Notes under the pieces: generated by a model
The model's input: only the letters and a program-made list of their open reading frames with translations
The model's database searches: none
Told to the model about the DNA's origin: nothing
Made by a program: the position numbers and the translations under genes
Part shown: positions 1 through 64,000 of the stretch, piece by piece
How the letters are laid out: each line of letters starts with the position of its first letter
How positions within the stretch are numbered: position 1 is the first letter of the stretch
DNA from: Dehalococcoidia bacterium
Lineage (GTDB): Bacteria; Chloroflexota; Dehalococcoidia; Bin125
Direction: 5' to 3'
Length of the DNA stretch: 64,000 bases
Assembly: GCA_965221065.1 (NCBI GenBank)
Contig: OZ244861.1
Coordinates: 1,613,844-1,677,843, forward strand

Positions 1-571
1 GGGTCGCGCGCCCGCCATCAACGCGATCGCCAACGGCAACATCGTCCCCTCGGCCAGGAACATGCCCATCTCCAACATGTTCACGCTGCAAGCCCAGGGC
101 TCGGACGGCGACTGGCTCTTCCTCGGCTACATCACCGACCGCTGGGTTCCCATGTGCCGTGCGCTCGAGCGCGAAGACCTGGTCACTGACCCACGCTTCA
201 GCACCCTCGCCGACCGCAACGCCAACCGTGAAGAGCTCAGGAGTGAAGTGGCCACCACCATCGCCGCCCGACCGGCCGCCGATTGGCCGCCTCGCTTCGA
301 CACGGAAGAAGTGCCCAGCACTCTCATCCAGGACTACCCGATGATCGCCGAGGACGAGCAAGCCGCCGCCAACGAGTACATCATCCGGTACGAGGACTCC
401 CGCTTCGGCACGCTGACAACCGTCGGCTCCCCGATCCGCGCCAACGGAGTCCAGGGCCAGGTCAAATCCCTCGGCCCGGAACTCGGCCAGGACACCGACG
501 CGCTCTTGCAGGAGATCGGCTGTGCCCCGGAAGCGATTACCCAGCTACGCGAGTCCGGGGTGGTCGGCTAA
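1..571 (+). CDS. CoA-transferase family III (CaiB/BaiF-like), 5'-truncated by window edge
   Basis: ORF 62..571 continues upstream in frame; C-terminal region typical of family III CoA transferases; paralogous to 2113..3330 and 28740..30011. Confidence 0.75.
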   Translation, partial: GRAPAINAIANGNIVPSARNMPISNMFTLQAQGSDGDWLFLGYITDRWVPMCRALEREDLVTDPRFSTLADRNANREELRSEVATTIAARPAADWPPRFDTEEVPSTLIQDYPMIAEDEQAAANEYIIRYEDSRFGTLTTVGSPIRANGVQGQVKSLGPELGQDTDALLQEIGCAPEAITQLRESGVVG

Positions 572-578
572 GGACCCG

Positions 579-1058
579 CTAACACGGAGTCGATGACGGG
601 ATTTCGTCGATGATCTCGTTTGCCAGTTGCAGTTCGCGCACGTAGCAGATCACCTGGTGAATCTCGTCGATTTCCAGGCCCGGCACGGCCGGCATGTTGC
701 CGAAGTCCCAGTGATGCGCCCGCACCCCGCGGGCGACCGCGATCACGAAACTGGCGTTGCCATGATGCCCCGGCTCGTAGATCTGATGAACGAGCGGTGG
801 ACCCTGGTTCGTACCCGACGCACTTTCGCCATGGCACTGTGAACAGTTGGCCGCAAACAGCCGCTTGCCCGCCAGTCCGGCCGCTGAATGCGCGCCCTCG
901 ATCACCGAGGACGGCGCCGGGTCGTGCTCCTCATGCCCCTGCGACGCTTGGTAGTCCCCCTCGCCCTGACCACCGCACGCCGTCAACAGCACGGCGAAGC
1001 AGACTGCAAGAGCAGACAGAAGAATCAACCGCAGGCTCAATCGCCTCTCAAGAACCAT
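579..1058 (-). CDS. c-type cytochrome lipoprotein (class I, single CxxCH)
   Basis: Signal peptide plus lipobox LLTAC; heme motif CSQCHG; start ATG at 1058 chosen over the longer GTG-extended ORF. Confidence 0.7.
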   Translation of the reverse strand: MVLERRLSLRLILLSALAVCFAVLLTACGGQGEGDYQASQGHEEHDPAPSSVIEGAHSAAGLAGKRLFAANCSQCHGESASGTNQGPPLVHQIYEPGHHGNASFVIAVARGVRAHHWDFGNMPAVPGLEIDEIHQVICYVRELQLANEIIDEIPSSTPC

Positions 1059-1113
1059 CGCGATCACCGCCTGCCGACAACGGTAACCAACAGCGCTCGT
1101 CGGCGTGGCCAAG

Positions 1114-2001
1114 TCAGACACCCGACAGGCGCTCCTCCACCTGAGCCAACAACCGCGCCGCATTCTCCCCCAACCACCCCTCCTTCACCTGATCCTTGAG
1201 CGGCAGATCCTGCAGCTCCGACACCGCCCGCTGGTAGGGGATCATGTTGTCGGTCGCGAACAGCACCCGATCGCTCAGCAGCGACGTGTTGCCGTAGTGC
1301 ATCAGCGTTTCCCAACCGGTGCCCGGCGTGCCGATGTACTTCGGCGCGACCGCTCCGATCTCGATGTAGACGTTGCGGTGCTTCCAGGCGACCGCGACCA
1401 GCTCGTTGACCCACGGCCAGCCGCCGTGATTGGCCACGATGGTGAGGTCGGGAAAGTCGCACGCGATCTCGTCAAGAACGAGCGGACGACCGTACGCGAT
1501 CGAGCGGTCGTTGGAGAAGTTGATCGATGAGTGAATCGTCACCGGAACGCCGAGCTCCTGGCACTTCGAGTAAAGCGGGTAGAACCGCTTGTCGTTGGCC
1601 AACACCTGGTACGAAAACGGCTGCAGGTTGACGCCCTTCGCGCCACGTTCCCGCACCTCGGCCTCAACGACCGCGGCCATGTTGTCGCCCGCCGCCGGAT
1701 TCACCGTGACGTAGCCGGTCAGCACGTCGGGATAGCCGGCCACAAGCCGATGCACGGCGTCGTTCATCGCCCGATAGTCGCCGGCGCCCCACTCGGCCTG
1801 CAGCACCGCACGGTCGATACCGGCCTCTACAATCGCGGCAACCATCGCCTGTGCGTCAGCGCCCCCTCCACGTTCTCGCGTGTAGATCCGGTTGTAGTTC
1901 GACAGGTAACTGCGGTCACTGAAGCGCTCGTCGCCGTCGCCGGACGGATCGGCATACTCGCGCGGAGGCAGGGTGACTCGGAAATCAATGATCTCTGGCA
2001 T
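1114..2001 (-). CDS. amidohydrolase-2 family metal-dependent hydrolase (ACMSD/PDC-hydrolase-like)
   Basis: 295-aa ORF; amidohydrolase-2 type TIM-barrel motifs; GGAAGG RBS before ATG at 2001. Confidence 0.75.
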   Translation of the reverse strand: MPEIIDFRVTLPPREYADPSGDGDERFSDRSYLSNYNRIYTRERGGGADAQAMVAAIVEAGIDRAVLQAEWGAGDYRAMNDAVHRLVAGYPDVLTGYVTVNPAAGDNMAAVVEAEVRERGAKGVNLQPFSYQVLANDKRFYPLYSKCQELGVPVTIHSSINFSNDRSIAYGRPLVLDEIACDFPDLTIVANHGGWPWVNELVAVAWKHRNVYIEIGAVAPKYIGTPGTGWETLMHYGNTSLLSDRVLFATDNMIPYQRAVSELQDLPLKDQVKEGWLGENAARLLAQVEERLSGV

Positions 2002-2060
2002 CTGGACACCTTCCTTCGTTGTCCATCGAGAGGGAACTGGATGCGAACCAGTCCTCCCAC

Positions 2061-2100
2061 CCCCTCTCCCTGAGCGAGAGGGCCGGGGTGAGGGGCTCGA
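2061..2100. repeat. GC hairpin repeat element (cccctctccctgagcgagagggccggggtgagggg)
   Basis: Same family as 31966, 40141 and 63040. Confidence 0.5.
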
Positions 2101-2112
2101 CCATTCTCGCGG

Positions 2113-3330
2113 CTATGGAATCACACCCGACTGCTTCATCCCCGCAATCTCGTCCCAGCTATAGCCCAACTCTTCCAGCACAACCTCGGTGTGCTCGCCT
2201 AGTTCCGGAGCGCTGCTGCGCGTCTCCGTCGGCGCCTGTTCGAGTTCAAACGGCAGGCCGAAGATCTTGAACTCCCCCGCCGTCCGATGCTGCATCGTGC
2301 GCACGTAACCGTTTGCCGCCGCCTGCGGATCGTTGGCAATCTCGACCGAGTCCGCAGCCGGCGCCCAGGGGAAATCCCTGGCGTCGAAGATCGCCGCCCA
2401 ATGGTCCCTGGGTTCCTGTCCGATTCGCTGCTCGATCACTTCGACCGCCTCGCGGATGTGCTTGCGACGCACCGAGGCCTCGGCAAAGCGCGGATCCTCG
2501 GTCAGGATCGGCTGGCCAATCGCCTCCGCGAACGGTCCCCAGAATCGCTCCTCCTGGATCATCGCCAGCTGCATCCACTTGCCGTCCGACGAGCGGTACG
2601 AGTTGTAGAGCGGATTGAAGGCGCTGTAACGGTCGCTGCGGGGAAAGTTCTGGCCGGTCGCCAGCGCGCCCTGGATCGCGAAGCCGTTCGCCCAGATCCC
2701 GCCCCCGTAGAGCGAGCAGGTGACGAATTGCCCTTCGCCGGTCAGCTCGCGCTGATACAGCGCGGCAAAGATCGCCGCCGAGAGGTTCATCGCACTGGGC
2801 AGGTCCCCCATCGCCCCGACCAGCCGGATCGGCTCGCTGTCCGCGGGACCCAGCGTCTCCATGAAGCCCCCGCGCGCCCAGTAAGCCAGTTCGTCGAATG
2901 CCGGACGATCGATGTCTGGACCCTCGGTGCCGTAGCCGGTGGCGTGCGCGTAGATCAGGCGTGGGTGCTCTGCCTTGATCGACGCATAGTCGATACCCAA
3001 CCGTTCGAGCGCGCCGCGACGCAGGTTGACGATGAACACATCCGCGTCGGCCAACAGTCGCCGCAGCGCCTCGATGCCGTCCGGAGTTCGCACATTGAGC
3101 GCCACGCTGCGCTTGTTCCGATTGGGAATCTCGAAGACCCAGTCGACCCCGTCATGCAACCGATGAATCAGCCCCCGCATCGGGTCGCCCTCGTGGGGCT
3201 CGACCTTGACCACTTCGGCGCCCATCTCGCTCAAGACGCAAGCGCTCATCGGCCCAAACAGCCAGGTCGCCATCTCCACGACCTTCAGCCCCTCGAGCAA
3301 CGGCGTCGCGGTCGCCTGTTCAGTGCTCAC
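2113..3330 (-). CDS. CoA-transferase family III (CaiB/BaiF)
   Basis: N-terminal LKVVEMATWLFGP...GAEVVKVE motif; start moved to GTG at 3330, preceded by AAGGGAG RBS (the longer 461-aa ORF lacks an RBS). Confidence 0.8.
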   Translation of the reverse strand: MSTEQATATPLLEGLKVVEMATWLFGPMSACVLSEMGAEVVKVEPHEGDPMRGLIHRLHDGVDWVFEIPNRNKRSVALNVRTPDGIEALRRLLADADVFIVNLRRGALERLGIDYASIKAEHPRLIYAHATGYGTEGPDIDRPAFDELAYWARGGFMETLGPADSEPIRLVGAMGDLPSAMNLSAAIFAALYQRELTGEGQFVTCSLYGGGIWANGFAIQGALATGQNFPRSDRYSAFNPLYNSYRSSDGKWMQLAMIQEERFWGPFAEAIGQPILTEDPRFAEASVRRKHIREAVEVIEQRIGQEPRDHWAAIFDARDFPWAPAADSVEIANDPQAAANGYVRTMQHRTAGEFKIFGLPFELEQAPTETRSSAPELGEHTEVVLEELGYSWDEIAGMKQSGVIP

Positions 3331-3409
3331 ACCCGCTCCCTTCGTACCGAGTCTCAACTGCTCCGAGCCTAGCGGAGGGCGATATGGTGATCGCAATTCA
3401 TCAGCGACG

Positions 3410-4153
3410 ATGTCGCCCTCACCGTCCCTCAACCCACCGCAATACCTCGTCTCTGACGAATCGCACTCTCCAGTGATCGGAGCCGCCGCGTTGAGCACCG
3501 ACCTGCTGGCGCACTTCTCGAAGCGCTACCCGCGCCTCTACCACATGGCCCAGTCGGGCAGTTGGCCCAGCATCCGCGAGCGCGGTCTGCTCAGCACCTC
3601 TGCGCTCCTCGACCTGCTCGAGGTCACAGGCTCGACGCGACGCGAAATCGAGTCCCGGTGGCGTCCGACCGGCGTCCCGATCAGCCATCCGATCCACGGA
3701 ACCGCCGTGATCCGCGATCAATGGCCAATGCCGCCCGAGCACCTGGCGGCCGGTCTGAACGGTATTGCGCCGCAGCAGTGGTACGAGTTTCTCAATCGCA
3801 AGACGTTCCTCTGGCTTTCCGAGGATCGCCTGATCCGAATGCTCAACGCCCGGCCGTACCGCGCTACCGCTCACGACGTCCTCACTCTGGACACGCGAAT
3901 GTTCGTCGGCGAATACATGGAGCGCATCAAGGTCTGCCCGATCAACTCCGGCTTCGCCATGCCGATGTTCGGCAAGGTGACCCCGCGATCCTTCGAGACC
4001 TTTCAGACCATCGAGCGACGTGCACAGACTCAGGGCCTGGGCGGCCTCGCCGAGCTCACCGTGGACTACGCCGCTCCGGATGCCTGGCGCTTCGTCACCT
4101 CCGTCGAGTCCTGGCGCGGGAAGCAGTGTCTGGGGACGATCTGGCGACGATGA
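3410..4153 (+). CDS. hypothetical protein, possible ADP-ribosyltransferase-fold (DarT/DUF4433-like) orphan
   Basis: Start at ATG 3410, because the upstream part of the ORF overlaps the antisense CoA-transferase; motifs LYHMAQSGSWPSIRERGLLS and QQWYEFLNRKTF resemble the DarT LYHFTH..PSIL..GLLS and QAEFLV motifs. Confidence 0.45.
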   Translation: MSPSPSLNPPQYLVSDESHSPVIGAAALSTDLLAHFSKRYPRLYHMAQSGSWPSIRERGLLSTSALLDLLEVTGSTRREIESRWRPTGVPISHPIHGTAVIRDQWPMPPEHLAAGLNGIAPQQWYEFLNRKTFLWLSEDRLIRMLNARPYRATAHDVLTLDTRMFVGEYMERIKVCPINSGFAMPMFGKVTPRSFETFQTIERRAQTQGLGGLAELTVDYAAPDAWRFVTSVESWRGKQCLGTIWRR

Positions 4154-4157
4154 ACGT

Positions 4158-4601
4158 TCAGCCGATCACGTCCTCGATCTGACGCATGTGTTCCTCGCGA
4201 TGTGGCGCACGCTCGATGGCATAGCTCTTGCCCGAGGTGCGGAGCGCATCAATCTGCTGGACAGACAGGCGCTCGACAATCCGGTCGAGCTCCTCCGCGG
4301 CCGCAACAGCGGCGTCGCCGACCGTGGTCGGATCAAATGCCGCAGCTACCAGTTGCAGCGCATCGTTGGTCGCGAGATCCTCCGAGGGGAACGGCTCGCC
4401 TCGCACGAATCGCTGCAAGGCCGCGACCTGCCGAGCGTCCCAGAACGCCAGGTGGGCCAGCGCAAACCCGACCGTCCAGCCGCCGCCGAGCGACCGGGCC
4501 AGTTCCGCCCCGTCTTCCACCTCGCCGAGCCGTCCGACGAGCGCCCTCAGCCGCTCGGTCGACTCCGCATTGCTTGACCCGCCAAGATCCCTTGCCGCCA
4601 C
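4158..4601 (-). CDS. DinB/YfiT-like (mycothiol maleylpyruvate isomerase N-terminal-like) protein
   Basis: 147-aa ORF, helical-bundle DinB_2-like sequence. Confidence 0.55.
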   Translation of the reverse strand: MAARDLGGSSNAESTERLRALVGRLGEVEDGAELARSLGGGWTVGFALAHLAFWDARQVAALQRFVRGEPFPSEDLATNDALQLVAAAFDPTTVGDAAVAAAEELDRIVERLSVQQIDALRTSGKSYAIERAPHREEHMRQIEDVIG

Positions 4602-4622
4602 GTTTCCTCCTGCATTGACTAC

Positions 4623-5216
4623 TCAGGTGCCATCAACCCTAGTCTCCCGCTGCCTTGCGTCCTGTCGACGAACGTACATCCGCGCTCCAACGAACCCCAG
4701 CAGCATCGCGCCCACCACTGCCACCACGGCGATTGCCGCCAGCCGATCTTCCCCCCCTTCAGCCTCAACGAGACCGCCGCTGCCGGTGTTGGGCAGGCCG
4801 ACGCTGCTTCCGGTCGGCACGCTGCCCGCGAAGGCGGTCAGATCCTCGCCGGCGAACTCGACCGGCGCGGTCCGTCCGCAGCGCGCCACATCGACACCGT
4901 TCCAGGAGTAAACCACATACTCGACCCGCTCCTCGAATGGATAACCGCAGGCCGCCGTGTCCTGCTGCGTGGTCAACGAGAGCGTTTCCGCGTCCGGACC
5001 CTTCCAGACCGTCTCGACATCGAACTCCACCGCCAGCCAGCCTGCTTCGTCCGCCGGCAGAATCGACGTCACCATCCCCCGGAAGACCAACTCCGACTCC
5101 GCCAGCGCCTCCGCTGGCGTTCCCGGAGGCGCACACGAACAGGCGTAGCCACTCGTTGGAGACACGACAATCCAGAGACCGATCATCGACACGACCAGCA
5201 ACACACGCAGGCCCAT
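4623..5216 (-). CDS. sortase-anchored (LPNTG) secreted protein with TIMP/NTR-like N-terminus
   Basis: Signal peptide ending ...SGYA before CSCAPPG, which gives a predicted mature N-terminal Cys-Ser-Cys like TIMPs; C-terminal LPNTG plus hydrophobic stretch plus RRQDARQRE tail. Confidence 0.6.
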   Translation of the reverse strand: MGLRVLLVVSMIGLWIVVSPTSGYACSCAPPGTPAEALAESELVFRGMVTSILPADEAGWLAVEFDVETVWKGPDAETLSLTTQQDTAACGYPFEERVEYVVYSWNGVDVARCGRTAPVEFAGEDLTAFAGSVPTGSSVGLPNTGSGGLVEAEGGEDRLAAIAVVAVVGAMLLGFVGARMYVRRQDARQRETRVDGT

Positions 5217-5375
5217 GGCGCAGCCCTCAACGACCGCCAGACCCTCCCGCGCCAACGCGGTCACTGTATGGCGACGCGAGGTGTTCTGGATCGGCTGTCA
5301 CGGCCGATGCGGCAGATTTGATGATCGGCGACAATCCAGGAGGACTCGATCAACACACTCAGAAGGAAAACAGCG

Positions 5376-5855
5376 ATGAGTGAGATTCAGAAGATCACGC
5401 CGTCTCTCTGGTTCGACAACCATGCCGAAGCCGCGGTCGAGCTTTACGTCTCGCTGTTCCCCAGCTCGCGAGTTATCAGCGTCGTGAAGATTCCCTCTGG
5501 ACCAGGCGAGGACGGCGCAATCGTCGAGTTCGAGTTGGACGGTCAACGAATGAGCGCCGTTGACGGAGGGCCTATGGTTCAGTTCTCTGAAGCGGTGTCG
5601 TTCGTCGTCTCCTGCGAGACGCAAGAGGAGATTGACCACTACTGGTACGGGCTGTCAGAAGGCGGCGAGCAGCAGCAGTGCGGCTGGCTGAAGGACCCGT
5701 ACGGTCTCTCCTGGCAGATCGTGCCAGCCGAGCTGTCCGAGCTGACGCAGGCGGCGCCGGTGCCGGTGATGGATGCCCTGTTGCAGATGGGCAAGATCGA
5801 GATCGAGCCTCTGCGTCGAGCGGCCGAACACGCCGAGACCCCTAACTCGGACTAA
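5376..5855 (+). CDS. VOC/glyoxalase-superfamily protein (PhnB / 3-demethylubiquinone-9 3-methyltransferase-like)
   Basis: 159-aa ORF; GAAGGA RBS 8 nt before the ATG. Confidence 0.7.
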   Translation: MSEIQKITPSLWFDNHAEAAVELYVSLFPSSRVISVVKIPSGPGEDGAIVEFELDGQRMSAVDGGPMVQFSEAVSFVVSCETQEEIDHYWYGLSEGGEQQQCGWLKDPYGLSWQIVPAELSELTQAAPVPVMDALLQMGKIEIEPLRRAAEHAETPNSD

Positions 5856-5863
5856 CCAACGAT

Positions 5864-7471
5864 CTACACGGAGTACAGCAGCTCCCCATCCACATACGTC
5901 CGCTGCACCACGATTTCGCGGATCGCCTCAGGATCGACCAGCGTCGGATCGTGACTCAGCACGACCAGGTCCGCCCGCTTACCCACCTCGATCGATCCCA
6001 CCTCGTCGTCGCGGAACATCGCGACCGCCGAGTTGATCGTCTGCGTACGCAACGCTTCGAGCGCTGAGAGCGTCTCCTCCTCCGCGATCACATCGCCCTC
6101 CCGCGAGCGGCGCGCGGTCAGACCATACAGCCCAATCAGCGGCTCGACCGGCGCGCAGGGGAAGTCCGAACCGGATGCGACCGTCACTCCCGCATCGAGG
6201 AACAAGCGGTAGGGAAGCGGCGGGATCGTCAGACCCGCCTCGGCGATGAAATCGACGAACCCCTGCCCGACCGAGTACAGGAACGCCGGCTGGTGCGAAA
6301 CGATTACGCCTAGCGAGGCGGCCCGCTCCATCTGGCCGGGGTCGGCGAAGAAGAAGTGCTCGATCCGGTACCGAGCGTCGCTGCGCGGGATCTCCCGCTG
6401 GACCCGCTCGTACGTGTTCAACGCCTGCTCGATCGCCCGGTTGCCAAGGCAGTGAATCGCCGTCTGCAGCCCGTGCGAGGCCGCATTGAGCACGAGCTGA
6501 TCAACCTCGTCCTGGTTGTAGTACGGCTCACCGACATCTTCGAACGTCCCGTCCGCGTGGCACTTGCGCAGCGCATTCGATGGATAGACCGGGTCCATGA
6601 ACAGCTTGACGATCCCGCCCCGCAGCCGGTCCGAGACATCGTCTTGCAGAAACGCGCCGTTCGCGGCCGCCTCCGGCGCGGCGAAGAAGCCGTTGCCCCC
6701 GCGCATCTGGTGGATAACGATCGGAAGCTTGCCGCGTTCGTCGGCGAGCCGATACATCTCGGCGCTCTCCGGCATCACGACCGCATCCCCAACACTGGTC
6801 ACACCGTGCGACAGGTGGCGCAGCGCATTCTGCTCGACCAGATCCGCCACAATCTCTGGACCCAGCGTGTCGATATGCGCGCGCATCGACGCGTGATGCA
6901 CCAGGTCGGACGCCCGCTCGTAGAGCATCCCCGTCGCTTCGCCGCTCTCGTCGCGCAGGATCTGACCACCGCGCGGATCGGGAGTCTCGAAGTTGATCCC
7001 CGCAATCGCCATTGCCTCGGAGTTCGCGTAGCTGGCGTGGTAGGAAAAATCCATCACGCAGACAGGATTGTCCGGCGCCACGTCGTCCAGCTCCGCCCGA
7101 GTCAGCCAGCCGCCGTTCGTATGCCGCGCCCCATACCCCAATCCCCAGATCCACTGCCCTGCGGGAGCCGCATCCGCCGCCGCCGCGAGCGCATCCAGGA
7201 CCGCCGGCTTGCCCGACAGCGGAGGCACTCGGCAATCAACCGAGCGAGGCTCGAATGTCGTCATCGAGAAGTGATTGTGCGGATCGCAGAAGCCGGGGAT
7301 CAGCGCCCGGCCGCGCAGGTCGACATGCGTGGCGTCGGCAGACACCGCGCTCCGCGCCTCGTCGCTGTGACCAACAGCGACGATCTTGCCGTCCCGCACC
7401 GCGACCCCCGACGCGATCCGGTCCAACCCATCCATCGTCAACACGCGTCCGCCGGTGAATAGCAGTTCCAT
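5864..7471 (-). CDS. amidohydrolase-3 family metal-dependent hydrolase (paralog A)
   Basis: 535 aa; HNHFSMT motif; GGGAGGG RBS; about 70% identical to 11103..12719. Confidence 0.85.
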   Translation of the reverse strand: MELLFTGGRVLTMDGLDRIASGVAVRDGKIVAVGHSDEARSAVSADATHVDLRGRALIPGFCDPHNHFSMTTFEPRSVDCRVPPLSGKPAVLDALAAAADAAPAGQWIWGLGYGARHTNGGWLTRAELDDVAPDNPVCVMDFSYHASYANSEAMAIAGINFETPDPRGGQILRDESGEATGMLYERASDLVHHASMRAHIDTLGPEIVADLVEQNALRHLSHGVTSVGDAVVMPESAEMYRLADERGKLPIVIHQMRGGNGFFAAPEAAANGAFLQDDVSDRLRGGIVKLFMDPVYPSNALRKCHADGTFEDVGEPYYNQDEVDQLVLNAASHGLQTAIHCLGNRAIEQALNTYERVQREIPRSDARYRIEHFFFADPGQMERAASLGVIVSHQPAFLYSVGQGFVDFIAEAGLTIPPLPYRLFLDAGVTVASGSDFPCAPVEPLIGLYGLTARRSREGDVIAEEETLSALEALRTQTINSAVAMFRDDEVGSIEVGKRADLVVLSHDPTLVDPEAIREIVVQRTYVDGELLYSV

Positions 7472-7614
7472 CTCGGTTCCCTCCCCGCCTGCATGCTCAA
7501 TCGGTCAGAGACTAACGACTCGCCCGGAGACGGCGGCAAGGGCGCCGGTCATCCCGCCGTGCAAAGCCGTAGCCTGTGGCGGGCGCAGACGCTGCACGAA
7601 CCAAGCGGAGCAGG

Positions 7615-9357
7615 ATGGCGACGAACGACCATATTCGTTACGAACCCGAAGAGCCGGTCCCGCCGCTGCTGACGCTCAACGTCGCATTCCAGGGCATGGT
7701 CCTGATCGTCTCCAACGTGGTCACGTTCGTGGTCATCTTCTCGGCGGCCTTCAACGACGACGGCAGCTACATGACCTGGGCCATCGTCGGCGCACTGCTG
7801 ATTGCCGGAATCTCCACCGGACTGCACGCATCAAGGATCGGCCGCCTGGGACCGGGACACATCCTGCTGATGGGATCGGGCGTGCCGTTTCTGGCGGCCT
7901 GCGTCCTGGCCGTCGAGCAAGGCGGCCTCGCACTCATGTCGAGCCTGGTAATCGCGTCCTCGCTGATTCAGTTCGTGGTGGCCGCTCGACTCGCCCAGCT
8001 ACGCAGACTGATCACTCCGGTCGTCTCCGGCGTCGCCTTCATGATGATCGCCCTCTCCGCCATGCCGATCGCGCTAGGACGGCTCAACGACGTCCCGGCC
8101 GGCGTCAGTGACGCTGCCGGTCCCGGAGTGGGGCTGGCGACACTGGCCATCACCGCCCTGCTGATGTTGCTGGGAACCGGCCTCTGGCGTCTCTGGGCCC
8201 TGCCGATCGCCCTGGTCGGAGGCTGCGCGATCGCGGTGCCGTTGGGCGTCTACGACATCCAACGGGCGCTGGACGCCCCCTGGTTCGACCTCCCGCAGGT
8301 CGCCGGCTGGCCCGGATTCGGTTCAGTGCTGGACGAGGATTTCTGGGCGCTGCTGCTGGTCTTCCTCGTCGTCAGCGCCGTCGTCGCAGTCCGCTCCAGC
8401 AGCGAAGGAGCGGCGATTCAACAGGCCTCCCGGCGCGAGCCGCGCAGCATCGACTTCCGCGGCGTGCAACGGACGCTCAACGTGGGCGGCATCGCCATCT
8501 TCCTCTCCGGTATCGCCGGAACGCCCCCCACGATTGCCTACCTTCCCTCGACCATTTCCCTGTTCCAGTTCACCGGAGTCGCGGCCCGGCGCGTCGGGAT
8601 CACAATCGGCGTGATGCTGATCGTGGCCGCGCTGTTGCCCAAGATCGTGGCCATGCTGCTCACGATCCCGCGACCCGTGAGTGGAGCGCTGCTGTTGGTC
8701 ATCATGGGACTGCTCTTCGTGGAAGGCATGCGGACGGTCCTCCGAGACGGACTCACGCGGCAGCGTGCCGCGATTGTCGGGACCTCGCTCGCGATCGCGG
8801 TCGGCCTGCAGAGCCAGAACATCCTGGCCGACGTGATCGGCGGAACCTGGGGAGCCACCCTCGGCAACGGCGTGGTCTTCGGCGTCTCGGCTGCGGTCCT
8901 GCTGACCATCGTGCTCGAGCTGGCTGGTTCCCGTCCTCGGCCTCGGCGATTGGAGAGCGAACTGGATGTCTCAGCGTTGCCCGACATCGAGGCGTTCCTG
9001 CGCAAGCTCGGCGCCGATTTGCGTTGGAACCCGGAATCAATCGACCGACTGCACGCGGCCGGCGAGGAAACCCTCTCCGCCATGCTGAATCTGCGCGACG
9101 ACTACGAGTCGGACGAGCCGCCCCGCCTGGTGCTGATCGCGCGACCCGGCATCGGCTCGGTCGAGCTGGAGTTCCTGGCGCTGTTCTCCGAGGAGAACCT
9201 TGAAGACCGAGTCGCCTATCTGAGCGAGCAGGCCGAGGAGCCGGATGTCGGCGATATCTCGTTCCGCCTGTTGCGTTTCTACGCCTCGTCTGTGAGACAC
9301 CGCAAGTACTACGGTATCGATATCGTCACAGTCGAAGTCGAGGGCTCGCGGGGCTGA
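7615..9357 (+). CDS. APC-superfamily (NCS2/SulP-like) solute permease with about 150-aa C-terminal cytoplasmic domain
   Basis: About 12-14 TM helices; start at ATG 7615 after GGAG; C-terminal soluble domain (possibly STAS-like). Confidence 0.7.
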   Translation: MATNDHIRYEPEEPVPPLLTLNVAFQGMVLIVSNVVTFVVIFSAAFNDDGSYMTWAIVGALLIAGISTGLHASRIGRLGPGHILLMGSGVPFLAACVLAVEQGGLALMSSLVIASSLIQFVVAARLAQLRRLITPVVSGVAFMMIALSAMPIALGRLNDVPAGVSDAAGPGVGLATLAITALLMLLGTGLWRLWALPIALVGGCAIAVPLGVYDIQRALDAPWFDLPQVAGWPGFGSVLDEDFWALLLVFLVVSAVVAVRSSSEGAAIQQASRREPRSIDFRGVQRTLNVGGIAIFLSGIAGTPPTIAYLPSTISLFQFTGVAARRVGITIGVMLIVAALLPKIVAMLLTIPRPVSGALLLVIMGLLFVEGMRTVLRDGLTRQRAAIVGTSLAIAVGLQSQNILADVIGGTWGATLGNGVVFGVSAAVLLTIVLELAGSRPRPRRLESELDVSALPDIEAFLRKLGADLRWNPESIDRLHAAGEETLSAMLNLRDDYESDEPPRLVLIARPGIGSVELEFLALFSEENLEDRVAYLSEQAEEPDVGDISFRLLRFYASSVRHRKYYGIDIVTVEVEGSRG

Positions 9358-9432
9358 TCGACACGCTCTACATACATGTGTCGATAGACCGCGCAGTAGA
9401 CTCACGAATGCAATGAGAGAGGGCTCGCGACA

Positions 9433-9726
9433 ATGAGCAGTTACGTCGTCATTGACACCGAAGTATTGGACGAGGAGGCGTTCTCCGAGTTCGCAGGCAA
9501 GATCTACGATGCCGTCACCACCAACGGGGGCACTTTCCTGGTGCGCGGCGGCAATATTGACGTCATTGAGGGCGATTGGACGCCGCAACGGATCGTGGTC
9601 ATGGCCTTCGACAACGACGACGGCGCCCGCGAGTTCGTTCGCTCAGGCGACTACACAGCGCTTCAGGAGCTCCGCCAGCGAGCCCTCCGTTCGAAGGTGC
9701 TCGTGCTCGAGGGCTACAGCGCCTGA
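9433..9726 (+). CDS. DUF1330 domain protein
   Basis: 97-aa ORF with DUF1330-like sequence. Confidence 0.7.
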   Translation: MSSYVVIDTEVLDEEAFSEFAGKIYDAVTTNGGTFLVRGGNIDVIEGDWTPQRIVVMAFDNDDGAREFVRSGDYTALQELRQRALRSKVLVLEGYSA

Positions 9727-9966
9727 GACGGGCCCGCATCGCCCTGTAGCGTCGCCCCCGACCCCGATCGACTCGACCTCGGCCTCTAGGAACAGGGCCG
9801 TCGTCGACGTAAGCACGTACGTGCGCGGCCTCCCTAGCGGTAAGAGCGCCCCGTCCGGGGTGCCCCGGTAACCGTCGCGATTTGTCCGAGAAAGATGTCG
9901 ATTGAAGGAATATCATGACGATTACGTGACAACTGGCGGGATGGTGGGCGATCGGAGCTAATCATC

Positions 9967-10950
9967 ATGTTGAAACTGAGATCCGGTCGCTTCAACAACT
10001 CCCCCCTGCTCGAAGCACGCCGCACGGATAGCTACCCCTATCCGTACCCCACCGGCTGGTATCGACTGGCGTCGACCGACAGCCTCCGACCGGGCGAGAT
10101 TCGCTACATCGAGTGCCTGGGCAAGCAGTTCGTCCTCTGGCGGGAACGGGCAAGCGGCGAGATTCATCTGATGGACGCGTTCTGCCCGCATCTGGGCGCG
10201 AACCTTGCTCAAGGCCGTGTTCGCGGCGACTGCATCGAGTGCCCGTTTCATCAATGGCAGTTCACGGGGGACGGTTGCGTCGACCAGATTCCCTACAGCC
10301 AACACCCACCGGCAGGCGTTGTGGCTCAGACGTATCCACTGGAAGACGTGCATGGGCAGCTGTTCCTCTATCACCGTGCGGATCATGGAACAGGAGGCGA
10401 AACCGAGCCTCCGCCCTACCAGGTGCCGCGCATCCCTGAAATGGACGACGACCGTTTCGCGTTGCGCGGACATCGCGACGTTGGCCGGGTACGAATGCAC
10501 ATCATCGAGGCAGCTGAAAACGCCGTCGACACTGCTCATTTTCAGCCGCTGCACAGCCAGTTTCGATTGCCCTGGACGCAGGTCCCGATTCCCAATATTG
10601 AGATCGTCCATGACGTCAGATGGCGCCTGGACGAAGAGTCGCCCTGGTTGATGCACTTCGATGACGATGTGCTGCTGCGGATCTTTGGTCGGCTCGCCGA
10701 ACCGACCAGATCGCGTGTCCGGGTGTCGTACTACGGCCCCGGAAGCCTGCTCTTCTTTCGCTTCTCGTTCCCCGGCCGCGGTGACATTGTGATGTACAAG
10801 ACCTTCCTCCCGATTAGCCCACTGGAACAACAGGTTGACTACCGATGGTTCGCCGACCGCAGCATCCCCCGCTGGTTTGTCTGGTACGTGATCGGCAACT
10901 GGGCTTCTCAGCTGCCCCAGGACGTGGCAATCTGGCAGAACAAGACCTAA
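9967..10950 (+). CDS. Rieske [2Fe-2S] non-heme-iron oxygenase (PAO/KshA-like catalytic subunit)
   Basis: Rieske CPHLG...CIECPFH; mononuclear iron motif D-x2-H-x4-H (DTAHFQPLH); GGAG RBS. Confidence 0.8.
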   Translation: MLKLRSGRFNNSPLLEARRTDSYPYPYPTGWYRLASTDSLRPGEIRYIECLGKQFVLWRERASGEIHLMDAFCPHLGANLAQGRVRGDCIECPFHQWQFTGDGCVDQIPYSQHPPAGVVAQTYPLEDVHGQLFLYHRADHGTGGETEPPPYQVPRIPEMDDDRFALRGHRDVGRVRMHIIEAAENAVDTAHFQPLHSQFRLPWTQVPIPNIEIVHDVRWRLDEESPWLMHFDDDVLLRIFGRLAEPTRSRVRVSYYGPGSLLFFRFSFPGRGDIVMYKTFLPISPLEQQVDYRWFADRSIPRWFVWYVIGNWASQLPQDVAIWQNKT

Positions 10951-11102
10951 TTGCGACGGCCAATCCTCTGCCGCGATGACGGCCCGGTTCACCAGATGCG
11001 GCGCTGGTACGGACAGTTCCTGCCCGAGGAGCAAACCGGAACCGATCAGGAGCGAGAATCCGCCCCCCGAGCGCGTTCGGCGCAGGCAGCGGAGTTGGCC
11101 GC

Positions 11103-12719
11103 TTACACGGAATACAGCAGTTCCCCGTCGACGTAGGTCTGCTGCACAACGATCTCCCGGATGTAAGTCGAGTCGACCAGCGTCGGATCGTGGCTCAGCA
11201 CGACCATGTCCGCGCGCTTCCCGACCTCGATCGATCCCACTTCGTGCTCACGGAACATCGCTGCGGCCGAGTTCAACGTGTAGGTGCGCAGCGCCTCGAG
11301 CACTGAGATCGCCTGATCGGCCGCGATCACCGTGCCGTCGTGCGATGTTCGCGTTGTCAGTCCATACAGCCCGAGCAACGGAGGCACCGGCGCGCAGGGG
11401 AAATCGGACCCCGATGCGACGTGGACTCCGGCATCCAACATGGACCGATATGGCATCGGGACCGAGTCAATCCCGGGCTGCGCGGTCATCTGCTCGAAGT
11501 AGTCGCCAATCAGATGCAGGAACGGCGGCTGATGCGAGATCATCACCCCGAGTGACTGGGCACGCTCAATCTGCTCATTCGTCGCGAACATGAAGTGTTC
11601 GATCCTGAAGCGGCGATCGTCCCCCGGCGTCTCTCGCAGCGCCCGCTCGAATGCGTTCAACCCCTGTTCGACCGCCCGGTTTCCAATGCAGTGAATCGCC
11701 ACCTGCAGTCCGCGCGACGCCGCATCGAGTACGAGGTGATCGACCTCTTCCTGCCCGTAGTAGGGCTCCCCCACGGACTCGGTCGTCCCGTCGGGATGGC
11801 AGAGCTCCATCGCCGGAGAGGGCCACACCGGATCCATGAAGATCTTGACAATCCCGCCGCGCAGACGGTCCGAGACGTCGTCTTCCATGTACGCGCCGCC
11901 AGCGGCGTCCTCCGGTGCCGCGAAGAATCCGGGACCGCCGCGCATCTGGTGAATGGCGATCGGCAACTGGCCGCGCTCGTCCGTCAGCCGATAGATCTCC
12001 GCGCTCTCGGGCATCACCAGCGCATCTCCGACGCTCGTGATCCCGTGCGAAACGTGACGCAACGAGTTCTGTTCCACTAGTCCCGCCACCACGTCGGGCC
12101 CGAACGTGTCGATGTACGAGCGCATCGTCGCATGATGAACCGGGTCCATCGCACGCTCCCAGAGCACGCCGTTCGGCTCACCGCCGTCGTCGTGCAGGAT
12201 GTTCCCACCCCGCGGATCGGGCGTGTCGCGATCAATGCCCACCAGAGCCAGCGCCGCCGAGTTGGCGTAGCAGGCGTGATACGACGAATCCATCACGCAG
12301 ACCGGATTGTGCGGCGCGACCTCGTCCAGCTCGTGCCGGAACAGCACGTCGTCGCTGACAACGCCGGGTTCGGTCTGCGAGAATCCGAGTCCCCAGATCC
12401 ACTGACCCTCCGGGCTGCCCGAAGCCGCCGCCGCGAGCGCGTCGAGCACCGCAGCCTTGTTCGCCAACGGCGGCCGGCGGCAGTCGACCGATCGCGGCTC
12501 AAACGTCGTCATCGAGAAGTGGTTGTGCGGATCGCAGAACCCCGGAACCAGCGACCGGCCCCTCAGATCGACGTGAGTCGCATCGGGGCCGACCGCGTTG
12601 CGAGCTAGGGCGCTGTCGCCGACCGCCACGATCCGCCCATCGCGCACGGCGACGCCGGAGGCGATCCGATCCATGGCATCGATCGTCAGCACGCGTCCAC
12701 CGGTGAATAGCAGTTCCAT
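11103..12719 (-). CDS. amidohydrolase-3 family metal-dependent hydrolase (paralog B)
   Basis: 538 aa; same N- and C-termini as paralog A (MELLFTGGRVLT...YVDGELLYSV); AGGAGG RBS. Confidence 0.85.
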   Translation of the reverse strand: MELLFTGGRVLTIDAMDRIASGVAVRDGRIVAVGDSALARNAVGPDATHVDLRGRSLVPGFCDPHNHFSMTTFEPRSVDCRRPPLANKAAVLDALAAAASGSPEGQWIWGLGFSQTEPGVVSDDVLFRHELDEVAPHNPVCVMDSSYHACYANSAALALVGIDRDTPDPRGGNILHDDGGEPNGVLWERAMDPVHHATMRSYIDTFGPDVVAGLVEQNSLRHVSHGITSVGDALVMPESAEIYRLTDERGQLPIAIHQMRGGPGFFAAPEDAAGGAYMEDDVSDRLRGGIVKIFMDPVWPSPAMELCHPDGTTESVGEPYYGQEEVDHLVLDAASRGLQVAIHCIGNRAVEQGLNAFERALRETPGDDRRFRIEHFMFATNEQIERAQSLGVMISHQPPFLHLIGDYFEQMTAQPGIDSVPMPYRSMLDAGVHVASGSDFPCAPVPPLLGLYGLTTRTSHDGTVIAADQAISVLEALRTYTLNSAAAMFREHEVGSIEVGKRADMVVLSHDPTLVDSTYIREIVVQQTYVDGELLYSV

Positions 12720-12786
12720 GTTCGGCTCCTCCTAGACGCTCTTCGCGCCATCCGAGACTAACGTTCTCGGCGGCCCGGAGACTCTG

Positions 12787-13890
12787 GTGCCGCAGCCGCC
12801 CTATACTCGCGCCGATTGGCGGCCGCAAACACCGATGCCTGTAGGTTCCACACGTCGAGTCGGGATATTCGGGACGGGCTGGGGCACGCGCGTCTCCGTG
12901 CCCGCCTTCCGCGAAGCCGGCTGGGAAGTGGCCGGCCTCTGGAGCCGCCGGCCTGACCGCGCCGCCCACTTCGCCGAGCGACTGCAGATTCCCTACGCCA
13001 CGGGAGATGCGCAGGCACTCATCGAACGACCCGAGCTTGACGCGGTCGCGATCCACACCCCGCCGCACATGCACCTCGACCTCTGTCGAGCCGCCTTCGA
13101 CGCCGGCAAGCACGTGCTCTGCGACAAACCCTTCGCGACCAACATCCCCGATGCCGAAGCGATGCTCCAGGCAGCCGAAGCGTCGGGACTCACCGCGATG
13201 GTCAACTACGAGTTCCGTTTCGCGCCGCTGCGTCAGCAGATTCAACGCCTGATCGCTGAAGGCGAAATCGGCGACATCCGTCACGTCAGCCACGACCTGC
13301 AAACCACAAACCCGATGCTCGAGTTCCAACGTCCCTGGCGGCTCGACCCCGCCCACGGCGGCGGGCTCGTCAACGAGCTCGGGTCGCACGCCATCGATCG
13401 CCTCCGCCAGTGGTTCGGCGAACTGGCCGCGGTCTCTGCGCGAATGGACTCCTTTCCCGAGCAGGAGTTGGATCCACAGTTCACCAGCGAGGACCACATC
13501 AGCGCCACCTTCGAGTTCGCCAACGGCACCATCGCAACCCTCTCGATGTCATGGGTCACCAACCCGCCCCAGGGCATGCGCATCGTCATCGCCGGTTCGG
13601 ACGGAACCATCTTGGCGACATCGCCGGGCATGATGCTGTCGGACGGCGAAGTCTTCCTCGGCCGATCCGGCGAGGACGGTCTGAGTCCCGTCGAGCCTCC
13701 GCTCGATCAGCCGGCATTCGCCGCCGGTGGAGCCATCACCACCTCGGCACGGCTGATCGACGCGTTCGCCGAGGGCATCGACAGCGGCCGGTCACCGTCA
13801 CCGAACTTCCAGGACGGACTGCAATCCCAGATCGCGATCGAGGCGATGCGGGAATCAAACGCGACCGGCCGGATCGTCCGACTCGCTTAG
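12787..13890 (+). CDS. Gfo/Idh/MocA family NAD(P)-dependent oxidoreductase
   Basis: Rossmann GIFGTGWG; GTG start after GGAG (alternative ATG at 12835). Confidence 0.8.
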   Translation: MPQPPYTRADWRPQTPMPVGSTRRVGIFGTGWGTRVSVPAFREAGWEVAGLWSRRPDRAAHFAERLQIPYATGDAQALIERPELDAVAIHTPPHMHLDLCRAAFDAGKHVLCDKPFATNIPDAEAMLQAAEASGLTAMVNYEFRFAPLRQQIQRLIAEGEIGDIRHVSHDLQTTNPMLEFQRPWRLDPAHGGGLVNELGSHAIDRLRQWFGELAAVSARMDSFPEQELDPQFTSEDHISATFEFANGTIATLSMSWVTNPPQGMRIVIAGSDGTILATSPGMMLSDGEVFLGRSGEDGLSPVEPPLDQPAFAAGGAITTSARLIDAFAEGIDSGRSPSPNFQDGLQSQIAIEAMRESNATGRIVRLA

Positions 13891-14771
13891 TCGTCGCCGT
13901 TGCGCAGCTCAAAGCTCACGGAGGTCGGGTCCTCGACGCCTTCCTTGACCGGAATCAGCTCCCCGTCCGGGCGCGGATGATGGACCCAGTGGCCGGTCGG
14001 CTCCGACCCTCGGCAGATGATCGAGTTCTCGTTCCAGCCGTTGTACGCGCGCACATCCTTCGACAGATAGCGCATCGCCAGGCCGCAGCGCCGGCGGTTC
14101 GACTCGTTCGGGTCCGAGCCGTGCAGTGCCCAGTCGCTGTGCAATGAAATCTGCCCGGCCTTCAACTCCAGCGCGACCGGCGCGTCACCGTAATCCTCGG
14201 GGTTGTCGACGGTCTGGTTGAGCACGTTGTGTTCCTCGGCCGTGCTGTCCCGGAATCCCACCTGCGCGTTGAGGTGTGACCCGGGAATCACCTGCATCGC
14301 CCCGTTGCCGACATCAGAGTCGTCGATCGCCAACCAGGCCGAGACGACCTTGCTCGGTGTCAACGGCCAGTACGACGCGTCCTGATGCCAACTCACCCGC
14401 ATCCCGTCGCCCGGCAGTTTGGCGAAGAAATGACTGTGCCGCAGGATCACCGTCTCGCCCAGCATGTCCTCCATGATGTCGAGGATTCGGCTGTCCGTGA
14501 CGATGTCCCACACACCCTGGCAGTGCTTGTGCCAGTTGGTCAGTTCGTAGCTGTTCCAGCCCGCCTCCAGCGCCTTGGGCAGCAGATCGTCGAAATATCC
14601 CCGGATCGACTCGATCTCCGACTGCGAGAAGATGTCGATCGGAAAGACATAGCCCTTGTCGTTGTATTGCTCGATCTGATCCGTGCTCAGATTGGCGGGC
14701 TCGTCGACGCCCAGGGGGAAGAACCGCAGGTCGCGTTCGAGTTCGGGAAAAGCGTTCGTGCGTTCTGCCAT
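13887..14771 (-). CDS. phytanoyl-CoA dioxygenase (PhyH) family Fe(II)/2OG oxygenase
   Basis: 294 aa; PhyH-like H..D...H motifs; 4-bp convergent overlap with the previous gene. Confidence 0.8.
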   Translation of the reverse strand: MAERTNAFPELERDLRFFPLGVDEPANLSTDQIEQYNDKGYVFPIDIFSQSEIESIRGYFDDLLPKALEAGWNSYELTNWHKHCQGVWDIVTDSRILDIMEDMLGETVILRHSHFFAKLPGDGMRVSWHQDASYWPLTPSKVVSAWLAIDDSDVGNGAMQVIPGSHLNAQVGFRDSTAEEHNVLNQTVDNPEDYGDAPVALELKAGQISLHSDWALHGSDPNESNRRRCGLAMRYLSKDVRAYNGWNENSIICRGSEPTGHWVHHPRPDGELIPVKEGVEDPTSVSFELRNGDD

Positions 14772-14866
14772 CGGTGCGAGCCCTCATTCCCACGTCTGAT
14801 CGCTTGACTCCCGCAATGTAGCCAATAGGCCCCTTGCTCCACCGGTTTGTATAGAGGTTCGCAGCG

Positions 14867-16609
14867 TCACAACCTGCGTTGGCCTGCGCCGCGATTGCCG
14901 ACAGCGGAACGTTGAGGCCGGATTCGGGCTACCGGTGCGGGATCGTCCGTCCAGCCCGCACGCTGTGTGCCGTTCCCGCCGGCGCCGTTGGCGATCGCCG
15001 CCGCCTCCGGCGGCGGTCCGAGCGCGCCTTCAGGAACTTCGGGCAAGTCGTGTTCGCCGGTGCGCAGCCGCTTCTCTCGCAGGGTCAACACAGCGACCAA
15101 TGAGATCGCGCCGACGCCGACCGAGATCCAGAAGTTGTTGGTAATCGCGACAGCCAGCGCCTCGGGCAGCGTGGTCAGGATCTGGACCACACCCGCTTCG
15201 CCGATCTCCGCCAGCAGACCCGCCCGGGCTTCCTCGTTCAGAAGCTGCGTCGGATCCGCGTGCGCGGCCAGGTCGGCGGGCAGCCGTGCGGCCAGTTCGC
15301 TCGTCAGCCGCCCCGTAACCAGCGCGCCAATCAGGGTCACGCCGATGATCCCGCCGATCTCCTGGAAGAACTGCGTCGCCCCCGAAACGGTGCCGAGCAT
15401 TCGCTGCGGCAGCGCGTTCTGCGCCGCGGTCATCACCGACGGGAAGAGCAATCCCAGCCCGCTGCCGAACAGCATCAGCCGCCAGACCACGTCAACGGCG
15501 CCCGACTCGGCGCTGAGCTGCGTCATCAACCAGGCGCCGACGGCGATCACCACACTGGCGATGATCGCGAGGATCTTGTACCGGCCGGTACGTGACATGA
15601 CCTGCCCGGCGAGCGAGGCCATCACCACCATCGAAACGATCTCGGTGCTCAACAGCAACCCCGAGGCGGTCGGCGAATAACCAAGTACGCCCTGCATGAA
15701 ATAGGCGAGAAAGAACGCCACCCCGAACAGCCCGCCGCCGGTAGCCATCATCACGATCGCCGCCACCCGGAACGTGTGATCGCGGAACAGCGTCCCCGGC
15801 AAGATTGGTTCTTTCGCGGCACGCTCGGCCGCCGCGAAGGCAAGCACGCCGACAAGTGACAGCCCGAACAGCGCCAGCGTCTTCAGGTCGAGCCACGCGG
15901 TCCCCGTCGAAACCAGGGCCAGCGCCAGCATCGCCGGCATCAGCATCAGCAGCATCGCCGCGATACCCAGCCAGTCGATGATCACCTTGCGTGGCGGCGG
16001 CCTCAGCCAGGGCATGATGAACGCGATCGAGGCGAAGGCCAGCGCCGCGAGCGGCAGGATCGACCAGAACACCCAACGCCAGTTCAGCGCGTCCACGATC
16101 AGCCCGCCCAGCAGCGGCCCGACCAACCCGCCGACCCCGAACACGGCCGCGAAGATGCCCATGTACTTCGCTCGCTCGGCCGGCGGGAACAGATCGCCCG
16201 AGATCGAGAACGAGTTGCCCATCAGGATCCCGCCGCCGATACCCTGCAGCGCCCGAAAGCCGATCAGCATCTCCATCGAGGTGGCAATCCCGGCCAACGC
16301 CGTCGCGCCCGCGAAGATCACCAGTCCGCCGAGCAGGAACGGCTTGCGACCGTAGACATCCGACAGCCGCCCCGCGATCGCCACCGCAGGCATGGACGTC
16401 GCCATGAAGGCCGACTCCATGAACGCGATCAGATCGAAGCGGCCCAGGTCCGCCGCGATCACCGGCGTCGCCGTCGCGACGATCGAGTGCTGCACTGCCG
16501 AGAGGAACATCGCCACGACAGCGCTGCCGAGAATCAGCATCTTGGTGCGATGCGGCAGCGCGAAGCCGACCGTGGCGGCTGTCGGAGCGTGGGCGTCGAC
16601 GTGGCTCAT
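14867..16609 (-). CDS. MFS transporter, DHA2 (14-TMS) drug/H+ antiporter family, with C-terminal tail
   Basis: MFS signature GRLSDVYGRKP; 14 predicted TMs; Ala/Pro/Gly-rich C-terminus. Confidence 0.85.
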   Translation of the reverse strand: MSHVDAHAPTAATVGFALPHRTKMLILGSAVVAMFLSAVQHSIVATATPVIAADLGRFDLIAFMESAFMATSMPAVAIAGRLSDVYGRKPFLLGGLVIFAGATALAGIATSMEMLIGFRALQGIGGGILMGNSFSISGDLFPPAERAKYMGIFAAVFGVGGLVGPLLGGLIVDALNWRWVFWSILPLAALAFASIAFIMPWLRPPPRKVIIDWLGIAAMLLMLMPAMLALALVSTGTAWLDLKTLALFGLSLVGVLAFAAAERAAKEPILPGTLFRDHTFRVAAIVMMATGGGLFGVAFFLAYFMQGVLGYSPTASGLLLSTEIVSMVVMASLAGQVMSRTGRYKILAIIASVVIAVGAWLMTQLSAESGAVDVVWRLMLFGSGLGLLFPSVMTAAQNALPQRMLGTVSGATQFFQEIGGIIGVTLIGALVTGRLTSELAARLPADLAAHADPTQLLNEEARAGLLAEIGEAGVVQILTTLPEALAVAITNNFWISVGVGAISLVAVLTLREKRLRTGEHDLPEVPEGALGPPPEAAAIANGAGGNGTQRAGWTDDPAPVARIRPQRSAVGNRGAGQRRL

Positions 16610-16721
16610 CAGGGGTCCAACGACACGGTCTCGGCAAAGCCCAGACCAGCGTCGAACATATCACCAGATCGGAACCGCGATCCGATCCGATGTTGCACTC
16701 GACCGCACCCGGTTGCCACCC

Positions 16722-17633
16722 TTATGCGTGGAGGTGCTCCTTGAGGAAGTCAACCTCCGCCCGCTTGTACGCGTCGTCGCCGTCGCTCAGCGCGAGCAAA
16801 TGCCAGCCCTTCTCCACCGTGAACAACTCCGCCCCGGCAATCTCAGAAGCCGCCTCCTCGGCGTGACGATAGGGGACATCGCCGTCGTGCGTGCCGTGCA
16901 CGATCAGCGCGGGACAGCGCACCTGCTCGAGCGGCAGCCGGTCGATCGCGGCGAACTGCTCCATGTCGTTCTCGAATCCAGGGCGCAACAGATCGAACGG
17001 CGCATTGGCCGACAACAGCCGCAGCAGCTCCATCTTGCGCGGACTGGCGAGCACATCGTCTGCAATGCGCGACTGATCGGCAGGGTCAAGCGTGCTCTCG
17101 ATCCTGACAAACTGACTGACCGCGAAGCGCGGCGCGAATCGCATCAGCAGACCCTGAAGCCAGAACACGAACGAGTTCATGGTCAGCGCAACGGTCAGAT
17201 CCGAGACCGCCGGCGTGTATCGCTGCGAAATCGCAACTTCAAGGATCAGGGCCTTGGTTCGTTCCGGATGGCGCGCAGCAAACTCGATGCTGCTCGGTCC
17301 CCCGCCGGAAATCCCGTACACCGCGACTTCGTCGATCTCCAGCGCATCAAGCAACGCGGCCGCCGCGTCGGCCTGTTCGCCGAATGTCCGCCCGGTCGCC
17401 AGCGGCGTCCGCAGATATCCCGGCCGCGACGGCGTGATCGTGCCGAACCCCGCCTCCTCCAACGGTGCGCCAATGAAACTCGCGTTGTGTCCCTGGGGCG
17501 TGCCGTGCATGATCAGCACGTAGGGCGCCCCGCCGTGGCGAGCGAACTCGACCGGTCCACGCGACGTGTCGACGACCTCGGAGGCAGCGTTCAACGCCGC
17601 AATCTTCGCCCGTCGTCCGCTGCCGAACACCAT
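16722..17633 (-). CDS. alpha/beta hydrolase
   Basis: HGTPQGH...GISGGG nucleophile elbow. Confidence 0.7.
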   Translation of the reverse strand: MVFGSGRRAKIAALNAASEVVDTSRGPVEFARHGGAPYVLIMHGTPQGHNASFIGAPLEEAGFGTITPSRPGYLRTPLATGRTFGEQADAAAALLDALEIDEVAVYGISGGGPSSIEFAARHPERTKALILEVAISQRYTPAVSDLTVALTMNSFVFWLQGLLMRFAPRFAVSQFVRIESTLDPADQSRIADDVLASPRKMELLRLLSANAPFDLLRPGFENDMEQFAAIDRLPLEQVRCPALIVHGTHDGDVPYRHAEEAASEIAGAELFTVEKGWHLLALSDGDDAYKRAEVDFLKEHLHA

Positions 17634-17720
17634 CGCCGGCCTCCCGTCCCGTGCGCCGTTCCGGCGCCGAAACTGCGTTGATTCCGCCGATCAGTATGCG
17701 CGATCGCAATCGCACAACGG

Positions 17721-19628
17721 CTACTCAAGCGATGACTCAAGCGTCGCCACAAGCGGCAGGTGATCGCTCGCCGTCGTGGCAGGCGCATACACATCGACGA
17801 ACGAAAAGTGCGAGGTCGTCAGCACGTAGTCAATCTGACGCCTCGCTCCGTCCGCCGGGTAGGTGGCTACCGGCGGCTGCACCGTCGACAGCCCGGCCGA
17901 TCTCAGCAGCCGAAGCTCCTCATGATGCGGCTGGGCGTTGAGATCGCCGAGCAGGATCGTCGGCTGAGCCCAGTCGATACCATCAAGCAGCGCCCGGACC
18001 TGGGGCAGCCGATGCCGAGACTCACGCTCAAGGTGGTGCAGGTGAGTCGCGACCACCTGCACGTCTCGCTCACCCAGATCAATCCTGGCCACCATGTACG
18101 CCCGCTCGAAGAGCAGATCGTCGTTGTTGGGCATCGGCCGATTGACAACATCGAGAATCGGGTAGCGGCTCAGAATCGCGTTGCCCCAGTTCGGATCCGC
18201 CGCAGGACCCCACGCGGAATACATCCGTAGACGCTGAGCCAACCAGCTCAGCGCATCGACAGACCCGTTCACAACCCAGCCGCGCGGCACCTCCTGCAGC
18301 GCAACAACCTGGGCCTGCGACTCCTCGATCGCGAGCGCGATCCCCTCCAGGTCGTGCCGGCCGTATATGTCGAATCCCTGGTGAATGTTGTACGTGGCAA
18401 CCCGCAACCGATCCCCGTCCGGCGGACCGGCCGGTTCGTCCCAGGTCAACACGTGATGCAGCGGCAGCAGGAGCAGCAGCAACGCAGCAACGCCGACCCA
18501 CTTCGCTCCCGACCAATCGGTCGCCGCAGTGCCGCGACCCGACGCCAGCGCCGGCACAGCGACGACTGCCGCCGCCGCGAGCGGAAGCACCCACTGAGGA
18601 ATCCCGACGTCGATTTCATAGTGCGCGTACCAACCGAACAGGACAACAGGTATGGCCATCATGCCGAGTGCCATGCTCAGCCAACCACCCCGACCGCCAG
18701 CGCGCCCAGCGACGCCAGCGAGGCCGGCAACAAACGACAGCGCGATCGCAGCCGGTCCGAGCAACGCGCCCAGCGCGGCCAGCCAGGCCGGAGGAGTCGG
18801 CGCCACCGCCACGATCAGCGCCGCCGCCGCAGCGACGCGCATCCAACGGTGTTGACCCAAACCTTGCCGCCCGAATGCAACCACGACCCACAGCGCCGCC
18901 ACGTTTGCCAGCGTCGTCCAGGCGAACACCGCCGGCAACGACCAGCCGATCACCGCCGCATGATTCCCAAGATTCTGGAAGATCAACAGGTGCAATGCGA
19001 TCGCGGGCCCAACCACGAACGCCGACCCCGGCTCCGAACCGCCATTCACCACATCGTCGACCACATCGCCCGAAGAGCGGCCCAACCACACCACCAACGA
19101 GAGCACACCAACCGTCAGAGCAATCGTCAAGAGCTGCGGCGCAAGTCCGGCCGCCGAGCCGAGGTCGAGTGTGCCAAACGCACCCTTAATCGCCGTATCT
19201 ACCGCCAGCCCCAACACCAGCGCCAACACGCCCGTCGGCCCCACCCGCGACTCATCGCCGAGACCACGCAGGAACAACAACGGAATCAACCACAGCCAGA
19301 CCACCACCCCCGCAATAGCGATCGCCAGTCGCGCGTCGGGCTCGGACACAAACTGCTCTGACAGCCGCAACAGCGCCAGCACAACCACGAGGCTCAGGAA
19401 CGCGCGCCGCGCTCCCAGACCGCGCCGCACCACCGGAGCCGCGAACGCCGTCGCGAACATCGCAAAGATCAGGATCGCCAGATGCCCCGGCGACACATCC
19501 TGCACCTGCCCCAGATACACCGCAAGCCCCGACACCAGGCTCCGCAACAACTGAAGCCCGGCGACGAAGGCGAGGGCCGAGATCAGTAGCGGGATGAACG
19601 GAGCGGCGGATGTTGGGCGTCGAGTCAC
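17721..19628 (-). CDS. polytopic membrane protein with C-terminal endonuclease/exonuclease/phosphatase (EEP) domain
   Basis: About 10 TM segments, then LRVATYNIHQG...VVALQEV EEP motifs; GTG start, position uncertain. Confidence 0.7.
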   Translation of the reverse strand: MTRRPTSAAPFIPLLISALAFVAGLQLLRSLVSGLAVYLGQVQDVSPGHLAILIFAMFATAFAAPVVRRGLGARRAFLSLVVVLALLRLSEQFVSEPDARLAIAIAGVVVWLWLIPLLFLRGLGDESRVGPTGVLALVLGLAVDTAIKGAFGTLDLGSAAGLAPQLLTIALTVGVLSLVVWLGRSSGDVVDDVVNGGSEPGSAFVVGPAIALHLLIFQNLGNHAAVIGWSLPAVFAWTTLANVAALWVVVAFGRQGLGQHRWMRVAAAAALIVAVAPTPPAWLAALGALLGPAAIALSFVAGLAGVAGRAGGRGGWLSMALGMMAIPVVLFGWYAHYEIDVGIPQWVLPLAAAAVVAVPALASGRGTAATDWSGAKWVGVAALLLLLLPLHHVLTWDEPAGPPDGDRLRVATYNIHQGFDIYGRHDLEGIALAIEESQAQVVALQEVPRGWVVNGSVDALSWLAQRLRMYSAWGPAADPNWGNAILSRYPILDVVNRPMPNNDDLLFERAYMVARIDLGERDVQVVATHLHHLERESRHRLPQVRALLDGIDWAQPTILLGDLNAQPHHEELRLLRSAGLSTVQPPVATYPADGARRQIDYVLTTSHFSFVDVYAPATTASDHLPLVATLESSLE

Positions 19629-19727
19629 TCAGACTCGAAGGTACCCCGGTGGGCGTCGCGGCGCGGTGGCCGATTCGACCGGCTTCGCTGCCCGACCGGC
19701 AGATTGAAAGTTACGCTTTCACGTTGC

Positions 19728-19755
19728 CATCCCAATTCTTACAATACCTCGAGGA
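19728..19755 (+). promoter_or_regulatory. putative sigma70-like promoter (TTCACG-N16-TACAAT) in AT-rich stretch upstream of the AAA ATPase gene
   Basis: 19.70-19.83 kb is about 45% GC against a 68% background; -10 TACAAT at 19750. Confidence 0.3.
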
Positions 19756-19826
19756 AAATAGGAAATTGGGTTGGCATATTGAAGATGGACCTTTCAATAT
19801 GCACGAAACGCGGCTACGATGGAATC

Positions 19827-21554
19827 ATGATTGAACGGGAGATTGCCCCGCGATTGCGCTCGTTGTTCGAGCAGTATCCGATTGTCACCGTGACCGGACC
19901 TCGACAGTCCGGCAAAACGACGCTGTGTCGGGCGACGTTTCCCGGGCTGTCTTACGCCAACCTGGAGAATCCGGACCTCAGGGAGTTCGCGCAGACCGAT
20001 CCACGCGCATTCCTGGCACAGTACGGCGATGGCGCGATCATTGACGAGATTCAACGCGTCCCGAAGTTGCTGTCCTACCTGCAGGGCATCGTCGACGAGC
20101 ATGGCGGCAACAGCCTGTTCGTGCTTACCGGCAGCGAGCAGTTCCCGCTCTCGGACGCCGTAAGCCAATCGCTGGCTGGACGCACGGCGCTGCTGAGGTT
20201 GTTGCCATTCTCCCTGGCTGAGCGACGGCGGATCGGCGGAAGTGCGGAGATAGACGAGATGATCTTCTCGGGCTTCTACCCGCGAATCCTCGATCATGGT
20301 CTTGAACCGCGCCAGGCGCTTGGCGACTACTTCGAAACCTACGTGGAACGGGACGTTCGTGGTCTTGGAGGAGTGCGAGACCTCACGTCGTTCGGTCGTT
20401 TCATGCGCCTGTGCGCCGGGCGAGTCGGGCAACTCGTCAACCTGAGCTCTCTGGGGTCCGAGGCTGGCATCAGTCACCCGACGGTCCGAGAGTGGCTCGC
20501 GATTCTGGAGCGAAGCTACATCGTGTTTCAGCTCCAGCCGTACCACGCAAACATCGGCAAGCGACTGACGAAATCGCCCAAGCTGTACCTCTATGACGTC
20601 GGACTGGCCAGCTATCTGCTCGGCATTGAGAACGCCCAGCAAGTGGCGACCCATCCACTGCGGGGACAACTCTTTGAGAATCTCGTCATCGCGGAGACGA
20701 TCAAGCACCGCTTCAATCAGGGCCGCGATTCGAGAGACCTCTCCTTCTTTCGGGACGCAAATGGCTTGGAGTGTGATCTGCTCTATCCGACAGGATCGAG
20801 CAGCGCCGCGATAGAGGTCAAATCCGGATCGACGATCTCCTCCGACTCCTTCTCTTCGCTCAATCGAGTCGCAGCGCAGCTATCCAATCTGAACCATAAG
20901 GCGGTCGTGTATGGCGGCGATGCACGGCAATCGCGAAGCGACATTGATGTTCTGCCGCTGTCCGATCTCGTCGGTGCCCTGACGAAGATTGAGGTTGAGG
21001 AGAGCGTCGGAGCGTTCATCGACGAGCACCGATCGCCAGGGCCGGAACCAGACGCCGTCGCGACGTTCGATGCAGTGTTTCAGACGCAAGTCCGCCCAGC
21101 GATCGAGGCGCTCAGGCCAGCCTGCAAGCCGCTCGGCGATGCTCTGTTTCAGCGCTTCTCCGAACAATCTCAGGTCAGTTCCGGCACGCCCGGCGTTCAA
21201 GGCCAAGGCATACTAGACCCAGATCGATGGGACGCAATCAAGAATGACTACATCGTTGACCAGGCATTTCAGTTGAGCGACGAACGTCCAGTAGAAATCC
21301 AACACGAGTTCTGCTTCCGTGGCTATGTCGGCCGCGGAACAAGAGACTTTGACATCAGAACTGTCGCATCCTGGGTTCTTGACGCACAGAAGGTCTCCAT
21401 CGATTTCTCAGTCGACGGGACATCGGTCACGCGCTTGAAGGACGAAGTGAACTACACGGAGGTGGAGTCCCGCCGGCCGGACTCCGATCGGCTGGTGGCC
21501 GAAGTCACCAGGTCGCTGATGGACCGGATTCGAACGCTGTCCAAGCGAGCTTGA
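19827..21554 (+). CDS. AAA+ ATPase of the AAA_14/DUF4143 family with about 180-aa C-terminal extension
   Basis: Canonical MIER...VTGPRQSGKTTL N-terminus; DUF4143 region; unique C-terminal domain. Confidence 0.8.
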   Translation: MIEREIAPRLRSLFEQYPIVTVTGPRQSGKTTLCRATFPGLSYANLENPDLREFAQTDPRAFLAQYGDGAIIDEIQRVPKLLSYLQGIVDEHGGNSLFVLTGSEQFPLSDAVSQSLAGRTALLRLLPFSLAERRRIGGSAEIDEMIFSGFYPRILDHGLEPRQALGDYFETYVERDVRGLGGVRDLTSFGRFMRLCAGRVGQLVNLSSLGSEAGISHPTVREWLAILERSYIVFQLQPYHANIGKRLTKSPKLYLYDVGLASYLLGIENAQQVATHPLRGQLFENLVIAETIKHRFNQGRDSRDLSFFRDANGLECDLLYPTGSSSAAIEVKSGSTISSDSFSSLNRVAAQLSNLNHKAVVYGGDARQSRSDIDVLPLSDLVGALTKIEVEESVGAFIDEHRSPGPEPDAVATFDAVFQTQVRPAIEALRPACKPLGDALFQRFSEQSQVSSGTPGVQGQGILDPDRWDAIKNDYIVDQAFQLSDERPVEIQHEFCFRGYVGRGTRDFDIRTVASWVLDAQKVSIDFSVDGTSVTRLKDEVNYTEVESRRPDSDRLVAEVTRSLMDRIRTLSKRA

Positions 21555-21564
21555 TGCGCCCACC

Positions 21565-24500
21565 TTACCGGCGAGCCGCGGACAACTGCCGACGCACCAA
21601 CCTCGAATACAACCCATCCTCCGACGCCAGTTCCTCGTGCGTCCCAATCTCCACCACCCGACCCTCGTCCAGCACGACAATCTGATCCGCGTCTCGCACC
21701 GTTGACAGCCGGTGCGCGATCACCAGCGTCGTTCGATCCGACATCAGCTCGTCCAGCGCATCTCGCACCAGGCGCTCGTTCAGGCCGTCGAGATGCGATG
21801 TCGCCTCATCCAGGATCAGCACCGGAGCATCCTTGAGCAGCGCTCGCCCGATCGCGACCCGCTGACGCTGCCCGCCCGAGAGCTGCGCGCCCCGCTCTCC
21901 GACCGGCGTGTCGAGGCCGTCCGGCAGCGACTCGACGAAGTCCGACAGCCCGGCCCGCTCGATCGCCAGCCGCAGTTCGTCCTCGGTCGCATCGGGCTTC
22001 GCCACCTGCAGGTTGGCCCGAATCGAAGCGTTGAACAGGTACGTGTCCTGCGCCACAAGCGCTACCTGCCCGCGCAGCTCATCGAGCCGATACGTGCGCA
22101 GATCCGAGTCCTCCAGCGTGATCTTCCCGTCCTGCGGATCCCAGAAGCGCAGCAGCAGATGAGCCGCCGTCGTCTTGCCCGCGCCAGACGGGCCGACCAG
22201 CGCCACTGTGCCGCCCGGCTTGAGGTCGAACGACACCTCGTCCAGCGCCGCCCGGGGCGTGTCTTCATAGGTGAACCCGACCGACGCGAACGCGCCCTCC
22301 GACACGCCAACCCCGTCCCCCGCCTGACCGTTTGTCGACGCTCCCGGACCATCCAGCACCGCCACCGGTTCGCTATGAACAGCCGTCAACCGCCTGGTCG
22401 CGCCCAGCGTGTCGCCCAGCCGTCGACCGACCTGCGCCAGCTCCGCGACAGGCATGAACGCCCCCATCGCCAGCAACGTCAACAGCGGCGCCAGCGCCGA
22501 GTCGATATCGCCGCGCACCGCGAGCACCCCACCGATCGTCAGCACAGCCAGACCGCCGTAGCCGGTCAGACCCTCCAACAGCGTTCGTTGCGCCGAGATC
22601 TGGCGGTTGAACCCACCCCGGATCGGCATGTATTCGCGCATCAATCCCTCGAACTCTGTCTTCCGCTCCGGTTCGCGCTGGAATGCCGTCACCTCGCGCA
22701 GACCCTGCAGCGTGTCGACCATGTGCGCGTTGAGCGCGCCCAGGTGGTCGCGCGATCGCGAGCCCAGTCGATCCACGATCCGCCGTGTAAACAGCGGGCT
22801 CAGCCCGGCGAGGATCAGCAGCGGCGCCAGCCCGATGCCCAGTCGCCAGTCCACGACGAACAGCGTGATCAGCGCCGCGCCCGGAATCACCACGCTGACG
22901 AACGCGTTCGCGATCGTGTGCGCGAAGAAGTACTCCACCGTCTCCACGTCCTGTGTCGCCATCGAGACGAGGTCGCCCGAACGGCGTCGCAACAGGTACG
23001 CGGGAGCGATCTGATCGAGCTTGCGGAACAGCGCAATCCGCATATCCGCCAGCAACCGGAACGCCATGTCGTGCGAGACCCAGTTCTCGAGGAAGCGGAA
23101 CAGACCGGTCAACACCGCAACCACGATCAGCAACACCGCGAGCAGCGTGATCGATTCGCCGTCCCGCACATTGGCGACCATGAACGCGCCGATCACCCCA
23201 ACCGCAATCGCACCGAAGAAGTGCGCCACCCCGGTCCCGAACGACAGGCTGGTCTTGAACCAGTACGGCGCAGCCATCGCCAGCAGCCGCGCCGAAGTCT
23301 CCCGCCAACCCATCCCCTCCGCCCGGATGATCGCCTCCGTCGCCCCGCCCCCGTAGTCCCGCATCGCCAGCGAACCACTCGCCCCCACCGCCGCACGTTC
23401 CGCCGCCGCCCGTTCCGCCGGCGGAGCATCGTCGACGAACCCGTCGAGGCTCGGGTCGGTCATCTGACCCTGCATCAGCCAGTCGTAGACCCCGCCCTCC
23501 CGCAGCAACGTCTCGTGGTCGCCGCGCTCGACCAGCCGACCCTCATCCAGCACCAGGATCTCGTCGCAGTCGCGCACGCTGGACAGCCGGTGCGCCATGA
23601 TCAGCGTCGTCCGACCCTGCATCAACCGATCCAGCGCCCCCTGGATCGTCGCCTCGTTCTCCGCGTCGACGCTCGACAGCGCCTCATCGAGGATCAGCAT
23701 CGGCGCATCGCGCAGCAACGCCCGAGCAATCGCGATCCGCTGACGCTCGCCGCCCGACAACCGGTGTCCCCGCTCGCCGATCACCGTCCCGTAGCCCTCC
23801 GGCAACGAGTTGATGAACTCGTGCGCGTTCGCCGCTTCCGCCGCCGCGCGGATCTCGTCCTCCGTCGCGTCGGGCTTGGCGAACCGCAGGTTGGCCAGCA
23901 CCGATCCGTGGAACAGATACGTGTCCTGCAAGACGACCGCCATCTGCGAGCGGATGTCGGCGAAGCGCAGCTCGTTGACATCGCGCCCGCCCAGCCGGAT
24001 CGTCCCCTCCTGCGGCGTGTACAGACGCTGCAGCAACCACACGAGCGTCGACTTGCCCGACCCCGAGCGCCCAACCACGCCGATCCGCTTGCCCGGCTCG
24101 ACAGTGAAGCTGACATCGTTCAACGCCGCTCGACGCCCGGTCGGGTAGCTGAACGTCACGTGCTCAAACTCAATCCGCGGCTCGACTACCACTGCCGGCG
24201 CCGCCTCCGCGTCCGGCGTCAGCGGCTGCGCCTGCTCGATATCCAGCACGCTCTGCGTCGCCGCCACGCCCAGCAGTCCCTGGTGGAAGAGCTGGCTCAA
24301 TTCGCGCAGCGGACGGAACACCTCTACCCCGAGCATCAGCACCACCAGCAACTCCGCCAGCTCCATCGCCCCCGCCTCGACCCGCAGCGCGCCGACATAC
24401 AGCGCCACCGCCGCCCCCACCGTGATCGCCAGGATCGTCAGACCCTGCGCGATCGCGTTGTGGAACAGCACGCCCATCGTGGTGCGGAACACCACCTGCG

Positions 24501-25173
24501 CCCGCTCCGCCAGTTCCGACCCGCGACGCCCGCTCTGGCCGAACGCCTTCAGCGTCGCCAGTCCCTGCACCGAATCGAGGAAGTCCGCCGCGAACGACCC
24601 GTACGCGTCCCGCCGCCGCAACGATGCTTCCGCATTCTTCTGCTTCAGCAACTGCGGCAGCAACAGCGTGACCAGCGCGAAGCCGAAGTAGATCGCCGCC
24701 ACCGGCAGGTCGAGCCAGCCCATGAAGATGAAGATCCCGATCGGCGCCAGCGCCGCCACGATCAGCTGCGGCAGGTACTGCCCGAAGAACGTCTCCAGTT
24801 GCTCGACGCCCTCGATCACTCCGACCGTGACATCGCCCGTCCGCTTCCGATCAAAGTGCGACGGCCCCAGCCGCACGACCTGGTCGAACAACCGCTGCCG
24901 CAAGGCAAACTGGACCTGGAGCGCCGTGCCGTTCGCGACCTCCTCCTTCGCGTACAGGAAGACCGAACGCGCCGCGATCGACGCCGCCGTCGCAATGATC
25001 AGCGGAACCAGGTCACCGAAGCTGTCCCCCTCGAAGATCCGCGCCCCGATCCAACCCAGCAACGCCAACCGAGCCACCCCCGCCGCCACCGCCAGCAGCC
25101 CCACCGACACCGACAACCCAATCCGCCAGCGAACCCCCCGAGTAAACTCCCACAGCTCCCACGAAAAAGTCAT
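21565..25173 (-). CDS. fused ABC exporter (TMD-NBD-TMD-NBD, CydDC-like)
   Basis: 1202 aa; two Walker A sites (GRSGSGKST, GPSGAGKTT) and two LSGG(E/Q)RQR signatures; GAGGA RBS. Confidence 0.85.
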   Translation of the reverse strand: MTFSWELWEFTRGVRWRIGLSVSVGLLAVAAGVARLALLGWIGARIFEGDSFGDLVPLIIATAASIAARSVFLYAKEEVANGTALQVQFALRQRLFDQVVRLGPSHFDRKRTGDVTVGVIEGVEQLETFFGQYLPQLIVAALAPIGIFIFMGWLDLPVAAIYFGFALVTLLLPQLLKQKNAEASLRRRDAYGSFAADFLDSVQGLATLKAFGQSGRRGSELAERAQVVFRTTMGVLFHNAIAQGLTILAITVGAAVALYVGALRVEAGAMELAELLVVLMLGVEVFRPLRELSQLFHQGLLGVAATQSVLDIEQAQPLTPDAEAAPAVVVEPRIEFEHVTFSYPTGRRAALNDVSFTVEPGKRIGVVGRSGSGKSTLVWLLQRLYTPQEGTIRLGGRDVNELRFADIRSQMAVVLQDTYLFHGSVLANLRFAKPDATEDEIRAAAEAANAHEFINSLPEGYGTVIGERGHRLSGGERQRIAIARALLRDAPMLILDEALSSVDAENEATIQGALDRLMQGRTTLIMAHRLSSVRDCDEILVLDEGRLVERGDHETLLREGGVYDWLMQGQMTDPSLDGFVDDAPPAERAAAERAAVGASGSLAMRDYGGGATEAIIRAEGMGWRETSARLLAMAAPYWFKTSLSFGTGVAHFFGAIAVGVIGAFMVANVRDGESITLLAVLLIVVAVLTGLFRFLENWVSHDMAFRLLADMRIALFRKLDQIAPAYLLRRRSGDLVSMATQDVETVEYFFAHTIANAFVSVVIPGAALITLFVVDWRLGIGLAPLLILAGLSPLFTRRIVDRLGSRSRDHLGALNAHMVDTLQGLREVTAFQREPERKTEFEGLMREYMPIRGGFNRQISAQRTLLEGLTGYGGLAVLTIGGVLAVRGDIDSALAPLLTLLAMGAFMPVAELAQVGRRLGDTLGATRRLTAVHSEPVAVLDGPGASTNGQAGDGVGVSEGAFASVGFTYEDTPRAALDEVSFDLKPGGTVALVGPSGAGKTTAAHLLLRFWDPQDGKITLEDSDLRTYRLDELRGQVALVAQDTYLFNASIRANLQVAKPDATEDELRLAIERAGLSDFVESLPDGLDTPVGERGAQLSGGQRQRVAIGRALLKDAPVLILDEATSHLDGLNERLVRDALDELMSDRTTLVIAHRLSTVRDADQIVVLDEGRVVEIGTHEELASEDGLYSRLVRRQLSAARR

Positions 25174-25269
25174 AGCCCAAAATCCTCAAACCCCGGCCGG
25201 CCGCATCAACGCCGCCCGACCGCACCCAAACAGAATAAGAGCCTCTTACCCACACCCCCCCGATGACGC

Positions 25270-25390
25270 CCCGCGCAAATCGAAGTCGCCCCCGCGCAGG
25301 CGGGGGGACGGCCCCTCCCGCAGACGACGGTCACCCTCGCCCAAACGAAAGTCGCCCCCGCGCAGGCGGGGGCAGGCCCCTCCCACAGCA
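25270..25390. repeat. two tandem copies of an about 47-bp unit with a GC hairpin (cccccgcgcaggcggggg)
   Basis: aaatcgaagtcgcccccgcgcaggcggggggacggcccctccc... repeated about 60 bp apart between vapC and the ABC exporter. Confidence 0.5.
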
Positions 25391-25488
25391 CCCCCCCTCC
25401 CCGCTCGCCTGCCACCATCCCACACCCTCATTCCCGACCCCGATCGGGAATCCAGCCCGCGCCTTGAGGCGTGACGATATCCGTGCCG

Positions 25489-25911
25489 TCACGGTGTTTG
25501 AGATGACGCGAGGATGAGATCCAGATTGGGGATCCCTTCGAAGTCCCTGTCGGTGGTGGCGAGAGGGCATTCCAACAACAGCGCCGTTGCGGCGATCCAG
25601 GCGTCGGCAGCCTTCAGTTGACGGCCGGCTGACTCTCGTTCGCTGCGCAAGCGAGCGCAGATTTCGATCAACTCAGGCGTGACGCCGACCAGTTCGTATT
25701 GCTCCAAGTGACGCCGCAATTGGTTCATACTCCTGGCGCCCCAACCGCTCTTGATTGCGCCGAACAATGCCTCTTCCCTGGTCTGAAAGGAAACGACCGC
25801 GCGTCGCCCGCCAATCTCGGCCTGGTAGAAGTCGGCGGGCGCGGTGTTGCCTACAAGGAGCGAAACGACTGATGTGTCGAGCACGACCAGGTCCGTGCTC
25901 GGAGTGGTCAT
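25489..25911 (-). CDS. vapC: type II toxin VapC (PIN-domain ribonuclease)
   Basis: LVVLDTSVV...DAWIAATAL...TTDRDF PIN motifs. Confidence 0.8.
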   Translation of the reverse strand: MTTPSTDLVVLDTSVVSLLVGNTAPADFYQAEIGGRRAVVSFQTREEALFGAIKSGWGARSMNQLRRHLEQYELVGVTPELIEICARLRSERESAGRQLKAADAWIAATALLLECPLATTDRDFEGIPNLDLILASSQTP

Positions 25912-26186
25912 GCCTCGCGTCCCTCGCGAATGGCTCGGTTGAAGGCTTCCAACTCCTCATCGGAGAGGTCGATTCGAACGATTTCGTCGGGCTTGAAGAT
26001 CTTCGGGTTGGGATCGTTCAGGAACGCGTCGAGGTCGAACAGCTTCGGCAATTCGGCGAGCTCCGTCTCCGCCGGCACGGTCTCCGCGACACCGTCAACT
26101 GTCAAGACGACCTCGCAGCCGTCCTGGAGTTCAAGCGGCTCCATCGGCGTCAGCACACCGTCTACGTACCGTGCTCTCACACGCAT
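25908..26186 (-). CDS. antitoxin, DUF104 (AF2212/VapB-like) family
   Basis: MRVRARYVDGVLTPMEPLEL; AGGGAGG RBS; ATGA overlap with vapC. Confidence 0.65.
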   Translation of the reverse strand: MRVRARYVDGVLTPMEPLELQDGCEVVLTVDGVAETVPAETELAELPKLFDLDAFLNDPNPKIFKPDEIVRIDLSDEELEAFNRAIREGREA

Positions 26187-26415
26187 GGTCACGGCGCCCC
26201 TCCCTCACGTCCAAGTGTACCGAGCCGCCGCGCGATCACCGCCGACACCCCCCTGCGAATCGCCCGGGCCCTGGACACGACGCCAGACTTCTGGCTCAAC
26301 CTCCGGCACGCCTACGACCTCGACGTCGCCCGAACCAGAACCAACGTCGACCACATCGTCCCTCTCGTCAAATCAGGATGAGGGACCGGATTGAATTGGC
26401 ATTGCTTCACCTGGG

Positions 26416-26619
26416 TCAGGCGGGAATCTGTTCGATTTCGACCTCGGGCAAGACGTTGCGCTCGCGCGCGTGCTCGATGGTCAGGGCGACCGGGTTGCCG
26501 TCGCAGTCCAGTTCGAACAGCGTCTGGTAATCAAGATCGATCACATCGGTGATGCGTTCGTCGGAGAAGACGAACAGCAGCGTGTCGGTGTCAAGCAAGA
26601 GCACCGCCGAGCGCGTCAC
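26416..26619 (-). CDS. DUF2283 family small protein
   Basis: LDTDTLLFVFSDE...IDLDYQTLFELDCDGNPVALTIEHA; GTGA overlap with upstream VapC. Confidence 0.55.
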   Translation of the reverse strand: MTRSAVLLLDTDTLLFVFSDERITDVIDLDYQTLFELDCDGNPVALTIEHARERNVLPEVEIEQIPA

Positions 26620-27017
26620 AGGGTTTCGAGCCGCAGCCCGTCGATGCGCTCAAAGTGGCGGATGTTGTTGGTCAGCAGAGTAAGGTCGTGCTGAAGCGCG
26701 GTCGCGCCAATCATGGTGTCGAAGTCGTCGATCAGTTGCCCGCTCAGTTGCAGGTTGGCCTTGACTCTTCCGAAGATCTCGCAGGTGGTCGCGTCGACCG
26801 CCAGCAACGTGAACTCCTCGATGAAGCTGAGCATCTCCGTGCGCGACTGCACTGAAGGCTCCACCAGATTGGGCCCGACCGACAGCTCGGCCAAGGAGAT
26901 CACGCTGATTGCGATGCCCCGTGGGGCAAGCCGATCAATGCGATGGCGAGCCTGCGCGGAGGCGCGTCGACCTCTGAGGGCGTCGATCACCCAGTCGGTG
27001 TCAAGGAGATAGCGCAC
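26616..27017 (-). CDS. vapC: type II toxin VapC (PIN domain)
   Basis: RYLLDTDWVID...DTMIGATAL...LLTNNIRHF. Confidence 0.8.
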   Translation of the reverse strand: MRYLLDTDWVIDALRGRRASAQARHRIDRLAPRGIAISVISLAELSVGPNLVEPSVQSRTEMLSFIEEFTLLAVDATTCEIFGRVKANLQLSGQLIDDFDTMIGATALQHDLTLLTNNIRHFERIDGLRLETL

Positions 27018-27020
27018 GGA

Positions 27021-27221
27021 TTACGGGTCGGCGTCGTCGCTCGCGCAACAGGAAGACTCGCGCTGTCCGTACGCTTCCTCGAGCGCCGGACTCTTGCGGA
27101 AGTACTTCTCCCAGCTCCCGGAGACGCGCTCGCGGAGCTTGCGGGCCTCTTCCGGGTCCATCGGCGGTCCACCGCCACGCACGGCCTGACCGACGGTCAG
27201 GCGCCTTTCCTCGTCCGCCAT
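27021..27221 (-). CDS. small protein, putative cognate antitoxin of VapC
   Basis: 66 aa; GGAGAGGA RBS; stop 3 nt before the vapC start. Confidence 0.4.
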   Translation of the reverse strand: MADEERRLTVGQAVRGGGPPMDPEEARKLRERVSGSWEKYFRKSPALEEAYGQRESSCCASDDADP

Positions 27222-27535
27222 CCCGCAGTCCTCTCCGCTCGCTGTAGAGCCAGTTTACAGGGACTGAGCGGTCCCCACACTTTCAGCAGCCGACTTGACA
27301 CCGCACGAGCCCAGGCCAACATCGAGGACACCGTGGCGGCGGCGTCGAGAACTACTTGACGAATCGAATGGGCTTTGCCCACTGTCCACGAGGTTCTGTT
27401 GAAGTTGTGGACGGGAATGGATCAGCTGCCTTATCGGTTGCCTAGATTGGAGTCGAAGCCATCAACAGGCGATGGCGGCACCACTAGAGAGGGGGTGATG
27501 CCGGTGGACATTCCAAAGCCCAATGTGAAAGGGGG

Positions 27536-27587
27536 GAGGGTCGGCCTTGAGTAGCGTCGTGCGAATGCACAGCGTGCCGACCCTCCG
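27536..27587. promoter_or_regulatory. perfect 11-bp-stem hairpin (GGAGGGTCGGC...GCCGACCCTCC) in a divergent intergenic region
   Basis: Inverted repeat with a 30-nt loop, read directly from the sequence. Confidence 0.3.
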
Positions 27588-27668
27588 TCCCGAATATAGC
27601 TCTGGCGTGATCTAACTCGCTGAGCGGCGACTTTGGCCGTCTGCCCGGCGAGAGGAAAGGACCAGCAA

Positions 27669-28103
27669 ATGGTGACCAAGTCAGGCGACTACAAGGTCGG
27701 CGAACTGGCGAACAGGATTGTGGAATTCGCCGAGAAGCTCCTAGTCGCTAACACGGCCTTAGAGAGTTCACGGGATCAGCACGACTCGTCCTGGAACGCA
27801 GCCAACGCAGTTGATGCACTGAGCGCACACAAGGAACTAGATGACCGGCATAGGCGAATCGTGGAAGCGCTAACGGACCTCGCCAGCCAGTGGACCCCGA
27901 GACGCAAGGGTTCCAGGCTCGTCGAGTATCTCGACCTCCGCCACGAACGCAAAGAACTGGCCAAGCAGATCACCGTGGACTTCCGATGCACTGGGATCGA
28001 CGGCAATTCGAGTGTCTCAGATGTGTTGGTGGCGCTGCCATCAGTACAGGGCCAAAGGATGAACCTGGTGTTTCAAGTAAGTAAGGAGGACAAGACGCGA
28101 TAG
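27669..28103 (+). CDS. hypothetical protein (lower-GC island)
   Basis: AGGAAAGG RBS 8 nt before ATG 27669; no recognisable domain. Confidence 0.5.
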   Translation: MVTKSGDYKVGELANRIVEFAEKLLVANTALESSRDQHDSSWNAANAVDALSAHKELDDRHRRIVEALTDLASQWTPRRKGSRLVEYLDLRHERKELAKQITVDFRCTGIDGNSSVSDVLVALPSVQGQRMNLVFQVSKEDKTR

Positions 28104-28146
28104 CGGTCTCTCGGCACCGTCCAGACTGCCTCAATTCGACAGCCTG

Positions 28147-28640
28147 AGGGAGGCCATCTCCTTGGACCCGCCCTTCAACTCCAACGCCACGTACAACGTC
28201 CTCTTCAAGGAGCGCTCCGGCGAGGATTCCGCCGCTCAGATCACCGCCTTCGACGACTCCTGGCACTGGACTATGGACTCCGAGCGCGCCTACCAGGAGG
28301 TCGTCACCGACGGCCCCGACAAGCTGGGCAAGCTGCTCCAGGCAATGCGCGAGGTCCTCGGCCAGAACGACATGATGGCCTAGCGCCCCGCCGAACTCTC
28401 CGGCTACGCCGTCATCGGCCTGCCCCAGGACGCCGCCGTCGGCATCTTCATCACCCTCGAGGAACCGACCGAGCCGATGCGCCAGGAAGCGATCGCCGCC
28501 GGCTTCTACGAGCCCGAAGCCCTGCCCGGCAACCAGTACCCCAGGGTCCAGATCCTCACCATCGAGCAACTGCTCAACGGAGACCAGCCCGACTGCCCTC
28601 GCTTCGCCGCCCGCCAGACCTTCCGCAAAGCCCCCCGACG
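28147..28640 (+). pseudogene. remnant of a beta-class N6/N4 DNA methyltransferase (DPPF motif IV, ...QILTIEQLLNG tail), internally deleted with an in-frame TAG
   Basis: One frame reads ...LDPPFNSNATYNVLF...MMA*...YPRVQILTIEQLLNGDQPD; no FxGxG SAM motif; TAG at 28381. Confidence 0.4.
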
Positions 28641-28739
28641 CAAGCGCCGACAGGCATCCAGCAATCCCTCGACGCCTGACCCCACCCGCCAACCTCGACC
28701 CCGCCTGCCTATCATCCCCACGGAGAGCCGAGGTGCCCA

Positions 28740-30011
28740 ATGCCGGAACCACTCGAGGGCCTGCGCGTCGTCGAATTCGCCATCGCCATCCAGGGACCGC
28801 TGGTCGGCGGATTCCTCGCCGACATGGGCGCCGACGTCGTCAAGGTCGAGCCCCCCGGCGGCGACCCCAACCGCTGGCACACCGGCGTCAACTGGACCGC
28901 CCCGCCCGAAACCCCGGGCGCGCAGTTCCTCTCCGTCTCGCACGGCAAACGCTCGATCGCCCTCGACATCCACACCGAAATCGGCCGCGAAGTCCTGATG
29001 CGCCTCGTCGATCGCGCCGACGTCTTCGTCAGCAACTTCCGCGAAGACTCGCTCGAGCGCATGGGCCTCGGCTACGACGAACTCACCAAGCGCAACGAGC
29101 GCCTCGTCTACGGCATCGCCAACGGCTTCGGACACGAAGGCCCCGACCGCAACAAGCGCATGACCGACCAGTACGCCCAGGTCCGCAGCGGCATCGCCAA
29201 CATGGTCGGCGACCCCGAAACCCAACCGATGATCGCCGGCTCCGTGATCGGCGACACCTCCGGCGCCATGGGCCTCACCCTCGCCATCATGACCGCGCTG
29301 GCCGCCCGCGAACTCCACGGCGTCGGACAGAAAGTCCGCACCTCCGCCTACGGCGTCATGGTCTGGATGCAGGCCTGGGAACTCAACCACTCCTCGATCT
29401 CCGGCACCCTGCTCTCCCGCGAAGGACCGCATCATCCCAACGTCCCCGGCAGCGCCGGCACTTACGTGACTGCCGACGGCGGCGCATTCCACGTCGATGT
29501 CCAAGACGACGAGGCCTGGCAGGATTTCTGCGAGTTCGGCGGCATCCCCGAAATCGCCGCCGATCCGCGCTGGAGCGCCAGCCAGAAGCGCTCGCCCCTC
29601 AGCGACTTCCGCTGGGTCGAACAGGCGAAACTCCTGCGACCCCACATGGCCCGCGCCATGAAGAACCGGACCACCGATGAATGGGAACAATTCTTCGACG
29701 AGCGCCGCGACTTCATCATGTACCAGCGCGTCTTCGACTACGAGGACGTCATCGCCGACCCGCAAGCCCTCCAGAACGGCTACATCGTCGAGAAAGACGT
29801 CCCCGGCGTCGGCAAGAAACCCATGGCCGGCAACTTCGCCCAGTTCAACAAGACCCCCGCAAGCGCCAAGCCCTGGTTCCCCGAACTCGGCCAGCACACC
29901 GCCGAGGTCATGTCCGAACTCGGCTTCAGCGCCAACGACATCGCCAACGTCGAAGCCCAGAAAAACCCCCGCCAACCCATGTCACGCCGCGCCCGGAGTC
30001 GCCGGCGCTAG
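28740..30011 (+). CDS. CoA-transferase family III (CaiB/BaiF)
   Basis: MPEPLEGLRVVEF...GADVVKVEPPGGD; 423 aa. Confidence 0.85.
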   Translation: MPEPLEGLRVVEFAIAIQGPLVGGFLADMGADVVKVEPPGGDPNRWHTGVNWTAPPETPGAQFLSVSHGKRSIALDIHTEIGREVLMRLVDRADVFVSNFREDSLERMGLGYDELTKRNERLVYGIANGFGHEGPDRNKRMTDQYAQVRSGIANMVGDPETQPMIAGSVIGDTSGAMGLTLAIMTALAARELHGVGQKVRTSAYGVMVWMQAWELNHSSISGTLLSREGPHHPNVPGSAGTYVTADGGAFHVDVQDDEAWQDFCEFGGIPEIAADPRWSASQKRSPLSDFRWVEQAKLLRPHMARAMKNRTTDEWEQFFDERRDFIMYQRVFDYEDVIADPQALQNGYIVEKDVPGVGKKPMAGNFAQFNKTPASAKPWFPELGQHTAEVMSELGFSANDIANVEAQKNPRQPMSRRARSRRR

Positions 30012-31045
30012 GTCTCCCGACAGAACCCCGCCAAATCCCGAGCCGTGGCCAACGCCAGATCAGTGCAAGGCAGCACCAGGTTATCGCCGCCATGGATCGT
30101 CCCCATCACCTGCCGACAGCGAGCCCGCTGACCAGCCCTCAGCAGCAGCCGGTAGAACGCAATCCCCTCGTCGCGCAGCGGATCGCACTCGTTGACGCTG
30201 ATCACCGTCTCGGGGAAGCCCTGGACGTGCTCCTCAGTGGCGAACAGCGGCCAGGCCTCGGGATCCTGCGCCTCGAACGCTTCTATCCCATAGCCCATGG
30301 CCCCGAAGTTGCTGTGCGCATCGAGGAATATGCCGTTGTTCTCGGTCGACGACGGCAAATCGTCACGCGGCCAGCTTCCGGCGATATACGGACACATCGC
30401 GTAGATGCCGCGGATCAGCTCAGCTTCCCCCTCGCGCGTCAGCCGCAAGCCCATCGCCAACGCCAGATTGCCGCCCCCGCTCGAACCTGAGACCACGATC
30501 CGATTGCGATCGATCCCCCACTCATCTGCCGTCGAAATCAACCACCGTAGCCCCGACAGGCAGTCGTTCAACCCGGCCGGATACGGTTCCACCTCGGGCG
30601 CCGACGAGGGCACGACGCAGTTCCGGAAGTCGACCAGCGCCACCACCACGCCCCGATGCGCGATCATCCGGCCCAACGCCTGATAGTTGACGTCGAACGC
30701 GGAAAGCAGCGCCATGCCCCCGCCGTGGATGTAGTAGACGCAGGGCAATGGATCGTCCGGCTCACCGGTCTGCGGCCGCATCAGCGAGACCTTGATCGTG
30801 TTCCCGTCCGGCTCCGAGACGAACGCCTCGGTCGTGATCGTCAATCCCGTGGACGGGGCCACGGCCTCCGCTTCTTCCTTCGAGACCCCCGTCGCTGCGT
30901 TCAGCGCCTCGAGCACCTCCGGGGCGGTCATCGCCGCGACTAACTCGTCACGCGAGTCGAAGCTCGGCAACGGAAACGCAGGCAGCTCGCCGAACTTCTC
31001 CTTCAGCCGAGGGTCAATCCGAGGGTCCTCAGTCATCCGGCTCAT
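30008..31045 (-). CDS. alpha/beta hydrolase, HSL-family esterase/lipase
   Basis: HGGG oxyanion motif, GSSGGG nucleophile elbow; AGGAG RBS. Confidence 0.8.
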   Translation of the reverse strand: MSRMTEDPRIDPRLKEKFGELPAFPLPSFDSRDELVAAMTAPEVLEALNAATGVSKEEAEAVAPSTGLTITTEAFVSEPDGNTIKVSLMRPQTGEPDDPLPCVYYIHGGGMALLSAFDVNYQALGRMIAHRGVVVALVDFRNCVVPSSAPEVEPYPAGLNDCLSGLRWLISTADEWGIDRNRIVVSGSSGGGNLALAMGLRLTREGEAELIRGIYAMCPYIAGSWPRDDLPSSTENNGIFLDAHSNFGAMGYGIEAFEAQDPEAWPLFATEEHVQGFPETVISVNECDPLRDEGIAFYRLLLRAGQRARCRQVMGTIHGGDNLVLPCTDLALATARDLAGFCRET

Positions 31046-31088
31046 TGTCCGCTCCTAGCCCGCTTCTAGTCCGCTTCTGGAACGAACG

Positions 31089-31886
31089 CTAGCCGTACGC
31101 CTCGGCCAGCAGCTCGTCCAAGATCGCATTGAATCTGTCCGGCAACTCCCAGTACACCGAGTGGCCGCAGGTCGCCACCTCGACGTACCGCGCATGAGGA
31201 ATCAGCGCGGCGGCCTGTCTGATCAGCCACGGCGGCATCAGCACGTCTTCCGACCCCGCCACGAACACCACCGGCATGGTCAGGTTGGCAAGTTCGTCGT
31301 TACTCACGGCGCCCTGCTCAACGCCGTACCCCGCGAACTGCTCCGGAGGCGAGTTCAGCCCGCGGATCTGGTTGTACAGAAACACCCCCGCGGGCGAGCG
31401 CTCGACGTAAGCCGACCCAAACATCTGGGTTTCCCATTCCTCCGGCGTCGCCGAACCGGCCGCCTCCAGCGACTCCTCCAAGCCGCGAAGAACGCCGGCA
31501 TCGCCGATCCCCACCACTGTGTCGGCCATCATCAGCGCGTCCACGCGCTCCGCGTTGCGCGCCGCATAGGGCAGCACCGTGAAGCCGCCCATCGACTGAC
31601 CAACCAGCGTCGCCCGCTCAATCGCGAGCCCGTCCATCAGCTCGCCCAGGTCACGCGCGAACGCCGTCACACCTTCCCCCGACAGGTCCTGGCTCTGTCC
31701 CCAACCCCGAACCTCGTACGCAACACACCGGAAGCGCTCCCGAAACACCGGTATCTGCTGCCACCAGCTCAGCCGATTCCCCCCGGCGTCATGCACGAAG
31801 ACAATCGTCTCCGCCCCCGTCCCGAACGAGTCATACACCAACCGCCCACCGCTGACATCAAGACAATCAGCCATCGGACGCACCAT
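31089..31886 (-). CDS. alpha/beta hydrolase (enol-lactonase-like)
   Basis: VGQSMGG nucleophile elbow; start uncertain (GTG 31922 / ATG 31886 / ATG 31874). Confidence 0.7.
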   Translation of the reverse strand: MVRPMADCLDVSGGRLVYDSFGTGAETIVFVHDAGGNRLSWWQQIPVFRERFRCVAYEVRGWGQSQDLSGEGVTAFARDLGELMDGLAIERATLVGQSMGGFTVLPYAARNAERVDALMMADTVVGIGDAGVLRGLEESLEAAGSATPEEWETQMFGSAYVERSPAGVFLYNQIRGLNSPPEQFAGYGVEQGAVSNDELANLTMPVVFVAGSEDVLMPPWLIRQAAALIPHARYVEVATCGHSVYWELPDRFNAILDELLAEAYG

Positions 31887-31965
31887 CCTCACCGCGTCGT
31901 CCTCCGAGCCTACGCGCTCCACCCACGGCCGGAGACCGGTCCTCCAACCGCCGGCACGGTTCGGC

Positions 31966-32010
31966 TCCTACAGTCCCCTCTCCCTCTGGGAGAGGGCTAG
32001 GGTGAGGGTC
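31966..32010. repeat. GC hairpin repeat element (cccctctccctctgggagagggctagggtgaggg)
   Basis: Member of the dispersed CCCTCTCC...GGAGAGGG-GGGTGAGGG family. Confidence 0.5.
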
Positions 32011-32081
32011 CCCCAACGCAACATTCCGCGCACCACCCGTTAGCTACTCTGAACCAAGGACCCTACCGAGAGACCAAGACC

Positions 32082-32402
32082 ATGGCCCCCATTCCTCTGG
32101 TCGCCGAACGATCCAAAGAGATCGCCGACCTCTGCCGCAAACACCAGGTCCAGCGGCTCGACCTCTTCGGCTCCGCCGCCACCGGCCACTTCGACCCCAA
32201 CTCCAGCAACCTCGACTTCCCCGTCATCTTCCGCCCGGAAGCCAGCGCCATGTACGTCGGCCTCTGCGACCTTCTCTACACCAATCTCCACTGCATCCTC
32301 AATCGCCCCATCGACCCGGCAATCGAAACCGACTTCAACAATCCCTACTTCCGAGACGCCGCCAACGAATCCAGGACCCCCGTCTACGTCGCGTGGAGCT
32401 GA
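32082..32402 (+). CDS. MntA-like minimal nucleotidyltransferase (type VII TA antitoxin-like)
   Basis: LFGSAATGHFDPNSSNLDF matches the GS..RG....SD.D NTase core, with Asn in the first Asp position; 106 aa. Confidence 0.65.
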   Translation: MAPIPLVAERSKEIADLCRKHQVQRLDLFGSAATGHFDPNSSNLDFPVIFRPEASAMYVGLCDLLYTNLHCILNRPIDPAIETDFNNPYFRDAANESRTPVYVAWS

Positions 32403-32609
32403 GGGCTATCTCGAAGGCTTGCTCGATACCGCCGCCTCCAAGGGCCTCACCATGCGCGGCGACGCACTACAAACATGACATGCATATCCAACTCTGCGAT
32501 CCGCCGACACGCAACTCGCCTTCCCCCGTCGGGCCCTTCGTCGGGTACCATGGGGTCCTGGCTGAAAGCAAAACTAACCTAGGACATCCAGAATTCGCGA
32601 GCAGCAGCA

Positions 32610-33347
32610 ATGGACGAAAATGACCTCCACCGAATATGGGGCGCTGGGGCCATACGGGTCTTCATTAGCCACACCCATCCGAACCAAGCTAAAGCCGCAA
32701 GGCTCCAAACGGCCCTGAGGCGTCTCGGGATAGCATCTTTTGTAGCACACAATGACATCGAACTAACAAGGCAATGGGAAGTCGAGATCATATTCGCGCT
32801 GCAGAGTATGCATGTCCTGGCAGCACTCCTCACACCCGACTTCAAGAGCAGCGACTGGACAGAGCAAGAAGTCGGGGCCGCTGTTGGTCGCGACATTCCA
32901 GTGTTTGCTATTGATATGGGTCTGGTTCCTTACGGATTCATGAAGAGATACCAAGCGATTCCAGGGGCAGTAGGAGAACGAGGAGGGGCCACTAAGGTCG
33001 CCAATGTGATTGCCGAGGCAATCAAGCGGAACGACCGCTTAGAACCTCACCCTGTGAACGGGTACATCGCAAAGTTGCAGAGTGCAGGCAGCTACAGGCA
33101 GACCGATCAGTTGGCATCAGAGTGGAACTGGAATAGCAAACTCACAGATCAACAAGTACAGCAGATCCTCGCAGCATACAATACCAACAATCAAGTATCT
33201 GGTGCTGGATCGTTTGACGACATCATACTCAGACTGATGTACGAGAGCACCGGCGTGCAGCACCATATCCAACACGTGGGAGGGCGTAAGCGACAATGCG
33301 AGCCTGTACAAGATGGTGAGGCCAGCCGAAGACCACGCGACCGATAG
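32610..33347 (+). CDS. TIR-domain protein (TIR_2/DUF1863-like) with unknown about 130-aa C-terminal region
   Basis: IRVFISHTHP...SDWTEQEV (conserved W..E catalytic-Glu context); gene about 50% GC against a 68% background. Confidence 0.7.
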   Translation: MDENDLHRIWGAGAIRVFISHTHPNQAKAARLQTALRRLGIASFVAHNDIELTRQWEVEIIFALQSMHVLAALLTPDFKSSDWTEQEVGAAVGRDIPVFAIDMGLVPYGFMKRYQAIPGAVGERGGATKVANVIAEAIKRNDRLEPHPVNGYIAKLQSAGSYRQTDQLASEWNWNSKLTDQQVQQILAAYNTNNQVSGAGSFDDIILRLMYESTGVQHHIQHVGGRKRQCEPVQDGEASRRPRDR

Positions 33348-33425
33348 CATGTGCAGCGCAAGCGATACTCCGCCAATCTCAGAGATTGTTCACGGTGTAC
33401 GCTTCACCGCAGTTAGTGGCTTGGA

Positions 33426-34169
33426 TTAGCGCTCCAGTAAACCCGACCCCACATCCCACAACACCACCCTCCCATCCACCGCCGACGCCAACCCCCTCGA
33501 CCCCTCCAGATCCCGCCCCGCCCCCGACACCAACACAACAAACTCAGCATCCTCCGGCACCCCCTTCCGACCCCCCTCCGCCGACACCAACACTCGCGCC
33601 GCTAGCTCCGGCGTCACCTCATCCCCAATCGCCGCCCCTGCGATCTGCGCCACGATCTCCGGCCGATGCACCGACCGCTCATCCAGCGGCCGACCCAGCA
33701 CCCCCGCCCCGATCACCGCGGCCACTACGTCAACCCGCTCGGGGATGATCGGCTCGTGCAGGGCCGGCGCTTTGAACGGCCGACCCCGCGAGCCGTCCGC
33801 CTCAACCCCCACCAGGCTGGCCAGCCCCGCATCGACCGCCTGACGCGGCCACGCCGGGTCCACCGCCAGTACCCGCTCGCGGTCCCCCCGGCCCGACCCG
33901 ACCACGGCCGAGGACAGCCCGCGCGAGCGGATGTCGTCCAGCGCCCCGGCCCTGAAGGCGTCGTCCCGGCCAATCGCCAGAGGCAGCGTCCGGCCCTCCC
34001 GCGGGATAGTCATCCTCGTCGTCGTCGTCAGGACCGTCAGGCCCTCACCGCCAGCCGCTTCCCACTCGGCCGCCAGCGCGAACAGCACCGTCGTCTTGCC
34101 CCCGCCGCCGACCGTCGCGAAGACCGCCGGACGCGTAATCCCCAACGCCTCGTGCAACGGCAGATCCAC
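33426..34169 (-). CDS. yqeC: YqeC-family selenium-dependent molybdenum-hydroxylase accessory protein
   Basis: AVFATVGGGGKTT P-loop; family normally paired with MocA/MobA. Confidence 0.65.
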   Translation of the reverse strand: MDLPLHEALGITRPAVFATVGGGGKTTVLFALAAEWEAAGGEGLTVLTTTTRMTIPREGRTLPLAIGRDDAFRAGALDDIRSRGLSSAVVGSGRGDRERVLAVDPAWPRQAVDAGLASLVGVEADGSRGRPFKAPALHEPIIPERVDVVAAVIGAGVLGRPLDERSVHRPEIVAQIAGAAIGDEVTPELAARVLVSAEGGRKGVPEDAEFVVLVSGAGRDLEGSRGLASAVDGRVVLWDVGSGLLER

Positions 34170-34203
34170 GCGTCGCCTCCAGCCCGCAGCCTAAACTCAA
34201 CCC

Positions 34204-34857
34204 ATGCAAGAATCGTTCTCCGTCATCATCCTCGCCGGCGGATTCGGACGCCGCCTGGGCCGCGACAAGGCCACCACCGAGGCCGGCGGACGCCCCCTGC
34301 TGCACTGGAGCGCCATCGCCGCCTCCGACACAACCGACGACATCGTCGTCGCCCAGCGCCCCGACCAGCAGTTCCCGCCGCTGCACGGCGTCGGCTGGCG
34401 CGAGGCCATCGATCACCGCCACGACCGGGGCCCGCTCGCCGGCCTCGAGGCCGCGCTCCCCCTGATCGCCCACGACCTCGCCGTCGCCGTCGCCTGCGAC
34501 ATGCCCTTCCTCCGCCCAGAACTCCTCCGCGCCGTCGCCGCAGCCTGCGCAGGCGTCGAAATCGCCATGCCCCGCATCGACGGCGTCGCCCAGCCCCTGC
34601 TCGCCGCCTACCGACCCGCCATCGTCCCCCACGCCACGCAACTGCTGGACGACGGCGACGGCCGAATCCGAGCCCTCCTACCGCTCGTCGAGCACCGCAT
34701 CCTCGAAGCCGACGAACTCCGCCGCCACGACCCTCAACTCCAATCCTTCACCAACGTCAACCACCCCGAAGACCTCGAACATGTCGAGAAAGCAATCCTC
34801 AACTCCCCTCTCCCACCCGCCCCCCTGGGGGCTTCCCCCACAGCGCCATCTGAGTAG
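34204..34857 (+). CDS. molybdenum cofactor nucleotidyltransferase (MobA/MocA)
   Basis: VIILAGGFGRRLG NTP-transferase motif. Confidence 0.75.
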   Translation: MQESFSVIILAGGFGRRLGRDKATTEAGGRPLLHWSAIAASDTTDDIVVAQRPDQQFPPLHGVGWREAIDHRHDRGPLAGLEAALPLIAHDLAVAVACDMPFLRPELLRAVAAACAGVEIAMPRIDGVAQPLLAAYRPAIVPHATQLLDDGDGRIRALLPLVEHRILEADELRRHDPQLQSFTNVNHPEDLEHVEKAILNSPLPPAPLGASPTAPSE

Positions 34858-34882
34858 ACCAAACACCTGAAGGGACGATCCG

Positions 34883-35194
34883 ATGCCGATGTTCCGACGA
34901 GTCCTCACCGGCCGCGTAGCGCCGGGCAAGCACGGAGAATTCCTGCGCGCGGTCGAAGCCGCGCTCGACTACCAGGCCGCACGCGGGATCGAGGCCCAGT
35001 TCTCGGTCTGGGACGCGATCACCGGCCAGGCCTCGACCGTCGAGATCGTCGCCGAGTTCGAGGACCTCAGGGAACTCGAACAGTTCGAAGAGCTCGCCGC
35101 CCAGGACCAGGAGTTCGCCAAGCTGCGCCGCGCCGTCCGCGAAGCCATGGTCTTCGACTCCGCCGAGATCAACATCTACCGCAACCTCGTCTGA
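34883..35194 (+). CDS. small hypothetical protein (Dabb/ABM-like alpha+beta barrel?)
   Basis: 103 aa; GAAGGGA RBS. Confidence 0.45.
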   Translation: MPMFRRVLTGRVAPGKHGEFLRAVEAALDYQAARGIEAQFSVWDAITGQASTVEIVAEFEDLRELEQFEELAAQDQEFAKLRRAVREAMVFDSAEINIYRNLV

Positions 35195-35222
35195 ACCCGT
35201 ACCGATTGAGGGCAGGACAACC

Positions 35223-35549
35223 ATGGTCCGAGTCGACCCCCAACGCCAGGCCGACTACCGCGACGCCTACGACGCCTGGCAGAAGCAGCTCAAACGACTG
35301 CACGACATCTTCCTCGACGGCGAGCCGCTCGAGCCGCCCAAACTCAAGGGCCTGCTCAACCGCGAAGCCCGCGCCAAACAGCGCTACGACGCCGCCCGCG
35401 ACGCCCTCCTCGGCATCGGCGCACTGCCGCCAACCCCCGCCGGCCGCACGATTGGACGCTCTCCCGCAGCGTCCATAGACTCAGGGTCAGCGGCGGGCTC
35501 CACCCAGGAGGCCCCGCTTCCCCCCTCTGGGGGGGAAGCTGTCCCGTAG
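35223..35549 (+). CDS. hypothetical protein
   Basis: 108 aa; GAGGGCAGGA RBS. Confidence 0.4.
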   Translation: MVRVDPQRQADYRDAYDAWQKQLKRLHDIFLDGEPLEPPKLKGLLNREARAKQRYDAARDALLGIGALPPTPAGRTIGRSPAASIDSGSAAGSTQEAPLPPSGGEAVP

Positions 35550-35609
35550 GGACTGAAGGGGGGCGCCGGCCCGGCTCCCCGCTTCGACGGGCAGCGGCTG
35601 GAAGGTTCA

Positions 35610-36056
35610 ATGAGCGACGACTACGGCGTCGACCTGGACGAAATCCTGCGCGTGATCGACCGCGCCGCGGTTCTGATCGTGCGCTTCGAAGTGCTCGAAC
35701 CCCGCCTGCTCGTCGACTTCCGCGCCGACCCGCCCGATCTGCCCATCATCCAGCTCGTCGACCGCGTCAACTCCGCCGAGGAGCGCTTCCGCCACCTCAA
35801 GTCGCTGCGCCCCAAGCTCCCGCTCCCCGAGCGCATTCTTTCTTTCCCCTGGCCCCGCGCCATCCGAGCCTTCGATGAGTCCGGCATCTGGGAGAAGATC
35901 GCCGAGCGCCTCATCAGCCTCGGCGCCGATCCCGACCACATCCAGAGCATCCAACAACAACTCCTCGATGGCGAACGCGCCGTCACCATCGCCGCCATCA
36001 CCGGCGGTGAGGGCTTCCGCACCATCTGGGAACGATCGAACGGACCCGCCGAGTGA
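35610..36056 (+). CDS. hypothetical protein
   Basis: 148 aa; GTGA overlap with ltaE start. Confidence 0.45.
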   Translation: MSDDYGVDLDEILRVIDRAAVLIVRFEVLEPRLLVDFRADPPDLPIIQLVDRVNSAEERFRHLKSLRPKLPLPERILSFPWPRAIRAFDESGIWEKIAERLISLGADPDHIQSIQQQLLDGERAVTIAAITGGEGFRTIWERSNGPAE

Positions 36057-37126
36057 CCGCCCAACAGAACTCCGAACTCCCGCTGATCGATCTGCGCTCC
36101 GACACCGTCACCAGGCCAACCTCCGCCATGCGCGAGGCGATGTTCGAAGCCGAGGTCGGAGACGACGTCTTCGGCGAGGATCCGACGATCACGAAACTCG
36201 AAGAGACCGCAGCCGAGCGCACCGGCAAGGACGCCGCACTGTTCGTCTCCAGCGGCACGATGGCCAACCTCGTCTCGCTGCTCTCCCAGACCCGCGCCGG
36301 CGACGAGCTCCTCGTCGGCGACCGCGCCCACATCGTCCGCGCCGAGGCCGGCGGCGTTTCCCGCCTCGGCGGCGTCCTCGCCACGACCCTGCCCAACCAG
36401 CCCGACGGCGGACTCGACCCCGAACTCATTCCCGCCGCCGTCCGCCCCGACGACATGCATCAACCACGCACGACCCTGCTCGCCCTCGAAAACACCCACA
36501 ACTTCTGCGGCGGCACGGTCGTCTCCCTCGAGCGCACGCAGGAGATCGCCGCCGCCGCCCGCGAACACGGTCTGCGCGTCCACCTTGACGGCGCACGCAT
36601 CTTCAACGCCGCCGCCGCGTCCGGACACAGCGTCGCCGAGCTGGCCGGCCCCGCCGACAGCGTCGCCTTCTGCCTCTCCAAGGGACTCGGCGCGCCCGTC
36701 GGCTCGCTGATCTGCGGCGACGAGGCGTTCATCGCCGAGGCCCGCCGCACCCGCAAGCTGGTCGGCGGTGGCATGCGCCAGGCCGGAATCATCGCTGCCG
36801 CCGGACTCGTCGCGCTCGACCAGATGGTCGACCGCCTCCACGACGACCACGCCAACGCGCGCCAACTCGCGCGCGGGCTTGCCGAGCTCGGCTTCAACAT
36901 CAACCCCGAGAGCGTTCAGACCAACATCGTCATCGTCCAGCTCGACACGTCCAACGACCCAACGCCCTCGCCGAAGCTCCAGGCCCAGCTCAAGCAGATC
37001 GGTGTGCTGGTCACGACCCCGGACCGAACCAAAATCCGACTCGTCACCCACGCCGACCTGTCCAGCGAAGACTGCGCCGAGGCGCTGCGCCGCATGGCCG
37101 AGGCCGAGGTCGGCCCCGCCGCGTGA
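36053..37126 (+). CDS. ltaE: low-specificity L-threonine aldolase
   Basis: DLRSDTVTRPT...FVSSGTMANL...CLSKGLGAPVGS PLP-lysine context. Confidence 0.85.
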   Translation: MTAQQNSELPLIDLRSDTVTRPTSAMREAMFEAEVGDDVFGEDPTITKLEETAAERTGKDAALFVSSGTMANLVSLLSQTRAGDELLVGDRAHIVRAEAGGVSRLGGVLATTLPNQPDGGLDPELIPAAVRPDDMHQPRTTLLALENTHNFCGGTVVSLERTQEIAAAAREHGLRVHLDGARIFNAAAASGHSVAELAGPADSVAFCLSKGLGAPVGSLICGDEAFIAEARRTRKLVGGGMRQAGIIAAAGLVALDQMVDRLHDDHANARQLARGLAELGFNINPESVQTNIVIVQLDTSNDPTPSPKLQAQLKQIGVLVTTPDRTKIRLVTHADLSSEDCAEALRRMAEAEVGPAA

Positions 37127-37962
37127 ACGTCACTCAGACCGACTCGAGTCTCCCCGTCCCCGCCCCCGAGCGGGGACCCGCTCGCGCCTCCGCTTTAGTG
37201 CGGGGACCCGTTCGTCTGCTGACGTTGCTCGTCGCCGTCGGACTGCTTGCAGCGCTCGCCGCCGCCTGCGGCTCCGAGAGCAACTTCGACGACCCCGAGA
37301 ACCCCGTCGCCCAAATCGCCTGGCCCGACTTCGAGCGCCTCCACTACGACATCCTCGACCAGACCGACGTCAGGCGCGGCACCCTGGTGCTCGAGACGAT
37401 CCGCCAGGATGATCTCTACCAGGTCTCGCTGCGCTTCCGCCTCGACACCGAATCCGGCGAAGTCGTCACCGACGACGTCACCGTCTGGGTCGAGGACGAA
37501 TCCCTGCGACCCATTCGCTACGAACGCCGCGCTGTGTCCTCCGAGAAGACCGTCACCGCCGAAGCCGACTACCGGATCAACTCCGACGGCGAGGTCGCCG
37601 CCGACATCGTCCTCAATGACGACGGCGAGATCACCGAAGAGACCGTCGAGGCGGGCGTGTTCGCCTTCGACAACGACTCGTCCGCTTGGCTCTGGCGGAC
37701 GCTGGCCTTCGAGCAGGATCTCGAGCTGACCTACCGCTCCGTCAACGTCGTTCAGCGGCGCAGCCAGCTGGTCCAGGTCGCCGTGCGCGGACAGGACACC
37801 CTGCGCGGACCGCAGGGCGACGTGGTGGTCTGGCAGGTCGTCGCGACCCCGGGCGTCGAGGTTTCGCGAGCCTGGTACGAGATCGACCCGCCGCATCGGC
37901 TGGTGCGCTGGGATCAGCAGCCCCGCCGATTCATCCTGACCAGGATCGAGACCGAGCCCTAG
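37123..37962 (+). CDS. lipoprotein of unknown function
   Basis: Signal peptide plus lipobox LAAC; GTG start overlapping the ltaE stop (alternative GTG at 37198). Confidence 0.5.
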   Translation: MNVTQTDSSLPVPAPERGPARASALVRGPVRLLTLLVAVGLLAALAAACGSESNFDDPENPVAQIAWPDFERLHYDILDQTDVRRGTLVLETIRQDDLYQVSLRFRLDTESGEVVTDDVTVWVEDESLRPIRYERRAVSSEKTVTAEADYRINSDGEVAADIVLNDDGEITEETVEAGVFAFDNDSSAWLWRTLAFEQDLELTYRSVNVVQRRSQLVQVAVRGQDTLRGPQGDVVVWQVVATPGVEVSRAWYEIDPPHRLVRWDQQPRRFILTRIETEP

Positions 37963-37965
37963 AGC

Positions 37966-39090
37966 CTACTCGTCGCGGGGGCGGGCCCAGGTTGGGCGTT
38001 CGACTCCGGCGGGCGGAGCGAAGGTTGCTTCGTCCTCGGACGGTGCCTCCGCCTCCGGAATATCCGGTCGCCAGATGCCGTCGGCGTCGTCGCCGGATTC
38101 GTCGGCCTGGGTCGCTGCGGGAGCGCCGACCGGCTCCGGTTCCGGTTCGGGCGGCGCGCTGCGAGCGCCGCCGAAGACCTGGCGCGCCTGCTCTTCGCTC
38201 AGCTCGGGGTGAGCGGCGCGCTCGGCGGCGATCCGCTCATCCATCGTCGGAGCGAAGTCGGCCGCGTGCGTGCGGACGGCCGAGACCTCGTCCTGCACAT
38301 CGGTCGGTAGTTCGGCGGCGAAGCGCGATCGCTCGTCCCGAACGGTGTAGCGGAACAGTTCCTGCTCCTCTGGCTCCAGCAGCCGCCCATCCTTCATCTC
38401 TTCAACCCGAGGCACCAGCTCCATCACCGTGCGGTCGTGGGTCGTCGTGATGATCGTCACGCCCTGCTCGACCACAAGGTCGTGCAACAGGCGGAAGATC
38501 GAGACGGCGGTCGTCGAGTCCAATTCACCCGTCGGCTCGTCCGCGAGAATCAGCGCCGGCGAGTTGGCCAACGCCCGGGCGATCGCCACTCGTTGCTGCT
38601 CGCCGCCGGACAGTTCGTACGGGCGGTGCCGCGCGCGACCGGCGAGCCCAACCGCTTCCAGCAACTCGTCCGCCCGTCGACGCCGCTCGCGGATGCCCGC
38701 GCCGGCGATCCTGAGCGAGAGCTCGACGTTCTCGTACGCCGAGAGCAGCGGCAGCAGACCGAACGACTGGAAGACGAACCCCACCCGATGGCGGCGCAGC
38801 TGCGTCAACTGGCGCTCCGAGTACTCGGTGATGTTCTCGCCGTCGATCATGACGTGTCCCGACGTCGGCGCATCGAGCCCCGCGATCAGGTTGAGCAACG
38901 TGGTCTTACCCGAGCCCGATCGACCAATCAAGGCGACGAACTCGCCCGGCGCGACCTGCAGCGAGACGTCGCGTACAGCCCAGATCTCCTCGCCGCCGAC
39001 CACGAATCGGCGCGAAACGTTGTGGACATCGACGACGAGGTCCTGCTCGCCTCGCGCGGTGACGCCGTTGATCGTGCGGACGGTGGTCAT
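37966..39090 (-). CDS. ABC transporter ATP-binding protein (MacB/LolD-type) with acidic low-complexity C-terminal extension
   Basis: GRSGSGKTTL, LSGGEQQRVAIARAL; no permease gene adjacent. Confidence 0.8.
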   Translation of the reverse strand: MTTVRTINGVTARGEQDLVVDVHNVSRRFVVGGEEIWAVRDVSLQVAPGEFVALIGRSGSGKTTLLNLIAGLDAPTSGHVMIDGENITEYSERQLTQLRRHRVGFVFQSFGLLPLLSAYENVELSLRIAGAGIRERRRRADELLEAVGLAGRARHRPYELSGGEQQRVAIARALANSPALILADEPTGELDSTTAVSIFRLLHDLVVEQGVTIITTTHDRTVMELVPRVEEMKDGRLLEPEEQELFRYTVRDERSRFAAELPTDVQDEVSAVRTHAADFAPTMDERIAAERAAHPELSEEQARQVFGGARSAPPEPEPEPVGAPAATQADESGDDADGIWRPDIPEAEAPSEDEATFAPPAGVERPTWARPRDE

Positions 39091-40031
39091 CGCTCGGCCT
39101 CTTCATCTCCGGCATCGGCTTCGTGAGCCGGGGTGATCACAATCCGGCCGTCCCTCGAATCGACGTAGGCGCGCCGGCCCAGGGCAACCTGGTCGAGCAG
39201 CGGTTTGGGAATCTGCAAACGTCCGGCCCCGTCGACCACGGCGAATTCCTCGTGCACGACCTCGGCGATCTCCGTGCCCGGGTTCTCCACCCGCCGCACC
39301 GTCTCGGTCGCAATCGTGCCGTCGCGAATCGCCACGACGCGGTCGACGCGCGCCGCGATCGCCGGATCGTGGGTGACGATGATGATCGTCAGCCCGAACT
39401 GATTCGAGAGACTGCGGAACAGGTGGAAAATCTCCTCCGAGGTATGCGTGTCCAACTCGCCGGTCGGTTCATCGGCCAGCAGTAGCGGCGGATCGTTGGC
39501 CAGGGCAACGCCGATCGACACGCGCTGCTGCTCCCCGCCCGAGAGCTGGTCCGGGCGCTGCTTGCGTTTGTCCAGCAGTTGCACCGCCTGCAGCAACTGC
39601 ATCGCCCGCTCCCGCGCGTGCTTGCGCGAACGCCCCGCGAGGATCATCGGCACTTCAATGTTCTGCTGCGCGTTGAGGTACGGGATCAGGTTGCGGCCCG
39701 TCTGCTGCCAGACGAATCCGACCTCTTCGCGCCGGTAGTCGACCAGCTCCTGTTCAGTCAGGGCGAGCAGGTCGGCCTTGTTCACGTACGCCTGACCGGC
39801 CGAGGGCACGTCGAGCCCGGCAAGCACGTTGAGCAGCGTCGACTTGCCCGATCCGGACGCGCCGACGATCGCCAGCACCTCGCCCCGCCCGACGGTCAGA
39901 TCGAGCCCGCGCAGCGCCACCACCTCAAGGTCGGCAATCTTGTAGATCTTGAACAGGTCCCTGCAAATGACGTGCTGCTCCGCCAACATCTCGTCCGGAC
40001 GAATCGGCGGAACCGCCGCATTGGTCGTCAT
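39087..40031 (-). CDS. ABC transporter ATP-binding protein (MacB/LolD-type) with C-terminal AbrB/SpoVT-like segment
   Basis: GASGSGKSTL, LSGGEQQRVSIGVAL; C-terminal GRLQIPKPLLDQVALGRRAYV...RIVITP. Confidence 0.8.
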   Translation of the reverse strand: MTTNAAVPPIRPDEMLAEQHVICRDLFKIYKIADLEVVALRGLDLTVGRGEVLAIVGASGSGKSTLLNVLAGLDVPSAGQAYVNKADLLALTEQELVDYRREEVGFVWQQTGRNLIPYLNAQQNIEVPMILAGRSRKHARERAMQLLQAVQLLDKRKQRPDQLSGGEQQRVSIGVALANDPPLLLADEPTGELDTHTSEEIFHLFRSLSNQFGLTIIIVTHDPAIAARVDRVVAIRDGTIATETVRRVENPGTEIAEVVHEEFAVVDGAGRLQIPKPLLDQVALGRRAYVDSRDGRIVITPAHEADAGDEEAER

Positions 40032-40140
40032 CGGTTACCTCAACCTGTCGCGGAAACTCGGAACCGTCGAAAGCACAACATGAGCAGGATACCCCCACAA
40101 CCCACCTACCGGCGATGCAACGTCCGAGCCCTGGTTCCCC

Positions 40141-40278
40141 TCTCCCCCCGCCGTCAGGTGGGGGGAGATGCCGAAGGCAGAGGGGGGCTCCCTTCCGCTC
40201 CCCCCGTTCCGGCCCCCTCTCCCCGAGGGAGAAGCCTGCCCCGCACTTGATGCGGGGGGCTGGGGTGAGGGCCCGCCT
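40141..40278. repeat. cluster of GC hairpin repeat elements (nested CCCTCTCC...GGGTGAGGG element carrying a ccccgcacttgatgcgggg hairpin)
   Basis: Direct comparison with the elements at 2061, 31966, 63040 and the hairpins at 42949/48831. Confidence 0.55.
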
Positions 40279-40361
40279 CAGCCTTCGCCGGGACGGCATA
40301 CACCGGCACCTCCACAGCCTCGCTATCCTGAGATCCCGAGCTTGGCTTGAGGAGACCGCCG

Positions 40362-40631
40362 ATGACCGCGCGCCGTCCCGCCGAGGAGATCGCCCGCCTC
40401 GGCGACCGCATCTACGAGCGCGACATCCGCGCGCAGGTTGAGGACGTCCACGACGGAGCGTTCGTCGCCATCGATGTCGAAAGCGGGAACTGGACCCTCG
40501 CCGAGAACGAGCTTGACGCAATGGTGCGCCTGCGCGAGCGTCAGCCGGACGCGCTCAATGTCTGGCTACTGAGGATCGGCTACCGCGCGATCGCCAGCAT
40601 CGGCGGCGGCGCCCTCCGGGCCCGCAGGTGA
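40362..40631 (+). CDS. small protein partner of retropepsin-like protease (DUF5678-like?)
   Basis: ATG 40362 after GAGGAG; 4-bp overlap (GTGA) with the next gene. Confidence 0.5.
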   Translation: MTARRPAEEIARLGDRIYERDIRAQVEDVHDGAFVAIDVESGNWTLAENELDAMVRLRERQPDALNVWLLRIGYRAIASIGGGALRARR

Positions 40632-40996
40632 TCGAAGGCTCGGTCAACGCAAGCCTCGAGTCGGTCGTCGCGCTCGACTTGCGCGGCCCGACAGGTCAGG
40701 CCCGCTACGTGGATGCCGTAGTGGACACTGGTTTCAGCCGCTTTCTGACGCTGCCGCCGTCGGTAGTGCGGGAGTTGGGACTGCCCTTTGCCGGTGCGCG
40801 CCTGGTGATTCTCGCCGACGGTAGCGAAGTGGCGCTCGAGGCATACGCTGCGACGGTCCTCTGGGATGGTCGGCCGAGGGAGATCGTCGCCTACGCGGCC
40901 GACACGACGCCCCTGATCGGGATGTCCATGCTTGAGGGGCACAGCCTGTACGTGGAAGTCGAAGACGGCGGACACGTCGCTATCGAGGCTCGCTGA
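40628..40996 (+). CDS. retropepsin-like (clan AA) aspartic protease
   Basis: VVDTGFS catalytic motif; 122 aa single-lobe size. Confidence 0.7.
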   Translation: MIEGSVNASLESVVALDLRGPTGQARYVDAVVDTGFSRFLTLPPSVVRELGLPFAGARLVILADGSEVALEAYAATVLWDGRPREIVAYAADTTPLIGMSMLEGHSLYVEVEDGGHVAIEAR

Positions 40997-41028
40997 CGCT
41001 GGCCCGTCTGTGCCCCTCGCGGGAACCC

Positions 41029-42450
41029 TCACCGACCCGGCCAGTGCGCCATCTTGCCTCTCGGTGCATGCGCGATCCGAACCCATTGCAGCTTCGTGGA
41101 GCGCGGCGTCTGCTGCAGCAGTTCGTGCATGTAGCGGTCCGCGTCGAGCAGGTCGTCATTGCGCTTGCGCGGCTTCGGGTCGGGGTCGTCTTCGCGCTGC
41201 TCCCAGACGTACTCGCTCATCCGCAGCGGGAACTGCGTGAGCTCGGGCACGTAGAACGACGCGGGCGGGTCCGACGCAACACGCTCGTGGACGAGGTTGA
41301 TCCCGTAGAGCACCGAGCCGGGACCACCCGCGGCGGGCTCGATGTCGATGCCCTGGCGGCGCTGGTGGTCGATCCAGGCCGATTGCGAGCGATCCGCGGC
41401 CCAGCGGATCGGTCCGAAGCGCTGCCGGCAGTGGCGCTGCCACTGCTCGAGCCGCTGGATGACGCCGGGTCCGCGATCCTCGAACTCGGCCACGCGGATC
41501 AGGGTGTAGGGGTGCGTGCCGGCGAGGCCCGCCACGATTCCCGCGCTGTAGTGGGCCGTATCGGTCTGGCCGCCGAAGTCGAGCCCGCCGATGTAGCGCC
41601 CGAACTCCGGTAGCGGCCGCTCCCAGCGCTGGCGGTCCGGATCGAAGTCGGGGTAGACGCGGCCCATCAACGCGTCGAAGCGGCCCTCGATGAAGCGCTC
41701 GCGCCAGCGCGGCGGCATCAACGCGTGGTTCAGCTCGGCGTAGTTCTCTGGCAGATGCGGGTTGTCCTCAATCCGGGCGCGGATGAAGCTGACCTGTCCC
41801 CGCGCGTCGCGCAGCACGTCCTCGGGCAACTCGCGCCGCACGAACCAGCGCTGGAACCAGCCCGGCCAGGGGTTCGAGGCGGCCACGAACCAGCGCTGCG
41901 GTTGGGCCGGATGGCGCAGACGCGTGAGCAGCATCAACGCCGCTTCCTCCTCCACCTGTCCGGCCTCGTCGATCAGCACCGATCCGTACTCCTGCGAGCC
42001 CAGACCCTGCCAGTCGGAGAGGTGGCGGAAGTTGACGGTCGAGGTCCGGTCCGCGGGCCAGGTGGGCAGCCGCAGCTGGACCAGGCTGGTCGGGGCCTGC
42101 TGGCGGCGCGCGATCAGATCCGGCGGGCAGACGTGGAATAACTCCTTCATGGTGGTCGAGGAGAGGTCGGAGAGATGGTGTCGGGCGACGAGCACGTTGT
42201 TGCCGGGGTAGGCGCAGGCGGCGTCGATCGCGAGCTCGGCAATGGCGCGCGTCTTGCCGCCGCCCATTGCGCCGCCGTAGCCGAGCAGGCACAAGCCCGG
42301 GCTGGGCGCCTCCGTGAGGGCGCTATAGAGCTCGCGTTGGCGCGAGGTGGGAAAAAAACCGCGGTCGTCGTGGAGGGGATGCCCCCCTCTGCCTGCGGCA
42401 TCTCCCCCCGCCCCGGGCGGGGGGAGCGGGGCATGGGGATTAGGGGACAT
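41029..42450 (-). CDS. terL: phage terminase large subunit (TerL)
   Basis: F.PT.RQRELY...GYGGAMGGGKT Walker A, VLIDEAG Walker B, C-terminal RNase-H-like nuclease (GGLDFGGQTDTAH); AAGAGG RBS. Confidence 0.8.
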   Translation of the reverse strand: MSPNPHAPLPPPGAGGDAAGRGGHPLHDDRGFFPTSRQRELYSALTEAPSPGLCLLGYGGAMGGGKTRAIAELAIDAACAYPGNNVLVARHHLSDLSSTTMKELFHVCPPDLIARRQQAPTSLVQLRLPTWPADRTSTVNFRHLSDWQGLGSQEYGSVLIDEAGQVEEEAALMLLTRLRHPAQPQRWFVAASNPWPGWFQRWFVRRELPEDVLRDARGQVSFIRARIEDNPHLPENYAELNHALMPPRWRERFIEGRFDALMGRVYPDFDPDRQRWERPLPEFGRYIGGLDFGGQTDTAHYSAGIVAGLAGTHPYTLIRVAEFEDRGPGVIQRLEQWQRHCRQRFGPIRWAADRSQSAWIDHQRRQGIDIEPAAGGPGSVLYGINLVHERVASDPPASFYVPELTQFPLRMSEYVWEQREDDPDPKPRKRNDDLLDADRYMHELLQQTPRSTKLQWVRIAHAPRGKMAHWPGR

Positions 42451-42829
42451 CGTCATCCTCTTGCCTGGCGGCCTCCTCGTCGTCTGCTTCGGAGTCCTCC
42501 TGGGTGGCGTACATGGAGAAGTCGGTCAGGTCGACCCCGTCGGCGAGGGCCTGCGCGAGCGGACCCAACGGCTCCCGCTGCGACTGCATGTCGCGCTCGG
42601 CGCGCTGGGCGAGTTCCTGGGCCAATTGGCTGGCCAGTTGTTTGGCCAGTTGGGTGCCGAGTTCGAACAGGCCGTTGACGCGGGCCATCATGCCCAGGGC
42701 CTTGATGCGAACGTGCGACGGTCCGTTGGCGGCTTCGTGGGCGATGCCGGCTTTGATCGCGGCGTCGGTGTAGGGAACGGGCGGTTTGAGTTGGTTGGTG
42801 GCGGCGTTGATGGCGGTCATGGCGGTCAT
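42440..42829 (-). CDS. hypothetical protein, possible terminase small subunit
   Basis: 129 aa, coiled-coil middle, acidic tail; GAGAGGA RBS; 11-nt overlap with terL start. Confidence 0.35.
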   Translation of the reverse strand: MTAMTAINAATNQLKPPVPYTDAAIKAGIAHEAANGPSHVRIKALGMMARVNGLFELGTQLAKQLASQLAQELAQRAERDMQSQREPLGPLAQALADGVDLTDFSMYATQEDSEADDEEAARQEDDDVP

Positions 42830-42934
42830 GGTTGGCGGTCCTCTCGGGAATGGCGGGCGATCGAGTGTATGCGCACTGGTGTTCTATGTGGGGAATCGTT
42901 GTGTGGTGTGGTTGACGGATGGCGGTGGGGCGAC

Positions 42935-43460
42935 GGTGGGAGTCTGGGCCCCGCATCAAGTGCGGGGCATCGGGAGGGGCGAGCGGGGCGTCGGAGGGGC
43001 GTGCGGGGCGTCGGAGGGGGAGGGTGGGGGGCCTCGGGAGGGGAGGGTGCGGGGCATCGGGAGACGAAGGTGTGGGGCGTCGGGAGGGGGAGGGTGGGGG
43101 GCGCTGATTCGATCCTCCGCGCTTGACGCGGGGGCCAGAACGGCTGCTGGGCGTGGAGGTTGGTGGTCGGTAGAGGGTCTACTGGGATGGCTGCGTTGGG
43201 GGAGGCGTTCGGGTTGGGGGCGAGGGTGGAGGTCTGGGCCCCGCATCAAGTGCGGGGCATCGGAAGAGGAGGGTGCGGGGCGTCGGAGGGAGGTGCGGGG
43301 CGTCGGGAGAGGCGTGAGAAGGGGGAGTGGATGGGGGGCGCTGATTCGATCCCCCGCGCTTGACGCGGGGGCCAGAACGGTCGCTGGGCGTGGAGGTTGG
43401 TGGTCGGTAGAGGGTCTACTGGGAGGGCTGAGTTGGAGGAGGCGTTCGGGTTGGGGCCGA
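42935..43460. repeat. two tandem about 230-280-bp direct repeats, each with a CCCCGCATCAAGTGCGGGG hairpin, an about 21-bp minisatellite (gcggggcgtcgggaggggagggt) and a CCCCCGCGCTTGACGCGGGGG hairpin
   Basis: Copy 1 is about 42935-43214, copy 2 about 43215-43458, about 90% identical; minisatellite copy number differs between copies. Confidence 0.7.
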
Positions 43461-43474
43461 CGTATACTTTTTCC

Positions 43475-43774
43475 ATGTCTCGGTCCGAGACTCAGCCTGC
43501 GGTGTACATCCTTGCGAGCCAGCGGAATGGGACTCTGTATGTGGGCCATACGGCGGACCTTGTTCGACGGGTGACGGAGCATCGGGAGGGTCGCGGGGCG
43601 CGCTTTACGTCCGAGTATTTTGTGCGCCGGCTGGTCTGGTACGAGTTCCACGACAGTCTCGACGATGCGCAGCGTCGTGAGAGTCTTGTGAAGCGCTGGA
43701 AGCGGAAGTGGAAGCTTGAGCTGATTGAGTCGCATAATCCTGGGTGGCGGGATCTGTATCACGAGTTGGCTTAA
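43475..43774 (+). CDS. GIY-YIG nuclease family protein (COG2827/UPF0213)
   Basis: VYILASQRNGTLYVGHTADLVRRVTEH; about 58% GC; AT-rich tatacttttt just upstream. Confidence 0.75.
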   Translation: MSRSETQPAVYILASQRNGTLYVGHTADLVRRVTEHREGRGARFTSEYFVRRLVWYEFHDSLDDAQRRESLVKRWKRKWKLELIESHNPGWRDLYHELA

Positions 43775-43776
43775 GT

Positions 43777-44012
43777 GAATTCGATGCCCCGCGCTTGAAG
43801 CGGGGGCTATGGGTGGCTGGCGGATCTGGTGGGAGGGCTGAGTTGGGGACGGCGCTTGGGTTTGGGGGCGAGGGTGGCGGTCTGGGCCCCGCATCAAGTG
43901 CGGGGCATCGGAACGGGAGGGTGCGGGGGCAGCGGAGGGGAGAGTGCGGGCGTTGGAAGGGGCGTGCGGGGCGTTGGAAGGGGCGTGCGGGGCGGGAGGG
44001 GAGGATGGGGGG
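43777..44012. repeat. third (rearranged/partial) copy of the 42935-43460 repeat unit
   Basis: ttcgatgccccgcgcttgaagcggggg...ggtctgggccccgcatcaagtgcgggg plus minisatellite units. Confidence 0.6.
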
Positions 44013-44585
44013 TTAGACCGGCCCGATGCAGTCCGCGATGTTCTCGATGAACTCGATCGGCGAGCACTTGTCGAACCACTGGCCGGTGTGCAGGGTGTAC
44101 TCGTGGAAGATCTTGAGCGCGCCCAGGAAGAGCAGCCAGCGCACGGCCTCAGCCCCTCGGAGCGGCGCGGGCGTCCCGTCCTCCGCCTCGGCCCAACCCG
44201 GTCTCAACCGCGCCGGCCAGTGCGGCCGCGCGGCGACGAACAGGAACCAGAACTCGAACACGTGCGGGAAGTAGATCAGGATGCCCCGACCGGCGCCGGC
44301 CGTGAACGCGATGAAGCCGATCAGTCGCCAGGCGAACAGCCCCAGCGCCACCCGCCGCTCCCAGCCGCCCCAGCGCAGCGCGACGATCAGGAAGAGCCAG
44401 ATGTACACCTGGTCGACCCACTTGTCCCACTCCTGGTAGTTCGACAGTCCGCCCAGGTCGATGGCCTGGCGCAGGAACAGGTCCGAAAGGTCGATGAAGA
44501 CCGCGATCAGCCCGCCGACGAACGCCCAGCGCAAGACTGGCAAGGATCCGGCCACGCGGATCAGGGCGATAACCAGGGCTTCCAT
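44013..44585 (-). CDS. hypothetical integral membrane protein
   Basis: 190 aa, about 5 hydrophobic segments. Confidence 0.5.
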   Translation of the reverse strand: MEALVIALIRVAGSLPVLRWAFVGGLIAVFIDLSDLFLRQAIDLGGLSNYQEWDKWVDQVYIWLFLIVALRWGGWERRVALGLFAWRLIGFIAFTAGAGRGILIYFPHVFEFWFLFVAARPHWPARLRPGWAEAEDGTPAPLRGAEAVRWLLFLGALKIFHEYTLHTGQWFDKCSPIEFIENIADCIGPV

Positions 44586-44621
44586 GGGAGAAGACTAGGT
44601 CGCGCGGACCGCGAGGGCGCG

Positions 44622-45311
44622 CTAGTCGGCGCCGTTGTCGATCCCGTGCTGCCGCTCGAAGCGGCCGGTGACCTGGAAGATCGTGCGCTCGCAGATGTTC
44701 AGCGCGCGATCGCCAATCCGCTCGAGGTTGTGCGAGCACCAGAGCACGTGCGTGATCGCGTCCGACTCCTCGGGGTTGCCCTCCGCGCCCGCCAGCCGCG
44801 TGATCAGCCGTTCGTGGATGTCGCTGTACAGCTCGTCGACCTCGTCGTCCTGCCCGATCGTCAGTCGGGCGAGACGCTGATCGCGTTCGAGGAATGACCG
44901 TGTGGCCGACTGCAACATCTCGCGAACGACGTCGGCCATGCGCCAGAGGTCCGGTTCGGTCGCGGCGACCGGGTTGTCCTCGAGGAAGATCGCGTTGCGG
45001 GCGATGCCCTCCGCGTGCCCGGCGATGCGTTCCAGGTTGAGCGTGATCGCGACCACCGACAACAGCTCGCGCAGGTCGCCGGCGACGGGCTGCTGCAGCG
45101 CGATGATCGTGGTGACCGCCTCTTCGATCGCGTAGCGCACCTGCTTGGCTTCCTCGTCCGCCTCGCAGACTCGGCGGGCGAGCACGAGGTCGCGGCGCAG
45201 CAGGGCCTGCATCGCGTCGACGATCGAGCGGTCGGCGCGCGCGTGCTGGAGGCGCAGGCGGTCGAGGATGTCGGCCCGATCCGAGGAGTACGTCAGCCGT
45301 ACGGTTGACAT
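44622..45311 (-). CDS. phoU: phosphate signalling complex protein PhoU
   Basis: Two PhoU repeats; adjacent to pstB. Confidence 0.85.
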   Translation of the reverse strand: MSTVRLTYSSDRADILDRLRLQHARADRSIVDAMQALLRRDLVLARRVCEADEEAKQVRYAIEEAVTTIIALQQPVAGDLRELLSVVAITLNLERIAGHAEGIARNAIFLEDNPVAATEPDLWRMADVVREMLQSATRSFLERDQRLARLTIGQDDEVDELYSDIHERLITRLAGAEGNPEESDAITHVLWCSHNLERIGDRALNICERTIFQVTGRFERQHGIDNGAD

Positions 45312-45359
45312 CTCGTCCTCGCAGTCCGGGGAAGTCTGGAACCCGCCATCTCCGGCAGG

Positions 45360-46310
45360 TTAGCCGTACCTCCCCGTAATGTAGTCTTCCGTCCGCTGGT
45401 CGAGCGGGTTGGTGAAAATCTCCTGCGTCGGCCCGAACTCGACCAGGCGCCCCACGCGCTCCTCGCCCGCGAGCAGGAACGCGGTGTAGTCCGAGACGCG
45501 GCCGGCCTGCTGCATGTTGTGGGTCACGACGACGATCGTGTAGTGCTCGGCCAGCTCGCGCATCAGGTCTTCGATCTTGAGCGTCGCGACCGGATCCAGC
45601 GCGGAGGCGGGCTCATCCATCAGGATGATCTCGGGCTGGACGGCGATCGCCCGGGCGATGCAGAGTCGCTGCTGCTGACCGCCGGACAGGGCCAGACCGG
45701 ACTTGTCGAGCTCGTCCTTGACCTCGTCCCACAGCGCGGCCCGGCGCAGGGCGTCCTCGACGAGCCGGTCCATGTCGCCGGAGTAGCCGTTGATCCGAGC
45801 GCCGAACGCGACGTTCTCGTAGATCGACTTGGGGAACGGGTTGGGCTTCTGAAAGACCATGCCGATCCGGCGTCGCACCTCGACCGCGTCGATGTTGGGG
45901 TCGAGCAGGTTGCGGCCCTCGAACTCGATCTCGCCTTCCATGCGCGCGCCGGGGATCAGGTCGTTCATGCGGTTGAAGCAGCGCAGCAGCGTCGACTTGC
46001 CGCAGCCCGAGGGACCGATCAGCGCAGTGACCCGGTTCTGCGGGATCGGCATCGTCATCCGGTCGATGGCCTGGAATGTGCCGTAGAAGGCCGAGACGTT
46101 GCGCAGTTGCAGCGCCATGTCGACCGCTTCGGTGAACTCGTGGCGGACGGCTTCGAGGTTGGGGTCGAGATGGACGCCGACGCCGACGCCGTCGGCAGCG
46201 TCCTGCTTCATGTTGGGCGGCGGCGGGGGCGCCGTCGCGCGATCGGGCTCCGCGGCCGCCGTAGCGCCGGGTGCGCTGGACCACATCAGGGTGAAGAAGT
46301 TGCGTGCCAT
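45360..46310 (-). CDS. pstB: phosphate ABC transporter ATP-binding protein PstB (with low-complexity N-terminal extension)
   Basis: GPSGCGKST...[14 protein letters not shown]...[10 protein letters not shown]; AGGGAG RBS at 46310. Confidence 0.85.
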
Positions 46311-46341
46311 CTGCGGCTCCCTCTGCCTGCGTTCAGAGTAT

Positions 46342-47712
46342 CTACCAATCGGTGCGGGTTCGCTGTCGCATGATGATCGCGGCCGCGTTCATCAGCAGCA
46401 GGATGACCATCAACACGATGATCGCCGAGGCGGCGATCTCGTGGAATCCTGACTGCGGTCGGGCGACCCAGTTGAAGATCTGGATTGGGAGGACGGTGAA
46501 GTCGTCGGTGGGGGAGTCGGCGAGGAAGGCGATGAAGGTGAGCGCGCCGATCGCGATCAGCGGCGCGGTCTCGCCGATCGCGCGGGACATGGCGAGGATG
46601 TTGCCGGTCAGCATGCCGCCGAAGGCGTAGGGCAGGACGTGGAATCGAATCACCTGCCAGCGGGTCGCGCCGACTGCGTAGGCGGCCTCGCGCATCGAGG
46701 GCGGCACCGTGCGCAACGCCTCCTGGGCGGAGACGATGATGATCGGCATGACCAGCAGCGCCATCGTGCAGGCCCCGGCGAGCACGGAGCGCTCGAACTC
46801 GAGCACGCGCACGAAAACCTGCAGGCCGAGCAAGCCGTAGATGATCGAAGGGACGCCGGCGAGGTTCGAGATGTTGACCTGGATCATGCGCGAGAACCAG
46901 TTGCGCCGCGCGTACTCCTCGAGGTAGATCGCCGCGCCGACTCCGAGGGGGAAGGCGACGGCAGCGGTGATCACCATCATGTAGAGCGTGCCGGTGACGG
47001 CCGAGAAGATGCCCGCCTCCGCCGGCTTACGGGATGGGAAGGAAGAGAGGAACCAGGGGTCCATGAACAGGTAGACGACCCAGCCGGCGATCATGATCGC
47101 GGGGATGATCAAGCTGGGCCTGCGCATCCGGTGAGACCAGAACCAGCCGGCGGCGAAGATCGCCAGCGGCACGAGGATGCCGGCCAGCAGCAGTCGCACG
47201 ATCTGGAACCCGGACGCCTCGCCAAGAACCTGGAAGATGTTGCCGCTTGCCCCGTCAATGCCGACGGCCTTGGCGTACTCGACAAAGTAGGCCGACTCGA
47301 AGCGGACGTAGAGGATGTGAACGAAGATCGCGGCGGGCGCAACGACGATGAAACCCATCGCTCGTTCAGCCAGGCGGGGCAGGCCGGGAACCAGGGCATT
47401 GACCAGGCGCGGACCGACGAAGGGGAACAAGATCGCGACCGGCACGGCCCAGGTCATCCAGCCCATGCCCGCGGGCGTGGGCAGATCGCTGACGATCCCC
47501 CCGCCGCGCGCTTCGCGGCCCACGGCGCCGCCGTCGGTGAACAGGCGCGCCGCGCCGTCCACGGCAATCTCGACGATCAACGCGCCGAGCATGATCATCG
47601 AGATCGCGATCGCCAGCAAGGCCGCGACCATGAAGGCGACCGACACGCTACGACGAATCCGTACGCGCGGAGCGAACGCCGTCAGTTGCGCGGACGGTGC
47701 GGCGGCGCTCAT
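46342..47712 (-). CDS. pstA: phosphate ABC transporter permease PstA
   Basis: Start ATG overlaps the pstC stop (ATGA); the 762-aa ORF's first about 300 aa are out of frame. Confidence 0.8.
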
Positions 47713-48704
47713 TCGTACTCCTCCCGGAAGCGTTGCGAGACCCACTGCGCGACGATGTTCATCGCCAGGGTGAGCACGAACAGGGTCATCGCGACCGCGA
47801 ACAACACCTTGAACTCGATCGATGTCGTCGGCGTGTCGCCCAGCGAGAGCTGGACGATCATCGCGGTCATCGTCTGCACCGCTTCGAGCGGGTTGACCCC
47901 GAACTGCGGGTTGCCGCCGCCGGCGATGGTCACGGCCATCGTCTCGCCGACGGCGCGAGAGGCGGCCAGGATGATCGAGGCGACGACGCCCGAGAACGCA
48001 GCCGGCAAGACGACCCGGAGCGAGACCTCCATCCGCGTCGAACCGAGCGCATAGGCGCCCTCGCGCAGCGAGCGCGGGACGGCTCTCATCGCATCCTCGG
48101 AGAGCGACGCAATGATCGGCACGATCATCAGCCCAACCACGATGCCGGCCGAGAGCGCGTTGTAGATGCCGACATCCTCGCCGAAGATGTCGCGAATCAC
48201 CGGCGAGACCGAGACCAGGGCGAAGTAGCCGAACACCACCGTCGGCACGCCGGCGAGGATCTCGAGGATCGGCTTGATGATCGCGCGAACGCGCGGGGGC
48301 GAATACTCGCTGAGGAAGACGGCCGCCATCAGGCCGAGGGGAATGGCGACGGCCAGCCCGATCAGGGCGATCATGCCGGTGCCCCAGACCAGCGCCCAGA
48401 CGCCGAACTGCTTCTCGGCGAACAGCGCCGACCACTTGGTCGAACCGAAGAAGTCGATGAAGGGGACTTCGCGGAAGAACTCGACCGTCTCGAAGATCAG
48501 CACCAGCACGATGCCGATCGTGACGAACGCGGAGAGCGTCGCCGTCAGGAACAGCGCCCCGTGGATTATGCGTCCGGTCAGCGTCTCGCGACCGCTGCCC
48601 GGCCGCGATGGCTGCAACTTGTCGCGCCACAGCTCCGCCAGCAGGGATCGGACGGTGTCCTGGGGCGGTCCTCCACGCGGATCGCGGGGAGCCTGTGCTG
48701 CCAT
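47709..48704 (-). CDS. pstC: phosphate ABC transporter permease PstC
   Basis: 331 aa, 6 TMs, EAA-like loop. Confidence 0.8.
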
Positions 48705-48830
48705 ATCGGATCTCTTCGCTGATCGGACTGGAGGAGGCTCACAGCGGAGCTTCAGTGCATTGCGGGCAAACTACGAGCGACGAACGCGGCGGCGGTTAAC
48801 ACTGAGTAAGTCGTCCGGCCCTCTGACAAA

Positions 48831-49052
48831 CAGCGCACTTGATGCGAGGCGCTGGCCCCCGTGTCAAGCACGGGGGATCGAACCCGGGGCGCACGGGGGC
48901 TCGAACCCGGGGCGCGGGAAGGGGGACCCGATGCCCCAATGCCCCGCACTTGATGCGGGGTCCAGCCCCCCGTGTCAAGCACGGGGGATCGAAGCCGAGA
49001 GCGGGGGATCGAAGCCGGGCGCGGGGGATCGAGGCTGGGCGCGGGCGAGCCC
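48831..49052. repeat. hairpin/minisatellite repeat of the same family as 42935-44012, opposite orientation, in the pstS-pstC intergenic region
   Basis: ccccgcacttgatgcgggg twice, cccccgtgtcaagcacggggg twice, gggggatcgaagccg tandem three times. Confidence 0.6.
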
Positions 49053-49064
49053 GGCGTGCGGCGC

Positions 49065-51158
49065 CTACCCCGCGCCGGCTCCGAAGATCTCGGCGAGGGT
49101 CGCGCCCTCATGCGCGGCCGCGATGGCGGAACCGGTCACCGTGTTCTGAACCCGCGACAGGACGGCCGCATAGATCGCCTCGGGCAGTTGGACGTACCCA
49201 ACCTCAGGCGTGTCCACCAGCCAGACGCCGTCCGTCAGGAAGTACTCGACGAACGCCGCAACTTCCTCACGCTCCAGCGAAGCCACCGACACGTAGATGA
49301 ACAACGGCCGCGAGAGCGGGTTGTACGAACCATCGTTGATCGTCCCATTTGAGGGCGTCACGGCGCTCCCCGCGTCGTTGATGACCGGAACGGCCCTGAG
49401 CACGTCGGCATTGTTGGCGTAGTAGCTGAAGCCGAAGTAGCCGATCCCGCCGCGGTCATTCGAGACGCCCTGGACGAGCACGTTGTCATCCTCCGAGAAG
49501 GTCGTGTTGTCGGAGCGGTGCACGCCGTTGTCGCCGTTGATCGCCTCGGTGAAGTAGTCGAACGTGCCGCTGTCCGCGCCCGGAGCGTACAGCGCGATCT
49601 CGACATCGGGAAATCCGTCGCGCACGTCGGCCCAGGAGACGGCGTAGTCGTCTGGGCGGAAGATGTGGTTCAGCTCGTCCACCGTCAAGAAGTCGACCCA
49701 GTCGTTGTCCGGATTGATGACGACGGTCAGACCGTCGAACGCCACCGGGACCTCGATGAAGTCGATGCCAGCCGCTTCGCACAACTCGGCCTCTGAGTCC
49801 TTGATCGGACGCGAGGCGTCGGAAATGTCGGTCTCGCCGGCGCAGAAGCGCTTGAAGCCGCCGCCCGTGCCCGAGACGCCGACGGTCACGCGCACGCCGC
49901 GCTCGGTCAGAATGCCGAACTCCTCGGCCATTGCCTCGGTGATCGGGAAGACGGTCGAGGAGCCGTCAACCGCGATCTCACCTTCGAGGCCGGAGAGGTC
50001 CATGACCATCGGCATCGACTCTGCGCCGTAGATTTGCGCCAGTGTCGCGCCCTCGGCCGCGACGGCGATCGCGGAGCCAGTCTCGAGGTTGTGCACGCGC
50101 TCGAGAGCCGCCACGTAGATCTCCTCGGGCAGTTGCACGTAGCCAACCTCCGGCGTGTCCACCAGCCAGGTCCCGTCGGTGAGGAAGTACTCGACAAAGG
50201 CCGCCACCTCCTCGCGCTCGAGCGAGGCGACCGAGACGTAGATGAACAGCGGCCGCGAGAGCGGGTTGTAGGAGCCGTCGTTGATTGTCTCGTTGGAGGG
50301 CGTGATCGCCGTGCCGGCGTCGTTGACGACCGGAACGGCCCTCAGCACATCCGCGTTGTTGGCGTAGTAGCTGAAGCCGAAGTAGCCGATCCCGCCGCGG
50401 TCCGCCGAAACGCCCTGGACGAGTACGTTGTCGTCCTCGGAGAAGGTCGTGTTGTCGGAGCGGTGCACGCCGTTGTCGCCGTTGATTGCCTCGGTGAAGT
50501 AGTCGAACGTGCCGCTGTCCGCGCCCGGCGCGTAGATGGCGATCTCGATGTCGGGGAAGCCGTCGCGCACGTCGGCCCAGGAGACCGCGTAGTCGTCGGG
50601 GCGGAAGATGTGGTTCAGCTCGTCCACCGTCAGGAAGTCGACCCAGTCGTTGTCCGGGTTGATCACCACGGTCAGACCATCGAACGCCACCGGTACCTCG
50701 ATGAAGTCGATGCCGGCTTCGTTGCAAAGCTCGACTTCCGAGTCCTTGATCGGGCGCGAGGCGTCGGAGATGTCGGTCTCGCCGGCGCAGAATCGCTTGA
50801 AGCCGCCGCCGGTGCCGGAGACGCCGACGGTGACGCGGACGCCGCGGTCGGTGAGAATGCCGAACTCTTCGGCCATCGCCTCGGTGATCGGGAACACCGT
50901 GGAGGAACCGTCGACCTGGATCTCGCCCTCGATGTCTTGCAGACGTTCGCGGGTCTCCTGCTCCTGCTGCTGAGTCGGAGCCGCCGTGGCGACAGCCTGC
51001 TGCTGCGCGTCCTGCCGCTGTTGCGCTGGCGCGGTCTCCTGCTGTTGATCCTGCTGAGCTACCGACTGTTGCTGGTCGTCGCCGCCGCAAGCGACGAGCG
51101 CCATGGCTCCCGCCAACAGTGCGACGATCAACAGCGGCAGCCACCGCGTCGTCATCCT
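49065..51158 (-). CDS. pstS: phosphate-binding lipoprotein PstS with two fused, near-identical PBP domains
   Basis: Lipoprotein signal [12 protein letters not shown]; Q-rich linker; two roughly 300-aa PstS domains about 95% identical; alternative TTG start at 51175. Confidence 0.8.
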
Positions 51159-51231
51159 CTTCGTTGTGATGTCCAAGGCAATCACGCTCCTCTCGCTCGG
51201 TGCGATGCACAGCATCCCGCCACCTGGAGCG

Positions 51232-51268
51232 TGCGCGTTAACCAAGCGGATAACGCGCAGTTAAGAGC
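51232..51268 (-). promoter_or_regulatory. putative Pho box (direct TTAAC/TTATC repeats at about 11-bp periodicity) upstream of pstS
   Basis: On the minus strand: TTAACtgcgcgTTATCcgcttggTTAAC, about 80 nt upstream of the pstS start. Confidence 0.3.
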
Positions 51269-51291
51269 GGGTTATAGCCAACAGGAGGGGT

Positions 51292-52560
51292 TCAGCTCTG
51301 TTGCGCGAGCGGCACACTGAAGCCGAAGGTGGAGCCGGCGCCCGGCGCGCTCTCGAGCGAGACCGCGCCGCCATGCACCTCAGCGATATGGCGCACGACC
51401 GCGAGGCCGAGACCGGTGCCGCCGCCGGATTGCCTGGCGCGGTCGACCCGGTAGAAGCGCTGGAAGATACGCGCCTGATCGGCGGGCTCGATCCCGATGC
51501 CGGTGTCGCGGACTCGGATCCAGACCATGGGCGCGGGATCGGAGTCGTCCCCCATCTCGCACAGCACGTCGATCCGGCCGCCTTGATCGGTGAACTTGAC
51601 GGCGTTGTGCAAGAGATTGAGGACGGCGCGTTCGACCAGTTCCGGATCGGCCACGATCATGGTCTCTGGACCACCATTGAGGCCCGCGTAGAACAGGGAG
51701 AGGCCTTCGCGCTCGGCCTGCGGCCGGATGCTCTCGACGGCGTCGAGGAGCAGCGATTCCATCCCGACCACTTCCATCTCCGGCTCGGTCAGGCCCGATT
51801 CGAGCCGCGCGAGGGCGAGCATCTCCTCGACTAGTTGGCTCATGCGCTCAGCCTCGGACTGGATGATCGCCCGAAAGCGCTCGGAGTCCTTCGGCTTGCT
51901 GACCACTTCCAACGTCTCTGCGGCGGCGGAGATCGAGGAGAGCGGCGTGCGCAACTCGTGCGAGGCGTTGATGAAGAAGTCGCGGCGCGCAAGCTCGGCC
52001 TCGTACAGGTCGGACAGGTCGTGCATGGCGAGGACGACGGACCAGGGTCCAGACTGGGCCACCGCCGAGACCGGCGCGACTACGGTGCGGAAGCGTCTCT
52101 CGGCTCGCAGGACGACCAGTACGGCGGGCGTGCCCTCGTCGATCGCCATTCGCACCGCGCCGTAGAGGTCCGGATCCTCGACCGCTTCGAGCAGCGGCGA
52201 GCCGATCATCTCGCGCTCGCCGGAGCGCAGAGTGAGCTCGGCGGCGGGATTGAGGTATTGGATCCTGGCGTCGGAGTCGAGCGCGATGACCATGTCGCCG
52301 GTGGAGGCGAGGGCGCGCTCGAGTTGGTCGCGCTCGGCGGTCCGGGCCGAGAGTTCGTCCTGCAATCGTTCGGCGGTCAGCGATTGGCTCGCCGATTGCT
52401 CGCGCAGATCGGCCGCTGCGCGGGCGGCGGAGATCAGTCCGAGTGCGCACAACCCGAGGCCGACCGCCAGGGCGATCGCGCCGCCGGTAATCGTCAGTTC
52501 AGAGGCGAGCAGCCCGACCCCGAGGAGGAGTCCAGCGACACCGACAGCGACCGTACGCAC
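51292..52560 (-). CDS. phoR: sensor histidine kinase PhoR/SenX3-like
   Basis: TM-PAS-HisKA (HELRTPLSSI)-HATPase (GGTGLGLAVV). Confidence 0.8.
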   Translation of the reverse strand: MRTVAVGVAGLLLGVGLLASELTITGGAIALAVGLGLCALGLISAARAAADLREQSASQSLTAERLQDELSARTAERDQLERALASTGDMVIALDSDARIQYLNPAAELTLRSGEREMIGSPLLEAVEDPDLYGAVRMAIDEGTPAVLVVLRAERRFRTVVAPVSAVAQSGPWSVVLAMHDLSDLYEAELARRDFFINASHELRTPLSSISAAAETLEVVSKPKDSERFRAIIQSEAERMSQLVEEMLALARLESGLTEPEMEVVGMESLLLDAVESIRPQAEREGLSLFYAGLNGGPETMIVADPELVERAVLNLLHNAVKFTDQGGRIDVLCEMGDDSDPAPMVWIRVRDTGIGIEPADQARIFQRFYRVDRARQSGGGTGLGLAVVRHIAEVHGGAVSLESAPGAGSTFGFSVPLAQQS

Positions 52561-52562
52561 GG

Positions 52563-53240
<678 letters not shown>

Positions 53241-53465
53241 CGCACGGCCTCTCAACGAGTCAACGTGAGGTCTCAGGAGGGCCATGAACGCGGCAGCTGC
53301 TCGACACTGAGTAGGCCACCCGCAATCCGCCGCAACTATGGTACGCGCTCTGCCGGCGACGCTGTGGTTGGCATTCCGTTAACCCATGCGCAGCGGAGTG
53401 GATGGCAGCCGAGCCCGACGGTCCGCTCGCAGTGCGAGTCAGTGCGCGGTAGGGTTGCAAGAGCG

Positions 53466-53702
53466 ATGCCGACGATCTTGCGAGAGGGCCCCTAGCGGTT
53501 CTACTTCGTGTCGAGCGATCGGGGCGAGCCGCCTCACGTGCATGTCCGCCGGGATGCTGGATTCGCCAAGCTGTGGCTTAACCCGGTCGAGCTTGAGAGC
53601 AGCGGCAACCTGAGCCGGACCGAGCTTCGCGACATCCACAGAATCGTCGAGCGGAATCGCAGCCAGTTTCTGGAGCAGTGGAATGACTACTTCAATCGTT
53701 GA
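53466..53702 (+). pseudogene. DUF4160 family gene with premature in-frame TAG after codon 9
   Basis: MPTILREGP*RFYFVSSDRGEPPHVHV... in one frame; family N-terminus is MPTI..FYG...PPHFHA. Confidence 0.5.
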
Positions 53703-54030
53703 GCTGGAAGTCCCCGGAGCAGTGCGCGTGACCGTGACCGAGGACACCCTGACGGCAGACCTCATGGACGGTCGCACACTCTCGGTCCCGCTGGCCTGGT
53801 ATCCGCGCCTGTTGCAGGCCACGCCCAGCGAACGCGACAACCTGGAACTGCATGCCGCGGGCCGACACATCCACTGGCCCGATCTCGACGAGGACCTCAG
53901 CATTGAGGGTCTGCTCGCCGGTCGACCGTCGGGCGAGAGCGCCCGCTCGTTCCAGCGCTGGCAGGAGGCGAAGCGCGCGGGTCGACCGCTGACGCTTGAC
54001 GCGCTTCGCGAGCAAGATGACCGCGAGTAG
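53683..54030 (+). CDS. DUF2442 domain protein (usual partner of DUF4160)
   Basis: LMDGRTLSVPLAWYPRLL matches DUF2442. Confidence 0.6.
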   Translation: MTTSIVELEVPGAVRVTVTEDTLTADLMDGRTLSVPLAWYPRLLQATPSERDNLELHAAGRHIHWPDLDEDLSIEGLLAGRPSGESARSFQRWQEAKRAGRPLTLDALREQDDRE

Positions 54031-54114
54031 CAACGAGTGGTGACGGGCTGAACAACGACCGGCGCGAGCACTAGCCTGCCGCCACAACAGGCACACCATC
54101 GAAGGACAATCATC

Positions 54115-55026
54115 ATGCGATTCGGATTCTGGGCCGGCGCCTCCAATCCCTGGGCCGAAGTCTTGACCGTCGCTAGACACGCGGAACGCACCGGCTGGGA
54201 CCGGATCTGGTTCGCCGATCACTTCATGCCGAACAAGCCGGTCGGCGAGGACGCCTCGGATGAACTGGTGCACGAATCGTGGACGACGCTGGCCGCGTTC
54301 GCCTCGCGCATCCCGCGCGTCAAGCTGGGACACATGGTCTCGGGTAATACGTACCGGCACCCGACGGTCACCGCGAAGATGGCGGCGCAGATCGACATCA
54401 TCTCCGGCGGGCGCTTCATCCTCGGGCTGGGCGCCGCCTGGCAGGAGAACGAGCACTATGCCTACGGGATCCACTACGGCACGCTCAAGGAGCGCATGGA
54501 CCGCTTCGAGGAGGCTTGCCAGCTCATCACCGAGATGTTCCGCTACGAGAAGACCAACTTCACCGGCGAGCACTACCAACTCGTAGACGCGCCGCTGGAA
54601 CCCAAGCCGATCCAGACTCCGCTGCCGCTGATGATCGGCGGTGGGGGCGAGAAGCGCACCCTGCGGATCACGGCGCAGTACGCGAACGAGTGGAACGTCT
54701 GGGGCACGCCGGAGACATTGATTCACAAGCAGTCGGTGCTCGACGCTCACTGCGCCGACGTCGGCCGAGACCCGGCCGAGATCGAGCGTTCAGCCTGCAT
54801 GCTGCTGATGATGACCGAGAACGAGGAGATCCTTGAACCCGCCTGGGCGAGCGGTCGACCGGTCCTGGGCGGATCGAACGACAAGATCAAACAGACGGTG
54901 CAGGCCTACATCGACGCCGGAGTCGACGAGATCATCCTGCCCGACTTCACGCTCGGCTCGAACGCCTTCCAGCGAACCGAGCAGATGGACCGCTTCATCG
55001 AGGAGATCGCCCCGGAGTTCCGCTGA
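54115..55026 (+). CDS. LLM-class flavin/F420-dependent oxidoreductase
   Basis: MRFGFW...WFADHF...; luciferase-like TIM barrel. Confidence 0.85.
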   Translation: MRFGFWAGASNPWAEVLTVARHAERTGWDRIWFADHFMPNKPVGEDASDELVHESWTTLAAFASRIPRVKLGHMVSGNTYRHPTVTAKMAAQIDIISGGRFILGLGAAWQENEHYAYGIHYGTLKERMDRFEEACQLITEMFRYEKTNFTGEHYQLVDAPLEPKPIQTPLPLMIGGGGEKRTLRITAQYANEWNVWGTPETLIHKQSVLDAHCADVGRDPAEIERSACMLLMMTENEEILEPAWASGRPVLGGSNDKIKQTVQAYIDAGVDEIILPDFTLGSNAFQRTEQMDRFIEEIAPEFR

Positions 55027-55050
55027 GCTGGTTGAGAGGAGACTCCGGCG

Positions 55051-55596
55051 ATGGCCGACTTCCGCAGTCAAGACTTCCGCGAGCGGATGCGCGCGGAGTT
55101 CCTCGACGGGGCTCGGACGTTGGCGTGGGACGAGATCTGGCTGCGCATGGCCAACGCCCGGTTCGCGCTCATCGACGCGATTCAGGGCGTGACGCAGGAA
55201 CAGGCTGATTGGACGCCGGGCCAGATGGACGCCGAGGATGAGTCGACGTGGAGCATCGGAGAGGTGATGCGGCACGTGATCACGGCGTCGCCGAACATCG
55301 CGGAGATCATCGCGGCGACGGCGAACGGGGAGACGGTGGTCAAGGGACCGCCTGGTCAGATCACGGCGCCGGCGTCGGACGTCGATGATCTGCGCCTGCA
55401 GGTCACGTCGGTGAGTGAGCGGTTGCTGAGCGTCGGCAACGCGTTGCCGGAGGATATCGATCACCTGACGACGGTCCCGCACGCCTTCTTCGGAGACCTG
55501 CCTTCAATGGCCTGGCCCCTCTTCCAGGCGTTCCACGACGGTGACCACACGCGACAGATCATCGCCCTCAAATCTCACCCGGACTTTCCATCCTGA
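55051..55596 (+). CDS. DinB-family protein
   Basis: DinB_2-like; GAGAGGAG RBS. Confidence 0.65.
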   Translation: MADFRSQDFRERMRAEFLDGARTLAWDEIWLRMANARFALIDAIQGVTQEQADWTPGQMDAEDESTWSIGEVMRHVITASPNIAEIIAATANGETVVKGPPGQITAPASDVDDLRLQVTSVSERLLSVGNALPEDIDHLTTVPHAFFGDLPSMAWPLFQAFHDGDHTRQIIALKSHPDFPS

Positions 55597-56529
55597 ATCG
55601 TCGTTCGGGCTGGTGATCTGAATGTCCAGTCCGTCCTTGGTCTCTTGAACCGACCAGTTCGGATCCTGCGAATGCGCCGGACGTTGCTCTCTCGGATAGA
55701 TCTTGGCTCGGTATGAGGGTGGAGCCTCGTTGACGAGCCTTGGTTGACGCCGAGGACCGTCAGGCTTTGACCATTCGAGATCTCTCGGAACCACGATGCA
55801 GCCGTTCTGGTCGCCGATTCCTTCCCAACGCTCTGGCTCGTTCCACATCATCCAAGCAGACATGGCGCAAGTGACGCCGTCCAGTGCGTCGTCGATCCAG
55901 TTCAGCTCAACATGCGTAGTGCGCTGCTTCACATTCTCGGGGTCGAGCAAACGACGAATCTCCGCACTATCGAGCACTCCTGGAGCCTCGCGTCCGATGA
56001 GCTCAGTCAGGTAGCGCTGATAGCGCTGGAACACTCGCTGGCGAAACTCGACCGGGCGATCATTGCCGCGTCTCTTGTACGGCAGCCGTTCATCCAGGCC
56101 GAAGAGGCGTACATGGATCGTGTGCGGGTAGACCTCAACTGCAGAGCGCTTTGGTCGTTCGCCGCGCAGCAGCTCAAAGGGATCACAAGTGAAGCCCCGA
56201 GACTCAAGCGCGTTGCCGAGGTCGATGCCGGCTCGGTAGCCATTCTTCCATGCGGCATGTGCTGAATGTGCGCCCGCCTTGTAGCGATTGAATCGGCTGT
56301 TGAGCGCTCGCTCAGACCAGCGTTCGGGCGTATAGCGGACTGGCGCATCAATCGTGACGAGGACTTGGTCGTCAATGGATGCGATCTCGTTGGCGAGGCT
56401 CTCGGTGTGTCGAGGCCTCACGTCTAGCCGGGTGCAACGCAGATTCTCCTTCGAGTCGCCCTCTAGCCAGCAGATGCCGCTCTGGTTCTTGCTGACCCAG
56501 GCGAGGTCGAGGCCGATGAACGTGGCCAT
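55504..56529 (-). CDS. DUF429 (RNase-H-like) domain protein with C-terminal extension
   Basis: MATFIGLDLAWVSKNQSGICWL N-terminus; 93-nt convergent overlap with the DinB gene makes the extents uncertain. Confidence 0.55.
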   Translation of the reverse strand: MATFIGLDLAWVSKNQSGICWLEGDSKENLRCTRLDVRPRHTESLANEIASIDDQVLVTIDAPVRYTPERWSERALNSRFNRYKAGAHSAHAAWKNGYRAGIDLGNALESRGFTCDPFELLRGERPKRSAVEVYPHTIHVRLFGLDERLPYKRRGNDRPVEFRQRVFQRYQRYLTELIGREAPGVLDSAEIRRLLDPENVKQRTTHVELNWIDDALDGVTCAMSAWMMWNEPERWEGIGDQNGCIVVPRDLEWSKPDGPRRQPRLVNEAPPSYRAKIYPREQRPAHSQDPNWSVQETKDGLDIQITSPNDDSGWKVRVRFEGDDLSRVVTVVERLEEGPGH

Positions 56530-56532
56530 CCC

Positions 56533-57423
56533 CTAGCGGTTGCGGGGGGCCTGGGAGTAGTCGCCGAAGGGGCCGTCTCTCCAGGCGAGGGCTCCCTTGA
56601 GGCCTTCGTCTCGCATGCGGCGCGACCACTCGTAGTGCTGGCTGGTGAAGGTTCCGACGGCGTCGAGGTCGGTCGAGGAGCGCAGCGACGAGTAGATGCC
56701 CATGTTCTCGTAGAAGCGATTGACGTGGACCTTGAGCTGGGCCAGGTGGTCGGCGGGCAGGTTCGAGACCCGCTCGGCCAGCGCCATCGTCTTCTCTTCG
56801 AGCTCGTCTCGCGGGACGGCGTAGTTGATCAGGTTGAGCTCGGCCGCTTCTGTCGCGCGGATCGGGTCGCCGGTGTAGAAGAGCTCCTTGGCCTTACGCA
56901 TGTTGGTCAGCAAGGGCAGAATCGCCGAGGTGCGCGAGCCGGCGAAGCGCAGGCCGGGGTGGCCGATCTGCGTGTCCTCGGCGGCGACGACGAGGTCGGC
57001 CATCATCGAGAGCTCGAAGCCGCCGGCGATCGCATAGCCGTGGAGCTGGGCGATCGTGATCTTCTGCATGTTCCAGAAATAGAGCCAGATGTCGGTGACG
57101 CGGGCCATGCCGCCGCGGATGCCCATGATCAGGCGGTTGCCGTCGTCGTCGACGGTGCGGAAACGGCGGTGGACGGCGTCGGCGCCGTAGCCGCCGGCGG
57201 GGGTCAGGTCGTAGCCGGCCGAGAATGTGCGGCCGGCGCCCTTGACGATGATCACGCGCACGTCGTCGTCGGCTTCGAAGTGTTCGCAGGCGTCGCGGAA
57301 GTCGTAGATCAGCTCTTGCGAGAGCGCGTTCATCTTCTCGGGCCGGTTGAGGGTGAGGACGCCAATGCGGTCGTCGGTGCCGGTCCGCTCGAGCAGGACG
57401 TTCTCGAAGGTGGGGAGGGACAT
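56533..57423 (-). CDS. enoyl-CoA hydratase/isomerase family protein
   Basis: Start at ATG 57423 after GGAGA; crotonase fold motifs. Confidence 0.8.
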   Translation of the reverse strand: MSLPTFENVLLERTGTDDRIGVLTLNRPEKMNALSQELIYDFRDACEHFEADDDVRVIIVKGAGRTFSAGYDLTPAGGYGADAVHRRFRTVDDDGNRLIMGIRGGMARVTDIWLYFWNMQKITIAQLHGYAIAGGFELSMMADLVVAAEDTQIGHPGLRFAGSRTSAILPLLTNMRKAKELFYTGDPIRATEAAELNLINYAVPRDELEEKTMALAERVSNLPADHLAQLKVHVNRFYENMGIYSSLRSSTDLDAVGTFTSQHYEWSRRMRDEGLKGALAWRDGPFGDYSQAPRNR

Positions 57424-57595
57424 GGGTTGGTCTCCAGGGAGTGGTGTCGCAGGTCGTTCCAATCGTATCCGACGCTCTCGAGCCGGCACGAGCGCGCTCC
57501 CCGTGCGGCGCCGGACGGGTTTGAGACGCCTCCGAGTGCCGCCGGTCCGCTGGTACGCTTGGTTCAAATTTGCCAACAAACGGAGTATGACCGTG

Positions 57596-59629
57596 ATGCG
57601 TACCTTGCGGCTCGGAGGATTGCTGGCCTTGCTGCTGGCGGCGGTGTTGGTGGTCGGCTGTGGCGATGACATTCCCGAGACGCCGGAACCGAGTGCCACA
57701 CAGCAGGATCGTGCCGACCAGGACGCGACACAGTTAAGCACTGAAGACGTTGAGGAACCTCAGGAAGCTGACTCTGAGCAACAGGCCCAGCAGGCTCAGC
57801 AGGTACAGGAGGATCAGCAGGATCAGCAAGCGGAGGACGTGCAGGAAGTCGAGGAGGCGCAGGAGGCTGAGGAAGCAGAGGCGGTTCAGGAGGCCGAGGC
57901 GGATCAGCCGGTTGAGGAACGCAGAGGCGACACTGTCTCGCTGCTCCGGGCCAGCGCCGATGCGTTCGAGTATGAGATCGGCGAGTTTGGCGGCGAGCTG
58001 ACGTTCGCCACGATTTCGGAACCCCTGACCTTCAACCTCGCGCTGGCCAACGATGCCGGGTCGTCGGGCGTGCTGGGTTACCTGTTTGAAGGCCTGACCG
58101 ACATCTCCTGGCTCAGCGGCGAGCCGGAACCGAACCTGGCCGAGTCATGGGATGTGTCGCCCGACGGCCTGGCCTGGACCTTCTACCTGCGCCGCGATGT
58201 CCGCTGGCACGACGGCGAGCCGTTCACGGCCCGCGATGTCGAGTTCACGTTCAACCAGATCATCTACAACGCGGACATCCCCACCTCTACTCGCGCCGCA
58301 TTCAACTTCCGCCTGCTGGACGAGAACGGCGAGTGGCAGGTCGCTCCGATGACGGTCGAGGCGATTGACGACTACACCGTTCAGTTCGTACTGCCCGTCT
58401 CGTTCGCGCCATTCCTGCGCTCAATGGCGACGGCGATCTATCCGCAACACATCCTGCAGCCGTACGTCGACGCGGGCACGTTCAACGAGGTCTGGGACCT
58501 CAGCACCGATCCGGCCGAGATCATCGGCACCGGTCCGTTCCTGATCGACCAGTACATCGCCGGCGAGCGCGTCGTGTTCCGCCGCAATCCCAACTACTGG
58601 AAGACCGACGTGGAGGGCAACCACCTGCCTTACCTCGAGCGGATCGTCCAGGTGGTCGTACCCGACCTGGAAAGCGAGCTCGAGGCGTTTCGCGAAGGCG
58701 TCGCCGACGTGCATGGCGTCCTCGGCCGCGAGTACGCGGACCTGGAACCGCTTCAGGAGGACGAGAACTTCACGATTCACCGCCGCGGACCCAACTTCGG
58801 CTCGACGTTCCTGACATTCAATCAGAATCAGGGCGTGAACCCGGACTCTGGCGAGGCGTACGTCTCGGAGGAGAAGCTGGCCTGGTTTGGCCACCTGGAG
58901 TTCCGGCGCGCCGTGGCGCACGTCGTGGACAAGGACGCGATCATCGAGCAGGTCCAGCACGGACTTGGCTATCCGCAGTGGTCGCCGATCAGTCCGGCTG
59001 CCGGTGGATTCCACAATCCGGACGTCGCGACCTACGAGTACGACCTGGATCGCGCGAGTGCGATCCTCGACGAACTCGGCTGGACTGACCGAGACGGCAA
59101 CGGCTACCGCGAGGACGACCGCGGCAACGAGATCGCCTTCACGATCGCCACCAACGAGGGCAACGAGGTTCGCGAACAGGTCACGGAGATCATTCATCAG
59201 GGCATGACCGAGATCGGCCTGAATGTGGAGTTTCAGGTTGTCGATTTCGGGGTCCTGGTTGGGCAGCTCACCGCAACGTACGACTGGGACGCGATCGTGA
59301 TCGGCTTCACCGGCGGCCCCGACCCGTACGGTGGGATCGTGCTCTGGCACAGCTCGGAGAATCTGCACCTCTGGTACCCGAATCAGGCAGAGCCGGCGAC
59401 GGACTGGGAGGCGGAACTTGACGACCTCTACGTCCGCGCCAGCCAGGAGTTGGATCGCGAGTTGCGGTTTGAGCTGTACCACCGGGCCCAGGAGCTCGTG
59501 GCCGAGAACCTGCCGCTGATCTACACATCACACGCCGAGCGGCTGTCGGCGGTGCGAAACGTGTTCGGCAACACGACGCCGACGCTGTACGGCCTGTGGG
59601 ATGTTCGCCATCTGTATCGAGCGGATTGA
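57596..59629 (+). CDS. ABC transporter substrate-binding lipoprotein, family 5 (DppA/OppA-like), with long acidic E/Q-rich linker
   Basis: Lipobox VVGCGDD; SBP_bac_5 core; no permease or ATPase genes adjacent. Confidence 0.8.
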   Translation: MRTLRLGGLLALLLAAVLVVGCGDDIPETPEPSATQQDRADQDATQLSTEDVEEPQEADSEQQAQQAQQVQEDQQDQQAEDVQEVEEAQEAEEAEAVQEAEADQPVEERRGDTVSLLRASADAFEYEIGEFGGELTFATISEPLTFNLALANDAGSSGVLGYLFEGLTDISWLSGEPEPNLAESWDVSPDGLAWTFYLRRDVRWHDGEPFTARDVEFTFNQIIYNADIPTSTRAAFNFRLLDENGEWQVAPMTVEAIDDYTVQFVLPVSFAPFLRSMATAIYPQHILQPYVDAGTFNEVWDLSTDPAEIIGTGPFLIDQYIAGERVVFRRNPNYWKTDVEGNHLPYLERIVQVVVPDLESELEAFREGVADVHGVLGREYADLEPLQEDENFTIHRRGPNFGSTFLTFNQNQGVNPDSGEAYVSEEKLAWFGHLEFRRAVAHVVDKDAIIEQVQHGLGYPQWSPISPAAGGFHNPDVATYEYDLDRASAILDELGWTDRDGNGYREDDRGNEIAFTIATNEGNEVREQVTEIIHQGMTEIGLNVEFQVVDFGVLVGQLTATYDWDAIVIGFTGGPDPYGGIVLWHSSENLHLWYPNQAEPATDWEAELDDLYVRASQELDRELRFELYHRAQELVAENLPLIYTSHAERLSAVRNVFGNTTPTLYGLWDVRHLYRAD

Positions 59630-59757
59630 CGTCCACCTCGCTTCAGCCGTGGCGACATCCACGAAGTCTCGACAACCTATGGGTCAACCCCTTATCTTGT
59701 CTACGAGTACACAGTTGCCCGTGCGGGTCTGCCCGCGACTGCCTGAGGAGACTGACG

Positions 59758-60825
59758 ATGGTGACCGCTGACAAGCTGGACGAACTGCAACTTGAGCCGG
59801 AGGTTCCGGAGCTTGACCTCTCCTGGCTGAACCTGGACACGGAGTGGGGCGTCTCGGCTGAACCTGGGCGCAAGGGTCTGACCCTGCAGCAGATCAACAA
59901 GACGCTGTACGGCGACATTCCGGCGACCTCCGAAGACAGTTCGGCGCGACCGCGCGGGGCGGCTCCGCCCGATGGGGCGACCCCGCGGATGACGCCGTGG
60001 GTGCTCGGCGAGGCCACGGAGACCTTCTCCGAGTCGGCCGGGCTGCTCTACGACGAGGCCGTTTCGCGCCAGTGGTCGTCGGCAACCGACATCCCCTGGG
60101 ACACGCTGGACGAGCTGCCCGAGGACATCGAGCGCGCCATGGCGCAGCTCTGCACCTCGCTGACTGAGGTCGAGTTCATCGCAGGCGACGTGCCGGGCAA
60201 GTGGCTACCGAGAATCGCGGCCGACCACTTCGAGTCCGGCCTGTTCCTGATGTCGCAGGTGATGGATGAAGCGCGTCACACCGACGTCTTCCGCAAGCGC
60301 GCGCTGGCCAACGGCGGCGGCCTGCTGCTGCAGGGCGGCGGTGGCGGTCTGCGCCAGATCCTCGAAGCCGAGGACTTCACGCAGATGTCCTCGATGCTGC
60401 ACATCCTGGGCGAGGGCTTCGTCCAGTCGCTGTTCCGCCTGGGTGAGCTGATTGCGCACAACGAGGCCGAGAAGAGGATCTTCCGCCTGGCCGCACAGGA
60501 CGAGTCGCGGCACGTGGCGTTCGGCGTGACGCACCTCAAGTACACGCTGGACAACGAACCGGACAAGGCCGAGGAAGTCCACTGGACGCTCGACATGTTC
60601 GAAAACACGATCGTTGACCCGGACCAGGCCAACCCCGGCCTCGCCGGCGCGCTGATCTACCTGCTTGGCGACGGCGACGTCGACGAGGGCTGGCGGCTGT
60701 TCTGGCACGTGCGGCGCAAGCAGGTGCTCGAGTATCTGCACCGGCTCGACGTGGCCGGACTCGGCGGCCGGCTCGAGAGCGGCCGGTTGCACTCGGCCCT
60801 GGTGGGCGCGCTCGACGAGAACTAG
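59758..60825 (+). CDS. ferritin-like di-iron-carboxylate protein (AurF/oxygenase-like superfamily?)
   Basis: GAGGAG RBS; two E...ExxH pairs (FESG...DEARH; NEAE...DESRH). Confidence 0.55.
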   Translation: MVTADKLDELQLEPEVPELDLSWLNLDTEWGVSAEPGRKGLTLQQINKTLYGDIPATSEDSSARPRGAAPPDGATPRMTPWVLGEATETFSESAGLLYDEAVSRQWSSATDIPWDTLDELPEDIERAMAQLCTSLTEVEFIAGDVPGKWLPRIAADHFESGLFLMSQVMDEARHTDVFRKRALANGGGLLLQGGGGGLRQILEAEDFTQMSSMLHILGEGFVQSLFRLGELIAHNEAEKRIFRLAAQDESRHVAFGVTHLKYTLDNEPDKAEEVHWTLDMFENTIVDPDQANPGLAGALIYLLGDGDVDEGWRLFWHVRRKQVLEYLHRLDVAGLGGRLESGRLHSALVGALDEN

Positions 60826-60897
60826 GACCAGTCATCGGAGTTCGCAAGCGGCGCGGGTTGACGCCCGCGCCGCTTTTGTCTGCGGAGGAGAACCGAC

Positions 60898-61992
60898 ATG
60901 CCTGAGAACGACGTCGTCGCTGCGGCCAAGGAGCGACTGGAAGAGTCCGGTTTGCCATCGGACTGGCTCGACACGCCGGTGCATTGGGGGGTCAAGGCGA
61001 AGGAACAGGCGACGCCGGAGAACGGCGGCTTGCGCTTTGAGTACCTCAACGTCGATGTCTACGGAGAAGTGCCGGAGTACTGGGAGAACAACACCGAGAT
61101 CCCGCGCGGCGCGATTCCCGACACACGCACCGAGCAGATGGGCTACTCGATCTTCAACAAGTCGGAAGTCTGGTCGGATCTCTGCGCCGGGCTGTACGAG
61201 GACGCCATCGCCGATCGCTGGAACTCGTCGGCCGACATCCCCTGGGACACGCTGGCGCCGATTGGCTCAGACCTGGAGCGTGCGGTCTGTCAGATCGCGA
61301 CGCTGATGTCGGAATACGGCTGGACCAAGGCGCAAACCACCGGTCGCTGGCTGCAGGAAATCTCGTACGGCTACATCGAGGTCAAGCTGTTCCTGGGCAC
61401 GGTGGTGTTCGACGGCGCGCGCCTCTACGAGGTCTGGCGCAAGCGGGCCCTGGCCAACGGCGGGGGCCTGGGTCGGGGCGGCCGCAACTGGAAGTTCCTG
61501 CCGCTGACACAGTCATACACATTCAGCGAGTTTTGTGTCGCGTCGATCATGCACGACGCCATGCTGATCGGGCTGCTGCGCCGCGGCGAGCAACTGGCCC
61601 AGACCGACGCGGAGCGCACGATTTACGAGCTCTGCCAGAAGGACATCGAGCGACACCTGGCGTACTTCGTCGATCACATGCGTTACCTGATGCTCAGGGA
61701 GCCCGTTCGGCGCGAGGAGATCCATCGCTACCTGAACAAGGCGGAGTGGTACCTGGCCAAAGACGGCGACGACACGCTGTACAGCGCGCTCGCCGTGATC
61801 ATGGGCGACGGGCGCGAGGGCGCCGAAGAGGCGATGGCGGACGTGGCCGAGCTGCGACGCGAACAGGTCGAGACTTATCTCGGTTACCTGCGCCAATGCC
61901 ACCTCGGGGATCGTGATGATCGGTTGAACGAGGAACTTCGCAAGTGGGCCGGGATCATGCCGGCGGAAGAGGTCGAGAAGATCCCGGTCTAG
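60898..61992 (+). CDS. ferritin-like paralog of the preceding gene with partly degenerate metal site
   Basis: Shared DIPWDTL and KRALANGGGL motifs; first ExxH replaced (ARLYEV), second retained (DIERH). Confidence 0.5.
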   Translation: MPENDVVAAAKERLEESGLPSDWLDTPVHWGVKAKEQATPENGGLRFEYLNVDVYGEVPEYWENNTEIPRGAIPDTRTEQMGYSIFNKSEVWSDLCAGLYEDAIADRWNSSADIPWDTLAPIGSDLERAVCQIATLMSEYGWTKAQTTGRWLQEISYGYIEVKLFLGTVVFDGARLYEVWRKRALANGGGLGRGGRNWKFLPLTQSYTFSEFCVASIMHDAMLIGLLRRGEQLAQTDAERTIYELCQKDIERHLAYFVDHMRYLMLREPVRREEIHRYLNKAEWYLAKDGDDTLYSALAVIMGDGREGAEEAMADVAELRREQVETYLGYLRQCHLGDRDDRLNEELRKWAGIMPAEEVEKIPV

Positions 61993-62049
61993 CCGCGCTT
62001 TCGCGCGAGCTAGCGAGGGCGACGGCAAGGGTCGCCCCTACAGGGCCTG

Positions 62050-63000
62050 CTAGGCCAGGCAGCGCAGGGGTTGGCCGCCGTTGAACTCGATCATCTGACC
62101 GAACGCTGTGGCCATGTCGATCTCGGCTCCCCATTCCTCGCCCCGGAGCTCGCTGTAGGCGCGGTGCAGGTTACCGACGATTCGCTCTGCGTCCGTCCAT
62201 TCGCCGAAGCGCCCGAGGTCGAGGTCTCGGGCAGCCCGAAGTGGATCGACTCTGGCGTCGGATGCGGCCTTGGCGGAGTCCTGGACGAACTCCAGGTAGG
62301 CGTCGACATCGTCGAGGACGGAGGCGTCGGCGACCGGGCCGTGGCCGGCGATGACCGTCTCGATCGGGAGCTGCTTGAGGCGTTCGAGCGCTGACCGCCA
62401 GCCGGCGACCGAGCCCATCAGCGCGAACGGGGTGCCCTGGTTGAAGATGATGTCGCCGGCGATCAAGAGCCGGCGCTCGGGAATCCAGACGACGGCATCG
62501 GTCATGGTGTGCGCGGGCGAAACGTAGATCAACTGCAGCTCGAGGTCACCGGCGTAGAGGGTCATCGTGTCGTCGAAGACGACGTTTGGGGCGACGGGTG
62601 TGACCTCACCCCACTCGACCGTCGGGAACATCACAGACACTCGCTCGCGCTGATTGGGAGCGTCGCGCAGGATGTCGTTACGGCAGTTTCGATGTCCGAT
62701 GATCACTGCATCGTCGGCGAACAGGCAGTTGCCGTAGGTGTGATCCATGTGCGAATGAGTGTTGACCAGGGTCCGCACGGGATTGCTGGAGACCTCGGCG
62801 ATCGCCTCGCGGAAGAGTCTGGTGCGGCGCTCGTTGGCGCAGGCGTCGATGGCCACTACCTGGTCGCCGACGTCGATGAAGGCCGGATTGTTCAGGCACC
62901 AGGATCCGTCGTGTTGGATGTAGGCGTAGATGCCGGCGGAGACTTCGACCACTTCAGGATCGGGGAGGATATCGCTGGCGGAAGTGTGTTCTGTGCTCAC
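62050..63000 (-). CDS. MBL-fold metallo-hydrolase
   Basis: THSHMDH motif; GTG 63000 after GAGAGAG (alternative GTG 63045). Confidence 0.75.
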   Translation of the reverse strand: MSTEHTSASDILPDPEVVEVSAGIYAYIQHDGSWCLNNPAFIDVGDQVVAIDACANERRTRLFREAIAEVSSNPVRTLVNTHSHMDHTYGNCLFADDAVIIGHRNCRNDILRDAPNQRERVSVMFPTVEWGEVTPVAPNVVFDDTMTLYAGDLELQLIYVSPAHTMTDAVVWIPERRLLIAGDIIFNQGTPFALMGSVAGWRSALERLKQLPIETVIAGHGPVADASVLDDVDAYLEFVQDSAKAASDARVDPLRAARDLDLGRFGEWTDAERIVGNLHRAYSELRGEEWGAEIDMATAFGQMIEFNGGQPLRCLA

Positions 63001-63039
63001 GTGCCTATGCTCTCTCTCGTGCCTCTCTAGTCTGCAGGC

Positions 63040-63096
63040 CCTCACTCCCCGCCTTCGCGGGGGCAGGCTCTAGCCCTCTCCCACGGGGAGAGGGGA
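63040..63096. repeat. GC hairpin repeat element (inverse-orientation member of the CCCTCTCC...GGAGAGGG-GGGTGAGGG family, with nested cccccgcgaaggcgggg hairpin)
   Basis: Compare with 2061-2100, 31966-32010, 40141-40278. Confidence 0.5.
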
Positions 63097-63103
63097 CAGC
63101 GGT

Positions 63104-63925
63104 TTAGTCGTTGGCGAAGAACTCGAAGTCGTCCATGATGCGCTGGTAGCGGCGCTCGACGTGGGGGCGGAGCTCGGGGTGGGAGAAGATCAGCCAGCGG
63201 TTGGCTTTGACGCCTTTGACCACGATGCGACCGACGTCTTCCGGGTCCATCTGTTGCGACATCGCGCCGGGGCTGAAGCCTCGTGCGGCGCCATCACTCG
63301 GGCCGCCGAACTGGTCTGGACGATTCCGGCCGGCCTCGCCGATCAGGGTGTCGACGCCGCCGGGGCAGAGTGCGGAAACGCCGATGCCCTCGGCCGCCAA
63401 CTCGTCTCGCAGAGACTCCGAGTAGGCGAAGGCGGCGTGCTTGCTGGCGCTGTACACGCCGAGTGGGATGACCTCGTTGAGCCGCAACCCGGCCATCGAG
63501 ACTGTGTTCACGATGTGCGCCTCTCCGTCCTGCGCTCGCATGCGCGGGAGGAAGGTCTGGACGCCGTTTACGATGCCGTACATGTTGACCGAGAAGGTCC
63601 AGTCCCAATCAGCCTGGGTCGCCTCGCTGACGACTCCGCCGGTCAGGACGCCGGCGTTGTTGACGAGCAGGTTGAGCTCGCCGAATTCGGCGTAGACCTG
63701 CTCGGCCAGCCATTCGTAGCCAACGGTGTCGGTGACGTCGAGGTCGACGGGCAGCGCCTGGACCTCCTTCGCTTCGACCTCTGTCGCTACCGCTTGCGCG
63801 GTGCCCTCCTGGACATCGGCGAGGATGACGTGCATCCCCTCATCGGCGCAGGCGAGTGCGATACCCCGTCCGATCCCGGAACCGGCACCGGTTATCAGCG
63901 CCACTTTGCCGCTCAGTTTGTCCAT
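63104..63925 (-). CDS. SDR-family oxidoreductase
   Basis: TGAGSGIG cofactor motif, YxxxK (YSASK); AGGGAGG RBS. Confidence 0.85.
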   Translation of the reverse strand: MDKLSGKVALITGAGSGIGRGIALACADEGMHVILADVQEGTAQAVATEVEAKEVQALPVDLDVTDTVGYEWLAEQVYAEFGELNLLVNNAGVLTGGVVSEATQADWDWTFSVNMYGIVNGVQTFLPRMRAQDGEAHIVNTVSMAGLRLNEVIPLGVYSASKHAAFAYSESLRDELAAEGIGVSALCPGGVDTLIGEAGRNRPDQFGGPSDGAARGFSPGAMSQQMDPEDVGRIVVKGVKANRWLIFSHPELRPHVERRYQRIMDDFEFFAND

Positions 63926-64000
63926 CGGGCGCCTCCCTTTTGCTCGTGACTGATTGAGCAGAGGCTAGCGTTACCCTCTCTGCGATGACGACCGAGACGA

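What the first reader, a model, noticed from the sequence alone, without database searches (positions are those of the whole stretch)
32040..33400. Low-GC islet: MntA-like minimal nucleotidyltransferase followed by a TIR-domain protein, with no HepT
A 1.3-kb segment at about 50% GC against a 68% background carries a 106-aa MntA-type NTase. Its NTase motif is GS..TG....SNLD, with Asn where the first catalytic Asp normally sits. In the position where type VII TA loci carry the HepT/DUF86 toxin there is instead a 245-aa protein whose N-terminus is a TIR domain (VFISHTH...SDWTEQEV) plus an uncharacterised C-terminal region. No HepT/DUF86 toxin could be identified between the NTase and the TIR gene, and neither short ORF there (32393..32623, 32401..32476) looks like a protein family. 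TIR domains are NAD+-consuming effectors in Thoeris, CBASS and other antiphage systems, and MntA enzymes nucleotidylate their partners. An NTase-TIR two-gene module is not a described architecture and could be a novel TA/abortive-infection system, or a HepT locus whose toxin was replaced.
Basis: partly seen in the sequence, partly recalled or inferred. Interest (0 to 1): 0.8.

Follow-up and report, generated by a model that had tools for sequence, protein, structure and literature searches.

The report
TIR gene displaced a HepT toxin
This is an old MntA/HepT toxin-antitoxin locus whose toxin gene was overwritten by a horizontally acquired, stand-alone TIR-domain (probable anti-phage) gene, leaving a decaying orphan antitoxin; it is not a new two-gene NTase-TIR system.

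Summary
Both ORFs are real: a 106-aa MntA-like NTase (32082..32402) and a 245-aa TIR protein (32610..33347). Only the TIR gene and its upstream spacer are low-GC; the NTase has host-like codon composition. At the same chromosomal site, related genomes carry a conventional NTase-HepT pair. The window still holds about 16 codons of the hepT 5' end, in the syntenic position and frame, with its start codon mutated. So hepT was displaced by a ~1-kb TIR cassette. The window's NTase is decaying: D43N at the catalytic Asp (0 of 85 homologues), four more changes at near-invariant positions, a lost stop codon and branch omega ~0.7. Among seven TIR-bearing lineages the NTase is intact in three, degenerate in three and absent in one, while the TIR gene stays under purifying selection. 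Among the 80 best-matching loci of the wider TIR family, only 3 have this NTase type nearby, two with their own HepT. Instead 33 of 79 lie inside type I R-M operons, mostly hsdM-hsdS-TIR-hsdR. The "toxin replaced" reading is supported; the "novel NTase-TIR module" reading is not. The TIR protein is probably an autonomous NAD+-processing defence effector, which is inferred, not shown.

The parts
32082..32402 (+). Orphan, degenerating MntA-like minimal nucleotidyltransferase. It is the former antitoxin of a type VII MntA/HepT pair.
   Evidence: Pfam NTP_transf_2 27.1 bits; PADLOC PDC-S09 1.8e-22; NCBIfam MntA equivalog only 18.7 bits against a cut-off of 60. GC3 is 0.85, like the host. Changes at near-invariant positions: D43N (0/85), L47P (1/85), Y62C (0/85), L79P (0/85), V80A (0/85), and stop TAG->TGG adding 2 codons. 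Window-branch dN/dS is about 0.7, against 0.12-0.25 for other pairs.
32386..32478 (+). hepT 5' remnant. The former start codon is ATG->ACG at 32386-32388. Recognisable homology runs to about 32433, and the first in-frame stop is at 32476-32478. It overlaps the NTase 3' end exactly as an intact hepT start does.
   Evidence: tblastn of L008 HepT residues 2-16 against window 32389..32433 gives 9/15 identity. The DNA alignment is in register with L007, L008 and L009. Shuffle test on the part beyond the NTase stop: 1 of 1000.
32434..33425 (+). Approximately 1-kb low-GC replacement tract that displaced hepT codons ~17-114. It holds the TIR gene with its own 5' leader and 78-nt 3' tail. The left edge is approximate; the right edge abuts the yqeC stop.
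   Evidence: GC is 0.51-0.57 in 300-nt windows, against 0.654 for the whole window. Identity to L001 falls from 93-95% in the flanks to 17-85% between about 32230 and 33470. Homology to HepT-bearing loci resumes at the yqeC 3' end. No flanking direct repeats and no tRNA were found.
32610..33347 (+). Gene for the 245-aa TIR-domain protein. The TIR domain spans about residues 14-122 (nt ~32649-32975). A HEAT/TPR-like helical domain plus beta-hairpin spans about residues 126-232 (nt ~32985-33305).
33426..34169 (-). yqeC-family gene. It is the conserved right-hand flank that anchors the synteny and is not part of the system.
   Evidence: Pfam YqeC 108.5 bits. It is 96% identical to the L001 orthologue and present at the same position in L001, L005, L007, L008, L009 and L091.

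Best explanation
The locus is a degenerate chromosomal type VII (MntA/HepT) toxin-antitoxin site. Nearly all of hepT (about codons 17-114) was replaced by a ~1-kb, compositionally foreign cassette carrying one gene. That gene is a short-form member of a widespread TIR-domain family.

Shown:
- The ancestral state of the site was NTase-HepT.
- A hepT 5' remnant persists in the window.
- The site is polymorphic in the lineage, holding an intact HepT, decayed HepT genes, or very divergent TIR alleles.
- The window's NTase has lost its first catalytic Asp and several other near-invariant residues, and it evolves nearly neutrally.
- The TIR gene is under purifying selection and keeps the residue at the catalytic-Glu position.
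- Elsewhere the family is usually embedded between hsdS and hsdR of type I R-M operons, not next to NTases.

Inferred:
- The NTase here is an orphaned, inactive antitoxin with no role in controlling the TIR protein.
- The TIR protein acts alone as an NAD+-cleaving or NAD+-derived-signal-producing defence effector.
- Its C-terminal helical-repeat domain keeps it off until a phage-derived cue or partner is sensed, probably through oligomerisation as in other TIR effectors.
- Divergent TIR alleles are exchanged by homologous recombination, using the conserved NTase and yqeC flanks as arms.
For: - **Synteny:** L008 has NTase plus an intact 114-aa HepT (RX4HXY present) between the same flanks. L007 has a hepT pseudogene with an in-frame stop. 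L009 has hepT with a 38-aa deletion and R->C.
- **Remnant:** window 32386..32433. L095 has a stronger remnant (0/300 shuffles).
- **Composition:** NTase GC3 0.85, TIR GC3 0.565. TIR alleles are low-GC in all relatives and lower than their flanks in 66 of 79 family loci.
- **NTase decay:**. D->E changes at these aspartates abolish HepT adenylylation (PMC7641770).
- **NTase state in TIR-bearing lineages:** intact in L001, L091 and L094; degenerate in the window, L005 (57 codons left) and L095; absent in L006.
- **TIR selection:** omega 0.06-0.25. dS is saturated (1.4 to >6) for nearly all allele pairs, while the window-L001 flanks have dS 0.08-0.24.
- **Family survey:** the NTase lies within 6 kb in 3 of 80 loci, two with their own HepT. 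33 of 79 lie in type I R-M operons, with dominant order hsdM-hsdS-TIR-hsdR. One relative carries an AbiJ_NTD3-TIR fusion.
- **Fold and catalytic position:**
Against: - Intact NTases next to TIR genes (L001, L091, L094) are still under purifying selection (omega 0.12-0.17), so they do something in those genomes.
- The NTase and TIR genes are co-directional, 130-210 bp apart, and no terminator was detected between them, so co-transcription is possible.
- The window's NTase remains an uninterrupted ORF.
- No activity, toxicity or defence phenotype has been measured for any member of this TIR family. NADase function is inferred only from the fold and one aligned residue.
- The rest of the ~3.1-Mb genome could not be searched for HepT paralogues.
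Confidence: 0.75

Rival explanations
1. Toxin swap created a working pair. After hepT was displaced, the MntA-like NTase was co-opted to restrain the TIR protein, by nucleotidylation or by binding, giving a new NTase-TIR TA or abortive-infection module. The window copy would then be either a non-catalytic binder or a decayed instance.
For: - The arrangement NTase - short spacer - TIR, co-directional, occurs in at least 6 lineages at this site.
- NTases in L001, L091 and L094 keep GSX11DXD and show omega 0.12-0.17.
- No terminator was detected between the genes.
Against: - All instances share one syntenic site, so they are not independent.
- The TIR gene is intact and under purifying selection where the NTase is catalytically mutated (window), truncated to 57 codons (L005), degenerate (L095) or absent (L006).
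- NTases are equally well kept beside dead HepT genes (L007, L009), so their retention does not need a live neighbouring partner.
- 77 of 80 other family loci lack the NTase.
- MntA is known to act on the Tyr of HepT's RX4HXY motif (PMC7641770), and the TIR protein is structurally unrelated to HepT.
- NTase alleles do not co-cluster with TIR presence. L094's NTase is closest to that of HepT-bearing L008.
Confidence: 0.08
2. The NTase persists because it still serves in trans, for example by neutralising HepT paralogues elsewhere in the genome or by acting as a DNA-binding autoregulator whose promoter now also drives the TIR gene. It would have no biochemical interaction with the TIR protein.
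For: - Purifying selection on intact NTases persists whether the neighbour is TIR, a dead HepT or a live HepT.
- HEPN/MNT modules are described as highly abundant and often multi-copy (PMC7641770 abstract).
- The co-directional layout has no detected terminator between the genes.
Against: - In the window the NTase carries D43N plus four other changes at near-invariant positions, with branch omega ~0.7, so catalytic trans-neutralisation is unlikely here.
- No other HepT was found in the 64-kb window.
- No promoter-like site was detected, though that scan is weak for this organism.
Confidence: 0.12
3. The TIR protein is not an immune effector. It would be a housekeeping or signalling enzyme of the flavodoxin-like TIR / nucleoside 2-deoxyribosyltransferase-like class, or an inert scaffold, and its position is incidental.
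For: - Weak sub-threshold Pfam hits of relatives to Nuc_deoxyrib_tr (17-18 bits).
- Foldseek also lists nucleoside 2-deoxyribosyltransferases.
- The window copy lacks the N-terminal domain and R-M context typical of the family, and its neighbours are metabolic genes.
Against: - 33 of 79 relatives are embedded in type I R-M operons.
- One relative carries an AbiJ_NTD3 fusion.
- L017 sits in a defence island.
- The gene has lower GC than its flanks in 66 of 79 loci.
- Presence is patchy, with deeply divergent alleles at one site.
- Together these are hallmarks of mobile defence genes. The best structural matches are NADase-type TIR domains, and the Glu is conserved.
Confidence: 0.05

Closest known systems
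Type VII toxin-antitoxin system HepT/MntA (HEPN/MNT; Shewanella oneidensis SO_3166/SO_3165; PMC7641770)
   Same: The NTase is a ~100-aa PF01909 MNT protein. Its closest homologues (66-74% identity) sit immediately upstream of, and overlap by 11 nt, a PF01934 HepT carrying RX4HXY at the same chromosomal site (L008). The window keeps the first ~16 codons of that hepT.
   Different: There is no HepT toxin in the window. The NTase's first catalytic Asp is Asn, and four other near-invariant residues are changed. The NCBIfam MntA equivalog score is 18.7 bits against a cut-off of 60. As it stands, the locus is a relic, not a working type VII pair.
Bacterial TIR-domain NADase defence effectors (Thoeris ThsB, TIR-SAVED of CBASS, Pycsar TIR, SPARTA TIR-APAZ, AbTir/BtpA)
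   Same: It has a TIR_2 domain and fold. A Glu is conserved at the position of the catalytic Glu. The family sits in defence contexts and has an HGT-like composition.
   Different: Matches to ThsB, SAVED-TIR and RT-TIR models cover the TIR domain only (12-34 bits). There is no ThsA, cyclase, SAVED, Argonaute or RT partner nearby. The C-terminal HEAT/TPR-like domain with its N-x-N-x-Q motif matches no named system.
Second-line effectors embedded in type I R-M operons (PrrC/RloC paradigm; PMC3710099)
   Same: In 33 of 79 surveyed relatives the TIR gene lies inside an hsd operon, mostly between hsdS and hsdR, the position PrrC occupies in EcoprrI. One relative has an AbiJ_NTD3-TIR architecture, of the kind listed in that paper.
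   Different: The effector domain is TIR, not an ABC-ATPase-HEPN anticodon nuclease. The window's copy is a short form that lacks the ~130-aa N-terminal domain, and it is not in an R-M operon. No guard-type regulation has been shown for this family.

Membership tests
Type VII TA system (MntA/HepT) | Small MNT-fold nucleotidyltransferase (PF01909) | tested here: met
   NTP_transf_2 scores 27.1 bits against a cut-off of 21. There are 85 homologues at 35-74% identity.
Type VII TA system (MntA/HepT) | Intact GSX10DXD catalytic motif in the antitoxin (PMC7641770) | tested here: not met
   The window has G30-S31-x11-N43-L-D45. Position 43 is Asp in 84 of 85 homologues and Glu in one. The D39E/D41E double substitution abolishes adenylylation in S. 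oneidensis MntA.
Type VII TA system (MntA/HepT) | Adjacent HepT (PF01934) toxin with RX4HXY motif | tested here: not met
   Only a ~16-codon 5' remnant remains, and its start codon is lost. No HepT was found elsewhere in the window. The syntenic locus L008 has the intact gene.
Type VII TA system (MntA/HepT) | NCBIfam MntA_antitoxin equivalog score above cut-off | tested here: not met
   18.7 bits against a cut-off of 60.
Type VII TA system (MntA/HepT) | Adenylylation of the partner and neutralisation of its toxicity | not testable with these tools
   This needs biochemical and toxicity assays.
TIR-domain proteins (Pfam TIR_2) | Profile match above the gathering threshold | tested here: met
   48.6 bits against a cut-off of 28, residues 17-93.
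TIR-domain proteins (Pfam TIR_2) | Flavodoxin-like TIR fold | tested here: met
   The model has pLDDT 89.7. The top Foldseek PDB hits are TIR domains, with probability 0.99-1.00 and E down to 6.6e-5.
TIR NADase effectors | Conserved catalytic Glu after the W of the alpha-C motif | tested here: met
   W83 and E87 are invariant in 29 family members. The family profile aligns 'SkWtDqE' with 'SSWCLDE' of RPP1 and RPPT-TIR. That this Glu is the catalytic one rests on my own knowledge of plant and SARM1 TIR domains.
TIR NADase effectors | NAD+ cleavage activity | not testable with these tools
   This needs an enzyme assay.
Thoeris | ThsB-type TIR protein together with a ThsA (SIR2/Macro-SLOG) effector gene | tested here: not met
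   ThsB models hit the TIR domain only, at 12-20 bits. The neighbours are an alpha/beta-hydrolase, YqeC and a MobA-like NTP_transf_3 protein.
CBASS / Pycsar | cGAS/DncV-like or pyrimidine cyclase next to the TIR effector; a SAVED or nucleotide-sensor domain on the effector | tested here: not met
   The NTase is a 106-aa MNT that matches only PDC-S09 models in PADLOC. The effector's C-terminal domain is an alpha-solenoid, not SAVED. The CAP12-PCTIR_TIR match is 12.7 bits against a cut-off of 24.7.
R-M-embedded accessory effectors (PrrC-like arrangement) | Gene located inside a type I hsdMSR operon | tested here: not met
   This is not the case in the window. It holds for 33 of 79 family relatives, 24 of them directly adjacent to an hsd gene.
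Proposed NTase-TIR two-gene module | Adjacency conserved in independent genomic contexts | tested here: not met
   The adjacency occurs only at the one syntenic site. Elsewhere the NTase lies within 6 kb in 3 of 80 loci, two with their own HepT.

The most novel reading that the evidence does not exclude
In the lineages where the NTase is still intact (L001, L091, L094), toxin replacement at a type VII TA locus has produced a working MntA-TIR pair, in which the minimal nucleotidyltransferase nucleotidylates or sequesters a TIR NADase. The window would hold a decayed copy of that pair. This would be the first example of an MNT antitoxin re-targeted to a non-HEPN toxin.
Probability: 0.08. Interest if true: 0.7.

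Novelty: new member of a known kind. Interest (0 to 1): 0.3.

Why it matters
The apparent new defence architecture turns out to be a juxtaposition produced by gene displacement, so it should not be catalogued as an NTase-TIR system. Two things of modest value remain.

First, the site gives a clean, well-resolved view of how a chromosomal TA locus turns over. Related genomes show a live HepT, three kinds of dead HepT, or very divergent TIR alleles, and the orphaned antitoxin is decaying at different rates.

Second, the work points to an uncharacterised and widespread TIR family: at least 550 loci across many phyla, built as a TIR domain plus a HEAT-like domain. It usually sits between hsdS and hsdR of type I R-M operons, and about a fifth of members end in an SSB-like acidic '[DE]x[IVL]PF' tail. 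That family, rather than this locus, would be the worthwhile experimental target.

Tried and rejected
- **P0006 as a fusion:** the 342-aa protein listed with TIR_2 plus NTP_transf_2 first looked like Rosetta-stone evidence for an NTase-TIR link. Reading the sequence showed 57 NTase codons, a ~40-residue non-homologous linker, then the complete TIR ORF. It is a deletion read-through.
- **Mobile-element signatures:** no flanking direct or inverted repeats of note and no tRNA genes.
- **Transcription signals:** no sigma-70-type promoters or intrinsic terminators in 31900..33500. This scan is weak for this organism.
- **Exact-sequence look-up of the window TIR protein:** it returned nothing, although P0001 is identical. 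The nearest family hits are Chloroflexota/Dehalococcoidia MAGs.
- **afdb50 fold search:** the library was unavailable.
- **Literature:** searches for MntA-TIR, for TIR in type I R-M operons and for TIR with an SSB-like tail found no description of this family or pairing.
- **hepT remnants in L001, L091 and L094:** beyond codon 7 they are not individually significant. Only the window and L095 remnants are relied on.
Full report
**1. Observation**

The two ORFs exist as described: 32082..32402 (+, 106 aa) and 32610..33347 (+, 245 aa).
- The first ORF matches Pfam NTP_transf_2 (27.1 bits, cut-off 21) and the PADLOC candidate family PDC-S09 (E 1.8e-22). It reaches only 18.7 bits against the NCBIfam MntA equivalog, whose cut-off is 60.
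- The second ORF matches TIR_2 (48.6 bits, cut-off 28, residues 17-93).
- The 76-aa ORF between them matches nothing.

The composition claim needs correcting. The window averages 65.4% GC. The NTase gene is 62.3% GC with GC3 0.85, the same as its neighbours (0.83-0.85). Only the spacer (59.9%) and the TIR gene (53.4%, GC3 0.565) are deviant. The foreign tract is therefore about 1 kb and excludes the NTase.

**2. What was at this site before**

Homologue searches and contig look-ups recovered a set of related genomes with the same gene order. Various upstream genes are followed by the NTase, a variable gene X, yqeC on the minus strand, a MobA-like NTP_transf_3 gene, ORFs of 103, ~95 and 148 aa, and an aminotransferase.

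The variable position X differs between genomes:
- **L008:** X is an intact 114-aa HepT (PF01934, 52 bits). Its start overlaps the NTase stop by 11 nt, and it carries RX4HXY ('RNILNHQY').
- **L007:** the same gene has an in-frame stop.
- **L009:** the gene has a 38-residue internal deletion, and the motif Arg is replaced by Cys.
- **The window, L001/L002, L005, L091, L094 and L095:** X is a TIR gene.

The ancestral content of the site is therefore a conventional type VII MntA/HepT pair.

**3. The hepT remnant**

Directly after the window's NTase, and overlapping it just as a real hepT start does, frame 3 reads 'T-SRGAEGYLEGLLDTA...'. This matches 'M-SRRAKGYLHDILETA' of L008 HepT at 9 of 15 positions.

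In the DNA alignment the former ATG is now ACG (32386-32388). The NTase stop has changed from TAG to TGG, which lengthens the NTase by two codons.

I tested the part that lies beyond the NTase stop, so the test is independent of NTase conservation. The stretch 'GYLEGLLDTAASKGLT' at 32404 scores 35 against the HepT N-termini. Only 1 of 1000 shuffles of the spacer reach that score in any of six frames at any position. The real match is also in the syntenic position and frame. L095 has an even clearer remnant, 'GYLYDVLSNA' (0 of 300 shuffles). The remnants in L001, L091 and L094 are too short to be significant on their own.

On the right side, homology to the HepT-bearing loci resumes exactly at the yqeC stop (33426). 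No hepT 3' remnant is left.

**4. State of the NTase**

Against 85 homologues, the window protein differs at positions that are otherwise nearly invariant:
- D43N, where 84 homologues have Asp and 1 has Glu
- L47P (seen in 1 of 85)
- Y62C (0 of 85)
- L79P (0 of 85)
- V80A (0 of 85)
- E95N
- loss of the stop codon

D43 is the first Asp of the GSX10-11DXD motif. In S. oneidensis MntA these aspartates bind Mg2+, and the conservative D39E/D41E double change abolishes HepT adenylylation and weakens neutralisation (PMC7641770).

The window and L001 are close relatives by their flanking genes: 94-100% protein identity, dS 0.08-0.24 and 93-95% nucleotide identity. Yet their NTases are only 71% identical. 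By three-point decomposition, the window branch has dN 0.116 and dS 0.164, so omega is about 0.7. NTase pairs that do not involve the window give 0.12-0.29. This is the signature of relaxed constraint. The excess divergence is concentrated in codons 50-103, next to the replaced tract, so part of it may have arrived by recombination with a diverged allele.

**5. Is NTase-TIR a unit?**

Within the lineage, the NTase next to the TIR gene varies:
- intact with the canonical motif in L001, L091 and L094
- catalytically mutated in the window
- cut to 57 codons and read through a ~40-residue unrelated linker into the TIR ORF in L005; this explains the apparent fusion protein P0006
- degenerate in L095, where the N-terminal half is unrecognisable and the third Asp is lost
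- absent in L006, which has a different genomic context

In all of these the TIR ORF is intact, except for a C-terminal truncation in L094. TIR alleles show omega 0.06-0.25. The TIR gene is therefore maintained without a functional NTase, which an antitoxin-dependent toxin could not be.

The intact NTases are under purifying selection (omega 0.12-0.17). So are those beside dead HepT genes in L007 and L009 (0.21-0.25). Their retention therefore does not point to the neighbour as partner.

Outside the lineage, a scan of GTDB species-representative genomes found at least 550 loci encoding family members in many phyla. An HMM of the NTase family hits within 6 kb of the TIR gene in only 3 of the best 80 loci. 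In two of these (L013, L051) the NTase has its own intact HepT next to it. The third (L017) is a defence island inside a type I R-M operon, with a second HEPN/MNT pair and a SIR2_2 protein.

**6. What the TIR gene is**

A 29-sequence alignment shows an invariant core, including W83 and E87. The AlphaFold model (pLDDT 89.7) has three parts:
- a TIR-type beta/alpha domain (about residues 14-122)
- a helical domain (residues 126-214)
- a beta-hairpin (residues 218-232)

No named defence system matches beyond the TIR domain.

Most relatives are 340-370 aa and carry an extra N-terminal domain of about 130 aa. One subgroup has AbiJ_NTD3 there instead.

In 33 of 79 loci the gene lies inside a type I R-M operon. 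The usual order is hsdM-hsdS-TIR-hsdR, and in 24 loci the gene is directly adjacent to an hsd gene (Pfam-checked). This is the position occupied by PrrC-type second-line effectors (PMC3710099).

The TIR gene has lower GC than its flanks in 66 of 79 loci (median difference -7.5 points) and is never higher by more than 3 points. The window's 'islet' is therefore a family trait of a mobile gene.

**7. Dynamics of the site**

TIR alleles at the one site are 47-73% identical to the window's protein. Their dS is saturated (1.4 to above 6) for nearly all pairs, even between genomes whose flanking genes have dS 0.08-0.24. By yqeC divergence, HepT-bearing L008 is closer to the window (dS 0.70) than TIR-bearing L091 is (1.09). 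L094's NTase is closest to L008's.

TIR-bearing genomes therefore do not form a clade. The site behaves as a polymorphic hotspot where old, divergent alleles are exchanged, presumably by homologous recombination in the conserved flanks, or are acquired repeatedly. That last step is inference.

**8. Mechanism proposed**

Shown: displacement of hepT, decay of the NTase, and conservation and fold of the TIR protein.

Inferred:
- The TIR protein works alone as an NAD+-consuming or signal-generating effector.
- It is held inactive by, or activated through, its helical-repeat domain.
- The NTase has no role in controlling it in the window.

The rival that the NTase was co-opted as a TIR antitoxin keeps a probability of about 0.08, because intact NTases persist in three lineages. 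A trans-acting or regulatory role for the intact NTases is about 0.12.

**9. Novelty and score**

The components are known kinds: a relic of a type VII TA pair and a TIR-domain defence-type protein. The specific TIR family appears to be undescribed in the literature I could search. However, it belongs to the known class of R-M-embedded and AbiJ-NTD-linked effectors.

The flagged 'new architecture' is not a functional unit, so interest is 0.3. That score rests mainly on the clean example of TA-locus turnover and on the pointer to the R-M-embedded TIR family with SSB-like tails.

Noticed in passing
L011-L090 (TIR-family loci); e.g. L031:2834-6654, L060:2154-5107, L083:3695-6657: In 33 of 79 loci the TIR-family gene is embedded in a type I R-M operon. 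The dominant order is hsdM-hsdS-TIR-hsdR, and 24 are directly adjacent to an hsd gene. This is a PrrC-like position for a TIR effector, and I found no description of it in the literature.
   Followed up: partly
C-termini of P0008, P0015, P0016, P0022, P0023, P0032, P0035, P0037, P0039; L017:3886-4668; L083:5560-6657: 15 of 79 family members end in an acidic '[DE]x[IVL]PF' tail (DIPF, EIPF, DVPF). This resembles the C-terminal tip of bacterial SSB, which is my own knowledge. It could be a mimic or bait for SSB-interacting proteins. The window protein lacks it, and L001 ends in 'SVIPC'.
   Followed up: partly
window 19704..21554 (+): A second low-GC stretch (0.545-0.578) encodes a 616-aa AAA_14 + DUF4143 ATPase with a C-terminal extension of about 240 residues that has no Pfam match. 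It is wedged between a membrane/EEP-like protein gene and an ABC transporter gene, and may be another horizontally acquired gene.
   Followed up: partly
window 32465..32491 (+, frame of the 32393 ORF): A second, frame-shifted HepT-like stretch, 'HYKHDMHIQ', resembles L007 HepT 'GYLHDIHQT' (score 28; 15 of 500 shuffles reach it). It may be a small duplication of the hepT 5' end, or it may be chance.
   Followed up: partly
window 31966..32010 and 2043..2094; L001:2659-2714; L095:~330-400: A G+C-rich palindromic element (…CCCTCTCCCTCTGGGAGAGGGCTAGGGTGAGGG…) lies just upstream of the NTase, and a second copy about 80% identical lies at 2043..2094. A ~170-nt insertion with a similar hairpin (CTCCCCCTTGCAGGGGGAG) separates the NTase from the hepT remnant in L095. 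This looks like a dispersed REP/MITE-like repeat.
   Followed up: no
L007:4305-4649, L009:4266-4535: The hepT toxin at this site is inactivated in different ways in different genomes: an in-frame stop in L007, and a 38-aa deletion plus Arg->Cys in RX4H in L009. In both, the NTase stays intact under purifying selection.
   Followed up: yes
L017:1-7693: This is a defence island inside a Caldilineaceae type I R-M operon. The order is HsdM, an MNT of the window's subfamily with no HepT detected, an NTase_sub_bind (HEPN) plus MNT pair, the TIR-family gene (ending DEDIPF), HsdS, then a 597-aa SIR2_2 protein.
   Followed up: partly
L094:635-1219: The TIR allele closest to the window's (73% identity) is truncated at 194 aa by a stop right after the conserved 'AYNTND' motif. 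It loses the last helix and the beta-hairpin, so it may be a TIR pseudogene in that lineage.
   Followed up: no
L011-L090: Across phyla the TIR-family gene has lower GC than its flanks in 66 of 79 loci (median -7.5 points) and is never higher by more than 3 points. The low-GC 'islet' is therefore a family-wide property and not special to this window.
   Followed up: yes

Follow-up and report, generated by a model that had tools for sequence, protein, structure and literature searches.

Prokaryotic retropepsin-like proteases are abundant, and a handful of them (RimB, RloA and APRc) have been studied. In a 64,000-nucleotide stretch of contig OZ244861.1 from a Dehalococcoidia bacterium (assembly GCA_965221065.1), hereafter called the window, the gene for such a protease overlaps the end of a gene for a small protein. 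The question raised by this locus is what the two proteins do together, and whether they form a toxin-antitoxin (TA)-like or a maturation cassette, as the original prediction had suggested. A protease subfamily that comes with a specific small partner provides a testable hypothesis for both proteins.

Layout of the locus and nature of the protease

The features of the locus are collected in Table 1. The original prediction had described an 89-aa protein with a GAGGAG ribosome-binding site that overlaps, by the bases GTGA, a 122-aa protease carrying the motif VVDTGFS, and all of these elements were found in place. The motif corresponds to residues 31-37 of the protease. An in-frame TTG at 40347 would extend the small protein to 94 aa; the homologues begin at the position of the ATG. 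Boxes of the type GGAG or GAGG, comparable to the GAGGAG of the window, were also present 5' of the start in related loci.

Table 1. Features of the gene pair, in positions of the window.
Feature	Position	Strand	Remarks
Small-protein gene	40362-40631	+	ATG start, 89 aa, stop TGA 40629-40631; unnamed family without Pfam model
Protease gene	40628-40996	+	GTG start, 122 aa, stop 40994-40996; retropepsin-like clan AA
Shine-Dalgarno GAGGAG	40349-40354	+	7 nt before the ATG of the small gene; read off the sequence
GTGA overlap	40628-40631	+	GTG start of the protease on the TGA stop of the small gene
Catalytic D33-T34-G35 codons, GAC ACT GGT	40724-40732	+	
C-terminal tail codons of the small protein, residues 72-89, GYRAIASIGGGALRARR	40575-40628	+	
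Promoter-like -10 box GCTATCCT	40322-40329	+	TATCCT at 40324-40329; 32 nt before the ATG

Of 76 distinct loci, 59 have A/T-rich -10-like hexamers (GCTATCCT, TAGAAT, TAGACT, TATACT and similar) within 110 nt 5' of the small gene, compared with 3.3 ± 1.7 when random windows of these loci were taken. This contrast is suggestive only, since the list of patterns was picked by eye from the same upstream sequences. A strict sigma-70 scan and a terminator scan of the pair region gave no match, and neither did an Rfam scan of the same region. The arrangement is suggestive of an autonomous bicistronic unit that would have a promoter-like element and a ribosome-binding site of its own. In GC content the pair does not differ from the DNA around it, so that a recent import can be dismissed for the window copy. 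The opposite strand bears long ORFs (39925-40521 and 40580-41086), which were rejected as shadows of the two genes, of the kind typical for DNA of 68% G+C.

The protease passed the NCBIfam model TIGR03698 (clan_AA_DTGF) with 59.3 bits, above the cut-off of 57.35 (E = 4e-16). The original prediction had pointed to the Pfam profiles Asp_protease_2 (PF13650) and gag-asp_proteas (PF13975). Both aligned with the correct region of the protein, but the scores of 20.7 and 18.7 bits fell below the respective thresholds of 24.3 (gathering threshold) and 28.2. No other Pfam family was matched by the window protease, and a precomputed PF13650 match is present in some of its close homologues. A total of 878 relatives was detected, and for several of them the NCBI RefSeq entry already bears the name 'clan AA aspartic protease'. 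The D-T-G triad was invariant in the 68 intact homologues (68/68), with F or Y as the next residue; the catalytic signature, whose absence from the homologues would have spoken against the proposed enzyme, is thus fully preserved. Neither PADLOC nor PHROGs returned a match to the protease.

The AlphaFold2 (AF2) model of the protease had a moderate confidence (pLDDT 70.6). When it was searched with Foldseek, the best PDB matches were the proteases of XMRV, HTLV-1, HIV-1, EIAV and foamy virus together with pepsin lobes, with a probability of 1.00, TM scores of 0.5-0.64 and a best E-value of just 5e-3. Sequence identity to the matched viral enzymes was 13-19%, and a sequence search for a solved structure yielded none that was detectable. 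Taken with the TIGR03698 score and the DTG triad, the predicted fold supports the original assignment of a single-lobe clan AA enzyme, of the retropepsin type. Retropepsins need dimerisation to form the active site (PMC12239564), and if this analogy holds, the protease must homodimerise in order to build its two-aspartate active site. The N-terminus (MIEGSVNA) is conserved and soluble, and for this reason we read the enzyme as probably cytosolic.

The few prokaryotic clan AA enzymes studied include RimB (of the rimABK operon), RloA (from Pseudomonas) and APRc (from Rickettsia), which are described as single-lobe DTG homodimers (PMC12239564, PMC11957791, PMC4140852). The window protease likewise consists of a single-lobe DTG domain. 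In contrast with it, the RloA of Pseudomonas is secreted, while RimB acts on polyglutamylated RpsF and belongs to a three-gene operon. APRc is membrane-associated. None of the three is paired with a protein of the small family described here.

Conservation of the pair and properties of the small partner

A scan of one genome per species, with the small gene as query, gave at least 454 relatives, of which the 80 best were kept as the locus sample. These 80 loci came from Dehalococcoidia, Tepidiformaceae, Caldilineaceae, other Chloroflexota and Acidimicrobiales. Conservation of the gene neighbourhood, on which the proposed cassette depended, was evident among them: a protease homologue was situated directly downstream of the small gene in 74 of the 80. 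A 4-base NTGA overlap was kept in 67 of 71 junctions (57 GTGA, 5 ATGA and 5 TTGA). Such a conserved overlap implies that the two genes are probably translationally coupled, in accordance with what had been predicted for the window. The overlap is also kept in cyanobacterial loci, where the partners are DTGF proteins of 125-127 aa scoring 49.6-52.1 bits with TIGR03698, just under the cut-off. In a metagenome scan seeded with the protease, nine loci were obtained, and all six intact proteases had the small gene upstream. The pair occurs in Chloroflexota, Acidimicrobiales and Cyanobacteriota.

The pairwise distances of the small protein and those of the protease were correlated (r = 0.82; highest value among permutations, 0.14). 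The two genes are inherited and diverge as one unit. The dN/dS ratios were ~0.24 for the small gene and ~0.21 for the protease gene, values that are approximate because they were obtained by the Nei-Gojobori method with dS close to saturation. Both genes are under purifying selection. In view of the downstream position of the protease, the conserved overlap, the invariant DTG and the low dN/dS, the arrangement goes far beyond what chance would produce.

The family of the small protein is very large. Besides 106 close homologues, 3,059 clusters at 50% identity were found in an exhaustive HMM search (E ≤ 1e-3), and the number of clusters at 90% identity in a profile search exceeded 7,289, which is a lower bound. 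Members are often cyanobacterial (Nostoc, Leptolyngbya, Scytonema, Sodalinema, Spirulina), and all are annotated as 'hypothetical protein' except for two with evidently spurious JGI names. With more than 7,000 clusters in this family, and with 878 close relatives of the protease that NCBI names routinely, the view that such proteases are rare in bacteria found no support.

No Pfam family was matched by the window protein or by the 51 family members scanned (33 + 18). This included DUF5678 (PF18929), which had been offered as a lead for the small protein and which gave no match even at E ≤ 10 or E ≤ 1, with the proviso that the HMMER filters may hide very weak matches; the lead was dropped. Searches of NCBIfam, PADLOC and PDB sequences returned nothing significant, and PHROGs gave one marginal match (E = 0.09). 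Nothing in the profile searches or in the Foldseek comparison described below pointed to an HTH, RHH, AbrB or Phd fold or family.

The AF2 model of the small protein was confident (pLDDT 83). It consists of a helix (residues 7-26), two strands forming a hairpin (34-38 and 44-47), a second helix (50-60) and a further strand (67-71). A Foldseek comparison of this model with PDB and BFVD gave only noise and no structural relative. The C-terminal tail is glycine-rich with a GGG motif and was predicted to be disordered, the mean pLDDT being 64 at residues 71-80 and below 50 at residues 78-89. Residues 72-82 (GYRAIASIGGG) are as conserved as the folded core (entropy 0.69 bits against 0.53-0.84), and the motif R-x-G-Y/H-R...F/I-G-G is retained in cyanobacterial members. 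A segment that is conserved yet disordered is usually the sign of a partner-binding region, and the segments by which antitoxins bind their toxins are of this type. Because it is conserved though predicted to be disordered, the tail is a candidate protease-binding element. Versions with two or three domains in tandem are frequent in the family, and such forms would suit a dimeric partner.

A tail of this kind could also be a target. The small protein may be the real effector and a dedicated substrate of the protease, whose cut in the conserved tail, for instance near the GGG motif, would activate, liberate or destroy that effector. The conserved, glycine-rich and disordered character of the tail agrees with such processing, as do the strict coupling and the co-divergence of the two genes. 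One contig even encodes a small-small-protease polyprotein (P0316) that recalls Gag-Pro, but this fusion occurs on a single metagenome contig and may be an artefact of a one-base error or indel. The folded core of the small protein, moreover, lacks any recognisable effector fold. We consider a processing cassette of this kind unlikely, and two further observations against it are given with the genomic context below.

Genomic context, copies and decay

A terminase large-subunit gene (41029-42456) faces the pair in convergent orientation in the window, and the two are bracketed by a 32-nt inverted repeat (40157-40188 / 42381-42412) as well as by REP-like hairpins. The original prediction had associated the pair with this neighbouring mobile DNA, and the convergent orientation and the bracketing repeats speak for the pair being prophage or mobile-element cargo, for example a capsid-maturation protease with its scaffold. 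However, the terminase is shared with none of the 80 related loci. In the closest relative, a 98%-identical copy in which the local synteny of the window is kept, the terminase is fragmented and the pair is intact, while a copy of 85% identity lies in an unrelated context, among metabolic genes. No relative of the pair was found in IMG/VR, which was scanned with the closer alignment, or in 50,697 phage GenBank records, and the PHROGs results given above, none for the protease and one marginal match for the small protein, point in the same direction. The cargo reading is very improbable and already largely refuted, and the terminase and the repeats beside the window pair are incidental.

When the ORFs within 6 kb of 81 loci were clustered, the only common elements were the two genes of the pair and their antisense shadows. 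The next clusters were present in at most 11 of the 81 loci, and comprised an ORF that overlaps the protease gene in antisense at its 3' end and generic paralogous families; examples of the latter are ABC ATPases, short-chain dehydrogenases and serine recombinases. Since only two genes are common to the loci and the 85%-identical copy is placed elsewhere, the pair is an autonomous unit that moves between contexts. The same clustering revealed no conjugation or export genes accompanying the pair, which is a further argument against the small protein being a processed effector. Reverse transcriptase, integrase and capsid genes were likewise absent from the neighbourhood covered.

At least 12 genomes carried two or more copies among the best 80 loci, and some flanks hold further copies. 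Paralogues of the same genome are mostly 54-67% identical. The protease was also found on nine cyanobacterial plasmids, seven of which are predicted to be conjugative or mobilisable. In Nostoc sp. PCC 7120 the pair (WP_010999914.1 and WP_010999913.1) is carried by the conjugative plasmid pCC7120alpha, where it directly adjoins ParD/ParE and the nuclease-inhibitor pair NucA/NuiA. In Nostoc sp. MS1 the plasmid pNSMS101 carries it inside a BREX-1 system, with pglZ on one side and pglX on the other. A BrnT gene, followed by a small ORF, and a DUF433 pair are found next to further copies. Other copies adjoin ParE, two PIN genes and HicA/HicB, a HigA-like HTH gene, AbiEi and Uma2. The Pfam scan of neighbours covered ten hand-picked ORFs (eight of ~150 neighbours of loci, and two window ORFs). 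What resembles a VapBC pair, as judged by eye, is also among the neighbours.

Most neighbours of the pair are nevertheless ordinary housekeeping genes. This fact is in line with another possibility, namely that the pair serves in regulated housekeeping proteolysis, the small protein being an adaptor or activator that delivers substrates or aids dimerisation, and the pair being neither toxic nor selfish. The native GC content and the absence of an operator-like palindrome are compatible with it, and a characterised cytosolic bacterial retropepsin, RimB, acts in a regulatory operon (PMC11957791). A housekeeping pathway, however, would not be expected to have several divergent paralogues per genome, an entirely variable neighbourhood, or copies on plasmids and inside BREX or TA clusters. 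Nor would its protease be expected to be lost often while the small gene is kept. Overall, this explanation appears improbable.

This loss was seen in 13 of the 80 loci, where the small gene was intact and the protease was truncated, frameshifted or deleted, against about two small genes with junction defects; the comparison is biased in that the loci came mainly from the search seeded with the small gene, the protease-seeded sample comprising nine loci. N-terminal remnants of the protease, such as VIEGVVNA, are still visible in decayed loci. Small genes that stay intact after the protease is lost would be odd if processing of the small protein were required, and this is the second of the two points announced above.

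A toxin-antitoxin-like reading and its relation to known systems

We favour the reading as a TA-like module, in which the small protein would hold the protease in check and the pair would serve for addiction or defence; the probability of this reading is estimated at roughly 0.4. In such a module the protease would be translated by coupling at the GTGA overlap and so never be made without its small partner. The latter, as the cognate partner, would bind the protease through its conserved disordered tail and keep it inactive, the tail either occupying the cleft as a pseudo-substrate or preventing dimerisation. If the small protein were lost or titrated, the protease would be released onto cellular or invader proteins, and the module would behave like a type II toxin-antitoxin system or a defence-associated addiction module. 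Binding, inhibition, toxicity and any role in plasmid maintenance or phage defence are inferred.

The TA-like cassette is plausible and its support is circumstantial. It gains from the variable neighbourhood, the divergent copies, the plasmids, the TA and BREX contexts and the more frequent decay of the protease. The pair shows the small, adjacent and co-oriented genes with an overlap that form an autonomous unit in TA systems, and at individual loci it shows the patchy, multi-copy and mobile distribution with plasmid, TA or defence placement. The DNA-binding domain of an antitoxin and operator repeats were found neither in the small protein nor in the upstream region, respectively. Inverted-repeat stems upstream of the pair were no longer than in shuffled sequences (best 4.67 against 4.83), and classical operator autoregulation is therefore unsupported. 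Among known TA and defence models, those of PADLOC and the Pfam TA families matched neither protein.

The comparison with the type II systems ParDE, VapBC and HicAB can be drawn on these grounds. As in those systems, a small upstream gene overlaps the gene of a downstream effector by 4 bases, the unit is autonomous and occurs in variable contexts, with divergent paralogues, plasmid copies and TA or defence neighbours, it is the effector that decays more often, and the C-terminal region of the upstream protein is conserved yet disordered. The pair differs in that its effector would be an aspartic protease, for which no TA precedent was found, and in that its upstream protein has no known DNA-binding fold, operator-like palindromes were undetected and no TA model was matched. 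A broader claim is that the pair represents an unrecognised and very widespread TA or abortive-infection family, with a cytosolic retropepsin-like effector and an antidote of a dark family that would inhibit through its tail. We regard this claim as possible, if rather doubtful.

The part of the system that is already known is the protease family, which is routinely annotated. TIGR03698 shares with the window protease the score above the cut-off, the DTGF signature and a retropepsin-like predicted fold. It is a sequence model only, for which no function, partner or solved structure was found, and the upstream partner is annotated as 'hypothetical protein'. What appears to be new is the obligatory partnership with a large unnamed family of small proteins and the TA- or defence-like behaviour of the pair, neither of which is described in the literature searched. 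Full-text searches returned no paper linking a retropepsin-like protease to an antitoxin or a comparable small partner, and no relevant paper on TIGR03698 or DUF5678; an aspartic-protease toxin was not described in that literature either. Should the TA-like reading be true, the pair would comprise the first aspartic-protease toxin, and with it a new enzymatic class in the toxin-antitoxin and defence repertoire. The small protein would then be a natural protein inhibitor of a retropepsin, and the system a prokaryotic counterpart of the regulated activation of retroviral proteases.

Inhibition by a disordered segment has a parallel in yeast IA3, a small protein that is disordered when alone and that inhibits proteinase A by filling its active-site cleft. 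The mechanism is the same as that proposed for the tail, and the analogy is functional, with no homology implied. IA3 differs in being eukaryotic, wholly disordered and not encoded in an operon, and its target is a two-lobed enzyme of the pepsin type.

With respect to the retroviral Gag-Pro and Ddi1-type proteins, it is to the viral proteases named above that the predicted fold of the window protease is nearest. Compared with the upstream ORF, the reading frame of the protease is also shifted by -1, a trait of many gag-pro junctions. The window junction differs from these in being an ordinary stop/start overlap without a slippery heptamer. A defence context has been recorded for Saci_1895, one of the retropepsin-domain proteins of ~100 aa that are associated with type III-D CRISPR-Cas in Sulfolobales (PMC3973734). 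It resembles the window protease as a small retropepsin-domain protein and differs in that it is archaeal and CRISPR-linked, with no small-family partner described.

The presence of the pair on pCC7120alpha makes its function a directly testable question, given that Nostoc/Anabaena sp. PCC 7120 is genetically tractable. The small protein of this strain was identified by hhalign as a member of the small family with a probability of 98%.

Genes and repeats around the pair in the window

The protease gene of the pair and the terminase large-subunit gene are convergent and 33 nt apart. This terminase gene is an orphan, with no portal or capsid genes in its vicinity, and the 129-aa ORF that overlaps it upstream gave no family match. 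In L094, the relative carrying a 98%-identical copy of the pair, the terminase is broken into two fragments. Based on this observation, the gene in the window looks like a decaying prophage remnant. The variable segment is bordered by two minus-strand ORFs on one side and by a PhoU-domain gene on the other, and all three are syntenic in L094.

Coordinates of the genes and repeats surrounding the pair (window numbering)
Feature	Position	Strand	Remarks
ORF	37966-39090	-	374 aa; counterpart of the L094 ABC_tran gene by position and size
ORF	39087-40031	-	314 aa (213 aa in L094); counterpart of the second L094 ABC_tran gene by position and size
32-nt inverted repeat	40157-40188 / 42381-42412		94% complementary
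REP-like hairpin (CCCCGCATCAAGTGCGGGG)	40237-40257, 42949-42969, 43239-43259, 43887-43907		four copies
Terminase large-subunit gene	41029-42456	-	Pfam Terminase_3 and Terminase_6N; PHROG 2, E = 5e-28
ORF	42440-42829	-	129 aa; upstream of the terminase gene, overlapping it
G-rich repeat field	42900-44050		GC skew up to +0.49
GIY-YIG nuclease-domain ORF	43397-43774	+	125 aa; Pfam E = 1e-15
PhoU-domain gene	44622-45311	-	downstream; Pfam E = 4e-38

The G-rich repeat field contains degenerate GGGGCGTCGGAGGGG-type arrays together with direct repeats of 138 nt and 75 nt. The GIY-YIG ORF is located within this field, and its 5' end is overlapped by one copy of the 138-nt repeat. One copy of the REP-like hairpin, in inverted orientation, lies immediately 5' of the promoter-like region of the small gene; the element may be a REP, a MITE or something else. 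The arms of the 32-nt inverted repeat flank the pair and the terminase gene on both sides; they could be the trace of a segment that was once mobile, or just a dispersed repeat that is present here twice.

Insertion and local arrays in other genomes

On plasmid pNSMS101 of Nostoc sp. MS1 (L098 2977-3614), the pglZ and pglX genes of a BREX-1 system are separated by an inserted pair, and an IS630 transposase adjoins pglX in the same locus. The pair may be either a passenger or an accessory of this BREX system. Local arrays of copies were observed at two further loci. The first (L020 6001-7286) consists of one full pair followed by two more small-gene copies without proteases. The second (L021 5538-10684) comprises an orphan small gene, then one pair and, at a distance of 4 kb, another pair.

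Fused forms and a second kind of pair

Many members of the main small family (among P0227-P0310; e.g. P0227, P0269 and P0375) are tandem fusions in which one polypeptide contains the domain twice or three times. In P0289, an N-terminal region that resembles, as judged by eye, a degenerate protease domain without the DTG is fused upstream of the small domain. P0316 (L096 935-1876) is a single ORF encoding a 313-aa polyprotein, in which two successive small domains are followed by a DTGF protease. Since this polyprotein was found on one metagenome contig only, it may be either a real Gag-Pro-like fusion or the result of a 1-base assembly error.

A different, second pair was found in Sodalinema gerasimenkoae (L084 5667-6303), where a 71-aa ORF overlaps a 142-aa Asp_protease_2-like ORF. 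The 71-aa partner is unrelated to the main small family (hhalign probability 0.2%); therefore, further retropepsin subfamilies may have small upstream partners of their own. The main-family small gene of L084 is followed by just a 56-aa protease remnant.

Follow-up and report, generated by a model that had tools for sequence, protein, structure and literature searches.

The closest described counterpart of the locus presented here is the Ssn family of small GIY-YIG nucleases, named by Chenal et al. in 2025 (CDD cd10448), whose member in N. meningitidis, SsnA, is 94 aa long (PMC11893778). Ssn genes are flanked by hairpin repeats (NTS/SRM), with at least one SRM repeat near 71% of the homologues and repeats on both sides of 42%; four purified homologues cut single-stranded DNA just upstream of their own repeat (PMC11893778). 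The hairpin is bound on single-stranded DNA only and on one strand only, the C that follows the palindrome is the most crucial base for binding, and the tested enzymes show no RNA binding (PMC11893778). In Neisseria, Ssn modulates natural transformation; more generally, the repeat-gene-repeat layout is IS-like, and a domesticated mobile element was raised as a hypothesis (PMC11893778).

The SRM class comprises NTS, dRS3, and “CGTC-REP” repeats, and the CGTC-tagged REPs described by Di Nocera et al. in 2013 include Neisseria dRS3 as well as Rickettsia RPE-4 and RPE-6 (PMC3733652). A dedicated transposase was reported lacking for these REPs; no dedicated enzyme was found, and the GIY-YIG gene went unnoticed (PMC3733652). 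How such repeats spread has been a question since that report.

The locus examined here lies in a 64-kb stretch of Dehalococcoidia (Chloroflexota) DNA, hereafter the window, and is very probably a member of the Ssn/SRM system, in which the gene for a 99-aa nuclease sits between hairpins that its product most likely recognises. About 1.1 kb of DNA with a strong G skew (42944-44010) contains a 19-nt hairpin six times, in both orientations, together with minisatellites and the GIY-YIG gene, in the unit order A-B, A-B, gene, B', A (Table 1). Both this order, checked against the sequence and the repeat families, and the position of the array had been given correctly in an initial annotation made from the sequence alone, as had the extra repeat copies at 40239 and 48831-49052. 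The same annotation held that an association with repeats was not established for this nuclease family, a view that is out of date because the gene-repeat link was published by Chenal et al. in 2025 (PMC11893778). The association spotted from raw sequence was thus already in print, which supports the method of reading and makes the finding itself an ordinary one. Beyond it, the Chloroflexota host, a tag and stem variant of the repeat, hairpin dimers of ~185 bp, minisatellites built of tag and half-stem, and an intergenic site found in three states are new.

Table 1. Features of the hairpin-flanked nuclease locus and related repeats (window coordinates)
Feature	Position	Strand	Remarks
Terminase-like gene	41029-42456	-	
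Small acidic ORF	42440-42829	-	one border of the array; adjoins the terminase-like gene
Hairpin A1	42944-42972	-	core 42949-42967, exact core match; - strand reads tag-stem-loop-stem-tail
Minisatellite 1, G-rich	42960-43103	+	Tandem Repeats Finder: period 23, 6.4 copies
Hairpin B1	43110-43138	+	core 43115-43133, one mismatch; CGAT-C-CTCCGCGCTTGACGCGGGG-G-CCAG
Spacer of dimer B1-A2	43139-43233	+	93% identical to the copy at 43373-43460 (repeat families, BLAST)
Hairpin A2	43234-43262	-	core 43239-43257
Minisatellite 2, half-stem and tag reiterated	43250-43340	+	Tandem Repeats Finder array 43250-43312; repeat families
Hairpin B2	43347-43375	+	core 43352-43370, exact
Spacer of truncated dimer	43376-43460	+	the A hairpin that would complete it is deleted in the window, with a short G-rich segment
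AT-rich stretch CCGACGTATACTTTTTCC	43461-43474	+	holds TATACT ending 6 nt before the ATG
ssn-type gene, 99-aa single-domain GIY-YIG nuclease	43475-43774	+	Pfam PF01541, E=6e-16
Hairpin B3	43782-43810	+	core 43787-43805, one mismatch; degenerate tail; starts 8 nt past the stop codon
Spacer of dimer B3-A3	43811-43881	+	partial copy, 82% identical over 56 nt
Hairpin A3	43882-43910	-	core 43887-43905
Minisatellite 3	43898-44010	+	Tandem Repeats Finder array 43898-43994; ~74 bp longer than in L002
190-aa membrane-protein ORF	44013-44585	-	other border of the array; upstream of phoU and pst phosphate-transport genes
Second hairpin cluster	48831-49052		intergenic spacer of the pst phosphate-transport operon
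Isolated core hairpin, no tag or tail	40239-40257	-	centre of a larger imperfect palindrome (~40215-40275)

The protein very probably belongs to the Ssn family. PF01541 is its sole domain match, and Y11, Y22, R32, H36, E69, and N88 are invariant in an alignment across 20 homologues; like the described Ssn proteins, it is a single-domain GIY-YIG protein in the range of ~94-105 aa with the catalytic residues in place. Homologues number 3397 at E<=1e-10, and nine of them, whose genes have strict N. meningitidis NTS flanks, share 47-59% identity with the window protein (E 1e-33 to 1e-38). A search of NCBIfam with the 99-aa protein matched no informative model, the group I intron endonuclease model scoring 19 bits against a cut-off of 56. 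Homing endonucleases of the I-TevI type share the GIY-YIG catalytic domain and a gene of atypical composition, but they bind DNA through a separate domain, cleave the double strand, and are encoded in introns or phage genomes. Proteins of the UPF0213/YhbQ/SLX1 type (PDB 1zg2 and 1ywl) are likewise small and match in sequence (E 1e-7 and 4e-6), but they are ~30% identical to the 99-aa protein and form a separate conserved-domain family; we know of no repeat association for them. The COG2827 label of the initial annotation would cover proteins of this latter type.

The gene stands apart in composition, with 59% GC (estimated earlier at ~58%) and a GC3 of 69% vs 89-93% in neighbouring genes. The TATACT in the AT-rich stretch upstream may be the -10 box of a leaderless mRNA, as its sequence and position suggest; TATGCT lies ~8 nt before the ATG, or 9-11 nt counted from its last base, in three orthologous loci (L001, L067, and L080). 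A consensus scan for a sigma-70 promoter upstream of the gene gave none.

Units A and B were initially described as two hairpins; they are instead a single element that occurs in both orientations. When reverse-complemented, A departs from B at two stem positions only, both compensatory, and the stem variants are CA/TG, CG/CG, and TG/CA. The element consists of a tag (T)CGAT, an 8-bp stem GCCCCGYR, a loop CTTGA, the returning stem YRCGGGGC, and a tail CCAG. The A core, CCCCGCATCAAGTGCGGGG, is exact at 42949, 43239, and 43887 (+) and at 40239 and 48942 (-); the B core, CCCCGCGCTTGACGCGGGG, is exact at 43352, has one mismatch at 43115 and 43787, and has relatives at 48857 and 48968. Repeat and gene together are a real observation, confirmed and well above chance: CCCCGCATCAAGTGCGGGG with up to three mismatches has 9 window sites vs 0.04 expected, and the CCCCGCGCTTGACGCGGGG search gives 10 vs 0.21 expected.

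Conservation of this element can be followed in 278 copies from related genomes, among the matches listed. In 264 of them, the two variable stem positions both form Watson-Crick pairs; with the 3' halves shuffled, the figure averages 94 and never exceeds 118. Conservation of the CTGG/CCAG tail, which lies outside the search pattern, amounts to 83-91%, and 252/278 copies have C directly after the palindrome. In the tag, A, T, C, and G are kept in 260, 224, 244, and 244 copies, a conservation partly imposed by the search pattern, as that of the tail is not.

These repeats depart from the published ones in detail. The published SRM search motif, HGTCWYN(0-2)YYVSBRHN(0-5)WNVSBRGN(0-2)RNCYNB, is a heuristic from 29 genomes and not a functional definition. 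It has no match in the repeat arrays of the window or of the related loci L001, L002, L003, L061, L067, L080, and L092, because the Chloroflexota tag is CGAT and not GTC(A/T) and the stem starts with GC and not AT. (One unrelated match to the motif occurs in the window, at 22171.) The window hairpins do fit the functional description of SRM, being oriented by non-palindromic flanks, followed by C after the palindrome, and present in many copies; they also share with the described repeats the succession of tag, 8-bp stem, 4-5-nt loop, stem, and C(C)AG tail, with lineage-specific variants. The protein and the functional features of the repeat fit and the motif misses; the locus is therefore best classed as an Ssn/SRM locus with a repeat variant that falls outside the motif.

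Likewise, CGTC-tagged REPs have a terminal CGTC, TGTC, or CCTC tag and a stem whose first two pairs are AT, and the window repeats have a different tag and no AT pairs at the stem base. In other respects the two resemble each other: the 8-bp stem, 5-nt loop, and CCA tail of the window repeats correspond to the 8-9-bp stem, 4-5-nt loop, and CCA tail opposite an unpaired 4-nt tag of the CGTC-tagged class, and both are intergenic and form mostly inverted dimers (PMC3733652).

The hairpins of the distant homologues are CGTC-tagged REPs. Genes for these proteins (47-66% identity) occur in many phyla and lie between inverted CGTCATTCC...GGAATCCAG hairpins; most of 95 such loci from metagenomes and viral contigs (48-66% identity) have an inverted pair of the form CGTCAT-TCCGGC-GAAA-GCCGGA-ATCCAG, with lineage-specific, compensated stems. 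As a rule, ~10 nt separate the upstream hairpin from the start codon, and the downstream hairpin follows the stop by 0-5 nt. The published SRM motif occurs within 300 bp in 63% of 93 diverse homologue loci and flanks the gene on both sides in 38%, which reproduces the published 71% and 42%. A null for inverted repeats, made by combining upstream and downstream flanks from different loci, failed because one hairpin family is common to them.

Hairpins so close to a stop codon invite the alternative that they act mainly as RNA, as 3' stabilisers, terminators, or regulators of the gene or of neighbouring operons, with the nuclease unrelated. In most orthologues a hairpin starts 8-70 nt past the stop codon, and REPs stabilise mRNA 3' ends in enterobacteria. 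(This form of stabilisation is discussed in PMC3733652.) Against such a role, no T-run follows the hairpins, a terminator scan picked none of them, and the region 39800-49400 has no Rfam match at E<=1. The hairpins also lie on both sides of the gene and in both orientations, and the tested Ssn enzymes do not bind RNA (PMC11893778). An RNA function as the main explanation is very unlikely, and recognition of the hairpins as DNA by the nuclease is the reading followed below.

Along the locus, the repeating composite is B, a spacer of ~105-125 bp, and A, which folds as a single long hairpin (DNA fold -35.3 kcal/mol, z = -3.6). Tail-to-tail dimers are the commonest hairpin arrangement across genomes, among the matches listed, and the spacing is 122-128 bp in 33 of the 47 dispersed tail-to-tail dimers listed. 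Spacers that flank ssn have few copies elsewhere (BLAST); those of dispersed dimers form a diverged family, ~50% identical in an almost gap-free alignment vs 34% for shuffled controls, and are only distant relatives of the ssn-flanking ones. At described Ssn loci the gene is flanked by single inverted hairpins, whereas here it stands between whole dimers with a conserved spacer, arranged as direct repeats.

The resemblance to REPIN-RAYT systems is considerable. In both, a single-copy, largely vertically inherited nuclease gene is flanked by its own hairpins, and inverted hairpin dimers that fold into long hairpins are dispersed through the genome; by analogy with the tested Ssn enzymes, the window protein would also share specificity for single-stranded DNA hairpins. 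They differ in that the enzyme here is a GIY-YIG nuclease vs a Y1 HUH transposase, and in that the window repeats have no GTAG tag. It could nonetheless be proposed that these are ordinary REP/REPIN elements moved by a RAYT encoded elsewhere, and that their place beside the GIY-YIG gene is incidental. The repeats are REP-like in being GC-rich hairpins that form inverted dimers and cluster in intergenic spacers, and REP hot spots persist at syntenic sites; some of the recurrence across genomes is therefore inherited. A tblastn search with the E. coli RAYT (PDB 4ER8) found no homologue in ~0.9 Mb of hairpin-flanking DNA, the GTAG tag is absent, and GIY-YIG genes are hairpin-flanked in unrelated neighbourhoods and in different phyla alike, the hairpins being specific to the lineage. 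Movement by a separate RAYT is extremely unlikely on this evidence. The sole weak tblastn match was rejected as a solute-binding protein.

A further feature of the arrays is the set of minisatellites, which follow type-A hairpins with a period of ~20-23 bp. Each unit is the hairpin's tag with the adjoining half-stem, reiterated; in minisatellite 1, for example, it comprises the half-stem TGCGGGGC, the tag (A/G)TCGGA, and ~8 nt. Similar arrays of half-stem and tag occur in the pst spacer (48868-48915 and 48982-49045), where the hairpin cores lie at 48831 (degenerate), 48857, 48942, and 48968. Orphan copies of tag and half-stem favour the tag side of hairpins (69 vs 17 on the tail side). We infer that these minisatellites arise by slippage or repair on the predicted cleavage side. 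Split-NTS experiments (PMC11893778) suggest that such repeats might pair with a 3' half-stem some way off and so direct cleavage. Minisatellites of this kind distinguish the Chloroflexota locus from the described Ssn/SRM loci.

That the repeats form a dispersed family, as first proposed, is borne out in related genomes. A pattern scan of one genome per species, in 8-kb blocks, places the hairpin family in at least 115 blocks, nearly all in at least 19 Dehalococcoidia/Chloroflexota assemblies. Ten copies lie in the window and at least 74 in 24 sampled blocks of one assembly; thus, as in the described system, the gene sits between oriented hairpin repeats that recur many times in the genome. Several of the hairpin-bearing assemblies carry sponge-style sample names, and complete Dehalococcoidia chromosomes among the matches listed include OZ241982.1, OZ244071.1, OZ219765.1, and OZ247431.1. 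The host group is a difference from the described system, as Chloroflexota go unmentioned in the main text of PMC11893778.

Orthologues of the 99-aa protein (67-99% identity) show the same architecture, [B-spacer-A] gene [B-spacer-A] or remnants of it, in the window and in L002, L001, L067, L080, L003, L061, L225, L226, L227, and L230. Their surroundings vary: L002 (99%) and L001 (86%) share the neighbourhood of the window, L067 (90%) lies in an unrelated one, and L080 (83%) is a short locus with the window genes absent nearby. L003, L225, L226, L227, and L230 (~71%) adjoin DUF885 and DsbA-type thioredoxin genes, and L061 (68%) has the terminase-like gene ~3.8 kb off. More distant genes are flanked by different hairpins, TCCCCGC-N6-GCGGGGA in L092 (60% homologue) and CCCCGGC-GCAG-GCCGGGG in L228 (67%). 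The proposed association between repeats and GIY-YIG gene thus extends to all the orthologues examined and to most distant homologues. The suggestion that it be judged from the flanks of paralogues presumed several per genome; the fetched loci instead hold one gene per assembly, and only L227 has two, the gene and its element being duplicated in tandem. The ssn gene was not found in the sampled blocks of two related repeat-rich assemblies. Recurrent hairpin-flanked neighbours of 240 aa were considered as transposases and rejected; they are helix-turn-helix (HTH) DNA-binding proteins.

The hairpin arrays undergo fast turnover by insertion and deletion. Between the window and L002, neighbouring proteins are identical and the repeat arrays differ: a 99-bp indel (an A hairpin and a short G-rich stretch that follow the 43376-43460 spacer in L002 and are gone from the window) removes a hairpin, a 5-bp deletion lies inside another hairpin, and a minisatellite differs by ~74 bp. 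The intergenic site that separates the small acidic ORF from the 190-aa membrane gene occurs in three states, empty in L107, with hairpin arrays and no gene in L065, and with arrays and gene in the window, L001, and L002. In L003, one hairpin is inserted into the loop of another.

Such polymorphisms raise the possibility, tentative and on balance doubtful, that the hairpin-ssn-hairpin unit is or was an IS-like element whose nuclease also drives the copying of gene-less dimers, as RAYT does for REPINs. This idea extends the Ssn/SRM explanation without excluding it and appears as a hypothesis in Chenal et al. (PMC11893778). The three-state site and the nested hairpin of L003 are consistent with movement, as are the L067 orthologue with the same flanks in a different neighbourhood, the sharp dimer spacing, the low GC3 of the gene beside ~90% for its neighbours, homologues 60% identical across phyla, the excess of orphan tag and half-stem copies on the predicted cleavage side, and a class of CGTC-type REPs without known transposase (PMC3733652). 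On the other side, neither strand transfer nor ligation is known for a 99-aa nuclease, and no target-site duplication or clean insertion junction is definable at the examined loci. Close relatives mostly have one copy of the gene, in the syntenic position, and transposition has been observed for no Ssn. Recombination between repeats could give the same polymorphisms, as the tandem gene duplication of L227 illustrates, and together with slippage can account for most of the mobility-type evidence. The broader proposition, that Ssn nucleases are the enzyme behind the spread of CGTC-type REPs, as a GIY-YIG parallel to RAYT and REPINs, is rather unlikely. The Chloroflexota lineage may show such spread in action, in the three-state site, the nested hairpin, and the cleavage-side minisatellites.

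For the Ssn/SRM explanation itself, a mechanism can be proposed from the Neisseria and Wolbachia enzymes (PMC11893778). The nuclease would bind its hairpin only in single-stranded DNA, for example during replication, transformation, conjugation, or repair. The bound strand would be the tag-first one only, 5'-(T)CGAT, GCCCCGYR, CTTGA, YRCGGGGC, CCAG, and the cut would fall a few nucleotides 5' of the tag. By the same analogy, the window nuclease presumably has this cleavage activity and acts on this strand, with single-stranded DNA that bears 5'-TTCGATCCCCCGCGCTTGACGCGGGGGCCAG or TGATTCGATCCCCCGCGCTTGACGCGGGGGCCAGAAC as the predicted target. The change of tag from CGTC to CGAT, together with a stem that starts with GC where the described repeats have AT, sets the window repeats apart from described SRM; the changed tag may reflect a co-evolved specificity. 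Candidate cellular roles are control over single-stranded DNA that enters the cell or recombines, as in Neisseria, and spread of the repeats.

The locus brings the pairing of Ssn with hairpins to sponge-associated Chloroflexota of high GC content. The variant of tag and stem found there escapes the published motif, so current repeat censuses probably undercount. If the changed tag means a changed cleavage specificity, tools for single-stranded DNA could draw a new specificity from this clade. Likewise, the three-state site and the one-sided minisatellites provide material on whether these nucleases generate or spread their repeats. The isolated core hairpin at 40239 has a 3' flank, ‘caggctt/c’, that is common to 18 copies in related genomes.

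In the related loci, 33 of 47 tail-to-tail dimers, in which two inverted core hairpins flank a spacer, have a spacing of 122-128 bp, and despite this conserved length their spacers share only about 50% identity. At L227, a related locus, the GIY-YIG gene and its flanking element are duplicated in tandem (positions 2501-3323), an arrangement for which the simplest explanation is that the direct repeats on either side recombined unequally.

Immediately upstream of the GIY-YIG gene, the end of a TATACT motif lies 6 nt from the start codon both in the window (stretch 43461-43474) and in L002, a related locus carrying a 99% orthologue; in three further loci (L001, L067 and L080), the corresponding distance from the end of TATGCT is 9-11 nt. 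Such proximity to the start codon suggests, from sequence, a leaderless transcript. A consensus promoter scan returned no match. The L002 contig opens with about 53 consecutive G (positions 1-55), probably because assembly stopped partway through the G-rich minisatellite; such arrays are therefore likely to be under-represented in short-read assemblies.

Other genes are also found between hairpins. At six related loci (L030, L034, L037, L041, L056 and L114), hairpins enclose proteins that are about 240 aa long and carry a helix-turn-helix domain at the N-terminus, and several copies occur per assembly; Pfam searches of these hairpin-flanked proteins returned helix-turn-helix matches only, with no transposase domain found. 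In the window, hairpins bound a 2.3-kb cassette (40580-42829) of three ORFs (see table), and no further phage genes were seen adjoining its terminase-large-like gene. Among the matches listed, terminase-like genes occur in 13 of the approximately 115 hairpin-bearing blocks, one assembly holding at least three copies (L020, L064 and L111).

Terminase-like cassette and second-family hairpins in the window
Feature	Position	Remarks
168-aa ORF	40580-41086	Part of terminase-like cassette
Terminase-large-like gene	41029-42456	Lone gene, within hairpin-bounded cassette
Small acidic ORF	42440-42829	Part of terminase-like cassette
Second-family hairpin copy	40140-40170	Looser form, spotted by eye only
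Second-family hairpin copy	42402-42426	Pattern match; within terminase-like ORF

The second family, also GC-rich, has the form CTCCCCCCG...CGGGGGGAG, and a pattern search of the loci found matches in 19. Elsewhere in the window (40215-40275), a larger imperfect palindrome is centred on a core hairpin that has neither tag nor tail; it is a distinct composite reusing the core hairpin, and its 'caggctt/c' flank was found again in 18 copies in related genomes. At related locus L003 (5935-5985), the TCAAG loop of one hairpin is interrupted by another (CCCTGGTCAAGCCAGGG plus 'gcaggc'), a nesting that may reflect loop-targeted insertion.
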